DNA of 64,000 nt from Candidatus Bathyarchaeota archaeon. GTDB lineage: Archaea; Thermoproteota; Bathyarchaeia; Bathyarchaeales; Bathycorpusculaceae. The position numbers and the translations under genes are program-made. The notes under the pieces were generated by a model, which had not been told where the DNA came from, did no database searches, and worked only from the letters and a program-made list of their open reading frames with translations. Below are positions 1 through 64,000 of the stretch, one piece after another. The stretch covers positions 160,001 to 224,000 of the forward strand of contig CAVZIW010000006.1 of the NCBI GenBank assembly GCA_963775465.1. Reading direction: 5' to 3'. Numbering within the stretch: the stretch's first letter is position 1; each line of letters opens with the position of its first letter.

Positions 1-2
1 TT

Positions 3-617
3 CTGCTTTTATTTTTTATTCCTAACCTTCTGTTATTGACACCTTGGGTTTGGGATATGTACAAGTTTTTCATGTTTGCTTGGGTTCCCATCGCTGTTTT
101 GTTAGGAATTGTTTTGGCTAAGGTTAAATGGCGAATTGTTGTGGTGGCGTTGGTTTTAGTTTCAGTTTTGACATCCACAAGTGTCATAATTTATAATGTT
201 GGTACAGAGTACCAAGGAGCTAACTGGGACGAGTACAATTTGGGGCTATGGATTAGAGATAACACCCCGCAGAATTCGGTGTTTTTAACGTATTATGGCA
301 TTCATGAACCGCCGACCATGATAGGTGGGCGCTTGCGTGTTTCGTCATATGTGTATTGGCCCTATGGGCATGGGGTCCCCTTGGATCAAGTCTTCCAGAG
401 GGAAAATGAAATTGACTCTGCATTCAACGGAACAGAAACCCAGTTGGCAGCAATAGTTCGCCTGTACAATGTTAGTTACGTTTATGTTGGAAACGAAGAA
501 CTCGACAACTACCCTGCTTGTATAATCCATTTCGCTTCTATAAACTGGTTAACAACTGTTTATTCGGAGAGGACATTTAGGGTTTACCAAATAGATTGGG
601 CTTTGATGGATAGTTAG
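3..617 (+). CDS. Membrane protein, C-terminal part (GT-C/DUF2298-like); truncated by window start
   Basis: Frame open from position 3; TM helices followed by 'WIRDNTPQNSVFL...YNVSYVYVG..E', typical of the C-terminus of GT-C-like membrane proteins. Confidence 0.6.
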   Translation: MLLFFIPNLLLLTPWVWDMYKFFMFAWVPIAVLLGIVLAKVKWRIVVVALVLVSVLTSTSVIIYNVGTEYQGANWDEYNLGLWIRDNTPQNSVFLTYYGIHEPPTMIGGRLRVSSYVYWPYGHGVPLDQVFQRENEIDSAFNGTETQLAAIVRLYNVSYVYVGNEELDNYPACIIHFASINWLTTVYSERTFRVYQIDWALMDS

Positions 618-665
618 ATGTTGCTTCAAAAATCTTATATACTCAGACACTTGAAAAGTGAAACT

Positions 666-1067
666 ATGACCTCTAAGGCAATTAATTTAGGTTTAATTCA
701 CAAAATCCTCATAATATTTGTTACGATAAATATTATAGGTGACATCGGCAACGTTGCTTTTTGGTGGGTAAGCCCTGATTCAAGGGCAGCGTCGCTGAAC
801 ACAGGATACATTGGTGTTGTAGCAGGCATCGACAACGCGCTAGTCGCAGGGACAATAATCCTATTAGTTGTTGCAGCGGTTTACATTGTCGCTCTCTTCG
901 GCTTGCTAAAGAAGATGACTTGGGCACCATTATTAGTTATAGCTATATCCATCGCTAACCGTGTTATCGCATTGCCGCTCTACTTTATCAGTCCCGCTTT
1001 CGCCTTTTGGGCAATCTGGACAGTAATTCTTGTCGTTGTTTCCTATCTTGATTGGCGCAAAATGTAG
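666..1067 (+). CDS. Hypothetical membrane protein (~4 TM)
   Basis: Four hydrophobic segments; ATG at 666 lies downstream of a TATA-like 'ttatata' near 634. Confidence 0.65.
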   Translation: MTSKAINLGLIHKILIIFVTINIIGDIGNVAFWWVSPDSRAASLNTGYIGVVAGIDNALVAGTIILLVVAAVYIVALFGLLKKMTWAPLLVIAISIANRVIALPLYFISPAFAFWAIWTVILVVVSYLDWRKM

Positions 1068-1098
1068 ATAATGCCGCAAGGATAAACTTTTTTCTTTT

Positions 1099-1590
1099 TT
1101 AACTTTCGGTCTTTAGCGGGGTAATATGTTTTTTACCGCTTAGGTAGTTAATGTCAATCCTGCCCATGGTGGTTTTCTGCAGTTTTTCTGGCTTGATTTT
1201 GGAGAGCTTTAGTTCAGGGTTTGGGGCTACTTGAAGTATGAGAACTTGTATTGCGTGCCATTTTTCCTTAAGTTCAGAAATAAGACTAAATGTGCCACTG
1301 AAGTGAACGCATGTGTAAGCATAGTCGCATTCGTCAGTTACACCGAAATCCAGCACTGCCTGACCCCATACGCGGTTGTTGGACTGTGCATAAATCAGCT
1401 TTTTACCTTGGGGTGCACAATGAAAATATAGGCAGTTTCTTATTTCGTCATATCCATGGCTCAAAGCTACGAGGTAAGGCTCATTGTCTTTGCTGAGTGC
1501 GATAGTGACATATTTTGTGGTTTTTAGAACTTGACGCATTTCAGTGAGGTCAGTGATTTCGCGTTCTTTGCGACGGACATGAAACGACAT
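1099..1590 (-). CDS. Pyridoxamine 5'-phosphate oxidase-like / NimA family flavin-binding protein
   Basis: 'RRKEREI...PYLVALSHGY...LYFHCAPQGKK' signature; RBS GGTG upstream of ATG 1590. Confidence 0.85.
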   Translation of the reverse strand: MSFHVRRKEREITDLTEMRQVLKTTKYVTIALSKDNEPYLVALSHGYDEIRNCLYFHCAPQGKKLIYAQSNNRVWGQAVLDFGVTDECDYAYTCVHFSGTFSLISELKEKWHAIQVLILQVAPNPELKLSKIKPEKLQKTTMGRIDINYLSGKKHITPLKTES

Positions 1591-1623
1591 ACTTCTCACC
1601 TAATTGATTTGATGCTGTTTATT

Positions 1624-2139
1624 TTAGCGTTTGCCCCTGTGGTAAGTTTTTGCTATCTTGTTTTTGATGAAGCCAATTACGCTAGGAGTAAATATGGAAA
1701 GCGACGCCAAGGCAAAGTTTAACGGGAAAACCATTGGGTATTCAAATAGATTCCCACCGTATGACCCCATGATATTTTGGAGGTTACCCCAAAGCTGAAA
1801 GAGTGACCAGAGGCTTGTCCACAGCAATGCGCCTCCAAGTCGAGCTAAATATTTTTGCTTTCGAGTGAATCCTTCTTTGTGAAGGTTCGTGTATAGAATT
1901 TCTCCTGCAACTGCTCCTGCGCCTCCTGGAAAAAAGGCGTTAACCAGAATCTTCTCCACTAAATTACCTGGAATATAGTGATCAACCCATGGAACTGCAA
2001 GCAAACTTAAACCGGGGAGTAGAACGTTGCCTGTTACTACTCGAACCAAAACTGGTAGCGCGTATATGACTGCGCCGCCAATTTGCCAAACCCAAAATCG
2101 TTTCGACCTAAACAAGTTTGCAATTGCATTCAAGCGCAT
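1624..2139 (-). CDS. Hypothetical membrane protein
   Basis: Several TM segments; TATA-like 'tttttatata' ~25 nt upstream of ATG 2139. Confidence 0.6.
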   Translation of the reverse strand: MRLNAIANLFRSKRFWVWQIGGAVIYALPVLVRVVTGNVLLPGLSLLAVPWVDHYIPGNLVEKILVNAFFPGGAGAVAGEILYTNLHKEGFTRKQKYLARLGGALLWTSLWSLFQLWGNLQNIMGSYGGNLFEYPMVFPLNFALASLSIFTPSVIGFIKNKIAKTYHRGKR

Positions 2140-2213
2140 AGCAACTAAGAATTCTTGATTATATAAAAAACCTTTCAGCAATAAAGAGAAGAAGTCATCG
2201 CTAATAGTGTCTG

Positions 2214-3161
2214 TTAAGGGCGATAACCGTTAAGAGTCGCTAAGGCTAGTGCAGAGGCAGTTAAATCCGCCGTTGTTCCCGGGTTGCATTTGTTTCCTGA
2301 GGAGCGGAGTTTCTTGTCAAAGGCTTTAAGACTTTTTCTTCCCTTGATTGTCTCGAGTCCGCCGAGTTCTAGCACAATTTTTGCTTCTGATGATACTTCA
2401 AGGGCTTTTTCTTTGCCGACTTTTCGGGCTATGAATGTGTCTGGTCGTGTTGAAAGGATTTTAAGGAATGTATGTACGATTGTAACGTTTAATGGCTTAT
2501 GATTCAGTTGTTGCTCTAAGTAGGGATAGGCCAAGTCAAAGGTTACAGGGTAATTGTTAACCCATTCGTGACAAATATCATCGTAGTCTTGAGCTAACTT
2601 GAATACTTCAAATAATCCAACATTTTCCTTAATCAACCGCTCTTTTGAGTTTGGGTTAGAAACATCCAAATCGGGTGCACCGCCTAAACCACTTGGATTT
2701 GCAATATCCACTGCTTCATACAGATGCACTGAATCCACAGCGCTTGTGGATTTAACTACTGTTTTTAGGTTTCTGCGCATAACTGAAAAATCAATAGCTG
2801 TATCTTTTTTTTGCGCCGTCATGCCAGCAGCGACCGCTAGAGGTACAAGCAGCATAATAGTTCCCAAAATCGTGTTGCCTCCTCGCTGCCAAACTGCAAC
2901 ATTCATTGCACAAACTTTAATCAACTCACCAACACCGACTTTGCCTGCCTCAAGCCTGCCTTCTAATACCTCCACACCGCGTTGAGCTGCTTTTTGAAAT
3001 GTAGGTCCAACTGCAACCGCAGAAGCCAAAAAATGCTCCGCTCTGGTTCCTTGAAAACCTGTTTCAAAACCCACGTTTCCAGGTTTTTGAACGCTTACCT
3101 CAAGAACGGTTGCTAACTGTAGACAGCGCGATATGTTTTGGGTTTTTTCGCAGTTACTCAT
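2214..3161 (-). CDS. citG: CitG/MdcB family triphosphoribosyl transferase (archaeal type)
   Basis: 'LEVSVQKPGNV', 'NTILG', 'DTFIARK', 'NPGTTADL' motifs. Confidence 0.88.
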   Translation of the reverse strand: MSNCEKTQNISRCLQLATVLEVSVQKPGNVGFETGFQGTRAEHFLASAVAVGPTFQKAAQRGVEVLEGRLEAGKVGVGELIKVCAMNVAVWQRGGNTILGTIMLLVPLAVAAGMTAQKKDTAIDFSVMRRNLKTVVKSTSAVDSVHLYEAVDIANPSGLGGAPDLDVSNPNSKERLIKENVGLFEVFKLAQDYDDICHEWVNNYPVTFDLAYPYLEQQLNHKPLNVTIVHTFLKILSTRPDTFIARKVGKEKALEVSSEAKIVLELGGLETIKGRKSLKAFDKKLRSSGNKCNPGTTADLTASALALATLNGYRP

Positions 3162-3233
3162 TGATAGCTCTAGCTATTCTGGTTCAAAAAAGCTTTATTA
3201 AAGTTTTTAGGCTTCAACCTTGAAGCGTTTATT

Positions 3234-4250
3234 ATGATGCCTCGAGAAGGGGACTTAATCAAAACAAAAAGCGGTGTAGTCTTTGATGTTAAGGGACTTA
3301 TTCATCCACCAAGTAAAATTATTGCGTTTCCACGCTTTATTCCATCGCCCGAGGGTACCCGAAAAGGCAAAAATGCGACTTATGGCAAAATTTACAGTCT
3401 CGGTGACCGGTTCAATTATCTGCAGCAGAACCATCCTGACCTCATAGTTTTTGACCCTGTTTTCGGTGAAACTCTCTGCGAAGTGCCCTTTAGCCATATT
3501 GCCACGCACTATCGGCCAACAGAAAAACTCGCTTCACTTCTCAAAGCTAAACATCTAACAGAACTCGAAAACAAGGCTTTACAGCTTGCGATAAGGCTAA
3601 AAGAAAAAGCCAAAATTCCATGGAGCGCTATTGGTATTTCAGGTTCGATCATGGTGGGTTTAACTAATGAAGCCTCAGACATTGACCCCCTTGTTTATGG
3701 CACAGAAAATAGCCAAAAAGCATACATTGCACTGCAGAAGCTCCGTTGTGAAGCGGATTCAGACTTCAAACCCTATACTCAAGATGAACTCCACGATCTC
3801 TTCGACTTTCGTTCGAAAGATACACAGATGAGCTTCGAAGACTTCGCAGTAGTCGAAAGTCGTAAAGCTTTCCAAGGAAAATTCATGAAAACCGATTACT
3901 ACATTCGATTTGTGAAAGATTGGAGTGACCTCAATGAACAATATGGCGACATGTGTTTCAAAAACAGTGGTTATTCAAGAATAGTAGCCACCACAGCTGA
4001 CAGTTCCAACGCACTTTTCACTCCCTGCACTTACAAACTAAAAGACGTGCAAGTGCTTGAAGGACCCAAACTTGCACCAATTGAGGAAGTGGTGTCTTTT
4101 CGCGGAAGATTCTGTAAACAAGCCTTCGACGGAGAAAAAATTGAGGCGCAGGGCAAAGTTGAGTTAGTGACAAACAAGAAAAATACTGCGAAACATTACC
4201 GTTTAATTCTAGGCAATAAGCCTGCCGATTATATGGTGCTATTGCGTTAA
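3234..4250 (+). CDS. Nucleotidyltransferase, COG1665-like, paralog 1
   Basis: Pol-beta motif 'GISGS...SDID'; N-terminal 'REGD...F.VKG..HP'; C-terminal 'IEAQGKVE'. Confidence 0.8.
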   Translation: MMPREGDLIKTKSGVVFDVKGLIHPPSKIIAFPRFIPSPEGTRKGKNATYGKIYSLGDRFNYLQQNHPDLIVFDPVFGETLCEVPFSHIATHYRPTEKLASLLKAKHLTELENKALQLAIRLKEKAKIPWSAIGISGSIMVGLTNEASDIDPLVYGTENSQKAYIALQKLRCEADSDFKPYTQDELHDLFDFRSKDTQMSFEDFAVVESRKAFQGKFMKTDYYIRFVKDWSDLNEQYGDMCFKNSGYSRIVATTADSSNALFTPCTYKLKDVQVLEGPKLAPIEEVVSFRGRFCKQAFDGEKIEAQGKVELVTNKKNTAKHYRLILGNKPADYMVLLR

Positions 4251-5320
4251 TGAATTACTTTTAGGACTTGTTCGTAGTAGCGTGGGCAATAAGTAAGGGT
4301 GATTTGGCTGAAACTATCCTTTGGAGAATCAATCTCCTCTAAGTTGCCTTCCACGACTATGATTTCGTCTTTTTTGGCTTGTTGGCGGAACTCCTCCATA
4401 TAAGAGAAGATACGCGTCACTCCCATTGCCTCTTTTGGACCGCTTAACACCTCTAAGGGTTCTATGCCATATACCGATGGAATAAACGGTGAATCCTCGT
4501 CGGTGGTTACGCGGGCTCGGATTCTTGACCAACCCCTCTGCATGATGTGTGCCTTGGGGTTATATTCCGATTTGATTTCGTTCCAAGCTTTCACAGGCTC
4601 AAACTCAGCCTTAATCACTCTGCCACTATCTTTACGGTCATCATACAAGCCGTAAATCATCTTGCGGCGTTGATGCCACACAAAATCTTTAACATCAAAG
4701 TTTTTGAATCGCCAATCTTTACCTTTCATGACTTCATAGGATTCAAACTCGTTTTTTAAACCAGAATTGTTGTCAGCATAAAGTTCACTCATGGTTTGGC
4801 AAATTTTTGCGTTTTCTTCTTTGCCATAAATAGTAAAATCAATGTCTGAATATTTTGGGTGATGAAAACCATGGAGCATGGATCCGAAAACGCCGAAACT
4901 TTTTGAAGACACACCTGAAATTTTAGTCGTTATACCCAGGACCTTTTCCATTGCTGATAACAAGGGATCAATTGGTCCTGTCTTTAGCAGTTCTTCTAAA
5001 CGTGGTTGTGGTTGTCTGGCTTCAATGATTAAGTTTTGAGGAACGCCAACGATTCTTAACCCCAGCATTTCATGGTTAACAAGGTAATGAGGATATTTTT
5101 TTGTGACGAGTTTCATGCCTTCGTCATTATAGAATTTGTAGTAAAGTTCGCCTCTGCCTTCTCTGGGCGCCCGTGGATCTGTTGAATGGAAAATCTTTGA
5201 GGAAGCATATTCAGCATCACAGATGTAGCTGTCTTTGGGGTGGCTGTAACCGAAGACTCGGAAAATTATGCCTTCGGCTGTTTGAATAGCATCGCGGTCG
5301 CGCAGGTTTAGATTGGCCAT
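4247..5320 (-). CDS. Nucleotidyltransferase, COG1665-like, paralog 2
   Basis: 'GVFGS...SDIDF', 'RDRD...FRVFGYSHP', 'VVEGNLE'; ATG 5320 overlaps the stop of the upstream paralog. Confidence 0.8.
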
Positions 5321-6408
5321 ATGTATTCTTCTTCTGAAGTGGCTGTTCCGACAACAACTTGGTAGAAGACGCTGCCGTCTTTGATGCTTTGGGCTTTTTC
5401 GAGGGTGCCTGCGACTTTTATTTGTTGTCCAGCTCTTGCAACGTTTCGGTAGCAACCGATGTTTGAAGTAACGATGGTTGGTGTTTGTTCGAGGGCAATT
5501 TCACTTTGGGCGTCTTGTGGTTGATAGTGGCTTATTCTGTAGATTGCAGGTCGATACATCGTTTGTGTGTCACTGCAAACTGTTGCGGTAAATCTCAGCT
5601 GGGAAAGAGGCGTGAAAGTATAATCGCCGTATTGAATTTTTATTTCATCAGGTTTCTTGGTTGCATTGTACATCCATATTTTGCCCTGATATTTTCCTAC
5701 AAACTTTCGGGCTGCTTCGATGCGGTTGCCCGCGATGTATGTAAATTTCGCTTCATTAACAAGACGCTGTATGGCTTGTTCAACTTGGCGGAAGTTTTCT
5801 GTGCCATAAACGACAAAGTCTATGTCTGATTCAGGTGCATGCATCTCCAATGCAATTGAACCATGAATGCCCAAATCACTTTTTGGAACACCTGCTTCTT
5901 TGGAGACTATATCAATTAGTTCAAGTGCTAGTGATTGGAGGCTATCGGGGTTCTTTAGGTTCTGTAGCCAAACGAGGCGATCTTTGGGCACGAATACTTG
6001 CTCGATTTTTTCCAGAGGTGCCGTTATTAGTTCTTTGCTTCGGGTCTGGTCGTAAAATAGGTAGTCGGGGAAAGTTTTTCGGAATGCTTCGATGAATGTT
6101 TGATAGTTTTTAGCAGTGTACAGTTTTTCAGCGCGAAAAAGCTGGCTGGTCATTGGGTTTGTACCAAAACGCCATGTACGTGAGAGCATTTCCACTTTGA
6201 AAAGTGCTTTGTACTGAGCTGGAATATACTTGAGAAATGCGAAGACACGGTCGTCGGGGTGTTCATACCCAAAAGTGTTCATGATAAAACCGTCTTTAGT
6301 GACGAATGTGTCTCCATCCATCGGCGTCCAAATTTGTGGTTCTTCTTCCGTAATCGTGCACCGCAAAAATAAGGTTGGACGTTGATTAAAAAAGCTATTT
6401 GTCAGCAA
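5308..6408 (-). CDS. Nucleotidyltransferase, COG1665-like, paralog 3 (true start probably ~6354)
   Basis: 'GIHGS...SDIDF', 'MDGD...GYEHP', 'KVAGTLE'. Confidence 0.8.
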
Positions 6409-6566
6409 CTTGATTATAATTTTTAGTAAATTCCAAGTTTAAATTACTGAGCCAGAAACTTTGCTTTTAAAGCTCTAAGGTCCTTGTAGGGGTAGAAATT
6501 TAATATAGACGCTTGACAAAATATACATTTACGATGTTATTTTCTGTTGCTGGGGATCGGTAAAAT

Positions 6567-7235
6567 ATGGTTTCCACTGGCATTGAAGATTTAGACCATA
6601 TTCTTGAAGACAGAGGTTATCCTGATAGGTCTGCAATTTTATTAATTAGTCCTCCAGGCGCCGGGAATGCACCCCTTGCCTATCTATTCCTGAAGTACGG
6701 CTTTAAGTGTGACGACACTGTAATGTGCCTCACCTCCAAGCCAATTACTGATTTACTAAATGACATGGCAGTTTTCGGCGTAAACAAGCAATCACCTGCA
6801 CAATACATCCAATGCTACGCAGATACATCACCCTACAGCCTAAACAACTTGACAAATCTCTTTATCAATATTAAAAAACAAATAGACACACTCACAGCTG
6901 AGCATAAAAGAATATACATAGACTTTCTTTCAGCTCTCTACATGTTGCATCCCGCTAAAACAGTCTACACATTTATCTGCGGACTTATTCAATACCTAAA
7001 AGACCAGGGTGCAACTATCGTAGCCAGTCTCGACGAAGGAGTGGTCGCTCTTGAGGCTCAACGTTCGATGGAAATGGTGTTTGATGGAGCTATAGAAATA
7101 AAAATCTTTGAAGAACGCTTCAACATAATACCATTAATGAGGGTTAAGAAAATGATGAGCCAAACCCCTTCTTACAATTATTATCGACTTGCCGTCTCAA
7201 AAGGAGAAATACATTTCCATGATTTCAACACTTGA
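6567..7235 (+). CDS. KaiC/RAD55-like protein with degenerate Walker A
   Basis: 'VSTGIEDLD', 'SPPGAGNAP' (no GKT), 'FDGAIEI', 'RVKKM'. Confidence 0.75.
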   Translation: MVSTGIEDLDHILEDRGYPDRSAILLISPPGAGNAPLAYLFLKYGFKCDDTVMCLTSKPITDLLNDMAVFGVNKQSPAQYIQCYADTSPYSLNNLTNLFINIKKQIDTLTAEHKRIYIDFLSALYMLHPAKTVYTFICGLIQYLKDQGATIVASLDEGVVALEAQRSMEMVFDGAIEIKIFEERFNIIPLMRVKKMMSQTPSYNYYRLAVSKGEIHFHDFNT

Positions 7236-7953
7236 AATTGTTCTCCTTCTCATAGGGACCGCAACCGTGCTTGCATTAGCATACAGTTCATTTTGGGCTT
7301 TCTCAATCAGAAGAGCACTCTATGAAAAAACCTATCGCCAACGAGCATTATGGACAGGTGCCTTCGCAACCTATAGCGCCTTAGAAATTGCTCTTATCGT
7401 CTATTTTCCGCACATTATAGGTTCATTAGCTATCAACATTGCTTGGCTTATCCTTGGTAGTGCATTATTACTTATATTGACTGTCTGGGCTTCCAGTAAC
7501 ATAAAAGTAGTTGTCTCTCTTGACCCGTATCACAAAAACCGCATGAAATGGCTTCAAACAAAAAAAATAGTTTGGTTAATTTCAATTCTTATCGTTGCTA
7601 TGAACATAGCTCCAGCACTCTACCTGCTGGGATACATTGATTATGCCCCTGTTTTTACCTTTATTAATACTTTGCAATTGACCTTCTTTGTAGCCCTCTT
7701 GGTATACCTGATTTCAGTAGCTCTGGCTTACCAATCTGTAATTCATGACAAACTTATGAAAGCATACCTCGAATCTTTCCTCTTCCTGCTCATAATACTA
7801 ATGTTAAACATCGTGCTATCGCCCGTATCTTCAGCTCTGGGTCTTTTTATAGGGCCATTTGCATTAACCGACAGCCTATTAATTCTCTCAGCATTCTTCC
7901 TTTATCGAATGTCAAAATCACTAGTTCCGGTAATAACAAAAATAAACCTGTAA
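7219..7953 (+). CDS. Seven-TM membrane protein, putative sensor
   Basis: About 7 hydrophobic helices; ATG overlaps the end of the KaiC-like gene. Confidence 0.65.
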   Translation: MISTLEIVLLLIGTATVLALAYSSFWAFSIRRALYEKTYRQRALWTGAFATYSALEIALIVYFPHIIGSLAINIAWLILGSALLLILTVWASSNIKVVVSLDPYHKNRMKWLQTKKIVWLISILIVAMNIAPALYLLGYIDYAPVFTFINTLQLTFFVALLVYLISVALAYQSVIHDKLMKAYLESFLFLLIILMLNIVLSPVSSALGLFIGPFALTDSLLILSAFFLYRMSKSLVPVITKINL

Positions 7954-8219
7954 CATACTTTTGCTTCGAAAGTTTAAACCCAAAATCAATCTCCTTTACT
8001 TCATTTGTTCCATCTTCCAACTCGATGCATAGCCAATTGAAGGCTACGCAATAGAGCTATTGATGCTTTATGAATGAACTAATAATCAAGAAAATATAGA
8101 CGGAATTCATTATACACGCTTTTCGAAAATACTGATTTCTTACAATTAAGAAAATAATTTTATGTTCGTTGTTAATTTGAAAAGAAAATTATGGGGAAAA
8201 CATTCCCAAACTTGAGTAT

Positions 8220-8978
8220 CTATTTTTCGTTAAATATAGACATTGAAGGGTACACTTCAATCCCTGTTTGATCAATTGTATAGGGCACAAGACTTGGATT
8301 CACACTAACCCCTCGCATCTTTGAAACTTGGATGCCTCGAGAAGTTGTTCCACCCATGAAATACGTCTGCATCATTACAACGCCATGAACAAGAAATTCC
8401 TCGTCTGAGATTTTACGTTCAAGCCCTATCTGGCTCAATTCCGTTGTTATGAGAACTGTCACTCCCAAATCTGAAAGTGCCTCAATTAAGTCTACTCCCG
8501 CCGTTCTTCGTTCTGTCAAATCAGTGAACCGATAGAACAATGCAGCTAAAGAGTCAATAATTACCCTCTTAGCGTGTATTTGTTTAATTTTTGCTTGCAG
8601 TTCCTCTATAAGTTTATCGATTTCAAGGGATTTTCCTCTTAGACTACTGGACTCTACCTTCATCATTTTTTCTTTCAACATAGCTACTCTGGAAAGTCTT
8701 GTTGCATCTATGAAAGCAAATTTGCCTTCTTCCTCAGCTTTTTGAAAGTCCCAACCGAAATTCTTCATTTCTGAAAAAAAATGATTTTTATTTTCATCTA
8801 GACTGACCATTATTCCGTCTTCGTTAAATTCACTCAATCCTTTGTATAAGAACTGGGATGTTAGAACAGTTTTTCCAGTGCCTGGTCCTCCTATTACCAA
8901 GATTACTCTTCCTCTTGGGAAACCTCCACTCATTAATTCATCTAATCCGGGGACTCCAGTTGGAACCGTTTCTGTCAT
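8220..8978 (-). CDS. KaiC/RAD55-like single-domain ATPase
   Basis: 'TGVPGLD', Walker A 'GGPGTGKT', Walker B 'RVIIDS', 'KMRG'. Confidence 0.9.
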   Translation of the reverse strand: MTETVPTGVPGLDELMSGGFPRGRVILVIGGPGTGKTVLTSQFLYKGLSEFNEDGIMVSLDENKNHFFSEMKNFGWDFQKAEEEGKFAFIDATRLSRVAMLKEKMMKVESSSLRGKSLEIDKLIEELQAKIKQIHAKRVIIDSLAALFYRFTDLTERRTAGVDLIEALSDLGVTVLITTELSQIGLERKISDEEFLVHGVVMMQTYFMGGTTSRGIQVSKMRGVSVNPSLVPYTIDQTGIEVYPSMSIFNEK

Positions 8979-9094
8979 TTGATTCACCGTTCAAAAAGTC
9001 AATTATTGGATATTTATAAGTTGCGTCAAAAATTAAAGTGGAGAAACCACAGTTGCTGTTTCTTTTCCATCTATCTTTAACTAACTTTTAATGA

Positions 9095-10090
9095 TTATGT
9101 TATCCCGAGAGAGATTTTTAAAACATCCACTTCTAGATTTCCAGCTCGGAATGTTTTGCCTGTTTTTGCGTTAGTTATTGCGACTACTGCTGGAGCAAAT
9201 ATATTTGTGTCGATTTTGTAGAAGTCAAAACCTGCTTCTTTGAAGATATCCATAAAACGTGGACTCTTTTGCGACAAGCGTTTTGCTTCTTTTAGAAACT
9301 CTGAAGCAGACGATGGAGCTTGCCTAACTATATTCTCAAGGGTTGCTTCATCATCGTAATTGCCTGTATAATTAGTTACGCCGCCATACAGGATTGCGTC
9401 ATTTGTCCTCCCCATAGCTTCACCTGCATTAGGATGGACGGGAACTATTGGAGCATATCCCCACGCATGTTTTACTGTTAGTAGGTCAAGTCCAAGTCTT
9501 TCCAACTTATGCAAGCCTGTTTCCACGATTCGACCAGAAACCTGTGTAGCGCCTGAGAGACTAGTTGTAGAAAACATGACCACAAACAAGTTTTTTGTTG
9601 AGACATTACATTTTAAGGCTATTTGTTCAAGAACTGCTTCGGGTGGAGTTGCTTCGGTCTCCAAAACGATTACTGCAATATCTGATTGTTCTTGATGATT
9701 GAGTTTCGTGTAAAGGCCTTTTGGTTTAAGGGCAAGTGCTCTTGCTGGTCCAGAAGCAATTGCCGAATAATTCTCACCTTTTATTTGCCAACCCGCGAAC
9801 TGTGACCCTAATAGCGACAGCGCAGGATGGTCTGTCTGGATAAATACTGAGGGCAAAACAATGTCTTCATATTGTACTGGCATTATAGTGGCTCTTCCAT
9901 ATCCTGCTAGACATATTTCTGTTATAACTTCGCCAGCTAGATATCCTCCTTGAGCATTTATGCCTGCGTCAATTATGGTAGCGCCTACAGAGCTTTTTTC
10001 CACCAAAACTCCATATCTATCAGCATCATCGACTAACTTGTTAAATAAACGCATAGCCGACTTATTTAGGTTGATTTTTGGTGAGGACAT
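9095..10090 (-). CDS. mch: Methenyltetrahydromethanopterin cyclohydrolase
   Basis: 'GSQFAGW', 'SGPARAL', 'QVSGRIVETG', 'MGRTNDAILYGG', 'DFYKID..FAPA'. Confidence 0.93.
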   Translation of the reverse strand: MSSPKINLNKSAMRLFNKLVDDADRYGVLVEKSSVGATIIDAGINAQGGYLAGEVITEICLAGYGRATIMPVQYEDIVLPSVFIQTDHPALSLLGSQFAGWQIKGENYSAIASGPARALALKPKGLYTKLNHQEQSDIAVIVLETEATPPEAVLEQIALKCNVSTKNLFVVMFSTTSLSGATQVSGRIVETGLHKLERLGLDLLTVKHAWGYAPIVPVHPNAGEAMGRTNDAILYGGVTNYTGNYDDEATLENIVRQAPSSASEFLKEAKRLSQKSPRFMDIFKEAGFDFYKIDTNIFAPAVVAITNAKTGKTFRAGNLEVDVLKISLGIT

Positions 10091-10285
10091 GCTGTTTATC
10101 GCTCTTTAAACTTAGGAACAATTAAAATTTGCTAAAATAGATTAAGGTTTTCCTTTCGATGCTGAGAAAGTCGATGTTTTTGTTTATAATATCACGTTTT
10201 GGAGAAAAGGAATTCTAGCCTTTTTGTCTTCAGTTGAACAAAAAATCCGAGGAGATGAGTTTCTTTGAAAGTTCTGGGTTCTTTT

Positions 10286-10921
10286 TTATTTTTTGATTTC
10301 TACGTTGCATTTTGCGTTCTGCGGCATCGTCAAATGTAGCACCTTTTGGACTCTTTGTGCAATCAACCATGCTATAGGAATGGTATACAAGGCTAAGGTC
10401 GCGTTGAAGAATGCTGCAAACGGTAAGTAAGCATTTGTTACTGCCTGGTCGAATCCAAAGCTTGCAAAGCCGATTGGTGCGGGTTGTGGAAGAGCAAAAT
10501 AGAGCAAAACTGACATTAAAACTACGCGAGTTAAGATTCCTGTAGCGGTTGCGATTGTTGCCCATTTGATGCTGAAGAGAATGTTTGCATCCGGATTATT
10601 TTTGCAGGCGATTCTTTTGCCTATTGCTACGATTGCGTAAATACCAATTTGCATAGATAGAGTGGCTGCGAGGTTGTATGCTGGTCCGGTTGGAAGTATG
10701 CCTGGGAAGATCGCGAATAGAACGGCAGTGTTTACTAGTGAAACAGCTATTCCTGTTATTGGACTGATTATTAGGAACGCGATTACGATTGGGATTTCCC
10801 ATACTTGATAAATAAGTCCGTTAGCGAGTGGAAAGTTGAGGGATATGTGTGTGAAGGTTGGGTTTAATGCGATTGCTATGGCTGCGAAGACTATTGTCAA
10901 GGTGAGTTTTTTGGTATTCAT
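10286..10921 (-). CDS. ECF transporter S component
   Basis: 6 TM; 'AAIAIAL...YQVWEIPIVIAFL...G...FNAT' pattern. Confidence 0.7.
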   Translation of the reverse strand: MNTKKLTLTIVFAAIAIALNPTFTHISLNFPLANGLIYQVWEIPIVIAFLIISPITGIAVSLVNTAVLFAIFPGILPTGPAYNLAATLSMQIGIYAIVAIGKRIACKNNPDANILFSIKWATIATATGILTRVVLMSVLLYFALPQPAPIGFASFGFDQAVTNAYLPFAAFFNATLALYTIPIAWLIAQRVQKVLHLTMPQNAKCNVEIKK

Positions 10922-11098
10922 AATTGTCTATTCCTGTTTTGGTTACTGATGCAGTCGTTAGCTATTTAAGAGTAACTACCCAAAAATGGGTTGCTCACAG
11001 TGCTATATTCTGTGTAATTAACGACGTAGATTTAACAGAATTCAGTGCTAAAATTGATAAACAAGCCTGCCAATAAATAACCTAAGCGTGAAGCATAT

Positions 11099-12352
11099 TT
11101 GACGGAACAAACCATTCAATTCTCTTCCTCAACTGAAACAAAACGATGGCTTGAAAACCAAACGGTCAGCACCCTCAAACCCGTGCATACTCAAGCCAAA
11201 AAACTCAGTGACGATACCAATCTTGCAATTCACAGCGTTGAGGAAGTCAGCAAACTCCTCTTCGACACTAGCTCCAAAGAAATAGAAAAAAGAAATATGA
11301 AACTCTATAACCGTGCAAGAGCTCTAAACAAACTCTCTCGCCTATTCCTCGACCGCCTCAAAAAACTTACCCCCCCAGAACAAATCTCATACGACTCGAT
11401 GAGTCGGTATTCACAAGAAACCCAAAAAGTCTTCATCGTAACGGATATAGATCTTAAGAATTGGTTTCCGCGGATTTCTCCGTACTTCATTATGGACCGC
11501 CGAAAGTTTTTAGCAGTCTATGAACGCGCCAGACAAGCATACAATACCATGAACGATTATGTCAACAAAGAGTATGTCAAAACTAAAACACTTGAGGAAG
11601 CACTCCAACAATTAAACGAGCTACAAAATGTCGAAAAACAGTTAATTACACTTAAACGAGAAAAAGACTCCATAACAAATGAGTGTAAATCTCTACAACA
11701 AGAAATCGAGGCTTTGGAACAAAAAATCTTTGAGTTAAACAGCAAAGGTCCTATAGACAAATTAAACTTGGTTAACTCGGAAATCGACTCTTTAAGCAAC
11801 GAGCTAAAACACACATTACGTTACCTGCAAAAACCCTTCATTAAAATGCAAGCATTAGCGACTCAGGGCGGCGGAGGTGGAATAACTCCGGATGAATTGA
11901 CCCAGATTAGCAAATATTTGGAGTCGCCTTTTGATGCATTGGTTTCAGAGCAACAAGGGTATCCCTTGTTTAAGGAGATTTTGCAGAAATTAGAAGCAAT
12001 GTTAGCTGAAGATAAGCTTAAGCTAAAATCAGATAAAGCAAGAAAAGCCGAACAGACGGTCAACGAAATATTGTATAAAAATGGTTTAGACAGTCTACAA
12101 ATCAGATGCACTGAAATGGCAAACAACAAAAAGCATCTTTTGGCTTCATCAAAACTGGATGAGATAAAACAAAGCATAAGCCAACTTCAAGAACAAGTCG
12201 ATCAACTCAAAACCAGAAAGGCAAGTGTCGAAACCCACGAAGCTGTAAAAGAAAACTCGTTCAAGGAAGCAGTGGATAAAATAAGTGGTCTGAAGCGGAC
12301 AATTGAGCGCAACGTTTACTCGTCATTAGAGATAAAGATTCAAATCGCTTAG
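11099..12352 (+). CDS. Conserved-looking coiled-coil protein of unknown function
   Basis: 417-aa ORF, TTG start, extensive heptad-like K/E/Q/L stretches. Confidence 0.7.
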   Translation: MTEQTIQFSSSTETKRWLENQTVSTLKPVHTQAKKLSDDTNLAIHSVEEVSKLLFDTSSKEIEKRNMKLYNRARALNKLSRLFLDRLKKLTPPEQISYDSMSRYSQETQKVFIVTDIDLKNWFPRISPYFIMDRRKFLAVYERARQAYNTMNDYVNKEYVKTKTLEEALQQLNELQNVEKQLITLKREKDSITNECKSLQQEIEALEQKIFELNSKGPIDKLNLVNSEIDSLSNELKHTLRYLQKPFIKMQALATQGGGGGITPDELTQISKYLESPFDALVSEQQGYPLFKEILQKLEAMLAEDKLKLKSDKARKAEQTVNEILYKNGLDSLQIRCTEMANNKKHLLASSKLDEIKQSISQLQEQVDQLKTRKASVETHEAVKENSFKEAVDKISGLKRTIERNVYSSLEIKIQIA

Positions 12353-12512
12353 TTTTATGAACCTTCTTTTTTCTCAAATAAAATATTTCATATCTGAACG
12401 CGATAAATGTATTCAAATGATGTGACGCAGACTTTTAACCTCAGTTCAATCAGCATGCTTTTTATTTGCGTTGCATCTATCCACTAAACGAACTCGTACA
12501 GGAGGCACTTTG

Positions 12513-14042
12513 ATGGCTGAACTTAGAATACAGGAACAACAACTACTAAACGCTCTAGAACAGGTTGGGGGGAGGGCAACTGTAGAAGAACTCATGGAAA
12601 AATGCGAGTTGCCGGACGCAGCTATCATGCGTAATGCCCTCACATTACAGGAAAAAGATTTCATAACCATTCGTGCGAATGTGCAGAACGTAATTAAACT
12701 AACTTCCGAAGGCGAAAAATATGCCCAAGAAGGTTTGCCTGAGCGCAATCTCGTTCTTGCTGCAGCTCAACTCGGTGGTACTGCAGACTTGCAGACTGCA
12801 GCGAAACAAGCTAACTTGTCTAATGCGTTTGTCCAAATCGCCCTTGGTTGGGCAATCCGAAAAAAATGGGTAATCTTTGCGTCAAAAGAAAATAAACTAA
12901 TCATATCAGAAACGCTTCTTCATGAAACAATCATCCCAGAAGGTTGTGATGAGTCGCTTCTAAAACACCTAAATACAAGCCATCAAGAAACAATGGAAAC
13001 CCTGAGTCCTGAACTTCAACAAGCAACTCAACAACTGAAAAAACGTAAACTCCTGACAGTTGAAGCCAAAACCACTCGAACCATCCAAATTACTCCTGAA
13101 GGCAAAAAAGCCCAAAAAGAATTGAAAACAACACCCCCTGAAGTCACCCAACTTACGCCTGAACATATTATTACGGGCAAATGGAAAGAAATCCAACTTC
13201 AAAAATACAACATTCAAGCGCCTGTTGCTAAAACATACGGGGGCAAGAAACACCCCTACCTGCAATTTCTCGATGAAGTTCGCGCTAAACTGGTTCAATT
13301 GGGATTTCAAGAAATGATCGGCACAGCAGTTGAAACTTGTTTTTTCAATTTCGATGCCCTTTATGTGCCGCAGGATCATCCAGCCCGTGAGTCCTCAGAC
13401 ATCTATTACATTAAGAACCCCAAAAATGGTGACTTAGATCAACATACTGTTGCTCTTAATCTTGTGAAGCAAACGCATGAGAATGGTGATAGTACTGGTT
13501 CAACAGGTTGGGGATATAAATATTCGCTGCAAGCTGCTCAGCGTTTAATTCTTAGAGGACATGGGACCTGTCTTTCTGCTAGAACGCTGGAAAGCGGGAA
13601 TTTTGAAGTTCCGAGCAAGCACTTTAGCATAGCAAGAGTCTACCGTCCTGAAATCACTGATAAAACGCACTTGTCTGAATTCAACCAGGTTGAAGGCATA
13701 ATTGTCGATGAGAAACTGACTTTGAAGGATCTTCTTGGTGTTTTGGGAAAGTTTGCTAAAGAAATCGCCGGAGCCGACAAAGTTCGATTTAAACCCGACT
13801 ATTTTCCCTTTACCGAACCTAGTGTAGAGCTCTCCGCTTACAAAGAGGGTTACGGTTGGGTGGAATTTGGAGGTTCAGGCATTTTCCGTCCTGAAGTCAC
13901 TCTGCCACTTGGTGTTAAGGTGCCTGTGATTGCCTGGGGTCTTGGTGTGGATCGACTTTTCATGATGCGTAATAGAATAGATGATATTCGAGAGATTTTT
14001 AGTCAGAATTTGCAGTGGCTTAGAAACAAGCAGGTGACTTAA
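12513..14042 (+). CDS. pheS: Phenylalanine--tRNA ligase alpha subunit
   Basis: 'FNFDALYVPQDHPARE', 'THLSEFNQVEG', 'YFPFTEPSVE', 'GIFRPEV'; RBS GGAGG. Confidence 0.97.
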   Translation: MAELRIQEQQLLNALEQVGGRATVEELMEKCELPDAAIMRNALTLQEKDFITIRANVQNVIKLTSEGEKYAQEGLPERNLVLAAAQLGGTADLQTAAKQANLSNAFVQIALGWAIRKKWVIFASKENKLIISETLLHETIIPEGCDESLLKHLNTSHQETMETLSPELQQATQQLKKRKLLTVEAKTTRTIQITPEGKKAQKELKTTPPEVTQLTPEHIITGKWKEIQLQKYNIQAPVAKTYGGKKHPYLQFLDEVRAKLVQLGFQEMIGTAVETCFFNFDALYVPQDHPARESSDIYYIKNPKNGDLDQHTVALNLVKQTHENGDSTGSTGWGYKYSLQAAQRLILRGHGTCLSARTLESGNFEVPSKHFSIARVYRPEITDKTHLSEFNQVEGIIVDEKLTLKDLLGVLGKFAKEIAGADKVRFKPDYFPFTEPSVELSAYKEGYGWVEFGGSGIFRPEVTLPLGVKVPVIAWGLGVDRLFMMRNRIDDIREIFSQNLQWLRNKQVT

Positions 14043-14043
14043 C

Positions 14044-15765
14044 ATGCCCACGATAGATGTAAACTATTCCGAACTTGAACGCCAACTCGGCATCACACTT
14101 AACGATGATATTGATAGACTCGACGAGATTTTGGCTAACGTTAAAGCTGAAGTTAAAAGTTACAGCCAAAAAGATGATTCTGTTAGCGTGGAAATGAAAG
14201 ATACTGCGCGTGCTGACCTCTGGAGCGTTGAAGGTCTAAGTCGAGCACTGCAAGGTTATCTAAACCGTAGCAGGGGCATAAAACCTTACTCGGTGGGTAA
14301 ATCCGTTATTGAAGTTAAAGTGAGTGCTCAACTTTTTGGGATTCGCCCCTACATTTGTTGTTCAGCTGTTAAAGATATTCATCTCTCAGATTCAATCATT
14401 AAAGGAATTATGCATCTGCAAGATAAACTTGATCAAACCCATGGTCGAAGCCGACAGAAGACTTCTATCGGTATCTACAACTTGGATTTAATTAAGCCTC
14501 CAATCCTTTATTCGGCTGTGAAGCCCTCGGATGTAAAGTTTGTGCCATTGGGTTTTTCAGAGAAAATGTCTTTGGATGAGGTTTTGGAACGCCATCCTAA
14601 AGGCATCGAATATGGTCACATCGTCAAGAAAAACTCGCTCTACCCAATGCTGTTCGATAGCGAAAACAAAGTTCTCTCGTTTCCACCCATAATTAACTCC
14701 AACGATTTGGGCAAGATCACTGAGGAGTCAAGGAATTTACTGGTGGAAGTCACAGGAACCCAACATAAAACCGTTCTTGACACCCTTAACTTGGTGACTT
14801 TAGCTTTAATTGACCGAGGAGGCAAAGCATACAGTGCAACAATTCATTACCCCCAAAATTCGGAATACACGGAAAGAACAGTTGCAACCCCAAACTTTGA
14901 CAACCGACACTTCCAGCTAAGCGTAGAAGAAACCAATCGCTTATTGGGTTTGCAGTTGTCTGCCCAAAAAATCGGTGCCCTTCTTGAAGTTGCAGGTTTA
15001 GGCGTGGAGCAGGCAGATGCTGAATCTGTATCGGTTTTGGTCCCCTGTTATCGCGTTGATGTTATGCATCAAGTTGACCTAATAGAAGATGTCGCCATCG
15101 CTTATGGCTACAATAACATAGAGCCGCTTTGGCGCGAACTTGCAACGATAGGCGCTGCAAACCCTCAGCAACATTACGTTGACAACGCGCGGGAATTAAT
15201 GATTGGATTGGGCTTTCAAGAAGTCCTCAACACCACTCTGACGAACCAGGAAACCTTGTTTTCGAAAATGAATGTGTCCCCAAGCAACATAATTGAGGTT
15301 TCTGATCCCAAGGTTCTAACAATGGCTTGCGTTCGAAATTGGCTATTACCTAGTCTATTGGATTTTTTGAGTGTTAACGCATCCGTTGAGTTTCCGCAAA
15401 AAATCTTTGAACTCGGAAAAGTCACCTTACTTGACGAAACAAAGGAAACCAAAACTAGAGATGAAGATTATCTTGCCGCTGCAGTATCTCATCCAAATGC
15501 AAACTTTACCGAAATTAAATCTATTGTGGATTCATTTATGACCAATTTTGGCTTGAACTGGCAAATAGAAGAGACTGCGCATTCTTCGTTTATTGAAGGA
15601 AGGGTTGGCAAACTATTTGTGAGTGGGGTTGATGTTGGAGTTCTCGGCGAAATTCATCCAGCAGTGCTTGGAAATTGGAAGCTGGAAAACCCCGTGGTCG
15701 CTTTCGAAGTAAACTTTCAAAGCGTTCTCGATTGCAAGCTAAAGAAAATGCCTTTAGAACCATGA
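14044..15765 (+). CDS. pheT: Phenylalanine--tRNA ligase beta subunit
   Basis: 'MPTIDV', 'LSFPPIINS', 'DLIEDVAIAYGYNNI'; directly follows pheS. Confidence 0.97.
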   Translation: MPTIDVNYSELERQLGITLNDDIDRLDEILANVKAEVKSYSQKDDSVSVEMKDTARADLWSVEGLSRALQGYLNRSRGIKPYSVGKSVIEVKVSAQLFGIRPYICCSAVKDIHLSDSIIKGIMHLQDKLDQTHGRSRQKTSIGIYNLDLIKPPILYSAVKPSDVKFVPLGFSEKMSLDEVLERHPKGIEYGHIVKKNSLYPMLFDSENKVLSFPPIINSNDLGKITEESRNLLVEVTGTQHKTVLDTLNLVTLALIDRGGKAYSATIHYPQNSEYTERTVATPNFDNRHFQLSVEETNRLLGLQLSAQKIGALLEVAGLGVEQADAESVSVLVPCYRVDVMHQVDLIEDVAIAYGYNNIEPLWRELATIGAANPQQHYVDNARELMIGLGFQEVLNTTLTNQETLFSKMNVSPSNIIEVSDPKVLTMACVRNWLLPSLLDFLSVNASVEFPQKIFELGKVTLLDETKETKTRDEDYLAAAVSHPNANFTEIKSIVDSFMTNFGLNWQIEETAHSSFIEGRVGKLFVSGVDVGVLGEIHPAVLGNWKLENPVVAFEVNFQSVLDCKLKKMPLEP

Positions 15766-16548
15766 AAGGGTTCCGTTTTTTCTGGCGGTTTTTAGGCACC
15801 AAGAGTAAGCTATGTAGCCAGCGGGGAGAATTATAGCGCACATTAAACCCAGGATGGCTAAGTCGGGTAAAATTGCTTCTATTCCTTGTCCAATAAGCAT
15901 GGGTCGAATGCATGTGAAGAAGTAGTATTGGGGCACAAAGAAACTGATTATTTGTAGGGGAAGTGGCATGACCGTGATTGGGAAGAGCACGTTTCCAAAA
16001 AGGTTGGTGGCTAATGTTATGATGGTTGTGATGGGATCGCCTTGTTTTGTTAAAATCAGGACCCCTGCACCTAGCATGCTAAAGCCGATAAATGTTCCAA
16101 TGCCAAGACCTACAACTATTATGGTTCCGATGATGTTGACGCTGAGTATGACGCCGAAAGCGAAGACGCCAACTGATAAATAAATGACGATGACAAGGGT
16201 GCTCCAGATAAAACCCCAAAGTGAGCTGCCTATTATGAATGTTACCAACCCGGTGGGGGAAACCAGCACTTCTTCTAGGCTCCATGGGTTAATTGTTCGT
16301 TGAACTAAAGTTAGGCTTTGCGACAAGTATGTGTTAAAGGCCAGTCCAATTAGCAAGTAAGTGACAACAGGCATGCCCAGGTTTTGCACGCTTGGCATTG
16401 AAGCATTTGAACCCCAAAATGCATATGATAACGCTCCAAAGAGAGCGCTAATCACGCTGAGTAAAATGTTTGTTTTGTAGGTTGAGAAGGAAATGATGTC
16501 TCGTTTCATGAAGTAATAGATTTTGTCGAGTTCCTGCGTTAACTTCAC
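15754..16548 (-). CDS. ABC-2 type exporter permease
   Basis: 6 TM, 'LEEVLVSP', 'LFPITVMP'; overlaps ABC ATPase gene. Confidence 0.85.
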   Translation of the reverse strand: MKLTQELDKIYYFMKRDIISFSTYKTNILLSVISALFGALSYAFWGSNASMPSVQNLGMPVVTYLLIGLAFNTYLSQSLTLVQRTINPWSLEEVLVSPTGLVTFIIGSSLWGFIWSTLVIVIYLSVGVFAFGVILSVNIIGTIIVVGLGIGTFIGFSMLGAGVLILTKQGDPITTIITLATNLFGNVLFPITVMPLPLQIISFFVPQYYFFTCIRPMLIGQGIEAILPDLAILGLMCAIILPAGYIAYSWCLKTARKNGTLSWF

Positions 16549-17561
16549 GTGCCTGCACCAGTTCCAGTTAACTCGATAAATGCGTCTTCTAGTGCGGGTT
16601 CTTCCTGTTGGAAGTTTACAAGTTTGATTTTTTCTCTGAAGAAGAAATCCAACACATTTGATAAGGTATCCGTGTTTTCCAAGCGTACTCTTAGGTGAAT
16701 CTGACCAAGAACTGAATCTTGTATTTCTGAGGCTAAACTAGACACGCCGTCTAAACTTTGCAGATTATTCACTTGGGTTGTGGACATATTTTTAACGACA
16801 AAGTTGGCGACTTCGCCTTTCTTTGCCATGCCTTTTAATGCATCAGGAGTGTCTAAAGCAACGATTTTGCCTCTATTCATGATTCCTACACGGTCACACA
16901 TCTGAGATACTTCTTCAATGTAATGCGTTGTGTAAAGAACGGTTTTGCCGTGCTTCTTACCCAGGTCGTTTTTTATGAAATTTCTAATGGTGTGTGATGA
17001 AGTAACGTCTAAACCAGTTGTTGGTTCATCGAGAAGTAGAATAGGTGGGTCAGGTAGCAATGCTCTGGCTAAGGCAAGTTTTCTTTTCATCCCCCCCGAA
17101 TATTTCTGGAAGACCACAAAAGCTTTCTCTTCCATTCCAACCAGCTGTAGAACTTCCATTATTCTTTCATGTCTTCCTTTTCTGGGGACATTATTTATGG
17201 CGGCGAAAAACTCTAGGTTGCTGTATCCGCTTAGTCTCCAGAAGAAGCCGCGTTCGCCTACGCTGAAAAGGGTACCGATTGACTCTTTCACGCGCATCTG
17301 TTGTTTTAAAACATCAAAACCATTTACTGTAGCTGTTCCTTGGTCAGGAGGTAGGAGTGTGCAGAGGACTTTGACAAGTGTTGTTTTTCCTGCGCCGTTG
17401 GGGCCAAGAAGCCCGAAGACCTCGCCTTTTTTTATTGTTAAGTTAAGGTTGTTGATGGCGTTCACTGATTGGGTTTTTCGATTAAATAGTTTGCCAGTTG
17501 CGGTTTTTGTCTTAAATTTTTTAATTAGATTGATTGTTTGAATAGCGGGTTCTTGTTGCAA
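16545..17561 (-). CDS. ABC exporter ATP-binding protein (DrrA-like)
   Basis: 'GPNGAGKTT', 'YSGGM', 'LLLDEPT', 'TTHY'. Confidence 0.93.
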   Translation of the reverse strand: MQQEPAIQTINLIKKFKTKTATGKLFNRKTQSVNAINNLNLTIKKGEVFGLLGPNGAGKTTLVKVLCTLLPPDQGTATVNGFDVLKQQMRVKESIGTLFSVGERGFFWRLSGYSNLEFFAAINNVPRKGRHERIMEVLQLVGMEEKAFVVFQKYSGGMKRKLALARALLPDPPILLLDEPTTGLDVTSSHTIRNFIKNDLGKKHGKTVLYTTHYIEEVSQMCDRVGIMNRGKIVALDTPDALKGMAKKGEVANFVVKNMSTTQVNNLQSLDGVSSLASEIQDSVLGQIHLRVRLENTDTLSNVLDFFFREKIKLVNFQQEEPALEDAFIELTGTGAGT

Positions 17562-17766
17562 ACCTTAACCTCAACTGTTTTGGCTTTGTTAGAAGATATG
17601 TTTTGTTAAGTTTTAGACTTAGCGTGCAATTAAGTTTTTCTGCATATTATTTTGTTATGGGATAGCTCGATTTTTGATTTGTTAAGCAACAATAAGTTCT
17701 TTGTTGATCTGTTTTTTTATTATTTAATTCAAGATGAGAAAAAGGAAAAAGGTTGTGTAAAGGACT

Positions 17767-17868
17767 TTAGCGTCTGGAGGCTGTACGTGCGCAAGCGTCA
17801 CTGCAATATTTTGATTTAGCGCTAAAAGTGGTGTATTTTTTCTTGCAAACTGGGCATTTCTTTTCCAT
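17767..17868 (-). CDS. 33-aa zinc-finger microprotein (not in ORF track)
   Basis: MEKKCPVCKKKYTTFSAKSKYCSDACARTASRR; CxxC...CxxxC; TATA-like element ~35 nt upstream. Confidence 0.65.
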   Translation of the reverse strand: MEKKCPVCKKKYTTFSAKSKYCSDACARTASRR

Positions 17869-18220
17869 GAACAACCCTATTTAATAGATAATTAGCTCCG
17901 AGTAATAAATTTACAGTTTCTTCAAAGAAAATCCGGCTCTGCTTAATCTATGTCAAGACCAGACACTCAAAAAAAACTGTTTGTCTGCTAGAACAACAAC
18001 ACCTAAAAATTTCTTGTTGTTGTTCTTCCATCCCTCTATGCGCAGAGAAAGTGTTTGAGCCTAAGATTGCAGTTTTTTTCTGGGAATAACATGGCCTCCC
18101 TTCTATTATGCAACCTCAATATAACTTGATCTGTCCAAACACTAAAACCCGTTTTTCTTCGTTTTGTTTAAATATTAGTGTTATGACTATGCATGTGCAA
18201 AAAGAAGGAATATCTTAGAT

Positions 18221-18661
18221 ATGGGTTCCAAGTCTCCAAGAGGCGAATTTGCCGCAAGGCAGTTAGCAAAGAAACGGAAAAACTTCCGTTGGCACGATAG
18301 GTACTTTAACCGACGCATGTTACGGCTCGACGAAAAAGTTGATCCAATGCAGGGCGCACCCCAAAGCCGAGGCATTGTTCTCGAGAAAGTAGGTGTTGAA
18401 TCTAAACAGCCCAACAGCGCCATTCGAAAATGTGTCCGCACACAACTTATCAAAAACGGCAGAACCATCACAGCGTTCTTGCCTGGTGACGGCGCCCTTA
18501 ACGTTATAGATGAACACGACGAGGTTGTAGTGGAGGGTATTGGCGGAACCAGAGGCGGCGCTATGGGAGACATTCCAGGAGTCCGCTGGAAGGTCGTTAA
18601 GGTAAACGGTACCTCTTTGAATGAACTAGTATATGGACGTAAACAAAAACCAGCAAGGTAA
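18221..18661 (+). CDS. rps12: 30S ribosomal protein uS12
   Basis: '[15 protein letters not shown]', '[10 protein letters not shown]'; TATA 'tttaaata' near 18167. Confidence 0.98.
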
Positions 18662-18668
18662 GAATGTT

Positions 18669-19250
18669 ATGTCAGCTTCCCAACGTCAAGAAATCAAACT
18701 TTTCCAAAAATGGAGTTTTAACGATATTACAGTAAAAGACATCGGTCTGCAACGTTACTTAAATTTAACTCCGATGGTTGCCCCTCACAGCATGGGACGC
18801 CATGAGCACCAACGATTCCGCAAAGCTAAAGTTAACATTGTCGAACGATTAATTAACGGATTAATGCGAAGTGGACCAAACGCAGGCAAAAAAGCCAAAG
18901 CAACAAACTTTGTAAAAGAAACCTTTGAAATCATCAACATCAAAACAGGCAGAAACCCTATCGAAGTTCTTGTTCAAGCAGTTGAAAACGCATCACCCTG
19001 CGAAGACACAACACGAGTCAGCATGGGAGGAGTTGTCTATCACCTCTCAGTTGACGTTGCACCTCAACGCCGAATCGACCTTGCTTTACGTCACATTACT
19101 GACGGTGCACGAAATGCATCAAAAAATAATCCCCGCAGTATCCAAGAAACACTCGCAGATGAACTCATCCTTGCAGCCAACAAAGACATAAAGAGTGCAG
19201 GCGTCGCCAAACGCAACGAAATTGAACGGGTTGCCCAATCCAGCAGATAA
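18669..19250 (+). CDS. rps7: 30S ribosomal protein uS7
   Basis: 'IVERLIN', 'VDVAPQRRID', 'EIERVAQSSR'. Confidence 0.97.
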   Translation: MSASQRQEIKLFQKWSFNDITVKDIGLQRYLNLTPMVAPHSMGRHEHQRFRKAKVNIVERLINGLMRSGPNAGKKAKATNFVKETFEIINIKTGRNPIEVLVQAVENASPCEDTTRVSMGGVVYHLSVDVAPQRRIDLALRHITDGARNASKNNPRSIQETLADELILAANKDIKSAGVAKRNEIERVAQSSR

Positions 19251-19313
19251 ACTGTTTATTTTTTTCTTTTAATTCTATTCTATAGCTATGAACTCGTTAG
19301 AGTATACTTCAGT

Positions 19314-20504
19314 TTACAGTATTTTGGCGTGAATCTCAATTATATCGCCGTCATCTAATACGAAGTTTAACCCAACTTTCTTTGGACTAAACGGTAACCG
19401 CTTTGCCCATACCATGGCGAACATGAAATTGGACAGCAATTCTTTGTGGATGTTTTTCGCCAGCTCATTGACGGTAGCACCTTTTCTGAGTGTAAAGGGG
19501 CGTTCACTGTGAGCTTTTGCGCCGGGTTCTTTGGTGTAGATGCGAATGATTCCCAGCGATTCAAAGATAGCTTTTCCTAACTCTTGCATGCCGAGTTTGC
19601 GTTCACATGACATTGGAACTATTGGTAATTTGTCTTTTACATGTTCTTTTAGACGTTGCAGATTAACCATTGTTCCGGGTAAGTCAAGTTTGTTTGCGAC
19701 AATTACGGCAGGTTTATAGATTGTGTTTTCATAGATTGCATCTTCTACGTCGCTTAGGGTTACAGCTCCCTTAATGCGTACGATGGCATCGTTGATTTTG
19801 TAGGTTCTCAACAGTTCCTCAATATCTTTCATGCTGCAGTCGATGAGTCTGCCCACAATTACAACTCTTAGTCGTGCACCTGCCGGTCGTCTTTCAATTT
19901 GGACTCTTCCTCCACTGGGCTTACTCACTAAAACCCGCGTTTTTTCCAGTTCTTCCAAGATCAAGTCCAGCTGCGCAACGAGATCACGGGACGCGTCAAG
20001 CATTAGAATTAAGCCATCAGCGTTTCGTGCTAACCCTAGCGTTACATTGCCGCCTGCTTTTCCTTCTGCTGCTCCTTCCATAACGGCGGGTGCTTCAACA
20101 ATCTGAAACTGTACATCCAAATAATTCATGATGCCAGGTACAGGTTCATGTGTGCTAAAAGGTGTAGGGGTAGGGCGCACTTTTGAGTTAGTTGTCGCGC
20201 ACATAAGGCAGCTTTTGCCTACATTGGTCATGCCGATTAACGCAACCTGTGCTGAAGCGGCTTTTTCTATGAAAAGTTTGGGTCCACCGCTGCTTTTTCC
20301 TGTGCCCATGCGCTTCTTTTTATCTAAGTCGTCTCGGATCAGTGCGATTTTTCTGTTTATTTCTCCGCGAAGCTTCATGGTGCCCTTGTGGTGTGGAACG
20401 TATCTTAGGAACTCTTGCATGGCTTCCATTTTTTCTTTAGGAGTCTTGGCTTGCTCAATTAGCTCCCATTTATCCATCGCTTCGGGCGGCAAGTTAGTTG
20501 GCAT
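19314..20504 (-). CDS. DRG/Obg-family GTPase with TGS domain
   Basis: 'MPTNLP', 'HKGT', G1 'GMTNVGKS', G4 'NKLD', C-terminal TGS 'LDDGDIIEIH'. Confidence 0.88.
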   Translation of the reverse strand: MPTNLPPEAMDKWELIEQAKTPKEKMEAMQEFLRYVPHHKGTMKLRGEINRKIALIRDDLDKKKRMGTGKSSGGPKLFIEKAASAQVALIGMTNVGKSCLMCATTNSKVRPTPTPFSTHEPVPGIMNYLDVQFQIVEAPAVMEGAAEGKAGGNVTLGLARNADGLILMLDASRDLVAQLDLILEELEKTRVLVSKPSGGRVQIERRPAGARLRVVIVGRLIDCSMKDIEELLRTYKINDAIVRIKGAVTLSDVEDAIYENTIYKPAVIVANKLDLPGTMVNLQRLKEHVKDKLPIVPMSCERKLGMQELGKAIFESLGIIRIYTKEPGAKAHSERPFTLRKGATVNELAKNIHKELLSNFMFAMVWAKRLPFSPKKVGLNFVLDDGDIIEIHAKIL

Positions 20505-20758
20505 TTAAACTTCAGAAAATACATAGTCTAAAGACAACCATAAGACTATTTCTAGAATAAACCCTCAAAATATCCTAACTTAACGTAGTTTGCTACTTTG
20601 GACTTTGTATCTGATTTATGTTTGTAATGTTATCGCTGCTTTTTTCTTCGTTTTTAGGTATTTGTGTCTGTTTATTGAGCGTTTGTCTTTTTGGGCGTGT
20701 TTGAGGTTGCAAAATCTTTTATGCAGTAAAGTCTGAATAATATTCTTAGGGAAAGATA

Positions 20759-22411
20759 GTGAATTCTATCGTTGTAGCCCCTCCCAAAACAAAAAAACGT
20801 TCGTCGATGATCCATTTCTCTATTTTGCCTTCTAAAAATAAAACGAGCCAGAATAGTGAGGTCGGGGTCTTCTTCTCAGAGTTAGGCATTCGTAGTGAGC
20901 AATTCAAAAGTTTGTTTGATAATCTTCCGCAAGGCGTAGCTTTGTATAAAATGGTTTATGATGACAGAAATTTACCTGTAGATTTTATTCTTTTGGACAG
21001 CAACAAGGCATATGAAAATCTTTGTTCTTTTTGTAGAGTCCGCTTAGGGAAAAAACCAATTGCATATAACCTTCAAATCGAAAAAGATTCTGCCTATTGG
21101 ATTGATATTTATAGTAAAGTAGCCAATTTCGGCGTTCCAGAGACTTTTGAAGTTCATTGCCGTGAAACGGATGAATGGTATCAAATTTTTGTTTTCAGCC
21201 CAAAGAAGACCTTTTTAATTTCAGTATTTACGAACATAACGAATCGGAAAAAGAAAGCTTCACAAAGGTTGAGGAACCAGAGAAGAGCGAAAAGAGCACT
21301 TTTGTTGGCCGAAAAAAGGTACCGCAGGTTCTTCGAGACAAGTCATGATGGAATAATGGCCAGAGATATGGATGGAAAAATGATTGATTGCAACAAAGCC
21401 TACGCTAAAATGCTCGGTTATACAAAAAAAGAATTAAGACAACTCTCTGTTCAGCAACTGCTTCCTGAATTGTGGCATGAACAACGAGAAAAAATTGTTA
21501 AAAAAGTCTTGAGGGGTGGGCGTTCGATTGTTTTTGAACGAGAATATAAGCGGAAAGACGGTTCGGTTTTTCCAGCGTCTGTAAGAACTTGGCGGTTGAT
21601 AGATCCTAAAGGGCCAGTTATAGGAATCTGGTCTATTGTTAGGGACATAACTGAACAGAAAGATCAACAGAAAAGCCTTGTACAGCAAGCAGGGGTTCTG
21701 GAAAAGTTGGTTGCTGAGCGGACAAAGCAGCTTAAAGATGCTGAACGGTTAGCTGCTATAGGTCAAACTGCTGGTATGGTTGGACATGATCTTCGTAACC
21801 CTTTGCAGACTGTCCTTGGCGAATTGTATCTTGCAAAGAGCGATGTTGAATCACTCGCTGATGACTCTGTTAAATGTAGTTTGTTTGAGAGTATTCGCGG
21901 GATTGAGGAGCAAATTGTTTACATGGATAAGATTGTGTCTGATTTGCAGGCGTTTGTGCAACCCGTAAAGATTGACAAGAAACCCTTTAGTTTAAGCCAA
22001 CTCGTAAGCTCGGTTTTAGAAACGGTTATGATTCCCCAAGAAATTTTGGTGCAAATTCGTATTCCTGAAAATATTCCTCATGTGAAAGCTGATCCTCAAC
22101 TGTTAAAAAGAGTATTAATTAATTTAGTCACTAATGCGGTTCAAGCTATGCCTGAAGGCGGCACATTAAACATATCCTCAAATTCTGGTTTAGACGATAA
22201 ATTATTTTTGTTTATTGAAGATTCTGGTGTTGGGATATCTGACGAAATAAAGAACCAGATTTTTACGCCTCTTTTTACAACTAAACCTCGCGGTCAAGGC
22301 TTTGGTTTAGCTGTCTGCAAACGTGTAATAGAAGCACATGCCGGTACCATAGGATTTGAAAGCCAAGTGGGGCAGGGAACAAAGTTTACTATTCAGCTTC
22401 CTTTAGGCTAA
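20759..22411 (+). CDS. PAS-domain sensor histidine kinase
   Basis: Two PAS/PAC domains, H-box 'GHDLRNPL', 'NAVQAM', 'GFGL'. Confidence 0.92.
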   Translation: MNSIVVAPPKTKKRSSMIHFSILPSKNKTSQNSEVGVFFSELGIRSEQFKSLFDNLPQGVALYKMVYDDRNLPVDFILLDSNKAYENLCSFCRVRLGKKPIAYNLQIEKDSAYWIDIYSKVANFGVPETFEVHCRETDEWYQIFVFSPKKTFLISVFTNITNRKKKASQRLRNQRRAKRALLLAEKRYRRFFETSHDGIMARDMDGKMIDCNKAYAKMLGYTKKELRQLSVQQLLPELWHEQREKIVKKVLRGGRSIVFEREYKRKDGSVFPASVRTWRLIDPKGPVIGIWSIVRDITEQKDQQKSLVQQAGVLEKLVAERTKQLKDAERLAAIGQTAGMVGHDLRNPLQTVLGELYLAKSDVESLADDSVKCSLFESIRGIEEQIVYMDKIVSDLQAFVQPVKIDKKPFSLSQLVSSVLETVMIPQEILVQIRIPENIPHVKADPQLLKRVLINLVTNAVQAMPEGGTLNISSNSGLDDKLFLFIEDSGVGISDEIKNQIFTPLFTTKPRGQGFGLAVCKRVIEAHAGTIGFESQVGQGTKFTIQLPLG

Positions 22412-22414
22412 AGA

Positions 22415-22702
22415 TTATTCTACTTTATTTTTTTGTAGTTTTTGTTTTAGAGTATAAATGAATACGATAAACCAGAAAACGACTGTAACCCAGGTGAATG
22501 CAAAGCCAATAACATTTCCAAGAAGATAATATGCTATTTCAAAACCGACGATGGAGACAAAAGTTAGAAATGACCCGACGATGCTATATCCACGGAGTAC
22601 ATTTCTATTTTTAATAACTGCCCTTAACATCAACAATAATGCAGCAAAGTTAACTACACTGGCAACATCTAAAAATAAATTAGCTAACGCATAAGTGTCC
22701 AT
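22415..22702 (-). CDS. Small 3-TM membrane protein (PQ-loop/SemiSWEET-like topology)
   Basis: 95 aa, three TM, 'K...LRGYS' loop after TM1. Confidence 0.55.
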   Translation of the reverse strand: MDTYALANLFLDVASVVNFAALLLMLRAVIKNRNVLRGYSIVGSFLTFVSIVGFEIAYYLLGNVIGFAFTWVTVVFWFIVFIYTLKQKLQKNKVE

Positions 22703-22917
22703 CGGTTCGTATTTCCCAATGCCAGATCTGTTTACCCTAACTTAAGATTATCGCAAGAGGTAGCTTAGTTTTTTATTCAAATTTTTAATTTTAAGTTTTC
22801 AGCGAAGCTGTTTTTGAGTTGTGGCGGATTTTATCTATATTTTGTTCTAATTTTAGATAGATTTTGGTAAAACGATAAATAGGCTGTTTAGCAAAAAATA
22901 CAGGTAAAGGTGGATCA

Positions 22918-23571
22918 ATGAAGGCATCAAAAACAATCATAATTGCACCGTTGTTAGTTGTTTTTCTTTTTTGTGGTTTTGCTTCCGCAGTAACGCTTAC
23001 TTCCGATCAAGCATATGTTAGAGCATTTATCTCAAACCCTCAATCACAAGCTGGAGAAACCATTACAGCTGCAATCTATTTTGAAAACAACTACACAGAA
23101 TCTCTTGTTCTGGATTATATCGGCTTTCATTTCAGTTGGATGCCTGAAAATACCCTTTATGGGTTCAACTTTTCAAGTTCACCTGTTTCTGTAGCCGTGG
23201 GCTCCAGCTACTCAAGTTCCATAAACATAACAATTCCTCAATCTGCCAACGGAGTAATAAGCTATTATGCTGGAGTTGATGGAAATCTAGGAAGCTCATC
23301 CACTGATACATTCTCTATCAATTCAGAGTCTGCTGAATTTTTGGTCTCTGGTACCGGTCCAACAGCTACTCCAACAAGTACCCCTTCAATAGGTCAACCA
23401 TCATCGAACATTCTCTTATACGGATTGATCATCGTAGTCGTCGTTGTCGTCGCCTCACTAATTTTAATAATGATGTTACGAAAGAAAAGAAAACACGCTG
23501 AGAAGCCTGCTGAATCAGCGGCCCAGCCTAGTTCTGAGCAGAAACCTTCCGAGCAAGATTTCTCAGTATAA
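22918..23571 (+). CDS. Secreted, C-terminally TM-anchored Ig-like protein
   Basis: Signal peptide, beta-rich domain, PT linker, TM followed by basic tail. Confidence 0.75.
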   Translation: MKASKTIIIAPLLVVFLFCGFASAVTLTSDQAYVRAFISNPQSQAGETITAAIYFENNYTESLVLDYIGFHFSWMPENTLYGFNFSSSPVSVAVGSSYSSSINITIPQSANGVISYYAGVDGNLGSSSTDTFSINSESAEFLVSGTGPTATPTSTPSIGQPSSNILLYGLIIVVVVVVASLILIMMLRKKRKHAEKPAESAAQPSSEQKPSEQDFSV

Positions 23572-23634
23572 CTTTTTCTTTAGACAACATTTGAAAAGGC
23601 TTATAGCTCAACTCAACAACATAAGACTGCAACA

Positions 23635-24303
23635 GTGCCAACTTTGAAGACGAACAGAAACACAGCCCTAACTGGACTTGGAATAATCATTCTGATAGCA
23701 GTATTATTCTTCTATTTTTCCCCAAACTCACAAGCTCAAACCAAACAAAGCTTCACACCATCAGACAGGTTTGACATCCAATCACTTAACGGCTCCATAA
23801 GATTTGCATCAAATGGAACATTTTCGTCGGCAACTTTAGAGAATGACGCTTGGGTCTTTAGTGATTTAAGATTCAACATATCTCGACCCCAAGGTAATCT
23901 AATAGTCTCGGCTGAAAATTCTAACATGACAATTTTTTCTTATCAGACAATTAGCTTCATCGGTAGAAGCGAGTTTTTGAGAGTCGAAGTAGAGGGTTTG
24001 GGCAGGCAAACTGTAAATCTTGGTTTGAATTATTCGAAGCCGACGAGCGGTAGCGAATGGAGCGTTGTTACTCCCGGAAGTGTTTTTCTTGCTGAAGGTG
24101 AAGGTTGGAAGCTCTTACCTGATAATACAGTAGTTATTACTAATCTAACGGGCAACTTTTCCATAGTGCATTACAATTTAGGCTTAAATAGCGATGAAAA
24201 CCTGCCTTTTTATCAAAAACACTCTATAATCATCATAACAGCATTTGTGTTAGCTTCTACTGTAACAGTCTGCGCGATAATTAATTTTAGAGGGAGGAAA
24301 TGA
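23635..24303 (+). CDS. Membrane-anchored hypothetical protein
   Basis: N- and C-terminal hydrophobic helices; 4 nt before the 4Fe-4S gene. Confidence 0.7.
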   Translation: MPTLKTNRNTALTGLGIIILIAVLFFYFSPNSQAQTKQSFTPSDRFDIQSLNGSIRFASNGTFSSATLENDAWVFSDLRFNISRPQGNLIVSAENSNMTIFSYQTISFIGRSEFLRVEVEGLGRQTVNLGLNYSKPTSGSEWSVVTPGSVFLAEGEGWKLLPDNTVVITNLTGNFSIVHYNLGLNSDENLPFYQKHSIIIITAFVLASTVTVCAIINFRGRK

Positions 24304-24307
24304 AAAG

Positions 24308-25552
24308 ATGTTCGGTGACTACTACCCCTCAATAGTATTGCTGATTTACGCTATAGTAGTTGCGGGGGGCATCATCCTTATCCTCAAACTATCCAGAGAC
24401 AAAACAAGAAAAATCAGCTCTCTTCGTCTCTTTGTCCAGATCGTTGCTTTGATTGCAATATTTATGGGTCTTCTAATCGGTCCTTTCAATCAACCTAATT
24501 CACTATTCTATCCTCTGGGTACTTCTCCGCGAGACCGTTTAATTGGTGCTGATATTTTAGGTAATCAATTTCCAGACGGAATCTCACTTCCAATTTTAGC
24601 CTGTTATTACCCCAATGGACGAACAGTTACCTGCGCGCTCTGGCAATTGCAAGCATATATTTTTCCTTTCTGGGACTATCCTCGAGGTTATGAGGTGATC
24701 TATTCAACTTCAGGCTTGGAGAAAATAGCTATAGTAATCGGTATGCTGGTTGTCGCATCGCTGTTGTTAGGTAGATTTTTCTGCGGTTGGCTCTGTCCCT
24801 TTGGTCTATACCAAGACATTCTAACGCGAATCCGAAAATTAGTTCGACGGCGACATCTGAATTTCTCTGATAAAACAAGCATAAAGCTTGGTCAATCACG
24901 CTACATCATAATCGCAGCTTTCTTGATTTTAAGCTTTATTTTTGCATCCTACACTATTTTCGGAACAGAAATCATTCCTGGAACAAAACTTGGTGGACCG
25001 CAGGGAACTGAAGCAGGTATAGTCAGCAACATTAACGAACCATTCTGCTTGATATGTCCGATGAGGCCATTATGCATCTTGGCAGAAACTGGCATTGGAC
25101 AAATGAATTACTCCTACATCTCTCAGATTGTGTATGGTCCATTTTGGATTTCAGGTTTCTACTTGACATCGATTAACTTGGCTGTTTTAGTAGCAGTTAC
25201 AATTTTAGCGTTTGCTTATAGACGGTTCTGGTGCAGAATCTGTCCCCTAGGCGCTTTAACTGCCCTTTTCAGTTCCTTCACTCCCTTCAAACAGATAGCT
25301 TTGACAAAACTTCAGAAAGATGTGCATAAATGTACCAAATGTGGCGTCTGCAAACGTGTCTGTCCAACCCAAGCCACAGCAATGTATGAACAGAAAGGCG
25401 GAGACGTAACTGAATCAAGATGTATGCTCTGTGCAAGATGTGTTGAAATCTGTCCCTACGAAGGTGCATTAAAACTAGATTTCGCTGGAAAAACTATGCT
25501 GAAGTCAAGGAATTGGCTGCAAGAAAACAAATCTATCGATAAGAATGATTGA
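24308..25552 (+). CDS. Membrane 4Fe-4S binding protein (NapH/MauN-like)
   Basis: 'GRFFCGWLCPFG', 'RFWCRICPLG', two CxxCxxCxxxCP motifs. Confidence 0.9.
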   Translation: MFGDYYPSIVLLIYAIVVAGGIILILKLSRDKTRKISSLRLFVQIVALIAIFMGLLIGPFNQPNSLFYPLGTSPRDRLIGADILGNQFPDGISLPILACYYPNGRTVTCALWQLQAYIFPFWDYPRGYEVIYSTSGLEKIAIVIGMLVVASLLLGRFFCGWLCPFGLYQDILTRIRKLVRRRHLNFSDKTSIKLGQSRYIIIAAFLILSFIFASYTIFGTEIIPGTKLGGPQGTEAGIVSNINEPFCLICPMRPLCILAETGIGQMNYSYISQIVYGPFWISGFYLTSINLAVLVAVTILAFAYRRFWCRICPLGALTALFSSFTPFKQIALTKLQKDVHKCTKCGVCKRVCPTQATAMYEQKGGDVTESRCMLCARCVEICPYEGALKLDFAGKTMLKSRNWLQENKSIDKND

Positions 25553-25789
25553 TGATTGTTTTTTCTGTTTTTGGGCGCATTGGAATTACGCTCTTTTTGC
25601 ATTATTTCTGCTATAACAACAATTTTTGCTTTTTTTATATTTGTGGAGGTTTATTTTGGTCTTATTTTTTTGTATTGGGTTTGTTTTATATGCAGGGTTC
25701 GTTATAAAAAGGCTTAAAACGTTTGGGAAAGGATAGAAAAGTCAAAGCTTCAAGATAGAAACGCTTTCTAAAATGTGCTATAGACGCTT

Positions 25790-26518
25790 CTAACTTTTAC
25801 CATTCTTTTTTTTGCTAAGGGGGTCTCCGCATTTTTTGCAAAATGAAGCTTGTAACTTGTTCTCGGTGCCGCAGCAACGGCAAGTTGACATTTTTGTATT
25901 TTCATTTGGGGGTGTTTGCTTTTGGATTTTTGTGCCGCAGTTTTGGCAAAAATTTGCGTCAAAATCATTTACATAGCTGCAACATTGGCAGACGGGACCT
26001 TTTGTGGTTGATTTTTCTTGGTGAATGGTTCTTGTTTGTAATGTGTTGCCATAAATCAAGAGTTTGTCTTTCAGCATTTCGATTTTGGGCAGTAGACCAC
26101 TTAGTTGAGTAAATTGCTCAGGGTTTGGCGCAAACTTGGATATACATTCTTTGCTTAGAATGATAAACTTGGGTTTGCGTGCTGGAATCAGCTTAACTTT
26201 TTCTATCTCATCGTAAGTGTAAAAGCAGCTTTTCTTGCTAATTTTTAAGACTTCATCGAGTGATAAAGCATTGATTTCTTCTTCTATCTCTTGCCTTTTA
26301 GTTTTGTAATCTTCATCATTTGATGCTGGCGGCGGACCACCCAACACTTGAGACATCAAATAGGGACGGCCAACTTCTTCCAAATTGGAACGGTTTGCTC
26401 TTCCCATACAGACTAAGGCGATGCGTTTGTCAGTAAAATAAACATCGTATCTAGTGGAAACGTCAATCGGTAAAACGACATCTTTGATGATTGCAAGTTT
26501 CTGTTCTGAACTTGACAT
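25790..26518 (-). CDS. Double zinc-ribbon domain protein
   Basis: C-terminal 'CQCC..N...ANFCQNCG' and 'CRCCG..N...ASFCKKCG'. Confidence 0.8.
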   Translation of the reverse strand: MSSSEQKLAIIKDVVLPIDVSTRYDVYFTDKRIALVCMGRANRSNLEEVGRPYLMSQVLGGPPPASNDEDYKTKRQEIEEEINALSLDEVLKISKKSCFYTYDEIEKVKLIPARKPKFIILSKECISKFAPNPEQFTQLSGLLPKIEMLKDKLLIYGNTLQTRTIHQEKSTTKGPVCQCCSYVNDFDANFCQNCGTKIQKQTPPNENTKMSTCRCCGTENKLQASFCKKCGDPLSKKKNGKS

Positions 26519-26573
26519 GATTCAAAGCTCCAACCGAGAATTGTTATTTGCGGTATTAGCTCTTAAGGTTATT

Positions 26574-27170
26574 CTAAGCCTGTTTAATCAGGTTAATTTG
26601 GATATTCAAATATCTGCTCGCTTTTGTAGCTAAAATAAAAGCAATAGGAACTGTGTATAGAACAGTTGTTACATTATATAAAACAAAAACAGGAACCAAT
26701 CCAATTATAACAATTTCAGGAAGAGAAACTCCGAAAAACAACGGTAAGAGAACATGATATAATACACTAAAATCCACCAAAGGCATAATGCTACCCCTAA
26801 ACGCAACGCCAATACCCGTCAAAAATACAATTAGCTTTCTTTGACTAAACTTTCCTTCACCGGTTCTCTTAGCAATCAATCGGGTAGCAAAATACAAGCC
26901 CAATAACGTTATCAACAATGAAATAAAATCCATTGAATACGCCACAATTCCGTTTAGACCCAATGGAAATAACGTAATAGCACCTAACCAGTTGATTGCC
27001 CCCACAAGTACCCCCGTTCTAACGCCGAAAAGAAAAAAGACAGCTATTATGGGTATTTGGCTAAATTGATAGAATACCTGTGACCAGTAAATTGTGGGGA
27101 TTCTAACTGCATTCAATACTATTGCAACAGCAGCAAAAGCAACTACTAAAGCAATAGTTTTGGATTCCAT
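26574..27170 (-). CDS. ECF transporter S component (second paralog)
   Basis: 6 TM; same pattern as 10286..10921 ('FAAVAIVLN...YQFSQIPI...YTVPIA'). Confidence 0.65.
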   Translation of the reverse strand: MESKTIALVVAFAAVAIVLNAVRIPTIYWSQVFYQFSQIPIIAVFFLFGVRTGVLVGAINWLGAITLFPLGLNGIVAYSMDFISLLITLLGLYFATRLIAKRTGEGKFSQRKLIVFLTGIGVAFRGSIMPLVDFSVLYHVLLPLFFGVSLPEIVIIGLVPVFVLYNVTTVLYTVPIAFILATKASRYLNIQINLIKQA

Positions 27171-27222
27171 GGTTACTCAATATAGCCGATTTTGATTTAA
27201 AACTGTTCTTCAGCGTTTTTAG

Positions 27223-29274
27223 CTATCTTGACTTTTCAGGAGGGTAGATAGTTATTATCGAATCTCTAATAAGGTATCCATCAGTGCCTGGTCCTGAGTA
27301 TTTTGAGGCGGGATGGAAGAAGGTTACAAATGCATCCAAGTAGTTTTCTTCGCGAACAATTCTATAACCCGGTGGAGGCACCACAGTATAGGCTGTGGTT
27401 TTAACATCACCATACCCTTCTATCAATATGCATGCTGGAGGAAGAGTGAGTTTAGGCGGATGGAGTGGTATTGGTACTGTCCAACCCGCAAAGAGAGTGT
27501 TTCCGTGTACTTTTATCTCAATTTCATCTTTTTTTATCAAGTGGGTATTTTGACCAGCCGGGTTGCCTCTGTTCATCTTTTTCCAAAATTCATGAGCTCT
27601 TGGATTATCTCCTACAATGGCAACTGGTACGTAGGCAAACCCCTTAGTGGTTTGAAGCTTTGACAAGAATATTATAGCATCTTCTTCTCCGAGGCTTGAT
27701 GATTTTTCAATTTTGTCAACTATAATCATTATTTCTGGCAATTTCAGGAATTTAGGAGGATGAATAACAGCTAAACCAATGCTACCAAATCTTCTGTCTA
27801 TAGCTTTCGCAGATATAGCATTGCTAACCCTTTTTGCTGCTACCATCTTTTGAAGTACGTCTTTTTCAGTCAGAGTTCCAGGGGGGATCTGTTCGATAAT
27901 AAAGGGACTCCCCATAAGATTAGGGGGACCGTATGGAAATGGGGAAAGCGTAGGGTCAACCTTTTGAAGTATTGTTTTAAGAGTGGAAACTGACGGCATT
28001 TGGGCGTGTTCCCACATATCATTTAGCATCTTTTTTAATCTAATCACGTAATCATTATCATTAGCATAGATAGTATTCTCAAAGGACATTTCCAATCCAT
28101 GATCTGGCGTTTTGAATTGGAAGAGGTGATTTTCATCGATGAGTGTCATCCCCAAATAACCAACAGGTATGTGTCTAACTCTATATTTTTTAAGAAGTTC
28201 TTGGGCAACGTCTCTGTTATCACTAGTTATTGAAAACATTAAACGGACAGCCACATCTTTTTGAACTGAATTGTTTAACAATTGCTTTGTTTTGTCTATT
28301 GCTAAAGGGCTATCAGACGCAATTATCATAATGATCTCTTTTTTTGCAGACTGCAATGCGTCACGATATTTTGCATAAGCGGTATGGGAATTATTTATGA
28401 TCTGTATTTTTTGGGTTAAAAAATTACCTGTTTGGGATTCGCTGATCTTAGTTAGTGCTCCTGTAGAACTAGACCATAATTCTTCGAAAACAAGCGAAAA
28501 AGCGTCAATAAGAGACTTACAATTTGTCCACAGAAAAAGATCTTTGTTCCGTTCTTTAAGATTAGTTGATTTGCCAGCGATCTGAAATAAAGCTTCTTCA
28601 TTGTCCCTTATAGTCATCTGAGGAAAATGCTCTACTTCAAGTTCAGGAACTCTTACATCAATATTGGGTATCTTTGCTGCAATTTGTCTGAAGATTTCTT
28701 TCATAGCAGCTAGATTTTGGTTCTGACTCTCGATAAGAAAGCGGAAAGAAATTTCTGGGCGCAGATTCTTAAAACGCTGATCGAAAACTCCAAAATAGTC
28801 TGCTTGCGCTAAGTTTTGTGATGTCATTATGATAGAGAAACTATCCTTTGTTTTGTTAAATAGTTGAGATTGTTTGTGCGCTATCTTTTGTTTTCCCTCG
28901 ATTAACGCAAACTTTTCAACAGAAATGTCTGGCTTAGGATTATCGATCTTTTTCCAGTACGTTAACAGAGTATTTTTTTCCTCTTTTATTCTGGCAACTT
29001 CGCTAAGCTTAGACTGAATGTTTAGATCGATAACGTTTTCAAAAGGAACGGCAGAAAAACGCGCTGGAAACTCGACAGTTGATTCGACAATACATTTAGC
29101 TTGTAGACTTCGCAGAATTCGATAAACAAGTGCTTTTGTAGTCTTAGTTTGCTTAGCAATTTCTCCTCCCTTTAAAATGCCTTGTTTTGCTAAAAAAATG
29201 TAAATGTCCATTTCCTTTTCTGTTAGTCCGAACTCTTTCAGAATTTTTCTAACAGCTTCTTCACTCATTGGCAT
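27223..29274 (-). CDS. Large TrmB-family transcriptional regulator
   Basis: N-terminal wHTH 'LKEFGLTEKE..IYIFL...VYRILRSL', two TrmB effector-like repeats, extra C-terminal domain. Confidence 0.85.
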   Translation of the reverse strand: MPMSEEAVRKILKEFGLTEKEMDIYIFLAKQGILKGGEIAKQTKTTKALVYRILRSLQAKCIVESTVEFPARFSAVPFENVIDLNIQSKLSEVARIKEEKNTLLTYWKKIDNPKPDISVEKFALIEGKQKIAHKQSQLFNKTKDSFSIIMTSQNLAQADYFGVFDQRFKNLRPEISFRFLIESQNQNLAAMKEIFRQIAAKIPNIDVRVPELEVEHFPQMTIRDNEEALFQIAGKSTNLKERNKDLFLWTNCKSLIDAFSLVFEELWSSSTGALTKISESQTGNFLTQKIQIINNSHTAYAKYRDALQSAKKEIIMIIASDSPLAIDKTKQLLNNSVQKDVAVRLMFSITSDNRDVAQELLKKYRVRHIPVGYLGMTLIDENHLFQFKTPDHGLEMSFENTIYANDNDYVIRLKKMLNDMWEHAQMPSVSTLKTILQKVDPTLSPFPYGPPNLMGSPFIIEQIPPGTLTEKDVLQKMVAAKRVSNAISAKAIDRRFGSIGLAVIHPPKFLKLPEIMIIVDKIEKSSSLGEEDAIIFLSKLQTTKGFAYVPVAIVGDNPRAHEFWKKMNRGNPAGQNTHLIKKDEIEIKVHGNTLFAGWTVPIPLHPPKLTLPPACILIEGYGDVKTTAYTVVPPPGYRIVREENYLDAFVTFFHPASKYSGPGTDGYLIRDSIITIYPPEKSR

Positions 29275-29413
29275 TCTCTCCTAACTGGTGACTAACTTTG
29301 GTTACTAGTTCATTGTTATGTGCTTGAACGGATTTATTATTTTTTCAGCACCGTAAAGCGGTCAATATATTTGAGGTTTCCAATAAAGGAAAAAGCTAGG
29401 GGAGGTGAAATGA

Positions 29414-29965
29414 ATTAAACGAAAAGTAGCATCTATTGTGGTTTTACTATGCATTGTTTTGGCAGCATCATTGATTTTAGGAGCAACTGCAAATTGGGGA
29501 AAAGAACATAAAACCTATGTTGACTATAAATTCCAAGCGGTCTTGGACAATCCAGTAGTTACAACAACTGTTAATCCTCCAATTCTCACCGTAGATGGGT
29601 ACCGACCAGCCTCTGGTATTCAAGATTGCAACGTGACAATCAACAATAAAACCTACTTCTATCCCGACGACTTCAGCTACCAAGAAACCTTCCATGTTGA
29701 AGCCAACCAAATTACTGGAAAAAGTATCATGTTAGTGACAACGACTCTTACTTTCAACTTACCTGGACACCCAACTATAACGGAATACTTGACGCTACAG
29801 TCCACAAGAACTGGACCAAACACCAGTACAGATGATAGCCAATTCTATTTGACAGGAACAAGAACGTTTAGAAATGTAGAAGGCGGAGGATTCGCAGAGA
29901 GCTACGGAATTTCAGGAACAGATTACGCACTTCACATAGGTCTAATCAAAGGGTGGCCATTCTAA
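29414..29965 (+). CDS. Secreted hypothetical protein (probable ATT start at 29414; track start 29438)
   Basis: RBS GGAGGTG 6 nt before an in-frame ATT giving signal peptide '(M)KRKVASIVVLLCIVL'. Confidence 0.65.
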   Translation: MKRKVASIVVLLCIVLAASLILGATANWGKEHKTYVDYKFQAVLDNPVVTTTVNPPILTVDGYRPASGIQDCNVTINNKTYFYPDDFSYQETFHVEANQITGKSIMLVTTTLTFNLPGHPTITEYLTLQSTRTGPNTSTDDSQFYLTGTRTFRNVEGGGFAESYGISGTDYALHIGLIKGWPF

Positions 29966-30179
29966 CACAACTCAAATCGCCCCTATCTTTTTTTGTTACC
30001 TGCTATGCCAGGTTTTCTATTTTGTACATAGCTTTACGAAGAGAAAATTAGGACAGCCGATTTAAATTCCAAATTAACAATTTTAGCCTATGAATTAGGA
30101 TTTAATCCATCAAAAATCTGCGAAAGCGCCTTAAAACTTGCCATAAGGCGACTACAAGGGTTAAACCAAAATGATCGAA

Positions 30180-30257
30180 TGGTGGACGAGGCGGGATTTG
30201 AACCCGCGACCTCCACGATGCCAACGTGGCGATCATACCAGACTGATCTACTCGCCC
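30180..30257 (-). tRNA. tRNA-Ala(GGC), CCA encoded, no intron
   Basis: GGGCGAG/CTCGTCC acceptor stem with G3:U70, anticodon arm CCACG-TTGGCAT-CGTGG, T-loop GTTCAAATC. Confidence 0.97.
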
Positions 30258-30573
30258 AAACTGTCCGGATTCTATTCTAAAATCCGCCTCATTTAATAAG
30301 CGTTTCTTAAGCCTGATATGGAGAGTTGCCGAAAAAGCCTCCGCTACCTCTTGGGGCTTTTTCTTTCTTAAATCAAGTTTGCAGAAAGCTTCAGTGCCTA
30401 AAAGCATTTTGGGATAGTAAAATTTAAAGAGTCACAGGACAGCCAGTTATAATTATAATTTTTCCCTCTTGTGCTCTACTAAGATATGTAGCTTAGAGGA
30501 ACCGCAGAAAGTTAAGACAACTTTGAAGCCCTTAAAGCCTACACAAAGAGCTAAAGAATGTCATTGAGTTTTG

Positions 30574-31407
30574 TTATAGCCCTATGGCTCTTTTTATAGA
30601 GGAGATAAACCAGAGAAACCCATACGCCAAACGGGACACCCAATCTTCCGGCGGCGGAAAATACAGCAGATACGGCTCCTTGAAGGGGTCGGACAGGTCA
30701 TGACCAAACCTATTTGTTGCATACAGGTAATACCATTTCTCAAGCAATGCCCGGTCAAGCCTTTCCAGTTTTGGATTTAGCCTAATTTTTTCATCTTCCA
30801 AAAGCTGCCGTTTCAACCCTGCAAAAACGTGGTAACAATTTAAAATAACCACAGGCGGACGCCCATCTTCTAGCAACAACTGCTCTATGGGTATCTGTCG
30901 AATCTGAGTAGCATTGTTTTGCCCCATCTTGCCCCCCCAAGGATAGGTCTTCTCAGAAGCTGTAGTATAAACTACTGTTCTAAAAGACGCTGAAGAAATT
31001 TCCATGTAGACTTCGACGCCGTGTCCTCCGTTCTCAATAGGTCCAGTTGATGACACTACGATTCTATCTAGTTTGCCGCTCTCCAAGTTGAAGTGGACTT
31101 GAATCTGCTCGTAATCATGGTCATGGTCTTTGTTGAGTTCCTGCCAACTGCAATCTTGACGCCTCCAGTACACTTCATAAATTACTGCGAGCTGCTTTGA
31201 CGGTTTAAAAATCAACCTGTAAGCAATCATGTCCGGCGGGTAGGGGAAGCTACCGTAGCTACGGGGATCATACAGTACAGGCATATAGTCTAGAGCTAAT
31301 TGATCACTGTACCCCACATATAAGCCAGTTGGGACAAACGGGTCTTTGGGGTCGTATTCAACATTGTACTGTTTGTCTTCAAGAGTCAACAAGGCGTTTT
31401 CTACCAT
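30574..31407 (-). CDS. Hypothetical protein with NPP1/Vps62-like motif
   Basis: 'IYEVYWRRQD...DHDHDYEQIQVHF' resembles NLP 'Y.WYF.KD...GHRHDWE.VVV'. Confidence 0.55.
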   Translation of the reverse strand: MVENALLTLEDKQYNVEYDPKDPFVPTGLYVGYSDQLALDYMPVLYDPRSYGSFPYPPDMIAYRLIFKPSKQLAVIYEVYWRRQDCSWQELNKDHDHDYEQIQVHFNLESGKLDRIVVSSTGPIENGGHGVEVYMEISSASFRTVVYTTASEKTYPWGGKMGQNNATQIRQIPIEQLLLEDGRPPVVILNCYHVFAGLKRQLLEDEKIRLNPKLERLDRALLEKWYYLYATNRFGHDLSDPFKEPYLLYFPPPEDWVSRLAYGFLWFISSIKRAIGL

Positions 31408-31455
31408 CACTTCCCCCCCAGACAAGTACTTTAACCCAAAAATGGGCCGATGCCA

Positions 31456-32187
31456 CTAATGGGGGCTTATTTGGAGCCTACGCTTCACAGGGATCGTTTT
31501 TGCGGATTTAGTTGTTGCTTGCCGAGTCAGCTGGGGCTCGTTAGGTTTAGCGCGATCTTCTGGCTTGATAAGCTCAATTCTTATGCGGGACGGCACCTTT
31601 AAGCAGAAAATTAAAGCTTGAGCGGGGTTGATGCAAATTTTGGCTGGCGTTATGGCGCATTCACTGCATTCCACCGATTGAGGCGGCGCGTTTCGAGGTG
31701 TTTTTCCAATTTCAGGATAGACTATTTTAAGTTCCGCTTGTGTTTTATTGAGTGTGTTTCGGATTAGGTAGCTACCTGGTCGGAGAAGTGTGGCTATGTA
31801 GAGGTCTTCAGCTTTCAGTTCGAGGCTGTCGAAAACTTTTGCTGCGTTGTCCTTGTTTGTCTTGTGGATTTCTAAGCTGTAGCCTCCGGCACCTGAAGAC
31901 ACATAGAACAATGCGGTTCCGCCAGTTTTTAGCGTATAGCAGTTGCATTTTTCGCTCTCGAAATGTTTTTGCGGAGGCAGTTCAAGCGGCTGTAAGTCGA
32001 TTTTGAGACTGGGCTGCATATTCGCTGCTTCAGCTACAACAATTTTGAATCTACCCACATCGTTGCCTGCTCTTTTGAGGATTGCAAAGTATTCTCCAGC
32101 TTCGCTGAATCGATGCGCCACAGAAGTTAAAACGGTCAATAAGCCGCTGTCCACGTTAATTTGAGATAGAATATGTCGATTAATCAT
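31456..32187 (-). CDS. Hypothetical protein with two cupredoxin-like repeats
   Basis: 'VDSGLL...HRFSEAGEY' and 'FDSLEL...TLLRPGSY'; RBS GAGGTG overlaps the upstream stop. Confidence 0.6.
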   Translation of the reverse strand: MINRHILSQINVDSGLLTVLTSVAHRFSEAGEYFAILKRAGNDVGRFKIVVAEAANMQPSLKIDLQPLELPPQKHFESEKCNCYTLKTGGTALFYVSSGAGGYSLEIHKTNKDNAAKVFDSLELKAEDLYIATLLRPGSYLIRNTLNKTQAELKIVYPEIGKTPRNAPPQSVECSECAITPAKICINPAQALIFCLKVPSRIRIELIKPEDRAKPNEPQLTRQATTKSAKTIPVKRRLQISPH

Positions 32188-32198
32188 TTCATTCACCT

Positions 32199-34058
32199 CT
32201 AATTACCTAAATCTCCTTCAATTATCATTTCATCGCCGGTGATTCGCACACCTATGAATTCTATTGGAAGCTTCACGGGGATTAAGCTGCCATCAGCGGG
32301 CAAAATCGGAAGCGGGTCCTCTATTTCGAGGGGCGGCACTATACTTGTGAGGAAGCCATTGAGTGCGGCGAGCAAACCGTTAAACAGACCCAAATCTGTT
32401 AGGGCGTCAAGAAGCCATTCGCCTACATCGTCGGGGATGTCTAGCGCTGTACGGATGAAATCTTCGATAGGTCCGAAGAGGAATTTAAAGACATCTCTTG
32501 CCCAATCCGGCAAAGGAGCCAATAGCAAGTCGATGGCTGCGTTAACCGCGTTCGTCACCAAGTCAGCTACGGTGTCTGCGATGTCAATAATATCTAAGTC
32601 AAAGGGCAACGTGGGTACGATCACGATTTGCCACCGATTCGGTAACCCGGGACTGGTTCCATAGAAAACTTGAATTCCAGCAGTAAAACTGATTTCTGAA
32701 GTTATTAATCCGCTTAAGTTGATAGGAAGGCAAAAGTCTGGGCTTGCACTAAAGAAGCAGAAAGAGGGTACATCAAGAAGGCAACCGTCAAACGGTATGG
32801 GAATGATGCAGCCTCCTGGAGTGCAGACTTCAGGGATGTCGACGCATAGGTTCAGGCTAAGAGTATCCCATTTCACATCTAACTCTGAGACGTGAATGGT
32901 TCCGTTACTCCTCAAATCCACTGAGCCGCCCTGGAGATGTGCACCCGCAGCATAGTTCGCCGAAAAAGGTCCAAAACTGCCGCTATCGGCGCACAAAACC
33001 TTGAAGCCTTTCACTACGGCCGCAAAGATTTTTTCGAACGCTTTCTGCGAGATTGCAGCAGTCAAGTCAAAGGTTCCGCTTCGGGTTCGCGGGCGTGTCG
33101 TCCGAGTTATGGTTGGTCCTCCTCCGCCTCCAGAGGGCAGTTTGCAGTCAACCGGAGTAATGTTTATGTTAAGGTTTATTTGGTCAAGGTCAATGAAGGC
33201 TTTAAGCTGGTTTTGCTCAATCGCAGGGTTGTTGGGTACAGCAGTGGAGCCTGAAATCTGCAAACTCCCCATACTCTGCGGTAAATTGAATACTCCAAAC
33301 GCCAAGTTCGAAACAGACGAAGCCAAAGGCGGAATAATGCCCTGATTTAACGCGAGCATAGCGTAGCATTCTATGGCGTTTTCTAGTCCCTCCGGTTTAA
33401 GGTCCACGATTTCTATGCCGTCAACTGTGGGAAGAATAGTCTGAGAACCGACGGGTCCAGTTATTTTTGCCCCAGCAATTGCGTAGAGGTCTAGACAGAA
33501 ACACTCCAGTTTTGATGTGGGCAAAACCACAACCTCTTTGGTTGGAGGAGGAAAATCGACTTTTATGGGGGGTCTATTGCTGATTGCTGCGTCTGAAATC
33601 GCGGCAGCTCTTTTGTTTGCCAATCTGCTTGCAGTTAAAACTTGGTCTGTAAGTTTTCCTGGAAGGGGCATTCTGCCTTTTGGGCACCCGATGCCTGCGC
33701 AGACTTGGAAGTGGACTGCTAGACGTTGGTTGGGCAATGGGGCTAATTCTGGTGGAAGACTAAATGTGTTTCCTGGGTGGAAGTCTATTTGTCCTTTGGT
33801 TAATTGAACGCAGTAGTTTAAGCCCAAGTTTGTTCCCAATACGGGTAAAGGGTCTAGTACAGTGATGAGGGGGTTACCTGCTTCGATGACTTGGGGTGCG
33901 ACATCGATTTGTCTACAAAGCAATTCGGGGTCACGCAGAACCTGCAAGGTGCCATAGTTGAAAAGTGACGGTCGCTGCATCATTACATGCTTTACGACGC
34001 GGTTTATGCCTGCATCTTGGATTGCAACGTAGAAATCCGAGTTGGCTGTTAATGCCAT
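32199..34058 (-). CDS. Large hypothetical protein, two-domain internal repeat (TULIP/BPI-like?)
   Basis: 619-aa ORF, strong RBS GGAGGAGTGA; 'DFYVAIQDAGINR' versus 'DLTAAISQKAFEK' repeat. Confidence 0.6.
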   Translation of the reverse strand: MALTANSDFYVAIQDAGINRVVKHVMMQRPSLFNYGTLQVLRDPELLCRQIDVAPQVIEAGNPLITVLDPLPVLGTNLGLNYCVQLTKGQIDFHPGNTFSLPPELAPLPNQRLAVHFQVCAGIGCPKGRMPLPGKLTDQVLTASRLANKRAAAISDAAISNRPPIKVDFPPPTKEVVVLPTSKLECFCLDLYAIAGAKITGPVGSQTILPTVDGIEIVDLKPEGLENAIECYAMLALNQGIIPPLASSVSNLAFGVFNLPQSMGSLQISGSTAVPNNPAIEQNQLKAFIDLDQINLNINITPVDCKLPSGGGGGPTITRTTRPRTRSGTFDLTAAISQKAFEKIFAAVVKGFKVLCADSGSFGPFSANYAAGAHLQGGSVDLRSNGTIHVSELDVKWDTLSLNLCVDIPEVCTPGGCIIPIPFDGCLLDVPSFCFFSASPDFCLPINLSGLITSEISFTAGIQVFYGTSPGLPNRWQIVIVPTLPFDLDIIDIADTVADLVTNAVNAAIDLLLAPLPDWARDVFKFLFGPIEDFIRTALDIPDDVGEWLLDALTDLGLFNGLLAALNGFLTSIVPPLEIEDPLPILPADGSLIPVKLPIEFIGVRITGDEMIIEGDLGN

Positions 34059-34328
34059 AGCTTAGTCACTCCTCCAAAAGTTTAGGTCGTCATTGTAAGA
34101 GATTGATGGTTTTTCACAAATTAAGAATTTGATAAACACATTATGGTCTCCTTAAACTCGCTAAAAATAACTGAATATAGTATAGTGTTACTTAATATTA
34201 ACTTATCTTAAAACAAACCCCGAGGAAACTACGTTTTCTTAACGGACAATAGGTATAGTTGGCATTAATCGATCAAAACGGGCATAATATGGAATCACCC
34301 CCAAACTGAGAATATCTAAGATATTAAC

Positions 34329-34547
34329 ATGAAGAAAACATTTGCAGCTCTAGCCTTATTTTTAGCATTTTTTATCGCAGGAACTGGATTTTTCTCTATT
34401 AATTTAGCTCAACGCGCTTCTTTATTAAACGAGTCTCTTGATTTCAAATATGAGGCTATCTTTAGAACCAATTTCACACGCATGTTTTACTATTTTCTTG
34501 CTAAATGGTTTGTTTCCACTCGTCTAAGACCACCGAACCTGCCATGA
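34329..34547 (+). pseudogene. Remnant of a secreted-protein gene (signal peptide only)
   Basis: 'MKKTFAALALFLAFFIAG...NLAQ' like neighbouring surface proteins, then no recognisable domain. Confidence 0.35.
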
Positions 34548-35091
34548 GGGTAACAACACATACTGAACCCGTCAGATTAACCTGGGAAGCCCCCAGCACA
34601 GTGTAAAAATTCACGCCAAATGACTGGCTCATTCCTGCATCTATTCTGTCGATGCGAATGTTATCTTCTCGTCCAACATCAATCCGAGTTATTGAGTTCT
34701 TATCATACAATTTAGCCCACAAGGTCAGACCACATAATGGGATAACATCATTATTCTGAACAGTAACATTGACAGGGTTGGCGAGGGTTAATCCGCCTAT
34801 TGGATTGAAACCTCCAACAAAGCTGACTGCTGTTATCTTCACAAGCAGAGGGCGTGCTAAGGAGAGTTGATAAGTATAGTCTCTTAAACGGTCTTGTTGT
34901 TCCTTATTCTGATTTTGTTTATCTATTATTTGGCTCTGTAAGGAAGTATTGTTTAGTTGCAATTCACCGTTTTGAGTCCTCAGATAATCAGTCTGACTCT
35001 GCAAATCACTGAATTGACTGTAGACAAGCCAGGAAGCGCTGGATAGAAGAATAATTGTCATAAAAACAATGGCTAATAGTCGTATCTTCAT
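34501..35091 (-). CDS. Membrane-anchored coiled-coil plus beta-sandwich protein
   Basis: N-terminal TM, Q/N-rich coiled coil, 'VNVTVQN' domain; ATGA overlap with upstream gene. Confidence 0.7.
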   Translation of the reverse strand: MKIRLLAIVFMTIILLSSASWLVYSQFSDLQSQTDYLRTQNGELQLNNTSLQSQIIDKQNQNKEQQDRLRDYTYQLSLARPLLVKITAVSFVGGFNPIGGLTLANPVNVTVQNNDVIPLCGLTLWAKLYDKNSITRIDVGREDNIRIDRIDAGMSQSFGVNFYTVLGASQVNLTGSVCVVTLMAGSVVLDEWKQTI

Positions 35092-36359
35092 GAAGCCGCC
35101 CCTCCACGTTTCTTGAGGTACATCAACAAACCAACAGCCATTATAACCACCAATACAACAAAAACAGAAGCCATTACGGTGACAGTTGGGAAAACTTTTA
35201 CGTTAAAATAAATCGTGCTTGGAGCACTAACAATTCCATATTCATCTACGGCAAAAATAGTGACATTATGCTCTCCACTGGACAAGTTATTCAAAATGAG
35301 CGATGCATTTACGTTGGCGGTCACATTTTTGCCATTATCTAAAGAGTACAGAATTTCTGAGACAGGTTTGTTTGCGGCAAAATCCAGCACCACCTTAACA
35401 GCATCATAGGTCTTGTTTTGAGCATTTGCAAATGATACCGTTGGAATAATGCTGTCTACCGTAAAATTAACCGATGAAGAGCTGCCAATGTCATAAACAT
35501 AAAAAGTGTTTTCAGACACAAAACTTCCTGTCCCAGAAGCAAAAACTGTTATGGTGTGATTTCCATCGGGCATTCCAGTCAAAGTATAATTAAACAGATT
35601 GGATGAAGAGGTATTGTTCAAGTGATATTCAGATGTATTGTTTTTATGCCAAGCGACTTTATACCAAACGTCAGTAAGGACAGATACATCTTTTGAGTTG
35701 GTAGCTTTGAAAGATAAAGAAACATTGTTGGAAGTAACGACTACGCTGTTTGGAGAGTAAATTGTTATCTTAGGCGGTATAGCGTCTTCTGGTGGAGATA
35801 CAGAACCACCCCAAACATACTGGTCAGTGTTTACGTAGAATAATATCTTTGAAGAATTACCCATAACCGTATTGTATGTATAGTCGTAGTCAGGACTGGC
35901 AGTCCAATAATTGTATTGACCTTCTGCACTGACAGATATTGTATGTAAACCTTGAGAAAGCCCTTTCAACGGTAATTTATAGCTAAAAGATGCAGGAATT
36001 GGTTTTACGGATAATCCTGTATAGTTGTCGTTTGCAGGAAATGTAACAGCTGGTTTTCCATCTATGCTGTATCGAATATAGTTTACTTTGCCTTGGCAAT
36101 CATAGTTGTAGACAATTGCTCCTGAAGTAAACCATGATGCTGGTTTGACTATTGTTAACTCCAACTCAAAGTCTGGACTGTAAACGTGGTTTTTGACTGG
36201 ATTTATGACTCTTATTGAGAGTGGAGTGTAGTCTGGACCGGGATTCATAACTGGCCCCATTTGAGCAAAAGCACTGTTCAAAAACAACATCTGAGCAATA
36301 ACAGATAGAATGAGTACCCAGAAGAAGGTTGTCGTTACAGCTTTTCTACTCATGCACAT
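35088..36359 (-). CDS. Cell-surface protein with three Ig-like repeats and C-terminal TM anchor
   Basis: Repeated 'YS(I/L)DG/N...L..LS.G.H.I.V.A'; 'FPT..TM..YLKKR'. Confidence 0.8.
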   Translation of the reverse strand: MCMSRKAVTTTFFWVLILSVIAQMLFLNSAFAQMGPVMNPGPDYTPLSIRVINPVKNHVYSPDFELELTIVKPASWFTSGAIVYNYDCQGKVNYIRYSIDGKPAVTFPANDNYTGLSVKPIPASFSYKLPLKGLSQGLHTISVSAEGQYNYWTASPDYDYTYNTVMGNSSKILFYVNTDQYVWGGSVSPPEDAIPPKITIYSPNSVVVTSNNVSLSFKATNSKDVSVLTDVWYKVAWHKNNTSEYHLNNTSSSNLFNYTLTGMPDGNHTITVFASGTGSFVSENTFYVYDIGSSSSVNFTVDSIIPTVSFANAQNKTYDAVKVVLDFAANKPVSEILYSLDNGKNVTANVNASLILNNLSSGEHNVTIFAVDEYGIVSAPSTIYFNVKVFPTVTVMASVFVVLVVIMAVGLLMYLKKRGGAAS

Positions 36360-36637
36360 CTAACTTAGTTTTGAATTAACTTATGATAAAAGACTTCTTG
36401 TCTACGTTTCTGAACAAAACCTGTTTTTCTAAGTCAAGGGTTCTGAACTAAAAAAAAACAAATGTTGTGGGAAACATGCATTTCCACATGCTCAATCAAT
36501 GTTCCGAGTCTGTGAGGTGCCAACTACAGCTCCCTACACTTTCACTCGCCAGTCCCCAGCACACAAAATACTCTTTGCCACTCGATTAATTAGACCCCTC
36601 AATAAAGAAGCCCCTTGAAGTTGAGTTTATTTGTGCA

Positions 36638-36802
36638 ATGATTGCGGCCTTTAAAACATGTGATTCCTGCGGCAAGCATCCTGCAACATTCTGTTGCCAA
36701 AGATGCAAAATTCGGCTATGCTACAAATGCAACCTCAACATGGTAGTTACAGGGCTAAAGCAAGGTGGGGAATGCCCCATGTGCAGAGAAAAACTCCACT
36801 GA
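36638..36802 (+). CDS. 54-aa RING/B-box-like zinc-finger protein (not in ORF track)
   Basis: MIAAFKTCDSCGKHPATFCCQRCKIRLCYKCNLNMVVTGLKQGGECPMCREKLH; four CxxC pairs. Confidence 0.7.
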   Translation: MIAAFKTCDSCGKHPATFCCQRCKIRLCYKCNLNMVVTGLKQGGECPMCREKLH

Positions 36803-37189
36803 GCTTATCCAATAGAACAAGAACATAGACGGGTTAGCTGAGGCTCCGTCAATTAAATGGAGAAAAGAGAAAATGATGCGGGAGACATCGCCATTTGGTA
36901 CATTCATTGGTACACTGGTATCGCTGCTCATGGTATTTTTGCCCTAAATAGAAAAAAAGAATTTTTCCTTATTCTTTTGCTTCTTTGAAAAATGCGGTTG
37001 CAAGGACAACTAACACAAAGACGACAAATAGGCTGACAACTTCTTGCGATAAGATTTGACTGCTTTGTTGAAAACAACCAATATATGGAATTTTGATCTG
37101 TGACTGTAGACATACACCTACAAAGCCTAAAATAAACAAAAGTCAACAACATTTCATCGAGTTTTTGTCGAAAAAGAGGTTGATGAACT

Positions 37190-37696
37190 GTGCAAAAAAT
37201 TATTCCGTGTTTATGGTTTGATAAACAAGCTGAGGAAGCTATAGAATTCTATATAACGATTTTTAATTCCGCGCCTAAGAGTCTTAAAAACTCAATGATA
37301 GTAAGTATTCAACGTTACCCAGAAGAACCAACTAACATTCCAGTAAAAGGGATGGAAGGAAAAATTCTTACAGCTATTTTTGAGCTTAACGGGCAGCGTT
37401 TTATGGCACTTGATGGAGGTCCAATATTCAAATTCACTGAGGCGACATCTTTCTATGTGGAGTGTGCGGATCAAGAAGAGGTTGATTATTTTTGGGGAAA
37501 GCTATCCGCGGTTCCGGAGTCTGAGGTGTGTGGTTGGCTGAAAGATAAGTATGGTCTGTCATGGCAGATTATTCCGAAGCGAATGGGCGAACTGTTGGCT
37601 GACAAAGATAAAATTAAAGCAAAAAGAGTCATGGATGCTATGCTTAAGATGAAAAAGATCGTCATCAAAGACCTGGAAAAAGCGTACAAAGGATAG
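37190..37696 (+). CDS. VOC/PhnB-like protein (3-demethylubiquinone-9 3-methyltransferase family)
   Basis: 'MQKIIPCLWFD', 'CGWLKDKYGLSWQI', 'MLKMKKI'. Confidence 0.9.
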   Translation: MQKIIPCLWFDKQAEEAIEFYITIFNSAPKSLKNSMIVSIQRYPEEPTNIPVKGMEGKILTAIFELNGQRFMALDGGPIFKFTEATSFYVECADQEEVDYFWGKLSAVPESEVCGWLKDKYGLSWQIIPKRMGELLADKDKIKAKRVMDAMLKMKKIVIKDLEKAYKG

Positions 37697-37763
37697 GTTC
37701 AAAAAAATTTCCTTTTTCCTTTATTGAGGAAACAAAAGAACAGAATAATGCAAAAGGGTAGGA

Positions 37764-37876
37764 ATGAAAATAGTGTTAAATTGTATTCCGTTTCTTTTGT
37801 TCGATGGAAATCGTGTTGAAGCAATGACTTTTTATCAAAAGTGTCTTGGAGGGGCTTAACTCTTACTATGCTGTGA
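37764..37876 (+). pseudogene. Truncated PhnB-like VOC gene fragment
   Basis: MKIVLNCIPFLLFDGNRVEAMTFYQKCLGG, then frameshift to 'LTLTML' and stop. Confidence 0.6.
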
Positions 37877-38209
37877 GCCCTAGCGCTCACTGAAACACAT
37901 CAATCTCAGTACCGTTATTCTTGCTTTTCCTCTTATTCACCAAAGTTTTCTGCTTCCCTCAAACTTTGGAAGATAGAAAGCGTGTAAGGCAACTTATCGC
38001 GCTATTGAGCTGGTTTTTTGGCTGTCTGACTGCTCGCAAAAATTTTTTAGGCTGTAAATGCCTTGGGCAAAATTTAGATTTGACCCTTAAATACCGCAGT
38101 TGCTAGCTTTATTCAAAAAAATGGTTATGGTAACTGAGTTTGGGTTGTTTTTGATCGTGTTTTTTGGGATTGCTTTTTGGGCAAGAAAAATTTTGCCCAG
38201 CGATTTTAG

Positions 38210-41047
38210 CTAAACAAAAGCTATTTTAGTATTTTTGGGGCGCTTGGGGTGGGCGATTCTTGAAGAAAGCAACAACCGCAAACGCCATAACCAAAACTAT
38301 AACAAAAGCGACTATAACCAGCGTCCACGGAAATGGAGGGTCCAAAGCCAACGGGACCGCTTTTCTGGGTTCGGTGTTTGTTGTTTGATCTTGTGTTTGG
38401 GCTGGCTGGGGGGTTTCAGTGAGGTTTATGGTGCCTGTTGATGTTTGCGTTGCTTCAGATGGCGATAGATCCTCTGATGCTGGTTGAACTGTGTTTATTG
38501 CGTGAACAATTGGGTATCGGTCTAGTAATCTTCGACCACAGGGTAGGGTGTGTCGCCAAAGCCGTCTCCATTTCCGTCTTTGCCTGTGTAGTCGCTCCAG
38601 TAATTTCCTCCCACCGGCGGAGTTTGATACCAGCTGTTGTTAGTTGAAGTGTAGTAGACGTCTATTGGCCAGCGTGAAGGGTCGGAGTGTTGCTCTTCGG
38701 CTTGTTTAGCGTTGGAGATAAAGTTGTTATTGTAGACTTGGTTGTAGCCACCTTCGAAGACGTGGAAGCTAAGTTGGTTGTTTTGAAAGTTGTTGTTTCG
38801 AATTGTGCAGTTATAGCCGTTCATGTTGATTGCGATCTCGCAATCTGTGAAGTTGTTGTATGCAACTGTTACGTATGAGCCCAGCATTATTCCTTTACCG
38901 ATGAAGGTGTTAGAGGCGACGGTTGTGTTTCTGCCAGACCACATGCCTGTGGTTAGGTAGTTTCTAAGTACAGAGACGTTTGAGCCGTTGATGTGGTTTT
39001 CCTGAATTCTTATTCCATTACCAGCGGTCATAAAGTTATCTGAGATTATCGAGTTTGTTGTGTCGACAAGATAGATGCTATAGCTGTTGTATGTTCCGGC
39101 TTTGTCGATGTGGATGCGCATACTGTAATGTAGCTGCAGTTAATCAGCAACACAACACCTGCGTCCGAAGGGACTGCTTTGTTGTGTTGGTTTATCCAGA
39201 AGTATGTTGGTTTGCCATCGACCAGGTTGGAGCTGTCTATGTCCTGTATGGGAGCCATTCCATGAGGCTGTCGGTGAAGTAGTATGCTCCGCTTCTGTTG
39301 TGTTGAGTCGGTTGCCGTACTGTGGCTTGACCGTATTGAAGCTTATTGCGTACATGCAATTATTTTCAATTAGGTTATTCAAAATTTGGTGGTTAGTGCC
39401 TCTCTCAAGCGCTATACCCATGCCGTCGTTGCCGTAGATGTGAGTGTTTGTGATCGTGTTGTTGGTGCCTTCGACCCAGATTGAGAAGCAATAGTATGGG
39501 GCTCCGCCTGATATTGTATTGTTTGTAATGATGCAGTTACTGCTACCCAAATGTTAAGTGTGTCAGTTATGTCCATTGAGCCCATGTGGATGGCTGTTCC
39601 GAAGAATCCGGAGAAAATGGCATTCATGACGGTGACGTTGTCTCTGTTGTTTAGTTCGATATCGCCTCCAGTCATGATTTTGCCGTTTCCAAATAATGTG
39701 TGACCTGCCCCGTTGATTATTATGTTGTCTTTCTGAACCCTTATTGAGCCGCCGATGTCTCCTGTTAGCGTGTAGCGGTTTCCATCACGAGTTATTGGGG
39801 CATTGGGGTTTGAGATGGAGCCGTCTGGGTAGATTGTGATATACTGCTTGCCGCCTCCGCCAGGAGATGATCCACCCGCAACGTTAAGCTGAAAGTATGG
39901 TGATACGCTTTCTGAGTTGATGCAATATAGATTGCCGTCGTCGGATCCTATTAAGACCTGTCCGTCCTTTGTCACGGTGGGTGAACTGTAGACTGAACCG
40001 CCGGTTGTATAACTCCAAAGTTGATACCCACTCGAAGCGTTGACTGCGTAGATATTGTTGTCAGTAGACCCCACATATACCACTCCATCAAGGACTGCGG
40101 GACTTGAAATGATGCAGTTATACGCAGCAAAGCTCCAGATTTTAGCGCCTGACGCGGCATCTAGGGCATATAGGTTGCCATTGTTGGCGCCGATGTATAC
40201 GATGTCGTTGACTACAGCTGGGGAGGACTCGGTAAGAGCACCAGTGTAGAAGCTCCAAATCTTCTCTCCAGTAGAAGCGTTTAAGGCGTACACATTGCGG
40301 TCGTCTGCTCCGAAATAAACTACACTGTTAACTATGGCGGGCGAAGAATAAACCATGTTATTTGGAATTCCCGTTGAGAAATTCCATAGCTTAACACCCG
40401 TAGCTGCGTTTAATTGCATACATCTGCCCCGAGTTAGTGTCAATTGCTCCGACGTAGACTATTCCGTTAACTACAGCTGGGCAAGAGAACGGGTTACAGT
40501 TGACTCTAAAACTCCAAATCGCCGACCCATCCGATGCGCTAAGTGCAATGATAGTGCCGTTGCCGCTGCCAAAGTAAACCACTCCATCCGCAACCGCCGC
40601 CGTAGAGGTATGGTAGCCGTTAATGAAAAACTTGCTCCAGATCTCTGCGCCTGTTGTGCTGTTGAGTGCGTAGAGTTTTCCGTCCTGTGATCCCACAAAA
40701 ACCGCGCCATCTGAGACAACCGGGGAAGCATAGATGTCGCCGCCCATCTTGAAACTCCACAACTTCGCTCCCGTGTCTTCGTCAAGAGCGTAGACGTAAT
40801 TATCGTAGGATGTGATATAGACGATACCGTTAGAGAGGGCTGGAGAGGATTTTATGCTGCCGTCGGTAGAGAAGTTCCATGTAACCTGAATAGGCGTCCA
40901 GTCACCGCTTGCTACTCCAGTGCGGTTGAGGTCGCCGCGAAACATTGACCAATCGGCGCTGGCAGGTGATGCCAACAGTGATAGGATAATAGACAAAACG
41001 CCGATGATGAGCAGAGTCTTGATTACTATACCAGCCATACGTTTCAC
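38210..41047 (-). pseudogene. Frameshifted surface protein: PQQ-type beta-propeller + NosD/CASH beta-helix + TM anchor
   Basis: Consecutive fragments 40391-41047, 39412-40443, 39140-39550, 39046-39258 and 38522-39121 join into one gene via single-base indels ('SSPAV..G.VY.G' repeats, 'QDIDSSNLVDGKP', 'GGNYWSDY...GDGFGDTPY', TM 'PFPWTLVIV'); left end approximate. Confidence 0.8.
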
Positions 41048-41296
41048 AGCTACATGAAGCCTCAGGCGTTTTTTGATTTAAAGATTTTTGTCAAGGTTTG
41101 TGGACCAAGCTTAGTCCAGAAATATCGACAAAAATTGGTCAGCGCCTTTTTGTCTTAATCAAGTTTTAGCTAGCGGAGAGTTATGAAGCGAAAATGAAAA
41201 AATAGGCTGCTCTCAGAAATATTATATTCAATGTTGATGATTCTGGATAATTGTTAAATAGCAAGCTGGCGCAGATTGTCTGAGAGGGGTTTAGGT

Positions 41297-41514
41297 TTGG
41301 AACGTGATGAGGCATTAGCTTGCTTAGGGAACTGGGAAGTTTAGGGTTAGTTGTTCCTTCGATGGTATCTTTAGAGAAAAACCGCTCTGGCAGATTTAGT
41401 TTGGTTTTTAAGGATCATTGCGATTCACAAGCCATGGAACAATTTGTAGCCAAAAAGCACTTAGCTATAATTATGGATAGTCTAAGTGGATTGTGCAAAA
41501 TCTACAAGCCCTAA
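41297..41514 (+). CDS. Small protein, paralog of 54442..54654; 1-nt frameshift near 41320
   Basis: (M)ERDEALA/LLRELGSLGLVVPSMVSLEK...IYKP versus (M)NRKEAVALFTELVANGFVLPNLVSIEQ...IYKP. Confidence 0.6.
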
Positions 41515-41554
41515 GAGCTTTCGTGTATTTAAGACAAAAGAGAAGTCGGAACCC

Positions 41555-42408
41555 ATGAATAGAACGGCGCTAGCATTAGTACTTATCTTGGACTGCTAAT
41601 TTCAACGTTAGGGGGAACCTCGTTTGTTAAGGCAGCATGTGCAAATTCTGAGGGGTCATTTCCAATTCTTGCCATGCCCATAGAATACGTCAACTATACT
41701 ATTACAGCCATTAATGGGTCCTTGTGGGCGATGGTTGAAGGAGACTACCCAATTTTCATTTCAAACCAGCCTGATTACGGTTTTGTAGAAGAATTGCCTA
41801 TGGTTTACCCGATGCCTCCTAACACAACAAACATCCACGTTTACTTAGCGGATAAGGAGTTAAGCTGGACCAACTACACCCAAACCTACCCCGACAAACT
41901 GCATCACACTGCCCTCGGAGATTGGTGGATGATACACAGCATTCTTGGCAACGTTTCAGGTTTTTTTGAGCTTAAAATCCACTATGAACATCCACTTCAA
42001 ACTGTCAATGGAAACTACATGTTCCTCTATGACTTAAACATCAATCCATATTTGTCACCGCAAAATACCAACTCAACATGCATCTATACGATACATGTCG
42101 ATGCAAACATTACAGGCTTTCAAGCCTACACATCGGAAACGGATGTTAAATGGAATCCTATAGACTATACAACCATAAGAGAAGATACTAAACAGACGGT
42201 CTTCATCCGTGAGTATTCAGAGTACGACAAGCCTTTGTTGGGCGATTTGGTGATTGAATTTTCATCTGGGTCATCTTCAAAAACGCCTCTGTCAAATCAA
42301 GAGACCTTTCATACTGCGACTATTGCTCTTGTTTTAGGAGTCTCAGCAATGGTTTCAGGTGTGGGTCTACTACTCTTCTTAAAGAAAAGCAAACACACAG
42401 TTGCTTAA
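41555..42408 (+). CDS. Secreted TM-anchored protein; signal peptide out of frame by a 1-nt deletion near 41589
   Basis: ATG 41555 'MNRTALALVLI' continues as 'GLLISTLGG...ANSEGSFPILAM' in the frame of 41674..42408. Confidence 0.65.
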
Positions 42409-42493
42409 TCAAGAATGCATAACTAAATAGCAATTGGCAGATACTGCAAAAACTATTATTACCAAAATATCAAATTAACTATCGAATGCTAAA

Positions 42494-43309
42494 ATGAAGA
42501 AAACAATCTTAGCACTCACGATAGTTGCTATGCTCTTTATTTCATTAGCTCTTGAAGTGCATTTAATCAACACAGCGAAAGCAAATCCCATAAGTGTACC
42601 TCAAGTGCCTACCATTCAGATCAGTTACCCACTGACATCGATGGGCGGGTATGTCAATAGCACTGTTGAATTCAGTATTTACGTCAACATGTTCATTGAA
42701 TCTCCAACTCTAACCAGTATATCTTATAGCTTAGATGGAGTGGCACCTGTAAATCTTGAAGACCTGAAAGTCACCAATACCCATGATTATGGACCAGACA
42801 AAATTGACTTCAAAACATACAAAGCCAACATCATTTTAAAAGACCTATCTGAAGGCAACCACACAATAGTCGCCAACGCTGGCGACATGTCTGCTTTAAA
42901 AAGTTTCATAGTAAACTCATATTATCATTTAACCGAACTAAATGTTCTCTCTCCAAATAACCAAATTTATTCCAGCAATATAGTACCTTTGACGTTTGGT
43001 TTTACTGGAGAAATAGAGAATGCACATTACTACTTGTATAGAGGTCATGAAACAGTTGCTGAAAAATCCCTTACTGGAAACATGACTTTAGACAACCTCC
43101 CAGATGGAAGCTACGATTTGTATCTTTTTGTTACAACACAGTATGGACAGGATTCAAAAGCCATACATTTCTACGTAATTGGATTACCCATCATTGTCGG
43201 TGCAACTGGTCTATCGGCATTTTTCATTGCCATTGGATTATTGGTCTACCTTAAAAGACGAAGAAAGCAAGCACCTTTAGATTCTACGCTGCAACCGGCA
43301 AGAGAATGA
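42494..43309 (+). CDS. Cell-surface Ig-like protein with TM anchor
   Basis: Signal peptide ending 'AKANP', 'YSLDG', 'LSEGNHTI', 'GLLVYLKRR'. Confidence 0.8.
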   Translation: MKKTILALTIVAMLFISLALEVHLINTAKANPISVPQVPTIQISYPLTSMGGYVNSTVEFSIYVNMFIESPTLTSISYSLDGVAPVNLEDLKVTNTHDYGPDKIDFKTYKANIILKDLSEGNHTIVANAGDMSALKSFIVNSYYHLTELNVLSPNNQIYSSNIVPLTFGFTGEIENAHYYLYRGHETVAEKSLTGNMTLDNLPDGSYDLYLFVTTQYGQDSKAIHFYVIGLPIIVGATGLSAFFIAIGLLVYLKRRRKQAPLDSTLQPARE

Positions 43310-43442
43310 CAGACTGCTTTTCTTCACATTACCAAACCTTATGTTTTGTTCTTTTTAGAGTTAAATTCTATTTGGAAGATTTACGCAGCGTAGCTTTTTA
43401 TAGGCAAACGCAAATAGAACAGCCAAGCAAGGTGCAAAAAAA

Positions 43443-44495
43443 GTGCCCAAAGTTAAAGTTGCATTAATCGGCGTTGGAAACTGCGCCTCATCATTCATAC
43501 AAGGCATCCAATACTACAATAAATTCCAAAAACCAGAAGACTGCATTGGACTACGTAACCCCACACTGGCGGGACTAAACCCCAAAGACATCCAGATTGT
43601 TGCAGCCTTCGACGTTGACGAACGCAAAGTTGGATTAGATCTATCCGAAGCCATTTTTGCCCAACCCAACAATGCTCCAAAAGTGTGCGATGTACCAACA
43701 ATGGGGGTTACAGTCAGCAAGGGACCGCTCCTTGACGGGGTTGGAGATTCAACTAAAGCCATAGTCCAAATAAGCAAAGAATCTGATGCAAACACAGCTA
43801 ATGTGCTAAAAGAATCAGGTACAGAAATCCTGATTAATTTGCTTCCCAGCGGAGCAGCAAAAGCTACTCAATGGTACGCAGAACAAGCCCTTCTGGCTGG
43901 ATGCGCTTTTGTAAACGCTACCCCGAACTTTATTGCCAGTGACCCTGCATGGGCCAAAAAATTCGAAGCTTCAAATCTTCCACTTGTCGGAGACGATTTA
44001 GTTGACCAAGTCGGCTCAACCGCGCTTCACAAGACCCTTCTTAAACTCCTATCAGATAACGGCGTAAAAATTAACGAAACCTACCAGCTTGACGTGGGGG
44101 GAGGAACCGAATCAGTAGACACAATGGACCGGACACGCGACGCTAAACGCACAATCAAAACAGAATCAGTTGCCTCAGCAATACCCTATAAAACCGAAAT
44201 CGTCGCAGGCTCAACCGACTATGTGGATTTTCTGCAGAACAAACGTGATAGCTATTTCTGGATAAGCGGCGTTTACTTCTGCAACACACCTATGAAAATC
44301 GACCTAAAATTCCAAACGACCGATGCTCCAAATGCCGGCAGCGTACTCTTTGATGTTGTCAGAGCAGTAAAAGTTGCCTTAAACAAGAAACTTTCTGGGG
44401 CAGTTGAACCAGTTTGTGCTTATGGGTTTAAGCGCCCACCCAAAATGATGACGCTTGAAGCAGCCGAAGAGCAATTCAAAAAATTTGTAGGTTAA
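43443..44495 (+). CDS. ino1: Myo-inositol-1-phosphate synthase
   Basis: 'GVGNCASS', 'AAFDVD..KVG.DL', 'VGDD..DQVG', 'YQLDVGG', 'DAPNAG'. Confidence 0.9.
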   Translation: MPKVKVALIGVGNCASSFIQGIQYYNKFQKPEDCIGLRNPTLAGLNPKDIQIVAAFDVDERKVGLDLSEAIFAQPNNAPKVCDVPTMGVTVSKGPLLDGVGDSTKAIVQISKESDANTANVLKESGTEILINLLPSGAAKATQWYAEQALLAGCAFVNATPNFIASDPAWAKKFEASNLPLVGDDLVDQVGSTALHKTLLKLLSDNGVKINETYQLDVGGGTESVDTMDRTRDAKRTIKTESVASAIPYKTEIVAGSTDYVDFLQNKRDSYFWISGVYFCNTPMKIDLKFQTTDAPNAGSVLFDVVRAVKVALNKKLSGAVEPVCAYGFKRPPKMMTLEAAEEQFKKFVG

Positions 44496-45598
44496 GCTAG
44501 ATTTTCTAGCTCTTCTATTATTTTATCTCTTACCCCGTTTTCTTGCAGGGCACCTTTTAACAGGTTGATGGTTTTTACTGGTGTTGGGTCTGCTCCTCGC
44601 AGTACTGCCAAGTAAACGCTGGTAAAGTCACCTACAAGGATGGTGGATAACATTTTTGCTAAGGTGCTTTTACCCTGAACTTTTAACTCAAACATGATTA
44701 GTCCCTTTTGTTCCATAATCTGTTCGGTTATTTCTATTCGACTGCTGATTTCGATGGGTTCGTTTTCGAAGTCACGGATGAAAATTACCGAGAAATATTT
44801 GCATTGTTCACCTCTGCCTTCCCAACCAACAACCTCGTTATGGTCTAATTCGGGGAAAAATTCCCATTTTGACGCAGATTTACTATTCTCATTGAATTGC
44901 TGCTTAAACCGTTGGGCAACACTGCGATAAAACCCAAACCCATAGATTGTAGGAGCTGTGTCACCGATGTGTGTAGCTACTGTTTTAGCAAAATTGTCTC
45001 TAGTTGGAGTTTCAGGACTATTTTCTTGGCTGATTTTCTCCAACAAAGGTATTGATTCATCAAGCTCTTTAAATACTCCTTTAACTAAGCCAACTTTCTC
45101 CAGTAAAAACAACAGCGGAACAAGCATATAGGGCAACGCTGCACGCGGAGGCATACCTCCAGGAACCTGAAGATATGGAACTTTGTGCTTTTTGGCGTAT
45201 TTTATTAGCGCACCGCCGCTGCTTATGCAGAAAATCATGCATTTCCGTTTTAAAGCATCAAGAAAACTGCTCAGTGTTTCTTCGGTGTCGCCTGAATAAC
45301 TGTTTATAATGGCGAGAGTTTTTTTGTCAGCATATTTTGGCAGGCTGTATTCACGGCTAACTTCAATGGGGATGGTCAGCTGGTTTTTTGCCCAGTCTGT
45401 TAGCAAATCACCACCGATGGCTGAACCACCCATCCCAGCAACAACAATGTTAGTAGGCTTCTGATAGTTTACTGTGATTTTCTGGGCAACTTTGAATGCC
45501 TCTCGATAATGGTTAGCAGCATTAATAGCGAAGTTTAGCATGCCGCTTTTGTCTATAAGTTTTATTTTTTCAAAATCGTCTAAAATGGGCGTTACCAC
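44492..45598 (-). CDS. Bifunctional phosphoglucose/phosphomannose isomerase
   Basis: 'GMGGSAIGG', 'SYSGDTEET', 'PRAA', 'QFNENSK', 'PELDHNE'. Confidence 0.92.
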   Translation of the reverse strand: MVTPILDDFEKIKLIDKSGMLNFAINAANHYREAFKVAQKITVNYQKPTNIVVAGMGGSAIGGDLLTDWAKNQLTIPIEVSREYSLPKYADKKTLAIINSYSGDTEETLSSFLDALKRKCMIFCISSGGALIKYAKKHKVPYLQVPGGMPPRAALPYMLVPLLFLLEKVGLVKGVFKELDESIPLLEKISQENSPETPTRDNFAKTVATHIGDTAPTIYGFGFYRSVAQRFKQQFNENSKSASKWEFFPELDHNEVVGWEGRGEQCKYFSVIFIRDFENEPIEISSRIEITEQIMEQKGLIMFELKVQGKSTLAKMLSTILVGDFTSVYLAVLRGADPTPVKTINLLKGALQENGVRDKIIEELENLA

Positions 45599-45688
45599 GT
45601 CTTGAATCCTCCGAATAACACGCAGTTTTATATCTTAATTCTGCCTTTTAAGCACCACGTAAACGATACCTCGTCATGGTTGAATTGT

Positions 45689-46543
45689 ATGGGTAAAAAG
45701 CGACTTTCAATTGCGATTCCTGCATCAATAATTTCTGATACCCCGCACCTGCGTGAAAAAACCTCAAAAATCGGTTTAATAGGTAGATCCGCCGCAATTT
45801 TTCGAGTGGAACAAATAATAATCTACGCGGACGTCGTCAAATTAGACCAACGGCAAGACATGGCTCTTATCGCGCTGCTACTCAACTATTTGGAAACTCC
45901 TCAATACTTAAGAAAAGCACTTTTCAAAATCGAGCCCGACCTCCAATACGCCGGAATCTTACCGCCCCTACGTTCCCCTCATCATCCTACAAGCGGTAAA
46001 ACTAAACACCTAAAAGTAGGTGAATACCGTGAAGGCCTAATTCTATCCGAAATTAAAACAGGGTTACTTGTTGATATTGGAGTTCAGCAACCAGCACTTT
46101 TAAGACAAAAACAATTCAGTGTCGGCGACCGTTTAACTACCCAAGTCGTTAATCTAGACAAAAAAGTGGAAGTTCAAGCCGTAAACCGAGAGAAAGTCCC
46201 ACTTTACTGGGGGTATAGGGTTTGCGTCGAAAAACAACCGTTTGGCAAAATAATCAAAAATTCAGGTTTTGACTTAAAAATTGCCACCGCCAGAATAGGC
46301 GACAACTTTGTTGACGTTTCCAAAGCACTGGCGAACAAATGGGCTGGTGCTCAAAATATATTAGTTGCTTTTGGAGCTCCAGCACGTGGGTTACATGAGA
46401 TTGCTGAAGATGAAGGCTTAAAGTTGCAAGATGTCGTGGATTTCACAGTAAACACTATTCCGAGGCAGGGAACCGCCACAGTCCGAGCCGAAGAAGCACT
46501 CTTAGCCTCATTGGCCATTCTTAACATCTTTTTCAACTACTAA
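45689..46543 (+). CDS. SPOUT RNA methyltransferase (DUF171/MTH1 family)
   Basis: 'IGRSAAIFRV', 'ETPQYLRK', 'PLRSPHH', 'NTIPRQGTATVRAEEA'. Confidence 0.9.
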   Translation: MGKKRLSIAIPASIISDTPHLREKTSKIGLIGRSAAIFRVEQIIIYADVVKLDQRQDMALIALLLNYLETPQYLRKALFKIEPDLQYAGILPPLRSPHHPTSGKTKHLKVGEYREGLILSEIKTGLLVDIGVQQPALLRQKQFSVGDRLTTQVVNLDKKVEVQAVNREKVPLYWGYRVCVEKQPFGKIIKNSGFDLKIATARIGDNFVDVSKALANKWAGAQNILVAFGAPARGLHEIAEDEGLKLQDVVDFTVNTIPRQGTATVRAEEALLASLAILNIFFNY

Positions 46544-46609
46544 TTTTGTTGCTTTTTTGGTAAAGTTTTGGCTAAAAAGATAAATGCTTCTTTAAATATT
46601 GTGAAGTCT

Positions 46610-47770
46610 ATGCCGTCTCCTACACTAGACCTTGCAATGCCTATAGCATTGTTCCTTGTAGTCACAATAGCACTCCTACTCGACAAGCGAGTTAAGGGAA
46701 AATTAATGGCGACGGTTGAACAGAAAGAGTTCAAGACAAAAGACATTGTTCTACTCATAATCTTCATGACGATCGTCATTACCGTAATCGCATATACCTC
46801 GGTTATCGCGCCAGAACAAATTTTCCAAAGACTATTCCTACTCATATTCTTAGGATCATATACAACGCTGCTCTTCACCTTCTCCTACATATTCTCCAAA
46901 GTTGCTAAGAAAAGAGCAGAACTAATCTCAGCAGGCTTTGGCTCGATAGGAGTAATCGCTGGGCTAACAAGTCTTTTGGGTTCTCTATCTGACAGCTTTA
47001 CTATTTACAGGGCAATCGCGTTCTTTGGTTTAGCAATCTTTTGCTTCGGAACAATAATCTTCGAACACAGAAACCAAATCTCCAAATCACGCTGGTACCT
47101 GGCAGTACAGCCCGCTGCAATGTTTCTGCTTCTAATGATTTTCTTTAACGTGGTCTACGGTGGTGCAGTCCAAGTTTGGTATCCACTCCTAATGGATGTC
47201 TTTGGATTCACGTTTGCGATTCTAATAATTCTCTATCTTAGCTCTCTTTTCAGTTGGAAAACCGTCGGTCTCTTCGCCGTGCTCCTAACCGTAATGGACA
47301 TTATATTAGTCATAGGCACAGGTACGATGGTTCAAGCTGCAACACAATTCACCGGATTGGGGCTGCCTGTTCTTGTATACTTGCCGAATGTTCCGCTCAT
47401 ACCTGCAGTCCCAGGATACATAAATTTCTTCGGATTTGCGCCTCGAGGGTTAGGTCTTGGCGACTTCTTTTTTGCAGGAGTCCTCGCTGTTCAAACATTC
47501 AACAAATTCGGCAAAAAATCTGCGTTTATATCCTTAGCGGCTATGGCTGTTGCCTTTGGAATCTGGGAAGCTTTCCTGCCGAACATTTTAGCTTGGCTTT
47601 CACCCATTGTTGGACGCGATATCGGAGGTTTTCCGGGAACCCTTATGATAATCAGCGGTTGGGCGCCTATCGTTATCTGGAAAGTACTGAGCGAACGAAA
47701 CAAAACTAAAACTCCCGTAGTCAACAACTCTGTTGAGGTTCCAAAAGAACAAAACTTGCCAATACAATAA
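46610..47770 (+). CDS. Presenilin/signal peptide peptidase family GxGD aspartyl protease
   Basis: Multi-TM; 'MDIILV' Asp, 'GLGLGDF', PAL-like 'FPGTL'. Confidence 0.8.
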   Translation: MPSPTLDLAMPIALFLVVTIALLLDKRVKGKLMATVEQKEFKTKDIVLLIIFMTIVITVIAYTSVIAPEQIFQRLFLLIFLGSYTTLLFTFSYIFSKVAKKRAELISAGFGSIGVIAGLTSLLGSLSDSFTIYRAIAFFGLAIFCFGTIIFEHRNQISKSRWYLAVQPAAMFLLLMIFFNVVYGGAVQVWYPLLMDVFGFTFAILIILYLSSLFSWKTVGLFAVLLTVMDIILVIGTGTMVQAATQFTGLGLPVLVYLPNVPLIPAVPGYINFFGFAPRGLGLGDFFFAGVLAVQTFNKFGKKSAFISLAAMAVAFGIWEAFLPNILAWLSPIVGRDIGGFPGTLMIISGWAPIVIWKVLSERNKTKTPVVNNSVEVPKEQNLPIQ

Positions 47771-47857
47771 TGTATTTTTGCTATTTACTGTTATTTCTGA
47801 AAATTTGAATTAAAATAAGTATGGAAAAAATTGGTTAAAAATAAGAAAAGAGGCTTT

Positions 47858-48172
47858 TTACCCGAAGAGGGCGCCTAATCCTTCTAGTGCTGCTTCTTCC
47901 TTGGCTTTTTCTTCTTCAACTTTCTTCTTCTTGTCTTCTGGAGCTGCTGCTGGTTTTGTTTCTGCTGGAGCTGCGGCTGGAGCTGCGGCCATCATGGTTG
48001 GTGCTGCCTTGATTGCTTCATCAATGTTTACTTCACTAAGTGACGCAACTAGAGCTTTAACTTGAACAGCGTCGACTGTGAGGCCTGCTGCTTCAAGAAC
48101 TTTTGTTACTGATTCTTCGTTGATTTCTTTATCTGCCTTGTGAAGGAGCATTGCTGCGTATATATTTTCCAT
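47858..48172 (-). CDS. rpl12: 50S ribosomal stalk protein P1/L12
   Basis: 'MENIYAAMLLH', Ala-rich hinge, 'EGLGALFG'. Confidence 0.97.
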   Translation of the reverse strand: MENIYAAMLLHKADKEINEESVTKVLEAAGLTVDAVQVKALVASLSEVNIDEAIKAAPTMMAAAPAAAPAETKPAAAPEDKKKKVEEEKAKEEAALEGLGALFG

Positions 48173-48437
48173 ACCTTTTCACCTCTTCGTTCGAGTATTT
48201 TAACCTTTTCAGTTCACACAACTCAGCTTTTTAAGCTGATGTTCATGTTTTACTGTGAGCTTAATTGCTATGACCGTTAGGAGAAATGCCCAATTGCTTA
48301 AGAACTTTTCGCACATGGTTTTAGCAAGTGATAATAATACATTTTCATTTCGATATATCAAATAAAAATGAAAAGGGTTCAACAAGACTTATCTTTTGGG
48401 GCACTTACAATGAGAAGGTTTCAAAGGTCATGATGGT

Positions 48438-49397
48438 ATGGGCAATATAACAGTAGCAATCCTTGGGGCTCTCAATTACGGAGATAGCCTTGCAAAAAAA
48501 GGAACATCTACAGACATAACTCTATATAACCTAAAAAAAGGGGAAGACACCGTTACCCTAATTGAACCCACTCGTTATCCTGAACGTTTAGCTCCCCTAT
48601 TCTATGCATGCGCTCTATCAAAAATGGCAATAGTTGTGGTAGATGAGTTAAACGCAGCATTCGGCGAGCAACTGGTTATGCTTCAATGCTCCAACATTAA
48701 TAGCGGCTACATAATACTGCGCAACTACGTACCTAAAGAAAAAATCCAACAGCTAATAAAGGGTACGAATCTGGAAAACTTTGAATTCTTAGCCGACGAC
48801 CCAAATTTGGTTCGAGAAAAACTATTGTCAGAGGTCTCAAAGCAAAAACCTGTTGAAATGCAAAAATCTGTTGGCTCAGTGCCCGTTGACCATAGCTTCA
48901 ACGTTAAAGGCGTAGGAGTTGTGGTCTTAGGCATCGTTGCAGATGGCGTAATCCAAAAACATGCTTCCCTTAAAGTCTTGCCCACCGACAAAACAACTCA
49001 AGTGCGTTCGATACAAAAACATGATGACGAATTCGATGTTGCAAGCGAAGGCGACAGAGTTGGTCTAGCACTCAAAAACATAGAAGTCGAAAATCTAGAC
49101 CGCGGAACCGTCTTAACAAATGATCCATCAATTAAAACTTCCAACAAAATAGAAACTCAAGCCACTCTGGTTAAGTATTGGCAAACACCAATAAAGCAAG
49201 GAATGGTCATGCACATTGGGCATTGGACACAATTCATAACAGCGAAAGTTGAAGCTTCTATCGACACCCCAGACCCAAAAAAACCATCCCTTGCCTTATC
49301 ACTCGATAAACCTGTTGTTTACTTACCCAATGACAAAGCAGTACTCATGTACCTCGAAGGCGCAAAACTGCGAATTGCAGGAACAATTTCATTGTAG
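48438..49397 (+). CDS. SelB-like/EF-Tu-like factor with degenerate G domain (aSelBL type)
   Basis: 'KKGTSTDITLYN', domain II 'VDHSFNVKGVGVVVLG', 'RSIQKHD', 'GDRVGLAL'; no P-loop. Confidence 0.8.
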   Translation: MGNITVAILGALNYGDSLAKKGTSTDITLYNLKKGEDTVTLIEPTRYPERLAPLFYACALSKMAIVVVDELNAAFGEQLVMLQCSNINSGYIILRNYVPKEKIQQLIKGTNLENFEFLADDPNLVREKLLSEVSKQKPVEMQKSVGSVPVDHSFNVKGVGVVVLGIVADGVIQKHASLKVLPTDKTTQVRSIQKHDDEFDVASEGDRVGLALKNIEVENLDRGTVLTNDPSIKTSNKIETQATLVKYWQTPIKQGMVMHIGHWTQFITAKVEASIDTPDPKKPSLALSLDKPVVYLPNDKAVLMYLEGAKLRIAGTISL

Positions 49398-49452
49398 ACC
49401 AATTTGGGAAAAATAATAAGTGCCTGCTCAACGAATAATTATCGATTGCTGA

Positions 49453-50544
49453 ATGAATAAAACAGCGGTATCCATTGTACCAATTTTGGTTCTTCTACTC
49501 TTAGCGACATTCATGTTTGGCGCTGCAAATTCAGCGTTAACATATCCAGTGCCAACAGGTCCTTTAACACCTCCCACCATAACCGTTGAGTCGCCAACTA
49601 GAACCACCTATGTGTCATGGTTTGTTCCGCTTCAATTTTCAGTGAACGGAAGCTGGGATGGTTATGTGAACCATCTTTCCGTCGAAGTAACTGTAGACCA
49701 AGAATCACGGTACGTACTTTTTGCTCCCCCCTTCCCAATTAAATGGATATCAAAGGACTTTTCAATGACTTTAGGTCCTCTTTCAGAAGGACCGCATACA
49801 ATAGACATCATCGCAACCGTCGGCGGCACATATCAAACAGGGACAAACACCACCGTTCTTGGAGTAGGTGACTTTACTTCAAAAGTTTCAATCGACTTTA
49901 CAGTTAACACATTGGGTCAAGCCAACATTACAATTCTTTCACCAAAAAACCAGACCTACAACTTCAACAAAGATATCCCTGTTACTTTTACCATAAACCA
50001 TAACCAATCAATCGTAAAGATGGGCTTCACTCTAGATCAACAATCAAACGTCACAATACCTAGAAACACAACACTTTATGGACCTATACCCGACGGGCTT
50101 CACAGCTTGAAGGTTTACTCGATATTTTCAGACATTCTTCCAGTTTATTCAACAATTGATTTCATAGTTGACACCACACCCCCAAATGTTTCGCTTCTTT
50201 CAATGCAAGAAGAAAAATACAACGAATCCAACATTCCCTTAATCTTCACCGTTAACGAAACAACATCCATAATCACCTATCTACTTGATGGAAAAGTTCA
50301 CACAATCGACGGAAACACAACAATGACTGTTCTCCAAAACGGAGACCACGAATTAAAACTGTACGCAACAGATGAAGCAGGAAACGCTGGATCCACAGAA
50401 ACAATTGATTTTAACGTGAAAGTGACAGTTCCACTCAATGTAGCGTTAGGCTTCTTGCCGCCCCTGGTAATTGTCCTCGCTGGTGGTTTCGGAATTCTAA
50501 TCTACTTAAGAATACGTAAACGTTCAAAACCACAAAATCATTGA
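49453..50544 (+). CDS. Cell-surface Ig-like protein with TM anchor
   Basis: Signal peptide, three Ig-like repeats ('DTTPPNVSLLS', 'GDHELKLYATDEAGN'), TM plus basic tail. Confidence 0.8.
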   Translation: MNKTAVSIVPILVLLLLATFMFGAANSALTYPVPTGPLTPPTITVESPTRTTYVSWFVPLQFSVNGSWDGYVNHLSVEVTVDQESRYVLFAPPFPIKWISKDFSMTLGPLSEGPHTIDIIATVGGTYQTGTNTTVLGVGDFTSKVSIDFTVNTLGQANITILSPKNQTYNFNKDIPVTFTINHNQSIVKMGFTLDQQSNVTIPRNTTLYGPIPDGLHSLKVYSIFSDILPVYSTIDFIVDTTPPNVSLLSMQEEKYNESNIPLIFTVNETTSIITYLLDGKVHTIDGNTTMTVLQNGDHELKLYATDEAGNAGSTETIDFNVKVTVPLNVALGFLPPLVIVLAGGFGILIYLRIRKRSKPQNH

Positions 50545-50614
50545 TCAACCCAAACAATTGCTTTTTAAAATTGTAACTACGTTAGCCTATTAAGGGTGAC
50601 CTGAACTCTTAGTT

Positions 50615-51613
50615 TTGAAACAAAAAATGCCTTTACCGTCAGCCGAACAAATTTGGAACATGCAAGACAAACAAATCCAAACTCTACTCGAATCAGGTAC
50701 CTTACAGCCAAAAAGTAAAGAGATCCGTTTTTACGCTCCCAGCTTCACCTACTACAAAACCAAACACTACTGCTCTTCAACAGCAGATTTTCCAACAATA
50801 TCCATCACAGGCAATGCTTGTTCCCTAAGCTGCAAACATTGCGGCGGCAAAGTCCTAGAAACTATGCACCCAGCAATAACCCCACAAACCCTCTTTGAGT
50901 TAGGTGTAAAACTAAAACAGAATGGCGCCAAAGGCGTTCTAGTTAGCGGTGGATGCCTATCTGATGGTTCAGTACCAATTGACAAATTTATACCCATTAT
51001 AGGGCGGTTCAAGCGGGAGTTAGGTTTAACAGTTTTTGTTCACACAGGGATAATAAAATCCGAAACGGCATCTGCACTCAAAGAAGCAAGGATCGATGCC
51101 GCACTGATTGATGTTATAGGTTCAACAAATACAGTCAAGAAAGTCTATAATCTATCAGTAACAGGTCAGGATTACTGTGATTCACTTAAGGAATTGCACA
51201 AAGCCAAGTTGCCTCTTGTTCCACATGTAATCGTTGGATTAAATGATGGCAAAATGGATGGCGAATTTGCAGCTCTACAAATGATAGCGCAAGTTAAACC
51301 TTCAGCCATAGTGATAATCGCTTTTATGCCAATTCACGGAACCCCAATGGCAAAGACACCACCTCCCAAACCTCTTAAAATAGCGAAAGTTATCGCAGTT
51401 GCACGAACAATGTTCCCTAAAACCCCCATTGTTTTAGGATGTATGCGGCCAAAAGGAGAGTTGCGAAATTCAACAGATCTATTGGCTCTGAAAGCTGGAG
51501 TTGATGGTATTGCATTTCCAAGTGAGTCAGCCGTGGAATATGCAAAGAGCAAGGGGTTTAATGCTGTTTTTTCTTCCTATTGCTGTGCTCAGATGTACTT
51601 TGACTTAAAATAA
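50615..51613 (+). CDS. lipS1: Radical SAM protein, LipS1-like archaeal lipoyl synthase subunit
   Basis: CxxxCxxC 'CSLSCKHC' plus 'GCMR' and C-terminal 'CC' motifs described for LipS1. Confidence 0.7.
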   Translation: MKQKMPLPSAEQIWNMQDKQIQTLLESGTLQPKSKEIRFYAPSFTYYKTKHYCSSTADFPTISITGNACSLSCKHCGGKVLETMHPAITPQTLFELGVKLKQNGAKGVLVSGGCLSDGSVPIDKFIPIIGRFKRELGLTVFVHTGIIKSETASALKEARIDAALIDVIGSTNTVKKVYNLSVTGQDYCDSLKELHKAKLPLVPHVIVGLNDGKMDGEFAALQMIAQVKPSAIVIIAFMPIHGTPMAKTPPPKPLKIAKVIAVARTMFPKTPIVLGCMRPKGELRNSTDLLALKAGVDGIAFPSESAVEYAKSKGFNAVFSSYCCAQMYFDLK

Positions 51614-51622
51614 TGGCGAGGC

Positions 51623-52219
51623 TTAAGCTTTTAGGAATTTTTTGCCGACCACGATTGTCCATACAGAGAGAGCAAGACCTGAGGCTGCTTCGGGAATAGC
51701 AACGTTAGGAACATAGTTAAAGGCAAATAGCATAAGCCAAGGCAACGCCGCCAAAATTGCTACTGCAATGGTGAAAGCAGCCATTTTTCTTTGTCTATTA
51801 AGCCCAAATGCACCTGTTAATATGAACAATGCAATAGGCGCTAAAGTGAAGAATGCAACCGAAACCAGATAGTGAGTTGGTGAAAAACTTTCGTTAAAAA
51901 CGCCTATCGCCATAAGTGCAACGGTTGTCGCTGCAAAAAACCCAGAACCAACTTTGCCAACTAAGCTCTTTCTGAAATAGATGACAAGTCCAAAAACTGC
52001 AAATAACAAGCCCAAAAAACCGCTTGCAACCAACCCAAAATTAAAAACCGGTCCAGTTACACCGGATATTACACCAAGGTCGCTTAACGCATTGTTGGTC
52101 CAGCTAAAGGCAGGATACGATAAAATAGCGATTATAATACAACTAAAGGCAACTATGGGAGTAGCTATACCCAATGCTGATCCAATCTTCAGATATTTAG
52201 TAAGAGTCGGATTTGACAT
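51623..52219 (-). CDS. DUF998 family membrane protein
   Basis: 'FSWTNNALSDLG', 'IGVFNE', 'H..VSVAFF', 'AIPE'. Confidence 0.8.
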   Translation of the reverse strand: MSNPTLTKYLKIGSALGIATPIVAFSCIIIAILSYPAFSWTNNALSDLGVISGVTGPVFNFGLVASGFLGLLFAVFGLVIYFRKSLVGKVGSGFFAATTVALMAIGVFNESFSPTHYLVSVAFFTLAPIALFILTGAFGLNRQRKMAAFTIAVAILAALPWLMLFAFNYVPNVAIPEAASGLALSVWTIVVGKKFLKA

Positions 52220-52250
52220 AATATCAATTTAGTTATTGGCTATTGATGTT

Positions 52251-53402
52251 TTAAGAATTTGCGTTCGCTGGAACAAACCGCCTCAACCGTTGAAGAGAAT
52301 TCATCTTTTCTTTATCGCCTATTTTAGCTTCCTGAACCGATTCTCTAAGTATTTCGATGGATTGATCCATGGCTTTTCGGTCCACAGGATAAGGAACACC
52401 GTCTTTACCGCCATATGCAAAACTAAATTTAACGGGGTCTTCCCAACTAGGTTCTTCACCATAAACCAGTTCAGCGACAAGCGCAAGTCCCCGTACAGTT
52501 GCGGGTCCAACACCTTGAATGCTGAGAAGTTCTTCATAGTTTCGAGGTTGAAACTCGTATACACGCGATAGAGTATCCCAATTGATGTTTCGGGGCATAT
52601 TAAGCGCAGTTTGGGTTTGCATCCAAGGATCTGTAGTTTCAGGCAACCAAGTCTGCAGAGAAGCTTGATTTTGGGGTTTAGCGGTAGATCGTATGAGACT
52701 GAAAAGTTTCTTGGTCGGTTCTTTGGATAAGTCAACAGATGCCCTGCGGGCGGTTTCGCTTTGTTTTGACACCATATTCAGGGCTCTTACGCGTTTAATA
52801 TTGCAAGCAATGGCGTTGTGTGGTTCAACCACAAAGTCCTTTGTGTTTTCGCTAAGCCAATGGTAACGTCGAGCTGACCGATCTTGGTTACTCATACCTT
52901 GCTGTATAACCGCCCACTTCTCATCTTTAGTTACCAGAAAGGCGTGATGGTAGAGTTGGTAGCCAGCTTGGATCGCAGTGTTGTCCACTTTGGCGGTTAT
53001 ACGGCTAGTGTAGATAAGGTTGTCTATGGTTTGTTGCGAAAAACCGAATTTTTCTCCAACTACCACAATGTCGCCAGGAGTCTTCCTTGACGTTTTTCCT
53101 TTGCCACCACACAAAGCAACTCCATGATCCTCGGGAGACAAAGCTCCTTTAAGAATTCCAGTAACAACCGTAGTCACACCTGAACTATGCCAGTCATAAG
53201 CCAAAACGCAGCCAAAAGCTTGAAACCAATATGGATCGGAGAGGCGCTGAATAAATTTATCTGCACCATACTCTTCAATCATGATATTAGCGATTTCCCT
53301 TGCAAGCTTACGCATTCGCACAGTAAGCCATGAAGGCGCTTTGCCACCGTGAAGGGGCAAGTTTGCAGTACCAGTCCGACCTCCTAACGAACAATGCTGC
53401 AA
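52251..53402 (-). CDS. DUF763 family protein
   Basis: 'LPLHGGKAP.WL', 'DWHSSG.TT', 'AKVDN', 'FSFAYGGKDGVPYPV'. Confidence 0.88.
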   Translation of the reverse strand: MQHCSLGGRTGTANLPLHGGKAPSWLTVRMRKLAREIANIMIEEYGADKFIQRLSDPYWFQAFGCVLAYDWHSSGVTTVVTGILKGALSPEDHGVALCGGKGKTSRKTPGDIVVVGEKFGFSQQTIDNLIYTSRITAKVDNTAIQAGYQLYHHAFLVTKDEKWAVIQQGMSNQDRSARRYHWLSENTKDFVVEPHNAIACNIKRVRALNMVSKQSETARRASVDLSKEPTKKLFSLIRSTAKPQNQASLQTWLPETTDPWMQTQTALNMPRNINWDTLSRVYEFQPRNYEELLSIQGVGPATVRGLALVAELVYGEEPSWEDPVKFSFAYGGKDGVPYPVDRKAMDQSIEILRESVQEAKIGDKEKMNSLQRLRRFVPANANS

Positions 53403-53694
53403 GATTCCAAGCGCTCCTTACTCTCAACACAAAAAGGAAACAAGCCAATTTAAAAATAGCTACAACTTTTCTCCAAAAAATACCCTAAATACTGGACCGA
53501 TTTAGCACTAAACATGTAGAATAAAAAAATCTCCCAATATATCTCGATAAAGAGCCAATAACAAATTCAAATCGTAACATATCACAAAACTCCACTGTAC
53601 CAAAAAACGAAATAACACGTCAATGAACCAAACATATCTGTAATACACAAGTCTTTTATGACCTGAATTTCATCTCGCGTTAGGTACAAATACA

Positions 53695-54324
53695 ATGAGA
53701 AAAATGCAGGTTCAATCCTCCTCTACTAAACCGAAGAGCAAAATCAAATTAAGCCAAATAATTCCAGTAATCATAATCGTTGCATCATTTGCTGGAGCGC
53801 TGTACTTTTCCGGTTTTTTTGACAATTTTACCTCCGACCCGAACCCTGCAGACTTCACAGACAATGTCATCTCTGACGGAGGAAAACTTACCCCTACAAG
53901 AAACATAGAAGGAACATGGAAAACAACATTTTCCACACAATTCACAATTGCAACAGACTACGAAAACTTTGGGCAACTCGCCAATGTGGGCACAGAAGAC
54001 CGAACAATGACTTGGACTATAACAGGAACAAGCGACGAAAACGTTGTATTAGTAAACGTAGAGTTTGACTATTCCAACAGACAATTAACCTCTGAGTCAG
54101 GTTACACTCCAGACACTTCATTTATGCAATTAACAGGAATAATCAATGGAACGCAACTGACATTAACTAAGGGAAATGCTGGACCCATTAAACAAATTGG
54201 CACAATTGGCGAATTTACTTTCACCTCGACCCAGATGGAAGGAACATGGCATGACCACTGGACTGGCGTCTGGGAACAAAACGTTTACACTCCGACCAAC
54301 GGTTTGAAACTAACAAAACAATAA
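53695..54324 (+). CDS. Membrane-anchored beta-rich hypothetical protein
   Basis: N-terminal TM, T/G-rich beta domain with 'IEGTWK' and 'MEGTWH'. Confidence 0.7.
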   Translation: MRKMQVQSSSTKPKSKIKLSQIIPVIIIVASFAGALYFSGFFDNFTSDPNPADFTDNVISDGGKLTPTRNIEGTWKTTFSTQFTIATDYENFGQLANVGTEDRTMTWTITGTSDENVVLVNVEFDYSNRQLTSESGYTPDTSFMQLTGIINGTQLTLTKGNAGPIKQIGTIGEFTFTSTQMEGTWHDHWTGVWEQNVYTPTNGLKLTKQ

Positions 54325-54441
54325 AGATACAAAATCAATATCAATAAGAAATTAAAAATAATCTGACAATAATTAACCATTTATCCTTTTTAAACTCATT
54401 AAGAAATAGCGGGAAATAGCGGGAAAACCAAACATTTACTG

Positions 54442-54654
54442 CTATGGTTTGTAAATAATTAAGTAATCCTTGTTCTGTTCACAAGAGAGCCCTCTATCAT
54501 TTAGGAGACTCCCTATTTTTTGGCTGTCATAATCTCCTTTAATTTTCAATATACATTTTTCTGGAGCCCCTTGTTCAATCGAAACCAAATTGGGAAGAAC
54601 AAAACCATTAGCAACTAGTTCAGTAAACAGAGCAACAGCCTCTTTCCTATTCAC
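54442..54654 (-). CDS. Small hypothetical protein (paralog of 41297..41514)
   Basis: Shared 'EA.AL..EL...G.V.P..VS.E' and C-terminal 'IYKP'. Confidence 0.65.
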   Translation of the reverse strand: MNRKEAVALFTELVANGFVLPNLVSIEQGAPEKCILKIKGDYDSQKIGSLLNDRGLSCEQNKDYLIIYKP

Positions 54655-55079
54655 AGTGTTCTCCCACACAGCCTCTTTAAAGTATATTCTTAATAACGTT
54701 TTGCATAAACAAGCAAATCAAATATTGAAACAAAGAATACCTGAAAAGAAGAAATAAAGCTAAAACCACTTGTTGTTCTTGGATGTGACAACATTGCTTC
54801 TTATACTGTAATGATATTTTAATGTTGAATAAAACTCTGAAAGTGTCTCTTGCATGGCTGTCTGCCCGAATTGCGGAAATGAGGTCGCTATACCCGATAG
54901 AAAATTAGAAAATTCAGTGTTCTGTTTGTCACTTTTCATTTGCCCAAATTGCAAAATTAGCTTTAAAACCACTTATTAGCTTTCTTACGCGAAACCAGCC
55001 TGTATTAGCTATATATTTCCCTAATTGTTTTTGAAGTTTCCGGGGTTCGTTGCATTCAGATTTATCATTGGTTATTATT

Positions 55080-57851
55080 CTAAACGTGATCATGTTTACT
55101 TAAGTCCTCTGATGTTTTGGCAAATTTTCTGCTAAAGAGCTTGCGGAGTTCTTCAGCAAAAATAACAACAATTGCAAGTAATAATAGATAAAGCCAGTCA
55201 GTGAACCCGAGAGCGGTCGTTCCGAAAACTTCCTGCATTAACGGGACGTAAACCAATAATGCGAGGATCGACAGTTGTGATACGATTCCGAAGATTATCC
55301 ATTTGTTTTTAGCCAAACTGGTTTTGAAGATTGATTGCTTACTAGTTCGGCAGGCTAAAACGTTCCCTGCTTGAGCAACAACGATACCTGCAAACGTCAT
55401 TGTTACTCCTTTTATGTACACTTGACTATCTGCAGCTAGACTCTGACCAAACTGCCAACCTCCAGCTGTCCAAGCGCTAAAACATCCGATCATGGCACCT
55501 ACTGCAATGATCATTCCTATGAAGAATGACCTGCCAAAGACTCTGCGTGTGAAAAGTTTCTCTCTTGAGCTTCTCGGTGGCTCTTGCATGATTCCTGCTT
55601 CTGGAGGTTCCCGACTAAGCGCCAAACTTGGAATAACATCAATAGCCAAGTCAATAGCTAATACCTGAACTACAAGTAACGGAAGTGGAATTGCTAAAAT
55701 CGCATAAAGTACGTAAGGAATGAGTTCTGCCCAGTTGTGGCTGAAAACGTAAACGATAAACTTGCGGATGTTCTCGTAGATTGCCCTGCCAGATTCAACA
55801 GCTTTTACTATTGAAGCAAAACTGTCGTTAAGCAAAACTATGTCTGCGGCTTCGCGCGCCACATCAGTTCCAGATGCACCCATGGCAACACCGATATCAG
55901 CTTCTTTAAGTGATGGCGCATCATTAGCTCCGTCACCAGTAACCGCAACTACCTCTCCACTTTCCTTTAGAACCGTCACGATTCGCAGTTTCTGTTCTGG
56001 AGAAACGCGTGCAAAAATAACATTACCCTTTTTGACTTCATCAACTATTGCTTGGTCGCCTAAATCTTCTAGGTCCACTCCGCGGATAACTTGGCTAAAT
56101 TCTTTTTCAACGATACCTACTTCTTGAGCGATAAATTGCGCGGTTGGACCATAGTCACCGGTGATTATGACTGTTTTAATTCCTGCTTGTTTGGCTTCTG
56201 AAACTGCGTCTTTTACCTCTTTTCTGGGGGGATCCCGCATTGCAGCTAAACCGACAAAAATAAGGTCTTTTTCTAATTCTTCATCTTTTTTGTACTCAGA
56301 TTTGGGGATTTCTCTATAGGCCGCAGCTATTACACGTAAGCCTTCGACAGCGAACTCGTGAATTCTTCCTTCAATCCACATCAAATTATCAGAAGTCAAC
56401 GTTTCAATTTTGCCGTCAACAAACACTTTTGTACATATGTCCAAAACATTTCTTGGTGCACCCTTCGTGTAGACAACGATGTTATCATCTTTGATTTGAT
56501 GAATCGTGCTCATGCGTTTGCTTTCAAAATTAAAAGGTAAAATGTCAATGTTTGGCTTTTCATTAATAAGTTCTTCAATATTTTGACCATATTTTAATGC
56601 CGCAACTAGCAATGCACCATCGGTGGGGTCGCCGATTACGCTCCAGTTACGATTTCGGTCAGAAGGTGGTTCAATTTTGGCTACGTTACAAAGAGCGGCA
56701 ATCTCAAGAAGCTTGTCGAGTGATTCTGTTTCGTCTTCTTTAAGTGGTTCTCCGTTAGTGGTGAAATCTCCAACTGGCATGTAGCCTAAACCAGAAACCT
56801 CAACCACTTTATCTTTAACCCAGAGCTTATTAACAGTCATCTCGCCCTTAGTGATAGTGCCTGTTTTGTCAGTACAAATCACCGTAACGCTACCTAAAGT
56901 TTGAACCGCGGATAATCTTTTAACTACAACATTTTGTTTGACCATCTTGAGCACGTTAATAGCTAAAGCGCTCGAAACAGTAACCTGCAAACCTTCAGGG
57001 ACACAACACACCATAACACCGATCATGAAAAATATGCTTGTAGCAAGAGAATTCGTAATAAGATAACTTACAAACAGAAAAATGACGCCCACACATATAG
57101 CTATTATGAAATCATACTTTGCCATGGACGCTATTTCTTTCTGAAGAGGGCTCTCTTCTTCACGAATCGTCTGCGTTAGACTTGCAATTCTGCCAAACTG
57201 CGTCGCCATTCCGGATGCATAAACGACCGCTTTGCCACGACCTTTGGCAACACTGGTGCTCATAAAGACGAGGTTGGGTGAATACAAATACGCTTTCTCA
57301 ACAACCTTAACAGTTGCAGCATCTCGCGGCTGAGGTTCCGATTCACCTGTCAAAGGAACATTATTAGTCCACAAATCGAATGTCTCTATCAAGCGGGCAT
57401 CTGCAGGAACCCGGTCTCCTTCCTCGAGAAAAATTACGTCTCCTGGCACGATTTCTCGAACAAGAATTTTCTTTACTTCGCCATCACGGAAAACTTTAGC
57501 GTATTCTGGCATCCAACTTTTGAGGGTTTCCATAGCTTTTTCAGCGCGAGATTCTTGGAAGATGCTTACAAAAATGTTGACGAAAACCACTGCAAGGATT
57601 ATTAAAGCCAATTCTGGATTTGTAGGGTTTGAAATGTAAGAAAGGACTGCCGCCACAAGCAACAGAATTCCGAACAAATCTTTGAGGTGCTCAATGAATT
57701 TGTGGATTAAGGGGATTTGTCTTTTTTCTGTTAACTTGTTGTAACCGTATTTTTTGAGTCGAAGTTTAGCTTCTTCACTGCTTAAACCATTCTCAGATGT
57801 TTTTAGGTCATTGAAAACCTTGTCAATAGACATGGAGGCAGCTTTTTCCAA
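55080..57851 (-). CDS. Cation-transporting P-type ATPase (P2 type, P2C-like)
   Basis: TGES, 'VPEGL', DKTGT, 'KGAP', 'TGDGAND', TM6 'LAIDLAID'. Confidence 0.95.
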   Translation of the reverse strand: MEKAASMSIDKVFNDLKTSENGLSSEEAKLRLKKYGYNKLTEKRQIPLIHKFIEHLKDLFGILLLVAAVLSYISNPTNPELALIILAVVFVNIFVSIFQESRAEKAMETLKSWMPEYAKVFRDGEVKKILVREIVPGDVIFLEEGDRVPADARLIETFDLWTNNVPLTGESEPQPRDAATVKVVEKAYLYSPNLVFMSTSVAKGRGKAVVYASGMATQFGRIASLTQTIREEESPLQKEIASMAKYDFIIAICVGVIFLFVSYLITNSLATSIFFMIGVMVCCVPEGLQVTVSSALAINVLKMVKQNVVVKRLSAVQTLGSVTVICTDKTGTITKGEMTVNKLWVKDKVVEVSGLGYMPVGDFTTNGEPLKEDETESLDKLLEIAALCNVAKIEPPSDRNRNWSVIGDPTDGALLVAALKYGQNIEELINEKPNIDILPFNFESKRMSTIHQIKDDNIVVYTKGAPRNVLDICTKVFVDGKIETLTSDNLMWIEGRIHEFAVEGLRVIAAAYREIPKSEYKKDEELEKDLIFVGLAAMRDPPRKEVKDAVSEAKQAGIKTVIITGDYGPTAQFIAQEVGIVEKEFSQVIRGVDLEDLGDQAIVDEVKKGNVIFARVSPEQKLRIVTVLKESGEVVAVTGDGANDAPSLKEADIGVAMGASGTDVAREAADIVLLNDSFASIVKAVESGRAIYENIRKFIVYVFSHNWAELIPYVLYAILAIPLPLLVVQVLAIDLAIDVIPSLALSREPPEAGIMQEPPRSSREKLFTRRVFGRSFFIGMIIAVGAMIGCFSAWTAGGWQFGQSLAADSQVYIKGVTMTFAGIVVAQAGNVLACRTSKQSIFKTSLAKNKWIIFGIVSQLSILALLVYVPLMQEVFGTTALGFTDWLYLLLLAIVVIFAEELRKLFSRKFAKTSEDLSKHDHV

Positions 57852-58493
57852 AATTAATCAATCCAGCGTAAAGAAACAATTAGTTATTTTATGAGCGAGC
57901 CCAACAAAAGATGAATGTTATTGGTGTGGAAGCGAGTTTATTTCGTAAATCACTATTTATTGTCGCCGTAATTGTTTGAGGATCCATTATATCATCAGCG
58001 TTAAACCTTTCTTATACTACGGTGTTTATTTTTTTGGTTAATGTTTATAGTTCCATTTAAACTAATCGGGTGGTAAGCTGTTTTTAGCCACAAAATACTG
58101 CACATTAAACATGCATTATATTCAAATAAAAACGGGGCTATTTAACATTATATTATTTTTTGAATATAAATTTTTTAGTAATAAAACAAAGCTAATTTAT
58201 CTACTTCAGAAAAAATTTTTTCACAACCTCAAAATCCAGTCAACCAACTTAACCTTGGGCTGAAAACAGGGGTTAGCTTATAACGGATTTTAAGGAAAGA
58301 AATCGCGGCAAAGCTTTTTTTCGAGGTAATTTTTGTCAATTTGTTTTAATGATTCATGCCATAAACTTAATAGGCGACAAATTCACTTTCCATGTAGCTT
58401 ACCAAATTTCACGAGAGACTTAGCAATGCTTCAAATAATTAAGAAACAGCCCTTTAAAGTAAAAAATACAACTAATAAGGAGATTGAATAACT

Positions 58494-60710
58494 ATGGCGC
58501 GTTATAGGCAAACTGAAGAAATTGTAAAATTAATGAATAATCCACAAATTATACGCAACTGCAGCATCATTGCTCACGTTGACCACGGAAAAACCACTCT
58601 ATCCGACAGCCTTTTGGCACACGCTGGAATCATCAGTACACAAACAGCTGGACAAAAACTATTCTTGGACAGCTGGGACCTAGAGCAGAAACGTCAAATG
58701 ACCGTTTTCGCCTCAAACGTCAGCTTAGTCCACACCTTCAACAATCAAGATTACCTCATAAACCTAATTGACACACCCGGACACATTGACTTCTCAGGTG
58801 CAGTCACAAGAAGCCTTCGCGCAGTCGACGGAGCACTCGTCGTCGTGGACGCAGTTGAAGGCCCAATGACCCAAACCGAAACCGTTCTCATGCAAGCTCT
58901 CCGAGAACGCGTTAAACCAATCCTATTTATCAATAAAGTGGATCGCCTTATCAAAGAAATCAAACTAACACCTGCAGAAATCCAAAAGAAATTTGCAAAG
59001 ATTCTACTCCGTGTTAATAACTTGATCGAGAAATACGCTCCGCCAGAACACAAACAAGACTGGCAAGTGAAGATCGAGGACAGTCGTGTCGCTTTCGGCT
59101 CTGCCCTTCACAAATGGGGTCTAAACCTTGATCACATGAAGCTAAAGAAAGTCAGCTTCCAAGATATCATCGATGCTTATACGGGTGACCCAGCAGATGT
59201 TGGCAAAAAAGTAGATGAACTAAGCAAGAGAGCGCCTCTACCCGAACCAATCCTCGACATGTTCTGCAAACATTTGCCAAACCCATTAGTCGCACAACCA
59301 TATAGGCAACCACAGATTTGGCCCGGTGACCCAGAAAGCGCAGTTGGTAAAGGTATGGCAACAGTCGACCCTAACGCACCTCTACTTATGTGCATATCCA
59401 CAATCGAAGTTGACCCCCACAGCGGAACAGTCGCTATCGGCAGAATCTTTAGTGGCGCCATTACAAAAGGCAAACAAGTCCAACTTGTCAGCGCCAACCA
59501 AAAAGGTACAATTCAACAAGTTTTTATGAGTATGGCAACTGACCGAGTATTCATAGACCGAGTACCAGCAGGCAACATCGGTGCAATATCTGGTTTACCG
59601 GCATTGCACGTAGGCGAAACCATCGGGGAAGAAGGAGTAGAGATTCACTCTTTTGAAGGATTACAATACGTTTCAGACCCAGTTGTAACCGTCGCAGTAG
59701 AACCCGAAGACGTCAAAGACCTGCCATTGTTTGACAAAGTAATGCATAAACTCACAACTGAAGACCCAAACCTGCACTTTAAAATGAACAAAGAAAGTGG
59801 CGAATTCCTCCTTTCAGGTATGGGTGAACTCCACCTTGAAATTACAGCTTACCGAATGCAAGAAGCAGGCCTAAAAGTCAAACTCAGCAAACCCATCGTA
59901 ATCTACCGAGAAACCATCAGCCACGACTACAAAGGTCCAGCAATCATGGGAAAAAGCCCAAACAAACATAACAAACTCTGGATAACCATAGAAAAACTCG
60001 CGCCTGAAATCATCGAAGCCATAAAATCAGAGAAAATCAATGACATGCAAAACAAAGACGAACGCACAAAGATTCTCCGCGGCTTAGGCTGGGCACCAGA
60101 CGACGCCAAAGGAGCAGTCGCCGTCGAAGAAAACAACATTCTCTGCAACCGCATCCGCGGACGACAATACGTAGAAGAAATCATTGACCACATCAAAACA
60201 GGTTTCCGCGAAGCAGTACACACCTCACCACTAGCCAAAGAACCAGCTTATGGCCTAAAGATTAACCTCGAAGACATAACCTTACACGAAGATCCCGTTC
60301 ACCGCGGACCTGCACAAGCTATCCCAATGACTTGGAGACCAATCTATTGTGCAATCCTACTCAGCAACCCGAAACTGCTCGAACCAATGATGAGTTTCGA
60401 ATGCAAAGTCCCAAGCGAATTCGTCAGTTCAGTCATTACACTACTCAACAAGCGACGAGGAAAAATCATAGACATGCCCTCTGAAGAAGACATGATCACC
60501 GTTAAAGCTGAAATGCCAGTTTCCGAATCCTTCGGCATTGCCGACGAACTGCGAAGCAGCACGCAAGGACGAGCCTTCTGGGCAACACAGTTCAGCCGTT
60601 GGGCAACAGTTCCCGAACAGATGCAGGCTGAAATAGTCAAGAAGATTCGAGAACGCAGAGGCTTATCACCAATTCCGCCAAAGCCAGAAGAATACTTCGA
60701 AAACGAATAA
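58494..60710 (+). CDS. fusA: Translation elongation factor 2 family protein (possibly the aEF-2p paralog)
   Basis: 'AHVDHGKTT', 'DTPGH', 'NKVD', 'GMGELHLE', 'HEDPVHRGPAQ'; switch I reads RQMT rather than RGIT. Confidence 0.9.
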   Translation: MARYRQTEEIVKLMNNPQIIRNCSIIAHVDHGKTTLSDSLLAHAGIISTQTAGQKLFLDSWDLEQKRQMTVFASNVSLVHTFNNQDYLINLIDTPGHIDFSGAVTRSLRAVDGALVVVDAVEGPMTQTETVLMQALRERVKPILFINKVDRLIKEIKLTPAEIQKKFAKILLRVNNLIEKYAPPEHKQDWQVKIEDSRVAFGSALHKWGLNLDHMKLKKVSFQDIIDAYTGDPADVGKKVDELSKRAPLPEPILDMFCKHLPNPLVAQPYRQPQIWPGDPESAVGKGMATVDPNAPLLMCISTIEVDPHSGTVAIGRIFSGAITKGKQVQLVSANQKGTIQQVFMSMATDRVFIDRVPAGNIGAISGLPALHVGETIGEEGVEIHSFEGLQYVSDPVVTVAVEPEDVKDLPLFDKVMHKLTTEDPNLHFKMNKESGEFLLSGMGELHLEITAYRMQEAGLKVKLSKPIVIYRETISHDYKGPAIMGKSPNKHNKLWITIEKLAPEIIEAIKSEKINDMQNKDERTKILRGLGWAPDDAKGAVAVEENNILCNRIRGRQYVEEIIDHIKTGFREAVHTSPLAKEPAYGLKINLEDITLHEDPVHRGPAQAIPMTWRPIYCAILLSNPKLLEPMMSFECKVPSEFVSSVITLLNKRRGKIIDMPSEEDMITVKAEMPVSESFGIADELRSSTQGRAFWATQFSRWATVPEQMQAEIVKKIRERRGLSPIPPKPEEYFENE

Positions 60711-60738
60711 GCGGAAATCCGCTTCTATTTCTTTTTTC
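60709..60738 (+). terminator. Hairpin plus T-rich terminator after EF-2
   Basis: AAGCGG-aaat-CCGCTT followed by ctatttctttttt. Confidence 0.55.
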
Positions 60739-60834
60739 GTTCAATTTCTAATCTGTAAAAACATCTATAATGCAATTAATCAAATTCGGTAGTCATTATG
60801 GTAATGCTTTAATTCGAAGTATTGATTAATTTCA

Positions 60835-61431
60835 TTGAGTAATATGATAGTCGGCATTTGTGGCAGCCCAAGAAAGCAAGCTACAGAATACGTTCTTGAA
60901 GAAGCCCTAAAAATGTTGGAAGAAAAAGGCTTTAAGACTAAGCTTTGGACTGTTCGAGGAAAATGGGTAGACTATTGTGCACACTGCGATTACTGCCTCA
61001 GAGAAAAAGAGTGTGTAGTGCAAGATGATTTACAAGAACTCTACGCATTGCTCGCGGAAGCAGAAGGGATCATTTTTGCATCTCCTGTATACAATGGGGG
61101 AGTAAGTGCTCAAATTAAAGCAGTGATGGATAGAATGCGAGCGCCCGTAGCTTCAGACAAGAATTTTTTCAAAGGAAAAATAGGTATGGGCATTGTAGTT
61201 GGAGGAGACAGGCAAGGGGGACAAGAATTTGCTTTAATGCAGATACACACCTTCTACATCATTAACGGCATGATTCCTGCAAGCGGCGGCTTTTTTGGAG
61301 CAAACTTAGGCGCAACTTTTTGGTCAAAGGACACATTAGACGGCGTCAAGTTGGATGAGGAAGGATTTAGAAGCTTAAAAAAAACCACGAAACGATTTGC
61401 TGAATATCTTCAGCTTTACACTAAAAAATAA
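60835..61431 (+). CDS. Iron-sulfur flavoprotein (Isf / multimeric flavodoxin)
   Basis: 'GSPR', CxxCxxCxxxxxC, 'ASPVY.G', 'GGQE'. Confidence 0.88.
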   Translation: MSNMIVGICGSPRKQATEYVLEEALKMLEEKGFKTKLWTVRGKWVDYCAHCDYCLREKECVVQDDLQELYALLAEAEGIIFASPVYNGGVSAQIKAVMDRMRAPVASDKNFFKGKIGMGIVVGGDRQGGQEFALMQIHTFYIINGMIPASGGFFGANLGATFWSKDTLDGVKLDEEGFRSLKKTTKRFAEYLQLYTKK

Positions 61432-61443
61432 TTGTGAACGAAA

Positions 61444-62028
61444 ATGACTGAAGCAAAAATTAAAAAAACCAAAGTCGCTTGGGGAATTACAGGCGCAGGC
61501 GACAAAATAGCTGAAATTATTGAAACCATGAAAGACCTGAAGAAACAGTCAGAAGGAATCGTTGAAATCCACGTCTTCCTTTCCAAAGCAGCCGAAATTA
61601 TGCTTAAATTTTACCGTCTAGAAGATGATTTGCGCCAAAACTTTGCCAAAGTCACGGTTGAATCAAATTCTAATTCACCGTTTTTGGCAGGCATGATGCA
61701 GAGTCACAAATACGAGTTTCTTCTGATTTTTCCGGCATCATCAAACACAGTTGCAAAAATAGTCAACAGCATCAGCGACACGCTGCTCACGAATTCAGCG
61801 CTTATGAGCCTCAAAGCTTTTGTTCCAGTGTGGATTATGCCAGTGGATTTTAAAGAAAACGTAATCTACACTAAACTGCCCAATGGCAAGGAAATGAAAT
61901 TACGGGTACGCAAAGAGGAAGCAGATCAGGTCCGTAAACTTGAAGCAACGGAAGATGTTCATGTTTTTGAAAATCCTCAAAAAGTACGTGAGGCCTTTTT
62001 GAACTGGCTAAAAACCGTTAACGGATAG
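61444..62028 (+). CDS. afpA: Archaeoflavoprotein AfpA family
   Basis: 'VAWGITGAG', 'NSNSPFLAG', 'PASSNTVAKI..SISDTL', 'MPVD'. Confidence 0.82.
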   Translation: MTEAKIKKTKVAWGITGAGDKIAEIIETMKDLKKQSEGIVEIHVFLSKAAEIMLKFYRLEDDLRQNFAKVTVESNSNSPFLAGMMQSHKYEFLLIFPASSNTVAKIVNSISDTLLTNSALMSLKAFVPVWIMPVDFKENVIYTKLPNGKEMKLRVRKEEADQVRKLEATEDVHVFENPQKVREAFLNWLKTVNG

Positions 62029-62051
62029 CGCCAAAAAGCCTCTATTTTTCT

Positions 62052-63998
62052 CTAACCTTTTGTTTCTGAAGCTGTATTTGTTCGTTCGCTCAATGATGCT
62101 GGCAAGATTATATTGAATTTTGTTCCCTTTCCCATTTCACTGTTGAATTCCACTTTTCCATTTAATGCTTCAGTTAAGCGTTTGATGACAGCTAACCCGA
62201 AACCTTGACCCTTAGATTTAGTCGTGAAAAGAGGAATGAAGAGCTTTGACTTAACATCTTCAGGTATTCCCATTCCAGTATCTTGAACCGAAATTATTAG
62301 ATCTGAACCTTCTCTATAAGCTAAAATTGTTAAGGCTCCTCCTTCAGGCATAGCTTGAACCGCATTATTCACCAAGTTAAACAAAATACGCTTAACCCAG
62401 TTTTCATCAGCCACAAGTTCGCTGGCATTCTCATTTATGGTGCATGAAAGTATGATGTTTTCAGGGATATTTGCTTTGGACAAGATATCACTACATACTG
62501 CTCGCAAATCCATTTTTTGGATAGAAGGATTGAGGGGTCTTGCGAAATCCTGCAAATCAGCAACGATTTTATTAATGTAATCTGCGTTCTTTTCAATTTC
62601 AGCTAAGCTTTCTTTTACTGCAGTTTTATTCTCACTGTCCGGAAAGAAGACAAGTTCTTCTTTTGCCAAGTAGAGGTCGCTTATTATGGCTTGAAGCGGG
62701 TTGCGAATATCGTGACCGACCATGCCTGCGGTTGCCCCAATGGTTGCAAGTCTTTCCGAATCTCTTAGCTGCTTGGTTTTTTCTTCAACCATTTGTTCAA
62801 GGTTTTCCGAGTGGGTTTTGAGCAGCTTCTCATTTTCAGCTAGTCTTTCAAGTGTCTGACTATTGATGAGGGCAATAGATGCTATTTCACCAAATGCCGC
62901 TGCCATTTGCGCGTCACGTTCGTTGAAGGGAATTGGCTTATTTGCCAATCCCATTATGCCAACAGTTTTCCTATCAATTACTAGCGGCGCAAACATAACG
63001 TTATTTAAAACTACGTGCCCCTTAGGCATTAGCTCAACCCATTGGCTATTAACAAAATCGTTATCGTAAGCTACCTTTCCTGTTAAGTATGAACTCGCCC
63101 GTAATCCACGGATTGGCATAGGCAAAGCTGGATCTACTGTGCAAGGTCGTCCACCCGCATCCAAAAACAAAACCTGGTTCTCTTTTTCGTCCTCACTCAA
63201 AAGAGCCACATAACCCGCCGATGCACCCAGCAGATTCTTACAGCAATCGAAAATCACTTTAGAAGCATTGCTAAATTCGCGGTGAACTAAGACTGCCTTT
63301 GATGCTTCCAAAAGGGCGGCAACCTCGGATTGCCTAGATTGAGAAGCTTTGAGAGTTTCCAGCAATTCATTCTCCATTGCTTTGCGTTTCGTAATGTCGA
63401 TGCAGGTGCCAACCCAATCGATAACATCTCCTGATTCATCAAAAAGGGGAACTCCCCTTGCAAGAAAATGTCGGAAAACGCCATCTCTGCGCCTTAATCG
63501 ATATTCAATTTCATAATTACTTTTGTCTTCTACGGCTTTTTTCCAAACTCTAGTTGTTCTCTCAAGATCTTCAGGATGAATTGCTCTAAGCCAACCCCAT
63601 CCCTTTACTTCGTTAAAAGATTGCCCAGTGAAATTTCTAAACGTTGGAATATCTTCAACCACTTCTCCTTTGGCATTTGTTGTCCAACCGAGTTCACCTG
63701 TAACTTCTATGTATGAACGATATTTTTCTTCACTTTTTCTTCGAGCATCATCAGCTCTTTTGCGTTCAGTTATATCTCTTGCAACGTGAACTGAACCAAC
63801 CATGCGTCCAAATTCATCTTTGAGCGGTGTAGTGCTGACTAAAAAGTCTCCTCCGAGTCTGTCTTCATGTACTTCCGCTGTATGTTCTTGCTCATCTAAT
63901 AGTGACTTTGCATGGGGACAGAACTCTGGGGGTTCACCAGTTCCATGAACGCATGTATAACAGTTTAATCCAATGGCTTGTTCTGGTGTTGTCTTTAA
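62052..63998 (-). CDS. PAS/PAS/GAF sensor histidine kinase; truncated by window end
   Basis: Frame open to the window edge; PAS with 'CYTCVHG..PPEFCP', 'IHPED', GAF, 'GHDIRNPL', 'GFGL'. Confidence 0.92.
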   Translation of the reverse strand, partial: LKTTPEQAIGLNCYTCVHGTGEPPEFCPHAKSLLDEQEHTAEVHEDRLGGDFLVSTTPLKDEFGRMVGSVHVARDITERKRADDARRKSEEKYRSYIEVTGELGWTTNAKGEVVEDIPTFRNFTGQSFNEVKGWGWLRAIHPEDLERTTRVWKKAVEDKSNYEIEYRLRRRDGVFRHFLARGVPLFDESGDVIDWVGTCIDITKRKAMENELLETLKASQSRQSEVAALLEASKAVLVHREFSNASKVIFDCCKNLLGASAGYVALLSEDEKENQVLFLDAGGRPCTVDPALPMPIRGLRASSYLTGKVAYDNDFVNSQWVELMPKGHVVLNNVMFAPLVIDRKTVGIMGLANKPIPFNERDAQMAAAFGEIASIALINSQTLERLAENEKLLKTHSENLEQMVEEKTKQLRDSERLATIGATAGMVGHDIRNPLQAIISDLYLAKEELVFFPDSENKTAVKESLAEIEKNADYINKIVADLQDFARPLNPSIQKMDLRAVCSDILSKANIPENIILSCTINENASELVADENWVKRILFNLVNNAVQAMPEGGALTILAYREGSDLIISVQDTGMGIPEDVKSKLFIPLFTTKSKGQGFGLAVIKRLTEALNGKVEFNSEMGKGTKFNIILPASLSERTNTASETKG

Positions 63999-64000
63999 AG

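What the first reader, a model, noticed from the sequence alone, without database searches (positions are those of the whole stretch)
2214..6408. CitG homologue plus three paralogous nucleotidyltransferases near mch: candidate machinery for the methanopterin tail
Seen: citG is divergent (72 bp) from a Pol-beta-type NTase, which converges on two more overlapping paralogs, all with intact GS...SDID motifs; mch is ~2.7 kb further on and afpA is elsewhere in the window. No citrate lyase or malonate decarboxylase gene is in the window. Known: CitG/MdcB use ATP to attach an alpha-linked triphosphoribosyl group, and their partners CitX/MdcG (NTase superfamily) transfer the phosphoribosyl product to a hydroxyl with PPi release. 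H4MPT ends in ribitol-alpha-ribosyl-5-phosphate esterified to 2-hydroxyglutarate, and a CitG homologue (orf7) is part of methylotroph H4MPT clusters, whose cofactor lacks the hydroxyglutaryl phosphate. Inference: CitG triphosphoribosylates the pterin precursor and these NTases form the phosphodiester; three paralogs could mean alternative or iterated caps, i.e. a new pterin variant.
Basis: partly seen in the sequence, partly recalled or inferred. Interest (0 to 1): 0.8.

Follow-up and report, generated by a model that had tools for sequence, protein, structure and literature searches.

The report
Candidate methanopterin tail-building gene cluster
A soil archaeon carries a CitG-like gene beside three related, unstudied nucleotidyltransferase genes, and comparative genomics ties them to synthesis of the one-carbon cofactor methanopterin, so they are testable candidates for late steps that I recall as still unassigned.

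Summary
The window, from a Bathyarchaeia genome, holds these genes:
- a CitG-family gene, 2214-3161(-);
- NT1, 3234-4250(+), divergent from CitG by 72 bp;
- NT2, 4247-5320(-), and NT3, 5308-6321(-), which overlap;
- mch 2.7 kb further on, and afpA at 61444-62028.

All three nucleotidyltransferases (NTases) keep the GS...SDID motif.

**For it**
- In 201 genomes of the phylum, 88 have both the NTase family and CitG, 10 only the NTase, 3 only CitG.
- 94 of 100 genomes with mch or MptG have the NTase, against 4 of 101 without.
- An NTase lies within 8 kb of CitG in 30 of 91 CitG loci, in 11 of 24 families, including mch-less Sulfolobaceae.
- Elsewhere the paralogues sit among ftr, mtd, fwdDBAC and mch, or beside MptG-like genes.
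- One protein fuses a pterin kinase (HPPK) to the NTase.

**Against it**
- The three paralogues are old, widespread groups, not a peculiarity hinting at a new pterin.
- No similarity to CitX or MdcG was found.
- The fold (small barrel, Pol-beta core, OB fold) looks like RNA-handling proteins.
- Methylotrophs and other archaeal phyla could not be searched.

The chemistry is inferred. This scan reached the same reading earlier on other genomes.

The parts
2214..3161 (-). CitG-family gene (ATP-dependent triphosphoribosyl transferase family), archaeal type
   Evidence: PF01874, E 2.7e-67, full length. It scores far below the bacterial CitG/MdcB equivalog cut-offs: 53.5 bits against 280, C-terminal third only. 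PDB 3h9p, E 3.3e-16.
3162..3233 (.). 72-bp divergent intergenic region between CitG and NT1
   Evidence: Coordinates; sequence read. No promoter analysis was done.
3234..4250 (+). NT1, paralogue group A: small beta-barrel, Pol-beta NTase core and OB fold
   Evidence: Motifs. AF2 model, pLDDT 95.5. Fold matches. Group A in the tree. This is the paralogue that usually sits next to CitG.
4247..5320 (-). NT2, paralogue group B
   Evidence: NTP_transf_2, 26.2 bits. 27% identical to NT1. Group B, 4 rows, support 100/100, seen only in mch-bearing genomes among those sampled. The start at 5320 is my choice of the first ATG that aligns with the family; the open frame runs to 5455.
5308..6321 (-). NT3, paralogue group C, sister to the widespread group D
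   Evidence: NTP_transf_2, 25.0 bits. 27% identical to NT1. Group C, 3 rows, support 100/100. The open frame runs to 6408.
9095..10090 (-). mch, methenyl-H4MPT cyclohydrolase
   Evidence: PF02289, E 1.6e-106; TIGR03120 above its cut-off.
61444..62028 (+). afpA (archaeoflavoprotein), about 55 kb away and not part of the cluster
   Evidence: TIGR02699, 218.2 bits against a cut-off of 192.45; PF02441.

Best explanation
The CitG-like enzyme and the NTase paralogues form one conserved archaeal module. It works on the side chain of methanopterin-type (H4MPT-like) C1 cofactors.

Proposed steps, all inferred:
1. The CitG-like enzyme uses ATP and releases adenine. It puts a 5-triphospho-alpha-D-ribosyl group on the terminal ribitol hydroxyl of the pterin-arylamine precursor.
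2. An NTase then does CitX/MdcG-type chemistry. A hydroxyl, that of (S)-2-hydroxyglutarate in methanopterin, attacks the alpha-phosphate and pyrophosphate leaves. The product is the ribose-5-phosphodiester cap.

The paralogues (group A plus group D in most lineages; A, B and C here) are either subunits of one enzyme or enzymes for separate transfers.

What is shown: the gene linkage and the tie to methanopterin genes. What is inferred: substrates, order of steps and products.

My odds: about 0.7 that the module belongs to methanopterin-type cofactor synthesis, and about 0.35 that the chemistry is exactly as written.
For: **Co-occurrence in 201 genomes of the phylum**
- NTase family in 98, CitG in 91.
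- Both in 88, NTase only in 10, CitG only in 3, neither in 100.
- Of 100 genomes with mch or MptG (E <= 1e-15), 94 have the NTase; of the 101 without, 4 do.

**Adjacency**
- Of 91 CitG loci taken with 8 kb on each side, 30 hold an NTase, and in 22 it is the next called gene. These lie in 11 of 24 families.
- All 7 of 7 Sulfolobaceae genomes show it, with the two genes overlapping by 32-59 bp.

**Methanopterin context**
- In G069 the order is NT, NT, ftr, NT, mtd, fwdD, fwdB, fwdA, fwdC, mch.
- The same fwdD-fwdA-fwdC-mch block recurs beside NTases in four families: f5, f7, f34 and f35.
- CitG lies 4.3-7.2 kb from MptG in 6 of 9 f22 genomes.
- DUF447 is the gene next to CitG in 13 genomes of 4 families. 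In this genome DUF447 sits just upstream of MptG.
- An NTase lies 71-77 bp from an MptG-like gene in G180 and G187.

**Controls and fusion**
- CitG, MptG and DUF447 ring in the same four archaeal control genomes.
- P0167 fuses HPPK (residues 8-134) to the NTase (residues 173-504).

**Canonical partners missing:** no CitX, MdcG or citrate-lyase ACP in this genome.

**Chemistry (recalled, from no call):** CitG makes an alpha-ribosyl link from ATP. CitX and MdcG are NTase-superfamily enzymes that form a phosphodiester with release of PPi. Methanopterin's ribose 5-phosphate is alpha-linked.
Against: - No biochemical or genetic datum for this NTase family was found.
- No Pfam match to CitX or MdcG in any of 31 members at E <= 1.
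- All three domains resemble nucleic-acid-handling modules. The NTase core matches Pol X and TUTases at Z 7-8. The OB fold matches SSB, RPA and MCM at Z 6-7.7. The N-terminal barrel matches KOW, Sm and Tudor domains at Z < 5.
- The co-occurrence is phylogenetically structured. The 100 genomes with neither gene sit mostly in a few large families (f9, f13, f15, f18), so independent events are few.
- Ten genomes have NTases without a CitG match, several of them 95-98% complete.
- 28 of 50 mch-bearing genomes have no clear MptG.
- The HPPK fusion is a single protein. It did not recur in 201 genomes or in the metagenome scan.
- As I recall it, White's extract work named PRPP, not ATP, as the ribosyl donor. 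I did not see that paper.
- Euryarchaeal methanogens and methylotrophs could not be searched for the NTase.
Confidence: 0.5

Rival explanations
1. Same pathway, different chemistry. The module acts on the methanopterin-type side chain, but the NTases do something else. They might adenylylate the ribose 5-phosphate, or activate the hydroxy acid, before transfer. They might serve other late steps, or act as non-equivalent subunits. The ribosyl donor may be PRPP.
For: All the context evidence of the main reading fits this equally. Three to five paralogues with intact motifs are more than one phosphodiester step needs. The extract work I recall used PRPP and a separate ATP-dependent hydroxyglutarate step; I did not see the paper.
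Against: It leaves the tight CitG-NTase pairing, including overlapping genes in Sulfolobaceae, without a direct chemical reason. A PRPP donor would be expected to give a beta link, not an alpha link; this is an inference from known phosphoribosyltransferase chemistry, recalled.
Confidence: 0.2
2. RNA-directed enzymes. The NTases tail or modify an RNA such as a tRNA, possibly on a ribosyl group installed by the CitG-like enzyme. The cofactor-gene context would then be coincidental or regulatory.
For: The domain make-up is a KOW/Sm-like barrel, a Pol-beta core most like Pol X and terminal uridylyltransferases, and an SSB/RPA-like OB fold. In NT1 both the N-terminal and the OB part are basic, pI 9.3-9.4.
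Against: No RNA-processing or tRNA-modification gene turned up among the recurrent neighbour families that I annotated. Those were CitG, DUF447, ftr, mtd, fwd, mch, MptG, a membrane protein, PmbA/TldD and a protein with weak Bud32/APH kinase-fold matches. The family was not found in 97 of the 101 genomes that lack mch and MptG, though these share the archaeal translation apparatus. One protein fuses it to a pterin kinase. All fold matches are below Z 8, which the tool itself calls a common level.
Confidence: 0.12
3. Another small molecule. The module builds or repairs a different phosphoribosyl-containing cofactor or metabolite that happens to co-vary with methanopterin genes, for example one related to methanofuran.
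For: fwd (formylmethanofuran dehydrogenase) genes are among the neighbours. The function of DUF447 is unknown.
Against: Sulfolobaceae keep overlapping CitG and NTase genes and MptG but gave no mch match. The MptG and HPPK links point to the pterin.
Confidence: 0.08
4. A protein prosthetic-group system like citrate lyase. CitG makes triphosphoribosyl-dephospho-CoA, and the NTases attach it to an unknown carrier protein.
For: This is the only biochemically known role of the CitG family (recalled). The match to PF01874 is full length.
Against: No citrate-lyase ACP, CitX or MdcG in the genome. The protein scores far below the CitG/MdcB equivalog cut-offs. No small carrier-like gene recurs beside it.
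Confidence: 0.05

Closest known systems
CitG + CitX (citrate lyase) and MdcB + MdcG (malonate decarboxylase) prosthetic-group systems
   Same: A CitG-family enzyme is paired, often in one operon, with an enzyme of the Pol-beta NTase superfamily. The proposed logic is the same: an ATP-derived alpha-triphosphoribosyl group, then phosphodiester formation with PPi release. The chemistry of the known systems is recalled.
   Different: There is no acyl carrier protein, lyase or decarboxylase, and no CitX or MdcG match. The NTases are about 340 aa with an added N-terminal barrel and a C-terminal OB fold. The acceptor would be a small hydroxy acid and the ribosyl acceptor a pterin precursor. There are one to five paralogues instead of one.
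orf7 of methylotroph H4MPT gene islands (Methylobacterium/Methylosinus)
   Same: [quoted passage not shown] That orf7 is CitG-like and needed for dephospho-H4MPT is recalled. The source papers were not held.
   Different: It is bacterial. As I recall it, its cofactor lacks the phosphate and hydroxyglutarate. Whether those bacteria lack the NTase family could not be tested here.
Terminal uridylyltransferases and Pol X family polymerases; SSB/RPA-type OB folds
   Same: These are the best structural matches to the NTase core (Z 7.1-7.9, 84-91 residues aligned) and to the C-terminal domain (Z 6-7.7).
   Different: No sequence-level family match beyond NTP_transf_2/Polbeta. The genomic context is cofactor metabolism, not RNA or DNA metabolism.
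CofC/CofD (2-phospho-L-lactate activation and transfer in F420 synthesis)
   Same: This is a precedent, recalled, for joining a hydroxy acid to a cofactor through a phosphodiester made via a nucleotide-activated intermediate.
   Different: As I recall, the folds are unrelated. No homology was tested or claimed here.

Membership tests
CitG family (PF01874, triphosphoribosyl transferases) | Full-length match to the family profile above the gathering score | tested here: met
   227.8 bits against a cut-off of 27, profile positions 2-283 of 284.
CitG/MdcB proper (triphosphoribosyl-dephospho-CoA synthase equivalogs) | Score above the NCBIfam equivalog cut-offs | tested here: not met
   The best is NF002315, 53.5 bits against a cut-off of 280, covering residues 202-311 only. 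TIGR03132 scores 41.6 against 282, and TIGR03125 33.2 against 272.
CitG/MdcB proper (triphosphoribosyl-dephospho-CoA synthase equivalogs) | Partner genes in the genome: CitX or MdcG, and the lyase or decarboxylase acyl carrier protein | tested here: not met
   PF03802, PF10620 and PF06857 gave no match in the 92%-complete genome. E. coli rang as a control for PF03802 and PF06857.
CitG/MdcB proper (triphosphoribosyl-dephospho-CoA synthase equivalogs) | ATP plus dephospho-CoA gives the triphosphoribosyl product plus adenine | not testable with these tools
   Needs an enzyme assay.
Pol-beta-type nucleotidyltransferase superfamily | hG[GS] motif and [DE]x[DE] metal-binding motif | tested here: met
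   G137, S138, D149 and D151 are invariant in the three paralogues and in 31 family members.
Pol-beta-type nucleotidyltransferase superfamily | Profile match (NTP_transf_2) above the gathering score | tested here: met
   NT2 scores 26.2 and NT3 25.0 bits against a cut-off of 21. NT1 alone scores 16.8, below it. 29 of 31 family members match at E <= 1.
Pol-beta-type nucleotidyltransferase superfamily | Structural likeness of the core | tested here: inconclusive
   Pol X, Pol beta and TUTases match at Z 7.1-7.9 over residues 105-231. The tool says Z under 8 is common.
CitX / MdcG (phosphoribosyl-dephospho-CoA transferases) | Match to PF03802 or PF10620 | tested here: not met
   No such family among the matches of 31 members at E <= 1.
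CitX / MdcG (phosphoribosyl-dephospho-CoA transferases) | Structural likeness | tested here: inconclusive
   No CitX or MdcG chain among the rows shown. I do not know whether one is solved.
Methanopterin-type cofactor biosynthesis genes (functional class) | Phyletic pattern follows the marker genes MptG and mch | tested here: met
   94 of 100 genomes with a marker have the NTase, against 4 of 101 without, within one phylum. The genomes are related, so independent events are few.
Methanopterin-type cofactor biosynthesis genes (functional class) | Recurrent neighbourhood with known pathway genes | tested here: met
   ftr, mtd, fwd and mch; MptG; DUF447.
Methanopterin-type cofactor biosynthesis genes (functional class) | Loss of the cofactor on deletion, or activity on a pathway intermediate | not testable with these tools
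   Needs genetics or biochemistry.

The most novel reading that the evidence does not exclude
The NTase family supplies the enzymes, still unassigned as far as I know, that cap methanopterin-type cofactors through a phosphodiester. Its paralogue repertoire would then encode lineage-specific tails: one copy in Sulfolobaceae, an A+D pair in many lineages, three to five copies in Bathyarchaeia. On this reading Bathyarchaeia would make a methanopterin derivative, not yet described, with extra or alternative phosphodiester-linked groups.
Probability: 0.15. Interest if true: 0.8.

Novelty: new variant of a known kind. Interest (0 to 1): 0.65.

Why it matters
Methanopterin carries C1 units in methanogenesis, in anaerobic methane oxidation and in the archaeal Wood-Ljungdahl pathway. 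As I recall it, the steps that add the alpha-ribose 5-phosphate and the hydroxyglutarate have had no assigned enzymes since the pathway was outlined in extracts in the 1990s. My searches of the held library found no assignment. Most subscription papers are not held, and supplements were closed.

A conserved CitG-like plus NTase module gives concrete candidates that can be tested by expression, LC-MS and gene deletion. If right, it would:
- extend the CitG/CitX logic from protein prosthetic groups to a soluble cofactor;
- give function to an archaeal family with 915 representatives at 50% identity;
- improve metabolic reconstruction of uncultured archaea, including the question of which of them make the cofactor and which salvage it.

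Tried and rejected
- **Sequence search of PDB.** NT1 and the family profile gave nothing below E 0.18.
- **Foldseek on the full model and on the N-terminal domain.** No match at E <= 0.001.
- **Family libraries.** Pfam and NCBIfam gave no specific family for the NTases.
- **Complex prediction, NT1 with NT3.** No verdict, score 0.00. This is evidence neither way.
- **Fused forms.** The search for proteins longer than 593 aa found none. The one HPPK-NTase fusion, P0167, did not recur in 201 genomes. The metagenome scan found two loci with HPPK-only relatives and no NTase, CitG, MptG or mch in them.
- **Reaching other phyla.** The narrower alignment returned mostly Bathyarchaeia: 77 of 80 loci carry a Bathyarchaeia, Bathyarchaeota or Bathyarchaeales label. 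'relatives' stayed within the order. So methanogens, haloarchaea and methylotrophs were not searched for the NTase.
- **Naming distant members.** The cluster look-up named only one, from Korarchaeota.
- **Papers.** Those on methylotroph orf7 and on archaeal pterin genes were not held. Two held papers did not mention CitG.
- **'Three paralogues = genome-specific novelty'.** Rejected on the tree and on the 80 related loci.
- **Charge.** pI figures did not discriminate between RNA and cofactor binding.


Full report
**What is in the window**

The window lies in a Bathyarchaeia genome. It is G000:C6:160001-224000, in an assembly of 2.4 Mb that is 92% complete. The closest loci all carry Bathyarchaeia or Bathyarchaeota titles.

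- a CitG-family gene at 2214-3161(-);
- 72 bp away and divergent, NT1 at 3234-4250(+);
- converging on NT1 with a 4-bp overlap, NT2 (open frame 4247-5455, family-aligned ATG at 5320);
- upstream of NT2 on the same strand and overlapping its start by 13 bp, NT3 (open frame 5308-6408, ATG at 6321);
- mch at 9095-10090(-);
- between NT3 and mch, two KaiC-like ATPase genes and a membrane protein;
- afpA at 61444-62028.

CitG matches PF01874 over its full length, E 2.7e-67. It reaches only 53.5 bits against the 280-bit cut-off of the best bacterial CitG/MdcB equivalog model, and only over its C-terminal third.

NT2 and NT3 are each 27% identical to NT1. The three share 40 invariant columns, including the G-S and S-D-I-D motifs. 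They are the only members of the family in this genome. The genome gave no match to CitX, MdcG or the citrate-lyase ACP.

**What the NTases are**

They belong to an uncharacterised family, archaeal as far as members could be named.
- 2,296 proteins scored E <= 0.001 among 3,157 candidates in the 90% library. The best 120 were listed; those with a name are called only 'predicted nucleotidyltransferase', 'uncharacterized protein' or 'hypothetical protein'.
- 915 representatives were found in the 50% library.
- No Pfam or NCBIfam family is specific to them, and no relative has a solved structure by sequence.

The AlphaFold model of NT1 is confident (pLDDT 95.5, pTM 0.91). It has three parts:
- an N-terminal small beta-barrel with a helix, residues 1 to about 105. 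Folded alone it gave pLDDT 90. Its best matches are KOW, Sm, Tudor and SH3-like barrels at Z below 5, which is not informative;
- a Pol-beta-type core, residues 105-231, with Z 7.1-7.9 to Pol X, Pol beta and terminal uridylyltransferases;
- a C-terminal OB fold, residues 242-338, with Z 6-7.7 to SSB, RPA, MCM N-terminal domains and AspRS anticodon-binding domains.

All these Z values are in the range the tool calls common. No CitX or MdcG chain appeared in the rows shown.

**Linkage of CitG and the NTases**

I searched an even sample of 201 genomes of the phylum.
- The NTase profile matched 98, CitG 91 and mch 50.
- MptG (TIGR00144) matched 87 at E <= 1e-5. I kept the 72 at E <= 1e-15, to drop cross-hits to other GHMP kinases.
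- Both NTase and CitG: 88. NTase only: 10. CitG only: 3. Neither: 100.

I then took 8 kb on each side of every CitG gene, 91 loci in all.
- An NTase lies within that range in 30, and is the next called gene in 22.
- These fall in 11 of the 24 families that have CitG.
- In two further genomes, G073 and G137, the NTase runs off the contig end right after CitG (coordinates).

The 11 families include f24, which names returned by a protein search identify as Sulfolobaceae. There a shorter NTase of about 300 aa overlaps CitG by 32-59 bp in 7 of 7 genomes.

Among the 80 closest Bathyarchaeia loci:
- 73 hold CitG, and in 71 it is within 1.5 kb of an NTase;
- 65 hold three or more NTase ORFs;
- 40 hold mch within 10 kb.

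So the arrangement in the window is typical of its lineage. The CitG-NTase pairing is old and has been kept through rearrangements: divergent here, co-directional or overlapping elsewhere.

**Link to methanopterin**

The family is not tied to mch as such. 52 of the 98 NTase-bearing genomes gave no mch match, among them all the Sulfolobaceae. It does follow the union of mch and MptG, the committed enzyme of methanopterin synthesis: 94 of 100 genomes with either marker have the NTase, against 4 of 101 without. Two of those four are 76-77% complete.

Neighbourhoods point the same way.
- In G069 the order is NT, NT, ftr, NT, mtd, fwdD, fwdB, fwdA, fwdC, mch. The fwdD-fwdA-fwdC-mch block recurs next to NTases in four families.
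- CitG lies 4.3-7.2 kb from MptG in 6 of 9 f22 genomes.
- A DUF447 gene is the immediate same-strand neighbour of CitG in 13 genomes of four families. In this genome DUF447 sits just upstream of MptG, about 38 kb before the window.
- In G180 and G187 an NTase is 71-77 bp from an MptG-like gene. That gene scores E 1e-23, below the curated cut-off.
- CitG, MptG and DUF447 ring in the same four archaeal control genomes: M. jannaschii, H. volcanii, S. acidocaldarius and M. acetivorans.
- One protein, P0167 (505 aa), joins a pterin pyrophosphokinase domain (HPPK, E 3e-40, residues 8-134) to a full NTase (residues 173-504). It is a single cluster member seen on two contigs, and I did not see the fusion again.

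**The paralogues**

I built a tree of 37 sequences: the window's three plus 34 from 17 genomes of 11 families. One weak row was left out. It resolves four groups:
- A, 15 rows, including NT1;
- B, 4 rows, including NT2;
- C, 3 rows, including NT3;
- D, 15 rows.

The mch-less families sampled (f17, f22, f32) carry an adjacent A+D pair. B and C were seen only in mch-bearing genomes. C is sister to D, with support 90/91.

The three copies are therefore ancient, not a peculiarity of this genome. What remains is a weaker observation. Copy number differs by lineage, from one in the Sulfolobaceae examined (one clear match adjacent to CitG, plus a weaker second match in some) to five matches in some Bathyarchaeia. 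Whether the paralogues are subunits or separate enzymes is open.

**Mechanism**

The best reading is that the module works on the side chain of methanopterin-type cofactors.

1. A CitG-type enzyme transfers the ribosyl triphosphate of ATP, with inversion, to an alcohol. That would give the alpha link that methanopterin has.
2. An NTase then joins the alpha-phosphate to the hydroxyl of 2-hydroxyglutarate with loss of pyrophosphate, as CitX and MdcG do with a serine.

This rests on recalled knowledge of CitG, CitX and MdcG and of the methanopterin structure, not on any call.

Points against it:
- the RNA-like look of all three NTase domains;
- the lack of any detectable likeness to CitX or MdcG;
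- ten genomes with NTases but no CitG match;
- my recollection that extract experiments used PRPP as the ribosyl donor;
- the phylogenetic clumping of the negatives, which means few independent events.

I put about 0.7 on the pathway assignment and about 0.35 on the exact chemistry.

**Known or new**

- PMC3615186 (passages seen) lists orf7 as an H4MPT-linked gene in an mch-orf5-orf7 island. It does not call orf7 CitG-like.
- That orf7 is CitG-like and required for dephospho-H4MPT is recalled. The papers were not held.
- PMC8305020 (passages seen) treats the haloarchaeal MptG-like and mch homologues as folate-linked and does not mention CitG.
- Nine full-text searches found no paper that links an NTase to methanopterin synthesis. 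The library lacks most subscription journals, and supplements were closed.
- This scan has reached the same reading on other genomes. Those notes are unchecked AI notes. One of them gave me the lead to look for fusions.

**Verdict**

Noticed in passing
Phylum sample: 28 of 50 mch-bearing genomes gave no clear MptG match (E <= 1e-15). Several of them are 95-100% complete Bathyarchaeia that keep CitG and the NTases: G013, G133, G148, G093, G101, G141. Either they have a divergent RFAP synthase or they salvage a precursor.
   Followed up: partly
L157:6581-7339(-) and 12 other genomes: A multi-pass membrane protein of about 250 aa, with no Pfam or NCBIfam match, lies next to CitG in most of its 13 genomes (7 families): 12 of the 14 copies are within 90 bp. 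It could be a transporter for a cofactor precursor.
   Followed up: partly
window 1624-2181(-) and 10286-10921(-): Two membrane-protein ORFs without family matches. One lies 32 bp downstream of CitG, the other just downstream of mch. They did not cluster with the CitG-adjacent membrane family.
   Followed up: partly
window 6567-7235(+), 7189-7953(+), 8220-8987(-): Two KaiC-like ATPase genes and a membrane protein lie between NT3 and mch.
   Followed up: no
P0167: A 505-aa protein fuses an HPPK (FolK-type pterin pyrophosphokinase) domain to a full NTase of this family. It was seen on two contigs and not found again in my searches.
   Followed up: yes
L237:1850-4159(+) (G125:C77): One 769-aa open frame joins an NTase of this family to an M20 peptidase domain. 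It is a single MAG contig, so an assembly artefact is not excluded.
   Followed up: partly
L116:7593-9152(+) and 6 other loci: In mch-less families f17, f22 and f32 the A+D NTase pair is flanked by a protein of about 520 aa with weak APH/Bud32 kinase-fold matches, and by a PmbA/TldD-type gene.
   Followed up: partly
L077 and L110: Two contigs titled as bacterial MAGs (Limnocylindrales, Sulfotelmatobacter) encode NT1 relatives at 70% and 59% identity. L077 also has the two further NTases. These are probably mis-binned archaeal contigs.
   Followed up: no
window 1099-1599(-): A Pyridox_ox_2 / Nim-like flavin-barrel protein lies two genes downstream of CitG.
   Followed up: no
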